DNA of 7,543 nucleotides from a virus (taxonomy: Duplodnaviria > Heunggongvirae > Uroviricota > Caudoviricetes): IMG/VR virus record IMGVR_UViG_2706794685_000002. The stretch is one strand, 5' to 3'. Under the pieces are notes generated by a model that saw only the letters and a list, made by a program, of their open reading frames with translations, made no database searches and was not told where the DNA came from. A program made the translations under genes and the position numbers. This document shows positions 1 to 7,543 of this stretch, one piece after another (within the stretch, counting starts at the first letter, position 1; the number at the start of each line of letters is the position of its first letter).

Positions 1-76
1 TTTCTGGTGTGAGAACCTTAAGGAAACAACATGTTGGGTGGAGCGGACAATCCAAATGGCGAATTACCGTCTTATA

Positions 77-403
77 TCACTGGCGCTGACACTTCATCAC
101 CTCCGGACGTAAATCACCATCCTTTGGTGCATTCAGAAACGCGTTCAGTGTCCCCGGTGCATCAGTCGGTGCCACATCAATATCCCCGACACGGGTTGGC
201 TGCCAGCCGTTACAGTGAAGCGCAACCTCGTAATACCCCGGCTCAGCCTCAATCACATAAGCACCGTTATTGTCCGTCACGCAAGTGGCAACAACGTGTG
301 CCACAACGGTCGGACTGGTTCTTCTGGCCCGCAGTTCAATCGCACAATTTACGACAGGTTTACCCGCCCCATCTTTCAGTACACCTGAAATCTTTACTGC
401 CAT
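77..403 (-). pseudogene. stf: Side tail fibre (Stf) N-terminal fragment, truncated remnant
   Basis: Minus-strand ORF 77..445; the internal Met at 401-403 begins MAVKISGVLKDG..., which I recognise as the lambda Stf N-terminus, and GTLNAFL / RPEV also match. A GGGGTG Shine-Dalgarno-like sequence precedes this ATG, whereas the track start at 445 has none. The ORF stops after about 109 aa, and the in-frame sequence past the stop (1..76) no longer looks like Stf. Confidence 0.5.
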
Positions 404-414
404 ATTCACCCCAC

Positions 415-439
415 AAAAAGCCCGCCTGAACCAGCGGGC
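415..439 (-). terminator. Putative rho-independent terminator downstream of lom
   Basis: Perfect 6-bp all-GC stem gcccgc (420-425) / gcgggc (434-439) with an 8-nt loop, adjacent to aaaaa at 415-419, which is a T-tract on the minus-strand transcript. It sits 28 nt past the lom stop codon. Confidence 0.5.
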
Positions 440-466
440 AGTCATAACACTGTGTTACCTGGCTAA

Positions 467-1066
467 TCAGAACTTATAACCGACACCCACGATGAAACCG
501 TCAGTGCGCCAGTCACCACTGCCGGAACCTTCATAAGCAAGGTCAATGGCCACGGATTCGGTCGGGTTAAACTGCACGCCAGCCCCCCACGCCAGAGACG
601 TGTTGCTGTGGCGACCGCCATCACTTCCGGTCAGCACATCGTGCGTTTTCCCCTTGTTGTCAGTTACGCGGAGATAATCCCCGGAGAAGGTCGACACACG
701 GCTGTAAGCCACGCCCGCCATCGCATACGCGCTGAACCATTCATTCACGCGCACAGACGGCCCCGCCATCACGCTGAACCAGCGGTTACGCACGGAATCC
801 TCATGCCAGCGGGTATCGCTGTAATGCGTTTTTTGCTCATCTTCAGCGTTGGCATAACTGAATGACGTAATCAGCCCCAGCGTGTCCGTAAACTCATAAC
901 GGTATTTCACGTTAATGCCCTTCAGGTCATCGCTGCCTGGCATATCAGTATGGGTCTGAAGATACCCGGCGCTCAGCGTGGACTGATGTTCAGACGCCCA
1001 TGCAGGCGCACCGGATACGGCCAGACAGATGGCTGCGGACAAAATGGCTGCACAAACTTTACGCAT
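467..1066 (-). CDS. lom: Lom, Ail/Lom/PagC-family outer-membrane beta-barrel protein (phage moron)
   Basis: 199-aa ORF with an ATG at 1064-1066 and a GAGAGG Shine-Dalgarno upstream. N-terminal signal peptide MRKVCAAILSAAICLAVSGAPAWA. The C-terminus ...AYEGSGSGDWRTDGFIVGVGYKF matches the lambda Lom C-terminus and ends in an aromatic residue, as outer-membrane barrels do. Position immediately after J is the lambda arrangement. Confidence 0.9.
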   Translation of the reverse strand: MRKVCAAILSAAICLAVSGAPAWASEHQSTLSAGYLQTHTDMPGSDDLKGINVKYRYEFTDTLGLITSFSYANAEDEQKTHYSDTRWHEDSVRNRWFSVMAGPSVRVNEWFSAYAMAGVAYSRVSTFSGDYLRVTDNKGKTHDVLTGSDGGRHSNTSLAWGAGVQFNPTESVAIDLAYEGSGSGDWRTDGFIVGVGYKF

Positions 1067-1087
1067 AATTACCTCTCGCTTTTCTGC

Positions 1088-1114
1088 AATAAAAAAGGCA
1101 CCATTTCTGGTGCC
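1088..1114 (-). terminator. Putative rho-independent terminator between J and lom
   Basis: Stem ggcacc (1097-1102) / ggtgcc (1109-1114), loop atttct, adjacent to aataaaaaa at 1088-1096, which reads as a T-tract on the minus-strand RNA. It lies between the J stop (1134) and the lom Shine-Dalgarno. Confidence 0.5.
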
Positions 1115-1133
1115 CGTATCTGGGTTATAAAAT

Positions 1134-4100
1134 TCAGCTAATCGTGATGCCTGCAGTGGCTTTCTTCATCACCACAACCAGCAAATCGCTGATACTTGCT
1201 GTGGGATACCAGCCATTTACCAGCCATGCCGATACAGAAAACTCCAGCGTCATGTGACCGTGACCGGCAGGCATATCAATAACACCCGTATATATCAGCG
1301 TATTATCCAGGGTCGTTCGGTTATAAATTTCAGCACCGTTTTTCTTCACTATCAGGCGGCATGACGAATAAATATTGTTATTCTTCCGCTCATGTTTAGC
1401 ACCGCGAAACGCCACCGCGGGAATAACAATTTGCCGATCAAACGGCTGATCGTCATAAACCCTGACGGTAATGGTCCCTGATGGCCACCTCTCCGGTGCC
1501 CGGGAGTCCCGTGGGAAAGGTTTGCCCACTGTTTTAACGAGATCGCCTTCAATCTGGTTCGCGGACAATTTTCCCAGAACCCGACAGTTCTTATTAATCG
1601 TGACGTTGTTGAGCGTCCCGGAGTTCGCGTTCACGTTACCGCTGATATCGGCATTTTTCGCCGTCAGCCGTCCGCCAGGTGTCAGGGAAAATGCCGGAGG
1701 ATTACCGCCGCTGGTAATGGTCGGAGCCGTCAGGCATTTCAGGAACACGTCGTTCATGAATATCTGATCGCCCTGACCAACAAACATCGGCTTTGTGTTG
1801 CCATTCGCAGGATTAATCATCGCAATCCTGTCTGCCGCCAGCAGCACCTGACTCTGCATTCCTGCTGGCGTATTCTCAATACCGGCACCGATACCCGCAA
1901 TATAAAGGCGTCCGTCCTTCATCTGTTGCAGCTTCACAGCCCACATGCTGTTCAGGTTATTATTTGTATCAACCTGAACTTTCTGTATCTGCTGGATTGC
2001 AGCACTCTGATTTTCCAGTTTTTTATTGACGGTTTGCGTGATTTCATTGCTGACATTCGTAATGGACGTCCTGATTTCAGTCAGGTCCGGCGCAAGCTGA
2101 CCGTTATCAATCTGCGTCCACAACTCCTTGCCGAGATGCGTTTTATTGATCAACCCTTTATAAAAATTCAGATAACCTTCTGCATCATCGCTCGCCCGAC
2201 CGATGGCCTCCACAAATGCCGATTTGCCAACGGTGTTCACACTGCGAACGTAAAAATAATAATCATGGCCCGGCCTGATATTGATACTGGCGGCTATCCA
2301 GTACAGCGCCGTGCCAAGATAGCGGGCGCTGGTTTCAACCTGCCTGATATCCGCAATCCGCTTTTCCGAAAACCAGAACTCAAACTGCACCGTCGGGTCA
2401 TATACAGCCAGTTTCGGGACCGCCGTTATCTGAAAATACCCCGGTATCAGTTCAATAGTGACAGGCGCTGCCGGTGCCGCAATCCGGAACGATACCGACG
2501 CCGGATCGCCCTGCTGCCCCCGGGCATTTACCGCCCGGACTGTCAGACTGTAATTCCCCAGCGCCAGCTGCCTGAAGCGGTATGTGGTTTCCGTCGTCCT
2601 GGCTGTGCTGACCAGCCGCTCACTGCCGTCGTCCGCTGCCACGGTCAGGCGAAGCAGGAAGCTCACACCCTTCACCACCTTCGGCGTGTCCCATCGCGCC
2701 AGCACCTGATATTCCCCGCTGTCTGCGGTGACTTCGGCGGTCAGATGCTGCACCGCTGGCGGCGTGACACCATTCACCGTGCCGCGCCGGTCACCGTCAA
2801 AGTGTGCCCCGTTATCCACGATGGCCTCTTTTTCCGGCACATGCTGCACGGCGGTGATGGCATACGTGCCGTCGTCGTTCTCACGGATACTCACGCAGCG
2901 GAACAGACGCTGGCGCAGCGTCGGCAGCTTCAGCCCCCACACGCTGTATTCTGCAACGCCGTCAGGAACCCGGCTCACTTTCACCTTCACGCCGTCGGTG
3001 ACGGACTGGACCTCCACGCTGACCGGATTGCCACTTCCGTCAACCAGGCTTATCAGCGTGGTACCGGAGGACGGCAGCGTGATTTCACGGTCGAGCGTCA
3101 GCGTCCGGGTCTGGCTGTTCACCGCCAGTACGCGACCACCGGTGCTGATACCGGCATAATCATCATCGCAGATTTCAATGACATCACCCGGTACATGGCG
3201 AAGCCCTTCTGCGCCCACGCTGAAGTCCACGGTCTGCGTTTCCAGCAGTTCCGTTTTAATCAGCCACAGCCCGGCTCGGTGTGCCTGCCCCCGGCTGGTA
3301 CAGCCAAAGGCATCCATCTTCGTGACATTACGACCGTAACGGGCAATGGCCTGCGTATCCTCCACAAGCTCTGTCGCCGTCTCCCAGCCGTTATCTGGGT
3401 CAATCCAGTTCACCTCAACGGCATTATGGCGGTCCTTCAGGGCGCTGAAGCTGTAGCGGAACGGCGCGCCATCGTCCGGCATCACCACATTACTGCGGTT
3501 ATAGGTCCACACCTTATCCGACGGTCGGTCCTGCACGAACGTCAGCATCTGTCCGTTCCATACCGGCATACAGCGCATCGCCGAGCAGAAATCACTGAGA
3601 ACATCCCACGCCTTACGCTGTGTGGTCAGGTAAGAGTTACAGGTGATGCGCGGCTCCGTGCCGCCAAATCCGTCCGTCACTGACTGGTCGCAGTACTGGC
3701 CGATGACATACAGCGCCCATTTGTCCACATCTGCCGCACCAAGACGTTTCCCCATGCCGTAGCGCGGATGAGTGAGCATGTCCCACAGACACCAGGCCAT
3801 GTTGTTGCTGTATGCTGGCTTAAGCGTTCCGTCCCAGATACCGCTGTATTGCCGCGTCTGCGGGTTATAGTTCGACGGCACCTGCAGAATGCGCCCGCGA
3901 AGATGATAATTGCGACTCACCTGCTGGTTACCGAACTGCTCTGAATCCACCTGCACGCCGACCAGCGCCGTGTTCGGGTAGCACTGTTTCACATCGATGA
4001 TTTCGGTGTACGACGACCAGAGCGTTTTGTTCTGCAGCTGGTCTGTGGTGCTGTCCGGTGTCATCCTGCGCATCCGGANNNNNNNNNNNNNNNNNNNNNN

Positions 4101-4694
4101 NNNNNNNNNNNNNNNNNNNNNNNNNNNNNNNNNNNNNNNNNNNNNNNNNNNNNNNNNNNNNNNNNNNNNNNNNNNNNNNNNNNNNNNNNNNNNNNNNNNN
4201 NNNNNNNNNNNNNNNNNNNNNNNNNNNNNNNNNNNNNNNNNNNNNNNNNNNNNNNNNNNNNNNNNNNNNNNNNNNNNNNNNNNNNNNNNNNNNNNNNNNN
4301 NNNNNNNNNNNNNNNNNNNNNNNNNNNNNNNNNNNNNNNNNNNNNNNNNNNNNNNNNNNNNNNNNNNNNNNNNNNNNNNNNNNNNNNNNNNNNNNNNNNN
4401 NNNNNNNNNTTTCACTTCCGTACCCAGCACCGTCTCGGAGCCGGAGGATTCAAAACCCTCCGGCGGTGTCTGCTCCTGCTCACCTGCACGGAACACCACC
4501 GTAACACCGGAAAAGTTTGTCTTCCCCTCGCTGTCCAGGACCGGCGTACCGTTCAGCAGCACGCTTTTTAATCCATCCACCGGACCGTCAACCGGCCCTT
4601 CGCTGATGGCATCAATCACACTCAGCAACTGCGTGGATTTCAGGTTGTCCTTCGCTTCGCGCGGGGTATGCCCCTTACTGCTGCCTTTACCCAT
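1134..4694 (-). CDS. J: Host specificity protein J (tail tip / central tail fibre), interrupted by an assembly gap
   Basis: N-terminus [34 protein letters not shown]... matches lambda J. The segment after the gap (…[30 protein letters not shown]…) is J-like and a fibronectin-III-like stretch is visible. A 60-bp I-J spacer matches lambda. The 1186-codon length is read through 111 X codons, so the true length is unknown. Confidence 0.88.
4079..4409. other. Run of 331 N (assembly or scaffold gap) inside J
   Basis: Uninterrupted n characters from 4079 to 4409 in the supplied sequence. Confidence 0.99.
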
Positions 4695-4716
4695 TCCTCA
4701 CGCTCCATAAACGACA

Positions 4717-4736
4717 AAACCGCCCGCAGGCGGTTT
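4717..4736 (-). promoter_or_regulatory. GC-rich hairpin in the I-J spacer (possible attenuator or RNA stability element)
   Basis: aaaccgcc (4717-4724) / ggcggttt (4729-4736) with loop cgca. On the minus-strand RNA the GC core is followed by a U-rich run (uuuugucguuua) just upstream of the J ribosome-binding site. Confidence 0.3.
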
Positions 4737-4754
4737 CACATAAAACATTTTGCA

Positions 4755-5396
4755 TCAGCGACCAATCACCACAACCTGACCACCATCCCCTTCGTCTGCC
4801 GTGCTGATCTCCTGAGAAACCACACGTGACCCCACGCGCATTTCACCGTACAGAACGGGCAGAACATTGCCCTGGGCAACCATGTTATCCAGTGACGAGA
4901 AATACGTGTTCTGCTTACCGTTATCCGTTGTCTGTGTACGGGGAGTTCTGGCTTTCGGTGCCAGCATCTGTGCAACACCGCCAAGCGTCATACTGGCACC
5001 GAGAGAAAACAGCAGATTACTCGCCATAATTCCTACCCCCGGCATCCATATAGCAACCGCCATAACAGCCGCCCCCAGCACCGCCTGAAACACACCGCCA
5101 CTTTTAGCTCCCACCAGACGCGGTACTATGTGGATCACTGCACCATTTGCCAGCGGCTCATTAAGACGGGCAGACAATTCGGTTTCACCTGCATCACGCC
5201 CGGCAATGCGCACCTGATACCAGCCGTCACTCAGTTTCTGACGAAACGCCGGGAGCTGTGTGGCCAGTGCCCGGATGGCTTCAGCCCCCGTTTTCACACG
5301 AAGGTCGATGCGGCGACCAAATCGTTGTAAATCCCCGTAAAGGCAGATGCGCGCCATGCCCGGTGACGCCAGAGGGAGTGTGTGCGTCGCTGCCAT
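4755..5396 (-). CDS. I: Tail tip assembly protein I
   Basis: 213-aa ORF beginning MAATHTLPLASPGMARICLYGDLQRFGRRIDLRVKTGAEAIRALATQLPAFRQKLSDGWYQVRIAGRD..., matching lambda gpI. It overlaps the 3' end of K by 103 nt, as in lambda. Confidence 0.9.
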   Translation of the reverse strand: MAATHTLPLASPGMARICLYGDLQRFGRRIDLRVKTGAEAIRALATQLPAFRQKLSDGWYQVRIAGRDAGETELSARLNEPLANGAVIHIVPRLVGAKSGGVFQAVLGAAVMAVAIWMPGVGIMASNLLFSLGASMTLGGVAQMLAPKARTPRTQTTDNGKQNTYFSSLDNMVAQGNVLPVLYGEMRVGSRVVSQEISTADEGDGGQVVVIGR

Positions 5397-6037
5397 TTGT
5401 CGGTGTACCTCTCTCGTTTGCTCAGTTGTTCAGGAATATGGTGCAGCAGCCCGCCGTCACCGCAGTAAATGGCGGCATGATTCGGCACCGATGAACCAAA
5501 ACAGCACAGCAGCACATCGCCCGGCTGTGCCTCTGTCAGTGCGACACGGTAAAAACCCGTCACCTCCATATTGTCAAGATAGAGATTCTGACCGTTACGC
5601 CACCAGTCATCCCCGCGATGAAAATCCGGCATCTCAATCCCTGCCAGATGATAAGCATCCCGGAACAGCGTGTAACAGTCCGTCACCCCGTGCTCAAAGC
5701 GCCGCCCGGTGAGATGCGGCACACAGCGGAACTTGTGAATCGCCCCCCGGCAGACCAGCCACCACGGCAAATCACTCTGCACCTGCAGCCGCCGGTCAGC
5801 CTCACTCAGCCAGGGCAGACCACCGGGATGACTGTGGACCAGCGCCACAATCTCACCCTGCATTTGTGCCCGCAGCCAGTCCTCCGGAGCCATCCGGAAC
5901 CGTTCCTCCGGCTCACCGGAGATATTCTCGCTGGGAAGATACCTGTCTCCCTCCGGCGTTCTTACCACGAAGCCACACGACTCCGCTGGCGCACATCGCC
6001 GGGCGTGCGCCAGAATCGCTGATTCTGTCTGTGTCAT
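5294..6037 (-). CDS. K: Tail tip assembly protein K, long form with JAB/MPN (JAMM) and NlpC/P60 domains
   Basis: ATG at 6035-6037, 4 nt after the L stop, gives 247 aa starting MTQTESAILAHARRC.... A JAMM motif HSHPGGLPWLSEAD (HxHx7Sx2D) is visible with an upstream ESCGFVV glutamate; a Cys (DCYTLF) and downstream His residues fit NlpC/P60. The classical 199-aa lambda K start corresponds to the internal Met at 5891-5893 (MAPEDWL...), which has a GGAGG upstream. The track ORF up to 6301 is a GTG-initiated extension overlapping L. Confidence 0.85.
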   Translation of the reverse strand: MTQTESAILAHARRCAPAESCGFVVRTPEGDRYLPSENISGEPEERFRMAPEDWLRAQMQGEIVALVHSHPGGLPWLSEADRRLQVQSDLPWWLVCRGAIHKFRCVPHLTGRRFEHGVTDCYTLFRDAYHLAGIEMPDFHRGDDWWRNGQNLYLDNMEVTGFYRVALTEAQPGDVLLCCFGSSVPNHAAIYCGDGGLLHHIPEQLSKRERYTDKWQRRTHSLWRHRAWRASAFTGIYNDLVAASTFV

Positions 6038-6041
6038 GGAT

Positions 6042-6740
6042 TTACTGAGAAAGTTTATTGATGGAAAGGAAACCGCCGAAATTACCGGTATTGTTGCGCA
6101 ACTCACACCCGCGCATACACTTGCTGCATTTGTCCTTCCGGATATCCGTCGTTGGTTTGTCGAACTCGTCAGCCACTGCCCTGCCCGTGTAACCACACTC
6201 ATCAGAACGGTAAGTCCACATACAGGTATTCGCCAGCATGATACGCCCCGGGAAAACCGCGCCATCCGTCTCCGTTGGTGTGGCCAGCACAAAAGAGGCA
6301 CTGACCGCGCTCAGTTCGCTGCACTGCTCGATGCGCCAGCGGCTGATCACCTCCTGTTCCGGATCGGCGTCGCTGTTTCCGTTGACGAAGTTCACCGCAT
6401 CCAGAAAACGGGCGTAAACCTTACGCCTGACCACCGTTCCGCCGACCAGACTCTGCAGGTCTTCCGCCATCCCGGTGACCATTCCGTGCAGGTTAGAAAC
6501 CGTCAGTGTCGGACGGGCAGCACTGCCCTTGCCGTTCAGTTCAAATCCCGTCCCCTGAATGGGGTATGCCTGATACTGCCGCCCCTGCCAGGTAACCGGC
6601 TCACCTTTTTCGTTCTGCTCATTACAGAAAAAATAACGTTCACCACCGACCTCTGTCAGATCGATTTCCCAGAGCACCACCTGGGCTGACTGAGTGAGGC
6701 GTGTCGTCTCATGATGTGTTTCCTGTGGAATATCCTGCAT
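6042..6740 (-). CDS. L: Minor tail protein L
   Basis: 232-aa ORF, the same length as lambda gpL, starting MQDIPQET.... Five cysteines cluster in the C-terminal part, consistent with the Fe-S-binding domain reported for gpL. Synteny M-L-K. Confidence 0.9.
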   Translation of the reverse strand: MQDIPQETHHETTRLTQSAQVVLWEIDLTEVGGERYFFCNEQNEKGEPVTWQGRQYQAYPIQGTGFELNGKGSAARPTLTVSNLHGMVTGMAEDLQSLVGGTVVRRKVYARFLDAVNFVNGNSDADPEQEVISRWRIEQCSELSAVSASFVLATPTETDGAVFPGRIMLANTCMWTYRSDECGYTGRAVADEFDKPTTDIRKDKCSKCMRGCELRNNTGNFGGFLSINKLSQ

Positions 6741-6749
6741 CAGAGCCTC

Positions 6750-7079
6750 CTATGCCACGACCTGTTCAAAATCTGCCGTTATGGTTACCCACAACGCCCC
6801 CACGCTTGCCGACCATTTACGACAAACCACCCTGATCGGCTTCCAGTCATAAGGTGGCGTCCACTGAAATGCGCGGACGCCACCGTGCCGTTCCAGAAAG
6901 GCTTTTAAAAATGGGTGTTCACCTTTACGAACACGTATCTTCACGCTGTAAGTCGACAACTGGTTATTCAGTCCCGCCGCACGACGCTGTTCATAACCAT
7001 CGCCCAGCTTCACTGTCACCACTTTCGGCTCTGATACCACATTCATATCCGGGCGCACTTTCCAGTGAAACGTCTCCAT
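6750..7079 (-). CDS. M: Minor tail protein M
   Basis: 109-aa ORF, the same length as lambda gpM. Its ATG overlaps the H stop codon (TAATG on the minus strand). Synteny H-M-L. Confidence 0.88.
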   Translation of the reverse strand: METFHWKVRPDMNVVSEPKVVTVKLGDGYEQRRAAGLNNQLSTYSVKIRVRKGEHPFLKAFLERHGGVRAFQWTPPYDWKPIRVVCRKWSASVGALWVTITADFEQVVA

Positions 7080-7418
7080 TACCGGTATGCTCCACTTAAC
7101 CGGCCACCATCACGGGCCTGCTGTTGCATAAAGTCCGCGGCCGCTTTTTTCCCGAGGTCATAAACCACCTTCAGGGCAGCCGGACCTATCTGCCCGTTCG
7201 TGCCATCGTTATTGATCTCAATGTTGTACTGCGGGGCAAACATCACCATGCCTGAACCACCAGTATCCGCCACACCCCCCAGCTTACCATCAGCACCGCG
7301 ACGCAGTGGCAGAATGGCTTCAGGTCCCGCTTCCCCCATCACACCCGCGCCTTTTGCAAAAGCAAAAAACGTCGGACGGTTAACCACCGTGCCACTGTAG
7401 CGACTCAAATCAGCAGAC
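7079..7418 (-). pseudogene. H: Tape measure protein H, C-terminal fragment truncated by IS insertion
   Basis: Minus-strand frame ends ...QQQARDGGRLSGAYR at a stop overlapping the M start, which is the H position in lambda. Phage-derived sequence ends at 7418/7419, where IS3-like terminal sequence begins. The track ORF start at 7444 is a GTG lying inside the IS end. Confidence 0.7.
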
Positions 7419-7543
7419 TGAGGTAGCCTGAGTTTAACGGACACTCCTTCCTGAAATAGAATGGCATCAGAAGGAGCTAATAATGAGCAGAAAAACCCAA
7501 CGTTACTCTAAAGAGTTCAAAGCCGAAGCTGTCAGAACGGTTC
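7419..7543 (+). mobile_element. IS3-family insertion sequence, left end (IS600-like), partial
   Basis: Begins with TG (7419-7420). GGACAC occupies positions 21-26 from the end, as in the IS3 left inverted repeat. The orfA ATG lies 65 nt inside, preceded by AAGGAG. The element continues beyond the window. Confidence 0.7.
7483..7543 (+). CDS. IS3-family transposase OrfA, N-terminal part (partial, runs off the window)
   Basis: ATG at 7483 with AAGGAG 7 nt upstream. Translation MSRKTQRYSKEFKAEAVRTV carries the (F/Y)SxEFKxEAV helix-turn-helix N-terminal signature of IS3-family OrfA; I recall this exact start from IS600. Confidence 0.7.
   Translation, partial: MSRKTQRYSKEFKAEAVRTV

Follow-up and report, generated by a model that had tools for sequence, protein, structure and literature searches.

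A probable intrinsic terminator at the distal end of J in a lambda-like prophage, with lom as an optional gene behind it

The window, as we call the whole 7,543-nucleotide stretch of DNA that was analysed, carries on its minus strand the distal end of a lambda-like tail operon, as indicated by the list of open reading frames and by Pfam matches. Genes M (6750..7079), L (6042..6740), K and I are all recognised on this strand, along with J (1134..4694), the tail-tip or host-specificity gene, whose product of 1186 aa possesses the full J domain set (Phage-tail_3, Ig_J, Ig_J_second, Phage_Tail_Tip and Ig_GpJ_C) and whose stop codon is a TGA at 1136..1134. Behind J, also on the minus strand, lies lom (467..1066, with the ATG at 1066..1064), encoding an outer-membrane beta-barrel protein of the Ail/Lom family of 199 aa (Pfam PF06316, Ail_Lom, E 4e-129, full length), and behind lom lies the N-terminal part of stf, the side tail fibre gene (77..403, minus strand), recognised by the Pfam domain phage_tail_N and by comparison of its translation with lambda Stf, the start (ATG 403..401) being placed by homology to lambda orf-401. 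The homology to lambda Stf extends over only about 103 codons and is followed by divergence and a stop, so stf appears truncated, and the prophage may be defective or rearranged at that end of the window. The J-lom region is 93% identical to its best phage match, and when 251 nt spanning the J-lom junction are used as a query, 13,793 matching places are obtained, distributed over 4,359 of the 5,426 complete E. coli genomes, making the window one copy of a very common prophage module.

In minus-strand order, the sequence that joins the two genes reads J TGA-AATTTTATAACCCAGATAC-GGGCACCA-GAAA-TGGTGCCT-TTTTTATT-GCAGAAAAGCGAGAGGTAATT-ATG (lom, 1066). A spacer of 18 nt (AATTTTATAACCCAGATA C; 1116..1133, minus strand) separates the J stop codon from a hairpin with an 8-bp stem and a GAAA tetraloop (1096..1115, minus strand), made of the 5' arm GGGCACCA (1115..1108), the loop (1107..1104) and the 3' arm TGGTGCCT (1103..1096), and recovered by folding, by terminator scans and by covariation. 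The stem is composed of five G-C pairs, two A-U pairs and one G.U pair, the latter being the outer pair. Abutting the stem is a U tract, T6ATT (1088..1096, minus strand), seen in both the terminator scan and the alignment, in which a T run (1096..1091) is followed by A1090 and then by TT (1089..1088), and whose first T is shared with the stem, where it pairs with G1115. The lom leader, GCAGAAAAGCGAGAGGTAATT (1067..1087, minus strand), follows and includes the Shine-Dalgarno sequence GAGAGG (1077..1072). The end of the stem is 19 nt from the Shine-Dalgarno sequence, and the end of the T tract is 21 nt from the lom ATG. The preliminary description of this DNA had placed a hairpin at 1088-1114, some 20 nt before the lom Shine-Dalgarno sequence; the structure is indeed real on the minus strand, at very nearly that distance, and only the outer G.U pair has to be added to its coordinates.

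Intrinsic termination is an established general mechanism, relying on a GC-rich stem of about 5-14 bp, a loop of 3-8 nt and an abutting U-rich tract of about 7-9 nt, and we infer that it applies at the J-lom site, where the hairpin has all of these elements and is positioned as a terminator should be, after a stop codon, in sense orientation and outside coding sequence. The predicted folding energy is -14.2 kcal/mol (z -2.95 in a segment of 46 nt and -3.83 in one of 36 nt), and none of 200 shuffles folds as well; thus a stem too weak to form, which the preliminary description had named as a reason to abandon the idea, is not what was found. Folding of the opposite strand is weaker (-12.1, z -1.67), and no T run follows the fold there, the T run being confined to the sense strand of J and lom. 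Terminator prediction on the minus strand, also suggested earlier, locates the J-lom site in both a loose and a strict version. The loose scan lists the hairpin but does not discriminate, as it returns 8 sites versus 6.2 expected. The strict scan (6 or more bp of stem, a dG no higher than -10, six or more T in eight, and T at each of the first three bases) returns exactly two sites over both strands of the 7.5-kb window, the J-lom hairpin and a hairpin after lom, both intergenic and both on the coding strand, while a dinucleotide shuffle of the window is expected to give 0.03 hits. As to the possibility of a chance inverted repeat beside a T run, the near-shuffled yield of the loose scan is what speaks in its favor, and we give it practically no credence, given the strict-scan expectation, the failure of shuffled sequences to fold as well, the compensatory changes found in relatives and the same architecture at the corresponding junctions of lambda and of a third lom class; a chance origin is already refuted by the comparative data.

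By a d'Aubenton-Carafa-type score, calculated with modern energies, the hairpin reaches 30.6, and the hairpin at the J-lom junction of lambda reaches 9.0; the corresponding values are 25.0 for the lambda hairpin that we identify as tR2, and 11.8 for the one that we identify as t-oop. The hairpin of the window type (class 1 in terms of its lom gene) is thus predicted to be a tighter gate than the lambda J-lom version. No Rfam 15 family corresponds to the hairpin, the only hit within 300..1500 being a spurious lncRNA match (E 0.18) located elsewhere.

Features of this kind have already been entered at the same site in the records of sister phages. One example is phage 434 (OL657226), in which a 'terminator' feature is present at 18940-18966 and in which the hairpin, the T tract and the lom leader are identical to those of the window. 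Another example is mEp460 (NC_019716), with a 'rho-independent terminator' at 18380-18406 formed by a homologous hairpin, GGGCGTCA-GGAA-TGACGCC. A third example is phage 21 (OL657228), in which the same hairpin is annotated as a terminator at 19195-19222; unlike the window, phage 21 has no lom, and the terminator stands directly before stf. All three are positioned 17-19 nt after the J stop codon, belong to the same hairpin family and carry T6ATT, as does the window, and the records of 434 and mEp460 additionally annotate a second terminator, after lom. These annotations are software predictions, not experiments. Judged by its sequence, the hairpin is a putative intrinsic terminator of the ordinary kind already annotated at this site in sister phages.

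Lambda itself presents a more distant case. Its J-lom hairpin, CGTCCG-GGAA-CGGGCG followed by TTTTATTAT (18920-18935), occupies the same slot and shares with that of the window a stem, a GNRA loop and a T tail, with a Shine-Dalgarno sequence and the lom ATG some 20-30 nt further on, whereas the sequence of the stem is unrelated, shorter (6 bp) and weaker (-9.0 to -9.7 kcal/mol). The hairpin that follows lom in lambda (19612-19633) is, in turn, clearly homologous to the second hairpin of the window. At the J-lom junction of a third class of lom, the arrangement is GGGCACCT-CAGG-AGGTGCC and T6ATT. The lambda records J02459 and NC_001416 contain no terminator features at all, and in the Rac prophage of K-12 both J and the J-lom junction have been lost. 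Tandem terminators, t'J1-t'J4, were reportedly mapped downstream of lambda J by Luk and Szybalski in 1983. Our literature search found no described J-lom terminator, no described lom promoter and no account of the t'J terminators; a Term-seq data set for EHEC Sakai exists (GSE143631).

A junction that joins J directly to stf, without lom, is matched by 29 phage records over 80% or more of its length; we have read it in five of these, Lambda_4C10, phage 21, Lambda_2E9, PhiR63_1 and ev207. In all five, the J stop codon is followed by the same spacer, a hairpin of the same family and T6ATT, which is joined to TGTGGAGTGAATATG (stf), placing the stf ATG 11 nt after T6ATT. In the window, the hairpin and T6ATT are joined to GCAG...lom...GCCCGCTGGTTCAGGCGGGC-TTTTT, and this is joined to GTGGGGTGAATATG (stf), with the sequences matching on both sides of the indel. 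The indel thus consists of the 21-nt leader, which is its left edge, the lom open reading frame, a 3' untranslated region and a second terminator, and its junctions fall within the two T tracts. The second terminator, at its right edge, is the hairpin GCCCGC-TGGTTCAG-GCGGGC with T5 (415..439, minus strand; -14.6 kcal/mol), one of the features annotated in mEp460 and 434; its stem occupies 439..420, and 11 nt separate the end of its T run from the stf ATG, so that lom is bracketed by two terminator-like hairpins. Since the J-lom hairpin is present in phages devoid of lom, the terminator is a feature of the J end and does not depend on lom. The 18-nt spacer, found in the same lom-less phages, is likewise not specific to lom; its core, TTATAACCC, is conserved, and positions -55/-54 are variable. 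The earlier reading of the hairpin as a terminator between J and lom therefore stands as to the motif and its J-to-lom direction, but its framing as a feature of lom regulation has to be refined, given the lom-less relatives.

The slot behind the J terminator accommodates more than one class of lom. The Lom protein of the window is 48% identical to lambda Lom and 48-52% identical to the other Lom classes, and the Lom of a third class shares about 60% identity with lambda Lom and about 50% with that of the window. Three classes of Lom thus share one slot, with near-identical 5' and 3' flanks that include both terminators (415..1133 in the window, and corresponding parts of the IMG/VR loci L001 and L091-L126), and some of the class 1 and class 3 copies of lom have different downstream sequence. 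The pattern suggests that cassettes encoding a diversifying surface protein are exchanged by way of their conserved flanks. Comparison may be made to morons (a concept of Juhala et al., 2000; reviewed in PMC3594210), one definition of which includes a promoter of their own. Like morons, lom is optional between conserved late genes, is equipped with a downstream terminator and is reported to be expressed from the lambda prophage; unlike a moron so defined, the lom cassette has no promoter of its own in the 21-nt leader. The GC content of lom (0.56 versus 0.51 in J) is not clearly deviant. One contig (IMGVR_UViG_2671180353_000009, listed by us as both L235 and L003) contains two copies of lom, at 4282 and 5778, 1.5 kb apart, each accompanied by its own J 3' end and hairpin, one of the GGGCGCC type and one of the GGGCACC type, and the terminator that follows the first lom copy contains an N; two prophages have probably been joined here in scaffolding, rather than one having undergone a true tandem duplication. 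Separately, most of the Lom hits outside Escherichia look like lambda sequence; hits of about 45-47% identity to the Lom of the window, the identity typical of the lambda type, are found on short low-coverage contigs (L162-L173 and others) labelled Neobacillus, Kitasatospora, Pseudomonas, Shewanella, Paenibacillus and others, and these lambda-type hits in unrelated genera are almost certainly contamination by lambda spike-in or control DNA.

Pairing was compared in the relatives, whose J-lom spacer loci were gathered both via the Lom protein and via the lom leader. The arms of the stem occur as GGGCACCA/TGGTGCC, GGGCGCCA/TGGCGCC, GGGCGTCA/TGACGCC and GGGCACCT/AGGTGCC, and the loops as GAAA, GGAA, CAGG and a flipped form, TTTC. 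When 16 distinct haplotypes of the 8-bp helix are aligned ungapped, 96.9% of the cells are paired, versus 37-60% when the partners are slid by one to three columns, and three of the eight pairs display double, compensatory changes (A-U/G-C, C-G/U-A and A-U/U-A), and in none of 500 shuffles is pairing or covariation as high as that observed. This formal count does not include lambda, whose hairpin was placed one column off by MAFFT. These compensatory changes show that the pairing is under selection, although the sequences are closely related and recombining, and the events are accordingly few, amounting to three pair positions and a handful of independent changes. A census of IMG/VR gives a similar picture, with 17 hairpin variants in 146 distinct contexts, of which 141 are fully paired with a dG of -12.6 kcal/mol or lower, and with every weakened stem (through mismatch, double wobble, deletion or replacement of an arm) being a singleton. 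T6ATT is identical in all 16 aligned class 1 and class 3 haplotypes. The intermediates between paired states are G.U or U.G wobbles on the J-sense strand (loci L058, L143, L195, L198 and L228), which would be A.C on the other strand, and this, along with the one-sided T tract, points towards an RNA structure read in the J-to-lom direction and away from a DNA palindrome.

Two kinds of unusual hairpin were encountered in the same material. One is a loop that is exactly inverted on an unchanged stem, GGCGCCA-TTTC-TGGCGCC, in L015, L018, L033 and four more IMG/VR loci, representing five distinct contexts of the census; this is the signature of a palindrome-mediated loop flip, and since it is tolerated, the sequence of the loop is not essential. 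The other is L011 (IMGVR_UViG_2537561977_000017), in which the 5' arm and everything upstream of it, including J, are replaced by unrelated DNA ending in ...CTGATCGGCATTA, the replacement covering about 20-300 nt upstream of the lom leader and leaving a 5-bp stem of -6.4 kcal/mol, probably as a result of an insertion or a rearrangement with its breakpoint inside the terminator.

Some of these data may be read at the level of DNA, with the palindrome serving as a recombination linker or junction, or as a protein site, in the exchange of J, lom and stf, and with the RNA hairpin as a by-product. The flanks of lom (the first hairpin with the leader, and the 3' untranslated region with the second hairpin) are far more conserved than lom with its three classes, the indel junctions lie in T tracts, a hybrid stem in L292 looks like a crossover inside the loop, and the loop flip is a change typical of DNA palindromes. 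However, tolerated intermediates that are G.U, with no A.C on the sense strand, are expected of RNA paired in one orientation, neither a cruciform nor a dimeric protein site needs a T tract on one side, and in lambda a wholly different stem sequence maintains the same architecture, which argues against a sequence-specific protein site. We therefore see little to recommend a DNA-level role as the primary one.

We consider it likely, based on the features described so far, that the hairpin is a Rho-independent terminator at the distal end of J, acting on the RNA that runs from J to lom. Upon transcription of the GC-rich stem of 8 bp and its GAAA loop by ordinary RNA polymerase, the hairpin would form in the nascent RNA while the weak rU:dA hybrid of the U6AUU tract occupies the active site, and the transcript would be released about 20 nt before the lom start codon. 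In lytic growth, late polymerase modified by a Q-type antiterminator would ignore both the J-lom and the post-lom terminators, and lom and the side tail fibre genes would then be transcribed as the last part of the long late mRNA, with the terminator serving as a gate that opens conditionally and separates the essential tail genes from the accessory genes that follow. The arrangement of genes is consistent with such a gate: in the window, late genes follow terminators with no promoter between them, lom at 21 nt and stf at 11 nt after the respective T tracts, and in the lom-less relatives the short distance from T6ATT to the stf ATG means that stf can be transcribed only through the hairpin. 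As the Q gene and the late promoter (pR', tR') are outside the window, antitermination is what we infer from lambda biology, in which a late mRNA of 27 kb that depends on Q is described and the genes next to J are lom-stf-tfa. Q antitermination of the pR'/tR' type would account for late expression of lom, stf and tfa behind an intrinsic terminator. The tR' terminator of the lambdoid late operon is located just after its promoter and acts as a regulatory switch, whereas the J-end terminator, for which no regulatory role is known, is reached after about 20 kb of the operon.

How lom would be expressed outside lytic growth is a separate matter. The preliminary description had pointed to almost no room for a lom promoter after the hairpin, and this is borne out by the 21 nt between the T tract and the ATG, six of which are Shine-Dalgarno sequence, and strengthened by the indel analysis. 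A simple consensus scan, limited to sigma-70, reveals no sense-strand candidate in J or in or near the lom leader, the nearest minus-strand hits being at 5676-5648 and 6659-6630, and the same scan of lambda J reveals no sense-strand candidate either. Three candidates were considered individually and rejected as lom promoters. TATAAC at 1129..1124 has no -35 element (AGGCAT is found at that position), is devoid of the final T and is present also in lom-less phages, in one of which it becomes TAAAAC. TTTATT, in the T tract, would as a -10 element have its -35 position within the stem, with matches at 3 of 6 positions. Finally, half sites resembling a PhoP box are present in some variants only. 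On the plus strand, antisense within J, the window contains its best promoter-like match overall, TTCACA-16-AATAAT (10 of 12 positions; 2236..2263), and the same hexamers with the same spacing are present antisense in lambda J (17882..17855, minus strand); this may represent an antisense promoter that has been conserved, or it may be coincidental, the coding sequence itself being conserved.

Lysogens of lambda have been reported to express lom and bor, one study having failed to detect lom expression, and the one paper found to mention the lom promoter (PMC2147009) describes its regulation as little known. With no space for a promoter in the cassette, any lom transcripts in lysogens must either originate upstream and pass the hairpin by leakage or be initiated at the hairpin or within it, and reliance of lom on read-through or on an upstream promoter, as suggested earlier, seems plausible from the sequence. 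The lysogenic expression reported for lambda sits awkwardly with an efficient terminator 20 nt upstream of lom and no promoter after it.

As an alternative to termination as the main role, the hairpin with its U tract, located in a long antiterminated operon, could have been selected mainly for RNA stability or processing of the late mRNA, with termination incidental, either as a barrier protecting J mRNA from 3' exonucleases after cleavage or as a 5' stem-loop of a lom transcript. The two roles are not mutually exclusive, selection for pairing fits any function of an RNA hairpin, and similar hairpins are present where termination seems pointless, between I and J in the window and between D and E and between I and J in lambda. 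For the 5' stem-loop version, the weak -10-like TATAAC would place initiation right at the stem base, around 1119-1115; this, however, runs into the shortcomings of that element listed above, including its presence where lom is absent, and no promoter passes the consensus scan. The perfectly conserved U6AUU abutting the stem is, moreover, a signature of termination for which a decay barrier has no need, and we regard a role mainly in stability as unlikely, though deserving more attention than the DNA-level reading. The hairpin between I and J in the window (4717..4736, minus strand) reads AAACCGCC-TGCG-GGCGGTTT and then TGTCGTTTAT; it matches the core of the I/J hairpin of lambda (15465-15480), has a weaker U tract and is outside the strict-scan hits.

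The segment from the base of the 3' arm to the end of the leader (1067..1099, minus strand, or -33..-1 before the lom ATG) is virtually invariant, with one substitution among about 100 class-1 loci chosen solely by their lom open reading frame, in contrast to the variable stem, spacer and lom coding sequence. We base this on the unconditioned set of about 100 loci, since one diversity profile had been selected on the leader motif and is circular for -33..-1. The constraint exceeds the obvious need of the U tract and the Shine-Dalgarno sequence and could reflect translation control, binding of a small RNA or Hfq, or use as a recombination linker.

A further suggestion is that an Hfq-binding small RNA of the J-3'UTR type ends in the hairpin and U tract, with the conserved single-stranded UUUAUAACCC as its seed. 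A terminator hairpin with a long U tail is a standard Hfq-binding module, the core of the 18-nt spacer is conserved and predicted to be unpaired, and many Hfq-bound small RNAs are known from prophages of EHEC. On the other hand, no family in Rfam matches and the consensus scan finds no promoter for such an RNA, a region of 161 nt folds no better than shuffles (z -1.26), and an apparent 13-bp stem close to the end of J, within its last 50 nt, has no conserved counterpart in the second variant of the J end. We rate this suggestion as very improbable, slightly more so than the DNA-level reading.

Overall, termination at the end of J remains the reading that we prefer, and it would place lom, stf and tfa behind a terminator that gates them off from the essential tail genes and that is owned by the end of J. 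A bolder extension, which we put forward as speculation with little expectation that it will hold, is that lom is a promoter-less gene docked behind an antiterminated terminator, with leakage through the hairpin, or initiation at it, setting its expression in lysogens, and that the T tracts of terminators are favoured docking sites for such cassettes. If this were true, variants of the stem would tune the display of Lom, from -9 kcal/mol in lambda to -14 to -16 kcal/mol in the type found in the window, and cassettes equipped with their own terminator would enter and leave late operons at T tracts, each insertion regenerating the site. Independent of this extension, lom emerges as an adhesion-associated outer-membrane gene residing in a slot too short to hold a promoter of its own, which sharpens the old question of its expression by lysogens.

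Follow-up and report, generated by a model that had tools for sequence, protein, structure and literature searches.

The J gene of this locus raises the question of whether a tail-tip protein that is lambda-like over most of its length ends in a receptor-binding part of another kind and, if so, which receptor that part recognizes. The original prediction, made from the DNA alone, placed a possible non-lambda end at 1134-1600, which would imply a receptor other than LamB. We analysed the whole stretch of 7,543 nucleotides (the window) in which the gene lies. With good confidence, we read 1134-1600 as the receptor-binding domain (hereafter RBD) in a recombinant J protein with a distal fibre of the VT1-Sakai lineage, most likely binding OmpC and not LamB. 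The features on which the argument draws are given below by position.

77-445, minus strand: candidate for the 5' portion of stf, the gene of the side tail fibre, a 122-codon ORF with a stop codon (Pfam phage_tail_N, E 1.5e-36)
467-1066, minus strand: lom-like outer-membrane protein gene (Pfam Ail_Lom, E 4e-129)
1086-1115, minus strand: terminator-like hairpin and T-run, within the 67 nt that separate the stop codon of J from the start codon of lom
1134-4694, minus strand: gene J, tip attachment or central tail fibre protein, an ORF of 1186 codons including 331 masked positions (N) at 4079-4409
1137-1601, minus strand: Ig-like RBD of the VT1-Sakai/1A2 type, aa 1032-1186 (Pfam PF12421, E 2.6e-36)
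1212-1214, minus strand: codon 1161, Gly, in a long loop; Asn in 1A2 and VT1-Sakai, aligning with lambda A1106, which adjoins D1107
1374-1406, minus strand: variable hairpin-loop region, aa 1097-1107, seen in alignments and as a loop between strands in the model; aligns with lambda 1042-1052
1602-1949, minus strand: beta-prism central straight fibre (CSF), aa 916-1031 (Pfam Phage_Tail_Tip, E 1e-30)
1950-2141, minus strand: VT1-Sakai-type alpha-helical shaft (AHS), aa 852-915, from alignments (97-98% nt identity to VT1-Sakai, 15-37% to lambda)
2016-2108, minus strand: inserted AHS block of 28 residues beyond lambda, at about aa 863-893, from alignments
2128-2187, minus strand: junction zone from lambda-like to VT1-Sakai-like sequence, aa ~836-856 (identity 0.73 to VT1-Sakai, 0.77 to lambda, 0.97 to the O121 prophage)
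2190-4694, minus strand: lambda-like part of J, hub and FNIII-1/2, aa 1 to ~835 (93.2% nt identity to lambda at 2117-4078, 87.6% at 4410-6161, 94-100% aa identity)

The genetic setting is that of a lambda-like tail. ORFs and blastn alignments colinear with lambda and with an annotated O121 prophage gave the order tape-measure end, M, L, K, I, J, lom, stf. J itself has the lambda-type architecture of a hub (Phage-tail_3), two Ig/FNIII domains, a beta-prism tail-tip fibre and a C-terminal RBD. Five Pfam domains were matched, all far past their curated cutoffs (PF13550, PF24421, PF24489, PF09327 and PF12421; by name Phage-tail_3, Ig_J, Ig_J_second, Phage_Tail_Tip and Ig_GpJ_C). The J frame is uninterrupted by stop codons over the visible 3230 nt; because the remaining 331 nt are masked, which affects part of the N-terminal ~206 aa, the integrity of the gene is unverified. 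Two other ORFs overlap 1134-1600 (1352-1552 on the minus strand and 1471-1767 on the plus strand) and were treated as spurious, since the strongly supported J frame covers both. The ORF in the stf position is short (122 codons); the corresponding genes of lambda, of VT1-Sakai and of the O121 prophage span 1206-1413 nt and encode much longer proteins.

The hairpin that follows J has an 8-pair stem, GGGCACCAGAAATGGTGCCT, and then TTTTTATTGC. Terminator-like sites were not clearly above chance (three found, against 1.6 +/- 1.5 in shuffled sequences). Promoter-like and terminator-like sites in 400-2300 showed no excess over shuffles, and only the hairpin after J was sensibly placed. An Rfam scan of the whole window gave no match.

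Comparison with lambda J (NC_001416) bore out the view that the N-terminal and central parts are lambda-like, with 94-100% aa identity over about the first 850 aa, and also the suspicion that the C-terminal stretch differs. By tblastn, identity to lambda J is 54.8% over the last 249 aa; for the RBD taken by itself it is 41%, and no nucleotide match was found at 1134-1583; an alignment of the last 250 aa therefore lacks high identity to lambda across its full length. The divergence is uneven along the protein. Identity to lambda is 41-44% at aa 851-950, where the 28-aa insertion lies, 72-82% at 951-1050, 54% at 1051-1100 and 28-34% at 1101-1186. In blastn, the 93.2% match at 2117-4078 was followed by a 75% match at 1584-1947, and lambda gave no match at 1134-1583 or at 1948-2116. 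Within the CSF, aa 972-1031 form a segment that every J lineage has kept (in amino acids 87-90% identical to lambda, A8 and VT1-Sakai), although it is only 75% identical to lambda in nucleotides.

The sites that distinguish lambda from VT1-Sakai show where the gene changes parentage. They are lambda-like down to about 2200 and flip to the VT1-Sakai state at 2128-2187. The junction zone (aa ~836-856) matches both parents poorly and the O121 prophage well. J is thus a recombinant with a single switch at about 2130-2190, from a lambda-like hub and FNIII to a distal fibre of the VT1-Sakai/O157 lineage. The peptide quoted in the prediction is the C-terminus of the 1186-codon ORF. The predicted coordinates 1134-1600 coincide closely with the RBD (aa 1032-1186 plus the stop codon), and to that extent the prediction stood; the foreign block, on the other hand, is larger and begins at about 2130-2190. 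What was swapped is the whole distal fibre: an AHS longer by 28 aa, the beta-prism and the RBD. The AHS has been defined as lambda residues 809-861 (PMC11101478).

VT1-Sakai J (Sp15; also in the O157:H7 'PPompW' prophages) shares the long AHS, the beta-prism and the RBD with the window J, with 17 differences in 327 aa (aa 860-1186). Its hub and FNIII are diverged (43-93% aa identity to the window J), whereas those of the window J are lambda-like.

A lower GC content at the end of the gene had also been noted by eye. Windowed GC confirmed a real but modest drop: 0.490 in the RBD (GC3 0.529) against 0.584 in the hub and FNIII (GC3 0.699). The lowest value within J belongs to the AHS (0.448) and not to the RBD. 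Such figures, with the RBD at 0.49 and the AHS at 0.45 against 0.58 in the rest of J, might suggest recent acquisition from a low-GC donor outside the lambdoid gene pool. Equally low or lower GC was, however, found in 9.7% of all 467-nt windows across the whole window, and the RBD of lambda also lies below its own hub (0.547 against 0.581). Furthermore, all homologs found are J proteins of enterobacterial lambdoid phages or prophages. Because the drop is modest and the same trend is seen in lambda, we rejected a low-GC donor, which we regard as extremely improbable.

The C-terminal domain is not an unrelated module; it belongs, in diverged form, to the same RBD family as that of lambda. It matched PF12421 ('Tip attachment protein J, C-terminal receptor binding domain') with 125 bits against a cutoff of 26 (E 2.6e-36). 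In phmmer searches of the PDB, J matched 9wca (E 3e-132) and lambda gpJ 8xcj (E 3e-110), with an alignment that reached the last residue. An AlphaFold model of the monomer, resting on a shallow alignment (27 sequences), predicted an RBD with the Ig-like fold of 8xck and 9wca; pLDDT over this domain is 80-96. The top Foldseek matches were 9wca (66% identity) and 9wcb (62%), then lambda 8xck and 8xcj (50-51%), all with probability 1.00 and E 4e-20 to 3e-16. The entries 9wca and 9wcb are A8 gpJ in the closed state and in the open state bound to EDL933 OmpC, respectively; a literature search for a paper on these two entries gave nothing usable.

Within the family, the RBD is identical to that of the O121 prophage and 92% identical to that of VT1-Sakai, followed by A8 (60.6%), Fels-1 (45%), 434 (43%) and lambda (41%). 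The A8 protein has the same fold, belongs to the same family, is the best structural match, shares its C-terminal tail with the window RBD and binds OmpC. It nevertheless belongs to another RBD sub-lineage, at 60.6% identity, in which the lambda-1012 loop carries a 4-aa deletion and the lambda-1048 loop a 5-aa insertion. The RBDs of 434 (lambda h434) and Fels-1 are homologous members of the family; they were considered as closer relatives and rejected on identity (43% and 45%) and on differing loop lengths. At 43% identity the window RBD is not of the OmpC-binding 434 type. The J protein of 434 is reported to use OmpC, as is that of Gifsy-1. These are separate sub-lineages, and several branches of the J RBD family therefore use OmpC.

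The nearest relative is carried by an O121 prophage of E. coli (NZ_CP119441.1; close to aspS/yecD and beside ipaHd), which shows 97.97% nt identity over 92-4078, an identical RBD in its gpJ and the same J-lom-stf order. Relatives of this kind are found in about 38 other complete E. coli genome records, and one phage record at least 99% identical was counted among the J homologs. The O121 gpJ is interrupted by a stop at its codon 231 and is thus a pseudogene, whereas the window J is open where visible. The two also differ at the masked tract: against the 331 masked positions of the window the O121 prophage has 250 nt, a surplus of 81 nt that none of the 40 closest E. coli genomes has.

The internal stop at codon 231 of the O121 copy, together with a VT1-Sakai J that is split by mutation and the 331 masked nt of the window J, could be taken to mean that the C-terminus is a decaying remnant of a cryptic prophage, free of receptor selection, and that both its divergence and its lower GC come from decay. 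We consider this quite improbable. The 3230 nt that can be read make up a single open frame without stops. The RBD matches the O121 copy at 100% identity and a cluster of 351 sequences at 98%, and the Pfam scores are far past the cutoffs. The differences from VT1-Sakai are clustered in loops and not scattered. Furthermore, the divergence from lambda is at the level of lineages and common to many intact phage genomes.

A recombinant J with a VT1-Sakai-type end leaves the matter of the receptor, for which an engineered relative is informative. gpJ-1A2 is a lambda chimera carrying a VT1-Sakai C-terminus (Brodel et al., Nature 2024, PMC11338833 supplement). We compared the C-terminal 170 aa of the window J with the 1A2 graft, whose sequence was reconstructed across three frames from a machine-read PDF with indels, and with VT1-Sakai: 158 of the 170 residues are identical (92.9%), with no indels and 12 substitutions. 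For 1A2 and A8 the screening background was a lamB deletion; in a lamB/ompC double-deletion K-12 strain, delivery depended on which OmpC allele was provided (PMC11338833). 1A2 works with the EDL933 and TN03 alleles of OmpC and not with K-12 OmpC, and its delivery into wild-type MG1655 (LamB+, K-12 OmpC) was about 5% at an MOI of 50 (PMC11338833). A near-identical C-terminus thus works through OmpC without LamB, and by this homology the proposal of a receptor other than LamB is supported, with OmpC the likely receptor of the window allele. A literature search for the receptor of natural phages with a window-type RBD (PhiR/ECOR13 isolates) gave nothing usable.

Could the domain still use LamB, as lambda, Phi21 and HK97-like phages do? 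Lambda gpJ (P03749; 8xck, 8xcj) has the same architecture and Pfam domains as the window J and the same Ig-like RBD fold, as predicted for the latter, and LamB, OmpC and OmpF are all trimeric porins with labile specificity. Lambda gpJ binds LamB and has an AHS shorter by 28 aa. Its RBD is however only 41% identical to that of the window J. The window RBD has neither the identity to lambda J 977-1132 nor the residues S1012 and D1107 expected of a lambda-type LamB-binding RBD: S1012 is replaced by Pro1067 and D1107 by Trp1162. The behaviour of the near-identical 1A2, with its low delivery (about 5%, MOI 50) into LamB+ MG1655 and its activity in a lamB deletion supplied with OmpC, further argues against LamB, and we regard its use by this J as very unlikely.

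OmpC use is likely, but the range of OmpC alleles is uncertain, because 12 of 170 residues differ from 1A2 and most of these lie in putative receptor-facing loops. We assigned the loops that may contact OmpC from strand alternation and lambda hot spots, and not from coordinates. On this assignment the putative loops at about aa 1060-1072 and 1129-1133 are the same as in 1A2, that at 1159-1170 has one substitution and that at 1097-1107 has six. The hairpin-loop region (aa 1097-1107), which reads FSGAKHEKEHTD in VT1-Sakai/1A2, thus holds 6 of the 12 differences, with HEKEHTD changed to HERKNNN; another change is N to G beside the equivalent of lambda 1107. Lambda positions 1048-1049 mark a hot spot of indels and diversification among natural J homologs, and in lambda D1107 is critical for receptor switching (PMC6646904). 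Seven of the differences from 1A2 fall where natural and experimental receptor shifts concentrate (six at aa 1097-1107 and one beside the D1107 equivalent).

These positions bear on a further reading, in which an RBD of the same lineage has been retargeted by the changes at aa 1097-1107 and G1161 to other OmpC alleles (for example those of O121/Shigella hosts or K-12) or to a porin like OmpF. Seven of the 12 differences lie in the hairpin-loop region or the G1161 loop and align with the lambda hot spots 1048-49 and 1106/1107. The OmpC allele range is known to differ between 1A2 and A8, that of A8 being broader and including K-12 OmpC (PMC11338833). In Phi21 and lambda, porin use shifts with one or a few J mutations; for Phi21 a single one is enough to add OmpC, and porin specificity in the J family is therefore labile. 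The exact loop allele was found in Shigella flexneri, E. coli O121 and ECMA0423, and a fragment labelled S. dysenteriae was 100% identical over the 65% of the query that it covered. An exact-pattern scan of genome contigs for the variant-loop DNA returned only S. flexneri SFBU1023 and E. coli ECMA0423, neither of them identical to the window. The overall identity of 92-93% to an OmpC-dependent RBD and the unchanged loops around aa 1060-1072 and 1129-1133 speak against such a shift, which we judge unlikely. We hold as a tentative idea, with a somewhat better though still small chance, that the O121/S. flexneri loop allele and G1161 may represent natural retargeting of a 1A2-type RBD and, separately, that the 81 surplus in-frame positions under the mask may reflect a genuine insertion of 27 aa in the J hub. 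If this were true, the retargeted allele would be a ready-made specificity variant only 12 residues away from a well-characterised OmpC binder.

For an OmpC-binding fibre of the VT1-Sakai type, the template for the trigger is lambda, in which a homotrimeric fibre opens the tail tip (PMC11101478), and the trigger of the window J is presumably the same. The fibre would trimerise as in lambda, and the loops at the bottom of the RBD would enter the extracellular mouth of the trimeric porin. Binding would then spread the RBDs apart, twist the beta-prism, flip the AHS and open the tail tip, leading to DNA ejection.

The tail tip of the window J is a common, already described E. coli/Shigella version, the closest tested relative of which binds OmpC and not LamB; the finding is therefore correct but ordinary. 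That enterobacterial prophages exchange the J 'specificity region' as a module is already published (Maddamsetti et al. 2018), the same RBD lineage has served to redirect particles of lambda towards OmpC (Brodel et al. 2024), and there is a structure of a related RBD with OmpC (9wcb). As a discovery the result carries little weight, and its practical value is small, in that it predicts a prophage that would not use LamB. The window RBD is a natural 12-residue variant of the therapeutically used gpJ-1A2 RBD, and it could help to map the residues that set the OmpC allele range.

All long ORFs of the window were on the minus strand and followed the order of the lambda tail genes:

7079-7444, minus strand, end of the tape-measure gene (ORF and lambda comparison)
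6750-7079, minus strand, M (ORF and lambda comparison)
6042-6740, minus strand, L (ORF and lambda comparison)
between L and I, minus strand, K (ORF and lambda comparison)
4755-5396, minus strand, I (ORF and lambda comparison)
1134-4694, minus strand, J, 1186 codons (ORF and Pfam)
467-1066, minus strand, lom-like gene (ORF and Pfam)
77-445, minus strand, candidate start of the side tail fibre gene, stf (ORF and Pfam)

Positions 1134-1600 hold J's final 155 codons and its stop, and the peptide quoted in the original prediction is the genuine C-terminus of this ORF. Alignment with lambda (NC_001416) gave 94-100% identity for J aa 1-850, in keeping with the proposed lambda-like proximal part. Identity was 41-44% over aa 851-950, with an additional 28-residue insertion, 72-82% over aa 951-1050, 54% over aa 1051-1100 and 28-34% over aa 1101-1186; the last 155 aa were 41% identical. 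Since the last 249 aa shared 54.8% identity with lambda J (tblastn), rather than the high identity of a lambda-type end, the observation that the J terminus differs from lambda is correct. At the DNA level lambda matched at 93.2% over 2117-4078 and 75% over 1584-1947, with zero match in 1134-1583 and 1948-2116.

The anatomy of J was read on the cryo-EM domain map of lambda gpJ, which comprises hub domains, FNIII-1/2, the alpha-helical shaft (AHS, lambda residues 809-861), a beta-prism central straight fibre (CSF) and an Ig-like receptor-binding domain (RBD) with four bottom loops (PMC11101478). The blocks diverged from lambda were the AHS and the RBD. The CSF part between them is conserved in all J lineages, the sole reason why its protein looks lambda-like (87-90% identity); its nucleotide identity was 75% to lambda and 90-100% to VT1-Sakai, an E. 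coli O157:H7 prophage. J aa 860-1186 matched VT1-Sakai as one single block with just 17 differences in 327 aa. In a three-way nucleotide alignment, the lambda/VT1-Sakai informative sites were lambda-like down to ~2200 and VT1-Sakai-like from ~2130 to the stop. J is therefore recombinant, its one main junction falling at aa ~836-856. Positions 1134-1600 are thus non-lambda as predicted, but the foreign part of J extends beyond the last 470 nt to the entire distal fibre. Mosaicism of this kind is known and common in J, and residues 960-1132 have been described as an evolutionary module circulating independently of the remaining protein (Maddamsetti et al., PMC6646904).

The nearest full relative, a prophage carried by E. 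coli O121 and present in about 38 further complete genome records, had 97.97% nucleotide identity over 92-4078 and a 100% identical RBD. Two patches, 2368-2487 (FNIII-2, J aa ~736-776) and 2128-2187 (junction), matched lambda and VT1-Sakai alike at no more than 73-80%, but the O121 prophage at 97-100%; this points to a third lineage as a contributor to the mosaic. The extreme 3' end of J (1134-1175) appears to be a micro-mosaic. Its last ~35 nt carried 7 differences in Shigella flexneri SFBU1023 and E. coli ECMA0423, whose CSF end and RBD upstream of this (527 nt) were identical to the window; J ends in KKSTAGISIS in these two strains, as in A8, and in ...[10 protein letters not shown] in the window, as in VT1-Sakai. 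Positions 1-91, past the stop of the stf-like ORF, did not match the O121 or Shigella relatives, which are elsewhere 98-99% identical, and a further recombination boundary may lie near here.

J aa 1057-1186 matched PF12421, 'Tip attachment protein J, C-terminal receptor binding domain' (E 2.6e-36, 125 bits, cutoff 26), and the remainder of J matched the expected J domains in Pfam. By phmmer against PDB sequences the last 293 aa aligned end to end with 'A8 gpJ 713' (9wca, whole-protein E 3e-132) and with lambda gpJ (8xcj, 3e-110). An AlphaFold model of aa 990-1186 (RBD pLDDT 80-96) retrieved with Foldseek, as its best matches, the A8 gpJ closed state (9wca, 66% identity), its open state with OmpC of E. 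coli EDL933 (9wcb, 62%) and then lambda 8xck and 8xcj (50-51%). The RBD is therefore a diverged member of lambda's RBD family and no unrelated module. RBD identity was 92% to VT1-Sakai and 1A2, 60.6% to A8, 45% to Fels-1, 43% to 434, which uses OmpC yet belongs to another sub-lineage, and 41% to lambda. This type is very abundant, with hundreds to thousands of members from E. coli in protein clusters at 90-98% identity; the identical loop allele also occurs in a Shigella flexneri genome, and an S. dysenteriae-labelled fragment was identical over the stretch covered.

The RBD lineage has been characterised before and put to engineering use. In the work of Brodel et al. (Nature 2024, PMC11338833), C-termini of natural prophage J proteins were joined to lambda gpJ, and two chimeras, A8 and 1A2, screened on a lamB deletion recipient, use OmpC instead of LamB. 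The OmpC allele supplied decided delivery into a lamB/ompC double-deletion strain: A8 functioned with MG1655 and EDL933 OmpC, and 1A2 with EDL933 and TN03 but not K-12 OmpC, its delivery into wild-type MG1655 being ~5% at MOI 50. The 1A2-OmpC assignment was restated in a later preprint. The 1A2 graft (...[12 protein letters not shown] to end), read across three frames from machine-read supplement text with indels, equalled the VT1-Sakai J C-terminus at all readable positions. The window differed from it at 12 of 170 residues (K1035, P1059, R1097, R1103, K1104, N1105, N1106, N1107, K1117, T1128, T1136 and G1161). This 92.9% identity to an OmpC-using graft makes OmpC, judged from sequence, the most likely receptor, and supports the earlier interpretation that a receptor other than LamB is used. 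The 1A2 data and the 41% identity to lambda's RBD make use of LamB by this RBD unlikely.

Half of the 12 differences fell in one hairpin-loop region, aa 1097-1107, aligning with lambda 1042-1052, and G1161 aligned with lambda A1106, adjoining D1107. In natural J homologs the hot spots for indels and diversification are lambda residues 1012, 1048-49, 1077-78 and 1107, and the LamB-to-OmpF innovation needs residues 1012 and 1107 (PMC6646904). In the model the four hot-spot positions lay in alternate inter-strand loops with the conserved MPAG loop on the opposite side, which suggests that they correspond to bottom loops L1-L4. Porin specificity is labile in the J family, since phage Phi21 acquires additional OmpC use through a single mutation in J. 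With these substitutions the window allele may have an OmpC allele range other than that of 1A2 or, less likely, use a different porin. The loop differences and this lability hold our confidence in the explanation as a whole, a mosaic J with an OmpC-type RBD, at fairly high rather than very high.

Decay of a cryptic prophage possibly bears on J function, as the J genes of O121 and VT1-Sakai are pseudogenes and the window's J is partly masked; it does not account for a lineage-level difference common to many intact phages. J is inactivated in both closest annotated relatives, by an internal stop at codon 231 in the O121 prophage (NZ_CP119441.1; L002 7043-10522) and by a mutation splitting it into two CDS in VT1-Sakai (L003, 1278-4750); the visible frame of the window's J is open. 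The masked run, 331 N at 4079-4409 (aa ~96-206), has flanks that lie only 250 nt apart in lambda, in the O121 prophage and in each of the 40 complete E. coli genomes that matched best (queried span 650 nt, versus 731 nt in the window). It conceals 81 surplus positions, exactly 27 codons, which reflect a genuine in-frame insertion within the hub part or else a mask that is not length-preserving.

The predicted AT-richness of the J end was borne out as a weak effect: GC was 0.490 (GC3 0.529) in the RBD and 0.584 (0.699) in hub plus FNIII. About a tenth of the window's 467-nt windows were as low or lower, and lambda's RBD is likewise lower (0.547 versus 0.581). The lowest-GC piece of J was the helical shaft (0.448). 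This shaft is 28 residues, about four heptads, longer than lambda's (2016-2108, J aa ~863-893); the extra stretch is common to VT1-Sakai and the O121 prophage, whereas the 1A2 and A8 chimeras lack it and retain lambda's shaft. Upon receptor binding the lambda shaft flips, part of it refolding into beta-sheet, and a longer one would alter fibre length.

A terminator-like hairpin (1086-1115, minus strand; 8-bp stem and T-run) lies 19 nt past the J stop and before lom; its position suggests that lom is possibly transcribed apart from the late tail operon, although the number of terminator-like sites found by the scan was not above chance expectation. Past stf, the end of the O121 prophage (L002 2395-4146), which adjoins aspS/yecD, contains ipaHd, a gene for a T3SS effector E3 ligase of the ipaH type, and a dinI-like gene. 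Such cargo is characteristic of lambdoid prophages in Shigella and EHEC; the window stops short of the corresponding region.

Follow-up and report, generated by a model that had tools for sequence, protein, structure and literature searches.

Where does translation of the tail gene K begin at this locus, and does its product carry one peptidase domain or two? The window analyzed here, a 7,543-nucleotide stretch of DNA from a virus of the Caudoviricetes (IMG/VR record IMGVR_UViG_2706794685_000002), belongs to a lambdoid prophage and contains the genes M, L, K, I, J and lom, with K placed between L and I and upstream of J; relatives from E. coli, Salmonella and Xenorhabdus keep this gene order. 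All features described below lie on the minus strand. The K reading frame occupies positions 5294–6037, running from an ATG at 6037–6035 to a TGA at 5296–5294, and its 247 codons plus stop encode a protein with a predicted mass of 28.3 kDa. The start annotated in phage λ (14276) corresponds, upon alignment to λ, to an internal methionine codon, Met49 (5891–5893), from which a protein of 199 residues would be made that lacks the 48 N-terminal codons (5894–6037). A sequence-only reading of the window had favored the 247-residue, two-domain form, and Pfam profiles, patterns of selection, homologues and a structural model all bear it out. We conclude that the full product is very probably a 247-residue JAB plus NlpC/P60 protein initiated at ATG 6037, and that the 199-residue K is an annotation artefact. 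The underlying domain and selection signals are far stronger than expected by chance.

The N-terminal part of K matches the Pfam Prok-JAB profile (PF14464), defining a JAB/MPN (JAMM) metalloprotease domain at residues 3–98 (5744–6031). The profile comparison that the sequence-only reading had proposed as its own test separates the two forms: the 247-residue protein scored 52.5 bits (E = 5.5e-14) and covered profile positions 3–103 of 114, whereas the 199-residue form scored 23.2 bits, below the Pfam gathering cut-off of 25 bits, and covered only positions 63–103, about the last third of the domain, favoring the long form. Indeed, the first 48 residues by themselves matched profile positions 3–41 (E = 6.6e-5). 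The JAMM motif has been defined as E-x(n)-H-S/T-H-x7-S-x2-D (PMC300881), and K contains E19, H68-S69-H70, x7, S78, x2 and D81. The zinc-binding portion, H68-S-H70-x7-S78-x2-D81 (HSHPGGLPWLSEAD; 5795–5836), is recognizable from sequence and alignment. The upstream glutamate, Glu19 (GAG, 5981–5983), lies in the segment AESCGFVV, as previously proposed for its pairing with the JAMM motif. In an alignment of 99 sequences, consisting of 98 distant homologues and the K protein of this window, Glu19 is conserved in 97/99, H68 in 99/99, H70 in 98/99, S78 (as S or T) in 99/99 and D81 in 99/99.

Structural comparisons point in the same direction. In a profile search, K matched residues 4–116 of the solved JAB domains 2KKS, 2KCQ and 5LDA, residue 4 of these domains aligning with residue 2 of K and their E-x-C-G glutamate aligning with Glu19. 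An AlphaFold model of K built from the alignment reached a pLDDT of 92.3 and a pTM of 0.88, with residues 1–40 at 88–96. In this model, helix 3–15 and strands 21–27 and 30–36 of the JAB fold all come from the first 48 residues. The best Foldseek match was 5LDA, PfJAMM1 bound to the ubiquitin-like protein SAMP2, together with 5LD9 (target-normalized TM score 0.65), followed on the JAB side by Rpn11 and AMSH. The desampylase family NF041370 (NCBIfam) matched the long form only, and weakly (residues 3–114; 31.4 bits versus a cut-off of 130), so that K is desampylase-like without being a member of that family. Homologue alignment, solved JAB structures and AlphaFold model thus agree in supporting the long form, and the N-terminal domain is predicted to be a JAMM zinc metalloprotease with an MPN fold.

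The C-terminal Cys/His region, noted before as NlpC/P60-like, is confirmed as such by Pfam: residues 111–224 (5366–5707) matched PF00877 over its entire length (positions 1–105 of 105) with 45 bits (cut-off 23; E = 1.2e-11). The alignment identifies Cys121 (5675–5677), His187 (5477–5479) and His199 (5441–5443) as the predicted catalytic residues, each conserved in 98/99 sequences, and Foldseek returned MepS, Spr and Acd33800 on this side of the model. We assign this part of K as a predicted NlpC/P60 (MEROPS C40) cysteine peptidase domain.

Codons 2–48 themselves bear the marks of a translated sequence. Across 67 distinct sequences, dN/dS in this segment was 0.32 when read in the K frame but 2.06 and 1.78 when read in the two alternative frames, and variable sites were distributed 11/8/26 over the three codon positions, a pattern that indicates purifying selection in the K frame only. 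All 98 distant homologues (about 31–59% identity) cover residues 5–48 and share the same start point, none beginning earlier. In the window sequence, the K frame continues upstream without a stop as far as a GTG at 6301 within L, a point overlooked in the sequence-only reading. An extension of K from this codon was rejected because it is not conserved: λ has an in-frame stop eight codons 5' of the ATG, and 0/98 distant homologues extend past Met1.

At its 5' end, K follows L (232 residues; 6042–6740; PF05100, 322.9 bits) with the four-nucleotide spacing noted earlier, the junction reading TAA-ATCC-ATG (6035–6044; L stop at 6044–6042). The K start is not preceded by a Shine-Dalgarno sequence; the best anti-Shine-Dalgarno duplex at this ATG has a calculated energy of +0.7 kcal/mol. 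The L-K spacer measures 4–5 nucleotides in 74 of 75 related loci and 4–9 nucleotides in one E. coli, one Salmonella and one Xenorhabdus relative. Given the missing Shine-Dalgarno sequence, we infer that initiation is probably carried out by ribosomes coming directly from termination at the L stop. Translation of K is thus likely coupled to that of the upstream gene L, and ATG 6037 would yield the 247-residue, two-domain protein in this way. A scan for promoters and terminators around K revealed nothing relevant.

Met49 presents the opposite picture. A GGAGG at 5905–5909, located within Glu-Pro-Glu codons 10–11 nucleotides 5' of the Met49 ATG, can form a duplex of −9.5 kcal/mol with the anti-Shine-Dalgarno sequence. 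The sequence-only reading had pointed out this element and had suggested that both forms might be made. The element is there as described; the suggestion of two forms finds no support, as residue 49 is Ile, Leu or Val in 81/99 sequences, and E. coli relatives have ATT behind the GGAGG. With a strong Shine-Dalgarno-like sequence at the internal ATG and none at the true start, some internal initiation is physically plausible, and, judging from the sequence, it might occur at a low level in λ-like phages. One could go further and envisage two regular products, the 247-residue protein made via coupling to L and a 199-residue protein made from the Met49 GGAGG, comparable to λ S105/S107 or C/Nu3, the latter product comprising the NlpC/P60 domain and a non-functional JAB remnant. 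Besides duplex strength and position, what speaks for this possibility is that 76 of 77 closely related loci have ATG as codon 49. We nevertheless consider it improbable. Residue 49 is I in 63, M in 13, L in 12, V in 6, F in 2 and A in 1 of the 99 aligned sequences, amounting to Ile, Leu, Val, Phe or Ala in 84/98 distant homologues; as most relatives have Ile in place of Met49, a conserved short isoform is unlikely. Close E. coli relatives have ATT behind a retained GGAGG, and the Salmonella and Xenorhabdus relatives have ATA and ATT, respectively, neither with a Shine-Dalgarno sequence. A programmed internal start should show conservation of both codon and ribosome-binding site; what we find is methionine in 13/99 sequences and ATT or ATA in the three relatives whose DNA was inspected. 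Moreover, the GGAGG is accounted for by the Glu-Pro-Glu codons and its distance to the ATG exceeds the optimum, while translation from Met49 would omit helix 1 and strands 1–2 of the modeled JAB domain. As the sequence-only reading had recognized, the internal methionine lies beyond Glu19 and the short form lacks part of the metalloprotease fold; residue 49 itself falls into a low-confidence JAB loop (residues 41–50, pLDDT 63). That the λ-like subgroup with ATG49 and GGAGG makes a 199-residue, NlpC/P60-only protein with a role of its own, such as scaffolding or regulating the full-length enzyme, likewise has little probability. The GGAGG is a Shine-Dalgarno look-alike that lures gene callers to the internal ATG.

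How, then, did the 199-residue form enter the databases? The classical reading, in which this is the sole product and the 48 codons before it go untranslated or form a separate small reading frame, can invoke its annotation in J02459, NC_001416, Swiss-Prot TIPK_LAMBD, DE3, HK630 and λ imm434, as well as 199-residue clusters holding about 11,000 member sequences. We regard it as extremely unlikely: the upstream codons show purifying selection in the K frame only, carry the near-invariant JAMM glutamate, match the JAB profile unaided and have counterparts at the start of all distant homologues, and the 199-residue annotations descend from a reference in which the reading frame is broken. In J02459/NC_001416, one G is absent at 14266/7 (GAGGC[G]TATTTCC), so that the frame opened by ATG 14133 gives MTQTES...GEPEA, and YFRMSPEDW is encoded in a different one. 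The λ form is thus not an alternative start on the same intact reading frame, as had been assumed; K of λ was annotated with 199 residues because the missing G splits the long reading frame, and with the G restored it has 247. In the 1982 reference lacking this G, the first 43 K codons lie in another frame; annotators chose the next in-frame ATG, by chance located 3' of a GGAGG, and this start later spread to sequences with an intact reading frame.

The G is present in 80/80 IMG/VR loci and in DE3, KT232076 and HK630. When a 320-nucleotide λ query was used, LC730321 and PV340536 aligned over 321 nucleotides, LC730321 having an inserted G, and PV340536 annotates K as 744 nucleotides. Of the 4334 E. 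coli complete genomes with a match, none was 100% identical to the λ query, and the best 60 of the 4334 matches all span 321 nucleotides. In ATCC λ, the G was found in 232/235 reads, or 98.7% (PMC3059205, supplementary file 5). Every independent λ or lambdoid sequence examined carries the G.

Could the sequenced cI857 S7 stock nonetheless truly carry the deletion, with K working as a 199-residue fragment, via a +1 frameshift or as a split protein? The N-terminal part of the JAB domain would then be dispensable in the laboratory. The one-base deletion is shared by two other records, OR974322 and the unverified OR474059, which are either independent or reference-guided assemblies, and the reference differs from resequenced λ phages at a mere handful of sites. 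LC730321 was rejected as a same-strain control, as it shows 15 differences from the reference. It has an extra C at 20836 relative to the reference, which we take to restore the side tail fibre gene to its Ur-λ state. Because LC730321 represents another lineage, we used DE3 and λ imm434, laboratory derivatives from the lineage of the reference, as controls; both are identical to the reference over 8–10 kb save for 1–2 substitutions and retain its stf reading, and yet both have the G. In addition, a deletion at 138 and an A>G change at 20661 are common to LC730321 and the ATCC reads, and the change at 20661 is also seen in DE3 and imm434, as one would expect if the reference itself were wrong at these positions. 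One vendor of cI857 Sam7 DNA reportedly gives an inserted G at 14266 compared with J02459. Taken together with the ATCC reads, these observations render a genuine deletion very unlikely.

For this window nothing changes, since K is already annotated at 247 residues; NCBI/UniRef list an identical protein under the name 'C40 family peptidase [Shigella sonnei]'. The 247-residue K is thus already known from NCBI annotation, and its two-domain architecture from work published in 2006 (PMC1779556). Within the literature searched, we found no published statement that λ K has 247 residues or that 14266 is a reference error, and two papers (PMC2966988, PMC3224144) are silent on the K start. The value of the present analysis lies in curation: J02459, NC_001416 and Swiss-Prot TIPK_LAMBD still hold a truncated K, and about one-sixth of public gene calls choose the 199-residue start. 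Some recent curated λ-hybrid records copy this start as well. At least one structural-bioinformatics survey took gpK as 199 residues with a peptidase domain only (PMC7291167), and cloning, modeling or mutating λ K from the reference would leave out the JAB catalytic glutamate.

The neighborhood of K suggests what the protein might act on. The 3' end of K overlaps the 5' end of I, which is read in another frame (5294–5396; I ATG at 5396), and dN/dS for the shared segment is 0.019 when scored for I versus 12 when scored for K (77 clean loci). I encodes a 213-residue tail protein (4755–5396) with an N-terminal ubiquitin-like domain (PF06805, residues 14–97); this assignment, together with the hypothesis that I is processed, has been put forward before (PMC1779556). 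Tail assembly depends on gpK, which the virion does not contain (PMC12617516, PMC10721106), and only residues 135–223 of gpI have been resolved (PMC10721106), although residues 1–134 could be missing from the cryo-EM map just because they are disordered. From family knowledge and this literature, K would be needed for tail-tip assembly, with I as its predicted substrate or partner. The JAB domain would most likely act on the ubiquitin-like N-terminus of I, possibly freeing the C-terminal part of I that ends up in the tail tip.

Among characterized proteins, E. coli MepS/Spr (PDB 2K1G, 8XUP) shares with K the papain-like fold and the Cys-His-His triad. Unlike these peptidoglycan endopeptidases, K has no reported signal peptide or lipobox and works in the cytoplasm during tail assembly, and virions lack gpK (PMC10721106). 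The archaeal JAMM1 desampylases (PfJAMM1, 5LDA; HvJAMM1, NF041370) share the minimal JAB fold and the E...HxH...S..D arrangement and act on a small β-grasp (ubiquitin-like) protein, whereas the substrate of K is only predicted; they provide the best structural match, yet at about 23% identity, and in K the JAB domain is joined to a second peptidase domain. DNA identity to λ-type phages is about 92%, and phrog_30 matches K over residues 1–247 (E = 4.4e-158). With λ gpK (TIPK_LAMBD, NP_040598), K of this window shares the M-L-K-I-J order, the catalytic motifs and the overlap with I; apart from the length, 199 residues in the reference entries owing to the missing G versus 247 here, the two differ by few substitutions, for example RTPEGDRYLPSEN in the window versus STPEGERYFPCVN in λ. 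Finally, the TAPK family of Iyer, Burroughs and Aravind (2006), in which JAB and NlpC/P60 domains are combined beside a ubiquitin-like TAPI in lambdoid and T1-like phages (PMC1779556), has an identical architecture and gene neighborhood, and K of this window is an ordinary member of it, with nothing of substance setting it apart.

On its minus strand the window carries a lambdoid prophage tail-tip module in which the end of H is followed by M, L, K, I, J and lom, with a short stf-like ORF last. K extends from an ATG at 6037-6035 to a TGA at 5296-5294 (247 codons, minus strand) and, as a sequence-only reading had placed it, follows the L stop codon (TAA, 6044-6042) after a 4-base spacer, ATCC. 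That reading took K to be a 247-residue two-domain protein rather than the classical 199-residue form, which would start at an internal ATG (Met49; 5893-5891, minus strand) with a GGAGG ahead of it at 5909-5905. In the K translation, Glu19 lies within AESCGFVV, and the remainder of the JAMM metalloprotease motif reads H68-S-H70-PGGLPWL-S78-EA-D81. Upstream of the ATG at 6037, the K frame stays open within L back to a GTG at 6301. This extension is unconserved; lambda has an in-frame stop 8 codons 5' of the ATG, and none of 98 distant homologues aligned with the window K has residues ahead of Met1.

Elsewhere in the module, M and L (junction at 6741-6765) are separated by a 9-nt spacer, with a strong AGGAGG ahead of L (-10.2 kcal/mol), whereas lambda M and L overlap by one base. 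J, encoding the central tail fibre, contains a run of 331 N at 4079-4409, rendered as X within its 1186-aa translation; masking or a gap in the assembly presumably accounts for it. A 122-aa ORF at 77-445 (minus strand) contains MAVKISGVLKDG, similar to the N-terminal end of lambda Stf, the side tail fibre protein. The ORF stops about 108 residues past the Met of that stretch, which suggests that stf is truncated or disrupted here.

Both peptidase domains of K are complete and retain their catalytic residues, and the place of the gene between L and I is conserved. In Pfam searches, Prok-JAB (PF14464, cut-off 25 bits) matched residues 3-98 (profile positions 3-103 of 114, 52.5 bits), and NLPC_P60 (PF00877, cut-off 23 bits) matched residues 111-224 (45 bits), bearing out the predicted C-terminal NlpC/P60-like region. 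The 199-residue form matched JAB profile positions 63-103 only, at 23.2 bits and thus below the cut-off; a complete JAB domain in the short form had been named beforehand as a refuting result, so this outcome supports the long form. The N-terminal 48 residues by themselves matched JAB profile positions 3-41 (E=6.6e-5), and an archaeal desampylase model matched weakly, far below its cut-off, with the long form only. Moreover, a K-family profile matched solved stand-alone JAB domains (2KKS, 2KCQ and Pyrococcus JAMM1, 5LDA and 5LD9) from their residue 4, with the E-x-C-G glutamate aligned.

An AlphaFold2 model of K, built on a 139-sequence alignment, had a mean pLDDT of 92.3 and a pTM of 0.88. 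Residues 1-40 (pLDDT 88-96) form a helix (3-15) and two strands (21-27 and 30-36), and Met49 falls in the sole low-confidence loop of the JAB domain. The top PDB match in Foldseek was PfJAMM1 complexed with the ubiquitin-like SAMP2, followed by the NlpC/P60 enzymes MepS, Spr and Acd33800, plus Rpn11 and AMSH. On this structural evidence, a protein started at Met49 would miss helix 1, strands 1-2 and the catalytic glutamate of the JAB domain, in line with the proposal that the short form loses part of this fold.

Among 1.84 billion cluster representatives, 2737 relatives of K were found. Full-length relatives at 35-60% identity have 230-260 residues, with their own residues 3-15 aligning to query residues 4-10, and residues 5-48 are present in all 98 relatives aligned with the window K. 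Across the 99 aligned sequences, the proposed JAMM glutamate, Glu19, is E in 97, G22, H68 and D81 are present in 99 each, H70 in 98, and S78 is S or T throughout; in the NlpC/P60 domain, C121, H187 and H199 are each found in 98. By contrast with a conserved initiator, Met49 behaves as a hydrophobic position (I 63, M 13, L 12, V 6, F 2, A 1), and many close E. coli relatives have Ile there. K was also taken from 80 IMG/VR loci (91-100% protein identity to the window K) and related phage records; 77 loci, the window included, have a 744-nt K and yielded 67 distinct coding sequences. For codons 2-48 of these, dN/dS was 0.32 in the K frame versus 2.06 and 1.78 in the other two frames, with 11, 8 and 26 variable sites at codon positions 1, 2 and 3.

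At the other end of the gene, the last 33 K codons (215-247; 5297-5395) gave a dN/dS of about 12 when read as K; constraint there acts on the overlapping I frame, which explains the high value. Over the 102-nt K/I overlap (5294-5396), the I frame has a dN/dS of 0.019, and 73 of 77 loci encode the same 34 residues in it. Lambda_tail_I (Pfam) covers residues 14-97 only in the long I, which starts at ATG 5396 (I, 4755-5396). The long I is the real form, a mirror image of the K start problem, and the C-terminal helix that the model gives K (residues 230-244) can vary freely. A GTG over the K stop (5297 here) serves as the I start in several recent records (PV340571, PV340536, KT232076).

The 199-residue annotation originates in the 1982 lambda reference (J02459/NC_001416), where a missing G splits the K ORF. 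RefSeq places lambda K at 14276-14875 and leaves 148 bases after L unannotated. These encode MTQTESAILAHARRCAPAESCGFVVSTPEGERYFPCVNISGEPEA from an ATG at 14133; beyond this the frame is broken, and YFRMSPEDW follows in a different one. The reference reads GGAGGCTATTTCC at the break (GAGGC[G]TATTTCC with the G restored, 14266/7; about 5900 in the window), while 13 sequences with lambda-identical flanks read GGAGGCGTATTTCC. One further base is present here in all 80 IMG/VR loci and in phages 21 and PhiR55_1; DE3, KT232076 and HK630 carry the extra G. HK629, O276, LC730321, PV340536 and the lambda imm21, imm434 and h434 hybrids gave 321-nt alignments to a 320-nt lambda query; in LC730321 the G is inserted, and in PV340536 K is annotated as 744 nt. 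Among complete E. coli genomes, 4334 of 5426 matched the query, none of the 4334 at 100% identity, and 60 of the 60 matches listed span 321 nt, not 320. A commercial supplier of lambda cI857 Sam7 DNA reportedly lists the same G insertion at 14266. In ATCC lambda reads, the change from '-' to G at 14267 occurs in 232 of 235, and was given no gene because the reference calls the site intergenic (PMC3059205, supplementary file 5).

Exact matches to the reference are limited to J02459, NC_001416, OR474059 (marked UNVERIFIED) and OR974322, described as a 'lambda isolate' from chicken cloacal swabs. The last two may not be independent isolates but assemblies guided by the reference, or laboratory lambda DNA; the G is present in each independent lambda or lambdoid sequence that was examined. 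The tail genes of lambda imm434 (10 kb) and DE3 (8.2 kb) equal the reference except for this G and 1-2 substitutions, and both agree with the reference at an stf site that carries an additional C in LC730321. A deleted G at 138 (LC730321, ATCC reads), A>G at 20661 (LC730321, DE3, imm434, ATCC reads) and A>G at 22444 (LC730321, imm434) are probably also errors in the 1982 sequence or changes private to it. With the G restored, lambda K has 247 residues, a protein found exactly on at least 1000 contigs under the name 'C40 family peptidase' or 'PAD1/JAB1 superfamily protease'; AAA96551 and Swiss-Prot TIPK_LAMBD give the 199-residue sequence.

The short form persists in annotation. DE3, HK630 and lambda imm434 have an intact ORF yet are annotated with 199 residues, and the imm434 record places a ribosome-binding-site feature on the GGAGG; summed cluster members number about 11,000 in 199-residue clusters versus about 51,000 in 247-residue clusters. 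The ATG at 6037 has no Shine-Dalgarno complementarity (+0.7 kcal/mol), and its position 4 nt past the L stop is what coupling by termination and reinitiation would lead one to expect. The internal ATG does have the noted GGAGG, 10-11 nt upstream (-9.5 kcal/mol), a signal that attracts gene callers to the short start. The suggestion that both forms might be made fared less well: the GGAGG belongs to Glu-Pro-Glu codons, an E. coli relative keeps it with ATT at codon 49, and Salmonella and Xenorhabdus relatives lack it and have ATA and ATT there, all three with the K ATG 4-9 nt past the L stop. A conserved second product thus seems unlikely; lambda-like phages may occasionally initiate at Met49.

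K is needed for tail assembly and undetected in virions (PMC10721106, PMC12617516). At the N-terminus of I is a ubiquitin-like beta-grasp domain that terminates in a conserved glycine, where Iyer et al. predicted that the K JAB domain cleaves (PMC1779556). Only residues 135-223 of virion gpI are resolved (PMC10721106), which fits removal of this domain but is not proof of it. We suggest that K could be a cytoplasmic assembly protease or chaperone acting on I during tail-tip formation, and possibly on other tip proteins.

A 2020 survey treated gpK as 199 residues with a peptidase domain at 52-182 only (PMC7291167), and in the literature searched no published statement was apparent that a missing base truncates the reference lambda K. 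The truncated reference is a curation point, not a discovery. The 247-residue protein is confirmed and its interpretation supported, save for the suggestion of two forms, but both were already known: the JAMM motif in lambda K was noted in 2003 (PMC300881), the two-domain architecture was published in 2006 (PMC1779556), and the identical protein with both Pfam domains is already in NCBI and UniRef. Within the lambda K (TAPK) family, the window K is unremarkable.

Follow-up and report, generated by a model that had tools for sequence, protein, structure and literature searches.

The window analysed here, a stretch of 7,543 nucleotides held in IMG/VR as a viral contig, carries on its minus strand the tail-tip genes of a lambdoid phage. 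They comprise M, encoding a minor tail protein of 109 aa (6750–7079; Pfam Phage_min_tail 1–108/108, E = 6e-39), L, encoding a second minor tail protein of 232 aa (6042–6740; Phage_tail_L 1–206/206, E = 8e-97), K, encoding a 247-aa tail protein with JAB and NlpC/P60 Pfam domains (5294–6037), the tail assembly gene I (4755–5396; Lambda_tail_I, E = 8e-24), which the assemblies call as 200 aa (4755–5357), the tail-tip gene J (1134–4694) and lom, which encodes an intact Ail/Lom outer-membrane beta-barrel of 199 aa (467–1066; Ail_Lom 1–199/199, E = 4e-129). The reading frames of M, L, K, I and lom are uninterrupted, and their Pfam matches are full-length. Regarding J, it contains a run of 331 N (4079–4409) under which the real sequence, as read in Shigella sonnei Ss046, is 250 bases long, so that the length of the window ORF (1186 aa) is inflated; the Ss046 gene (3480 nt, 1159 aa) is intact and has no internal stop. 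An earlier interpretation of the window from its letters alone (the sequence-only reading) had described M, L, K, I, J and lom as uninterrupted apart from the sequencing gap, which is borne out, and as an intact tail-tip block, which holds for M to lom but not for the tail-fibre gene at the other end, cut by an IS21 element.

Directly upstream of M lies the 3' remnant of the tape-measure gene H (7079–7418, minus strand), whose stop (7079–7081) overlaps the M start (ATGA). Since no Pfam match was found in this remnant, its identity was taken from DNA and tblastn comparisons. The encoded protein is 97.3% identical to the tape-measure C-terminus of mEp460-like lambdoid phages (tblastn), and in a megablast search of 5,426 complete E. 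coli genomes the stretch 7000–7420/7421 is 97–99.8% identical to genes annotated 'phage tail tape measure protein'. This homology stops at query position 421/422, corresponding to window 7420/7421, and includes two bases shared by chance, as the adjoining IS600 element begins TG and intact H goes on TGG. Comparison with intact H therefore places the break at 7418/7419, where ...CAGCAGAC is followed by TGGTAAAC in intact H and by TGAGGTAG in the window. What is left amounts to 112 full codons (7082–7417) plus one base and the stop, close to the roughly 113 codons proposed by the sequence-only reading, which had also set the end of H at 7418 and the start of an IS3-like left end at 7419, correctly to the base. 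With 112 codons, the remnant is not a full-length H bearing the TMP_2 and Tape_meas_lam_C domains; an intact H homologue in another S. sonnei prophage has 853 aa and both Pfam domains, and in the close relatives L014 and L001 the gene spans ~3.0 kb and is annotated as frameshifted. About 90% of H is missing at this locus.

IS600 is a well-known Shigella insertion sequence of the IS3 family, which transposes by a copy-out/paste-in route and generates a 3-bp target duplication. Its left end occupies 7419–7543 (plus strand), and the window terminates inside the element. More than 3,000 records of E. coli and 140 plasmids of Shigella contain these bases at 125/125 identity (E = 4e-58), in elements labelled 'IS3-like element IS600 family transposase' or 'IS600 ORF1', the latter including Shigella flexneri pCP301/pWR100; the left end is thus the same on the Shigella invasion plasmids and on EIEC/E. 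coli chromosomes as in the window. We delimited the element in Ss046 as 1264 bp, TGAGG...CCTCA, and then mapped it on loci L004–L013; the window bases correspond to its positions 1–125. The canonical IS600 end TGAGGTAGCC begins at 7419, and the left inverted repeat TGAGGTAGCCTGAGTTTAACGGACA is followed by a leader with a GAAGGAG ribosome-binding site and by orfA (MSRKTQRYSKEFKAEAVRTV), which opens at the ATG at 7483 on the plus strand, its direction leading away from the phage genes on the minus strand, as the sequence-only reading had it. The terminal repeats are imperfect with TG...CA ends: the left repeat, TGAGGTAGCCTGAGTTTAACGGACACT, is the only one in the window, the right repeat, ...AGTGTCCGCTATTGCCAGTACACCTCA, was taken from the full copies of the Ss046 locus, and 19/27 positions agree when the two are compared by eye. 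These full copies encode either a 100-aa orfA product (HTH_Tnp_1) and a 272-aa orfB product (HTH_21/rve) or a 385-aa fusion, and RefSeq labels IS600 'programmed frameshift', the window itself spanning just 20 orfA codons. Scanning the IS region for promoters and terminators gave counts not above those of shuffled sequences. IS600 is among five insertion sequences that have undergone expansion in Shigella, and recent activity is highest in S. sonnei (PMC7373316).

At the opposite edge, positions 1–91 (minus strand) form the IS21 terminus upstream of istA, which reads leftwards out of the window. The Ss046 stretch holding these bases is 99% identical to loci annotated 'IS21-like element IS21 family transposase istA'. 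Aligned base by base, the sequence agrees with plasmid pPK8217-MCR1 as far as ...GGCGCTGACA, ending at window 91, and differs from it thereafter; prophage homology to E. coli begins at 92. The truncated gene is stf, of which an N-terminal fragment persists as a 122-aa ORF (77–445, minus strand) matching the Pfam phage_tail_N profile at 1–104/134 (E = 1.5e-36), its last codons and stop lying within the IS21 end. The tail-fibre gene is cut after ~104–118 codons, and intact relatives have ~470 aa. IS ends flank the window on both sides, with both transposase genes pointing outwards; as a unique island between two repeat families, the window is a place where short-read assemblies break at both ends. 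Further along in Ss046 (L009 17374–20366), an IS600 flanked by a clean 3-bp duplication (AAC) interrupts the IS21 istA gene, and one more IS600, of opposite orientation, lies beyond the split istA, an instance of IS nested in IS at the prophage edge.

The origin of the window could be established by sequence comparison. Its 7,212 determined bases (4078 + 3134; window 1–4078 and 4410–7543) are 100% identical to the chromosome of S. sonnei Ss046 (CP000038.1, locus L009), as well as to loci L005 and L013, and four more S. sonnei assemblies spanning the junction are at least 99.9% identical to it. The seven assemblies crossing the junction are thus Ss046, verified as finished, L004, L005, L006, L008, L011 and L013. 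Accession CP000038.1 is given as S. sonnei Ss046 in Table 1 of PMC5447701, which cites Yang et al. 2005 for the genome. The Ss046 locus has the same sequence as the window, including the H::IS600 and IS21::stf junctions, and differs from it in the N-run of J alone (331 N vs 250 real bases).

The break creates a chimeric H/IS600 ORF of 121 aa, with a GTG start at 7444 inside the IS600 end. In the protein collection it exactly matches 'hypothetical protein SSON_1768 [Shigella sonnei Ss046]', UniProt Q3Z1A8 'tail length tape measure protein', and it is present on ~440 contigs; the first ~9 codons of Q3Z1A8 come from the IS600 terminal repeat. Both the locus and the junction are thus already known, being catalogued as SSON_1768 and public since the Ss046 genome. 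The H::IS600 junction also occurs in two IMG/VR viral contigs, both of which terminate in IS. It is absent from complete E. coli genomes, none of the 5,426 covering at least 80% of query 7000–7543 by megablast. An exact 41-mer across the junction had no match in GTDB species representatives, a scan that is uninformative, presumably because Shigella has no species entry of its own among these representatives.

Beyond position 7543, we infer the structure of the source assembly from the identical junctions of other S. sonnei genomes, and it would be as follows. In Ss046, L005, L006, L008, L011 and L013, the IS600 copy adjoining H consists of positions 1 to 479–482 only, and a second IS600 of the same orientation starts directly after this stump. 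The second copy is full-length in L006, L008 and L011, L013 ends within it, and in Ss046 and L005 an internal deletion (795–969) splits its orfB; the stump and the second copy lie head-to-tail at L009 8463–10026 in Ss046. In L004 (GCA_965230885.1, 9772–10026) the stump has just 255 bp and its distal flank is unchanged, which reflects either an extra 224-bp deletion or an assembly difference. Whereas a full IS600 has 1264 bp, TG...CA ends, orfA (HTH_Tnp_1), orfB (rve) and 3-bp duplications, the junction copy is a stump of 255–482 bp with neither orfB nor a right end in the assemblies crossing the junction, with no definable target duplication and with a second IS600 attached head-to-tail.

On its right, the second copy borders the phage tRNA cluster/Q side in six of the seven assemblies: its right end abuts CACTCTATCC..., and within 200 bp lies a four-gene phage tRNA cluster (L009 7970–8280; a CAT-anticodon tRNA of Met/Ile2 type, Arg-TCT, Thr-TGT and Gly-TCC), located just downstream of the antiterminator gene Q and next to the IS600 right end. 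Past the tRNAs come a DUF1133-type Q, the YbcO and DUF1367 nin-region genes, two IS1, another IS600 and an integrase. Altogether, 20 kb of Ss046 hold four IS600 copies, one IS600 fragment, two IS1 and one IS21. The exception is L011 (GCA_900485255.1, 3716–8286), in which the right end of the second IS600 adjoins a truncated cse1 next to cas3, which shows that the second IS600 took part in further IS–IS recombination in some strains and that the distal structure differs between strains. These cse1/cas3 genes belong to a type I-E CRISPR-Cas system downstream of cysJIH, and the L011 structure implies an IS600-mediated rearrangement that also disrupted the Cascade operon. The draft S. sonnei scaffolds L007, L010 and L012 were set aside, as their joins run through N and duplicated tail blocks and look like scaffolding artefacts; they link the junction to other lambdoid tail blocks via a single N or short N runs. 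S. sonnei holds several near-identical tail modules, one of them with the intact 853-aa H, that confuse assemblers.

The extent of the loss is seen by comparison with the closest nearly intact relative, the prophage of E. coli FDAARGOS_944 (L014, 4357122–4404351), with 97.7% DNA identity over window 92–7420. In this relative, 16.9 kb separate the tRNAs from the junction point, including 1.26 kb of its own IS600, and hold the genes for holin, lysozyme, Rz, terminase, portal, protease-capsid, connectors, tail tube and G/T as well as the other ~2.6 kb of its ~3.0-kb frameshifted H. When these 16.9 kb were compared by BLAST with the seven S. sonnei loci, over 10 kb either side of the junction, IS600 matches alone were obtained: ~16 kb of lysis, packaging, head and tail-shaft genes and ~90% of H are missing within this distance. 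The missing segment could in principle sit elsewhere in the chromosome via an inversion. The L014 prophage sits between ybhB/bio and an ipaH effector gene and has several frameshifted genes, and its host, labelled E. coli, looks EIEC/Shigella-like. Such EIEC-like prophages and the mEp460-type phages share with the window the gene order H-M-L-K-I-J-lom-stf; their tape-measure gene has its full length of ~2.6–3.0 kb, and genes for the tail shaft, head, packaging and lysis are present, whereas the S. sonnei remnant lacks these and is IS-truncated at both ends.

In Ss046, the integrase, nin genes, Q, tRNAs and tail-tip block are kept, and the genes for lysis, terminase, portal, capsid, head-tail connectors, tail tube (V) and chaperones (G/T) as well as most of H are absent, as in a defective lambdoid prophage. 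The window is thus very probably a piece of the S. sonnei chromosome, namely the tail-tip end of a dead lambdoid prophage that is bounded by IS on both sides and has had its late genes deleted. With the late genes and most of H missing within 10 kb at all seven loci, the proposal of a defective prophage unable to make a functional tail is upheld, and no tail or virion can come from this locus. Truncation of H by an IS3-family element was right insofar as IS600 ends H; it is not a plain insertion, given the stump, the second IS600 and the ~16-kb deletion.

Why M, L, K, I, J and lom have stayed intact was raised in the sequence-only reading as a choice between maintenance for lom and recent inactivation. 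Relative to L014, dN/dS is 0.24 for M, 0.32 for L, 0.10 for K and 0.31 for lom, values which mostly tell how far phages that were once functional have diverged and are powerless for the branch after inactivation. For the H remnant the value was discarded, H being frameshifted in L014, with 5 stops in the extracted sequence. Because the M-lom block is invariant among several S. sonnei genomes, it provides no post-inactivation signal to read. The S. sonnei clone arose no more than a few centuries ago. These data do not distinguish selection on lom from recent inactivation, and recency is a sufficient explanation: the block is most simply intact because the clone is young and IS-driven loss far outpaces decay by point mutation.

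Selection on the tail-tip block, acting on lom, an outer-membrane protein that prophages express, or on J and the tail-fibre stub, kept as a reservoir with which incoming lambdoid phages could recombine, is by comparison unlikely. It would agree with all six genes being open, with M, L, K and lom having dN/dS below 1 when compared with the closest intact relative, and with the deletion having brought the block to ~2.2 kb from Q and the tRNAs, downstream of them and transcribed in their direction; according to work cited in PMC7819885, recombination of defective prophages with other prophages can also take place in E. coli O157. However, lom is preserved no better than structural genes that are useless without a tail, the 100% identity among S. 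sonnei genomes leaves too little time for decay, and IS21 has destroyed the tail-fibre gene adjoining lom. A more elaborate version, which we consider quite improbable, is that the IS deletion, by fusing the tail-tip/lom block to the Q-tRNA region (with two antisense IS600 in between), created something that could be retained as an expressed unit, either for lom as a surface factor or for a tip complex of J-I-L-K-M and the H C-terminus, or as a recombination donor reshaping the host range of incoming lambdoid (e.g., Stx) phages.

Simple IS600 insertions show 3-bp duplications, namely AAC for copy d, inside IS21, and TCC for the copy of L014, located between the genes for lysis and terminase and oriented like those at H. 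At H, the duplication sought by the sequence-only reading is not definable: as the stump has no right end, the GAC on its left has no partner, and the flanks of the second copy are unequal (AAG vs CAC), which indicates that this copy is not at its original insertion site on at least one side. A simple IS600 insertion, after which H and the tail and head genes would resume 1264 bp rightwards and from which excision or recombination could restore the phage, is highly improbable. The window, ending 125 bp into the repeat, would by itself be compatible with it, and the draft scaffold L007 does have a full-length IS600 at the junction; but the join in L007 passes through an N immediately behind the IS and looks like a scaffolding artefact, and Ss046 and the six other, gap-free assemblies (L004, L005, L006, L008, L011 and L013) show a stump, a second copy and then tRNAs/Q or cse1, with no H, tail or head DNA within 10 kb. 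The remainder of H and the head genes, to be looked for beyond the element according to the sequence-only reading, were not found within 10 kb: H does not resume past the IS in any of the seven assemblies. The reciprocal junction (IS600 right end, NNN and the next 14 H bases) was likewise absent from IMG/VR, JGI metagenomes and GTDB representatives, a negative that is weak because Shigella chromosomes are poorly represented in all three. Finally, an assembly artefact, arising from the mistaken joining of an IS600 read to a prophage contig, is scarcely credible: the repeats at both window ends and the wrongly sized N-gap point to a short-read draft, but the same junction is found in the finished Ss046 genome, in several large-contig assemblies and in two independent IMG/VR contigs, on ~440 contigs in total.

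For the IS-bounded, deleted prophage favoured here, the most economical succession of events would be the following. An IS600 would first have landed in H, 112 codons before its stop, and a second IS600 may then have inserted into the first near position 480. A deletion would have followed, extending from the right end of the second copy to the Q-proximal region, either through homologous recombination with a further same-orientation IS600 located between Q and the packaging genes, a route for which L014 offers support in carrying such a partner, or through an IS-promoted adjacent deletion. On the left side, IS21 cut the tail-fibre gene. The order of these events and the mechanism of the deletion are unrecoverable from present-day sequence.

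IS-driven prophage decay and rearrangement are well documented in Shigella (PMC7373316; PMC7819885). In S. dysenteriae type 1, the Stx prophage, where IS600 adjoins stx, is likewise lambdoid, made defective by IS, among them IS600, fixed in the chromosome and clone-wide (PMC7819885; PMC7373316). In contrast with that prophage, the S. sonnei remnant has no toxin cargo that we could see and has kept the tail tip and lom rather than Q-stx-lysis. The locus described here is hence an ordinary case of mobile elements eroding a prophage, one of hundreds of S. sonnei IS junctions. For databases, it means that the 121-aa 'tape measure protein' is an IS-phage chimera and that viral-contig catalogues naming this fragment a 'virus' list a non-inducible remnant. 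For Shigella, it is an example of how the expansion of IS600 and IS21 erodes prophages and breaks short-read assemblies.
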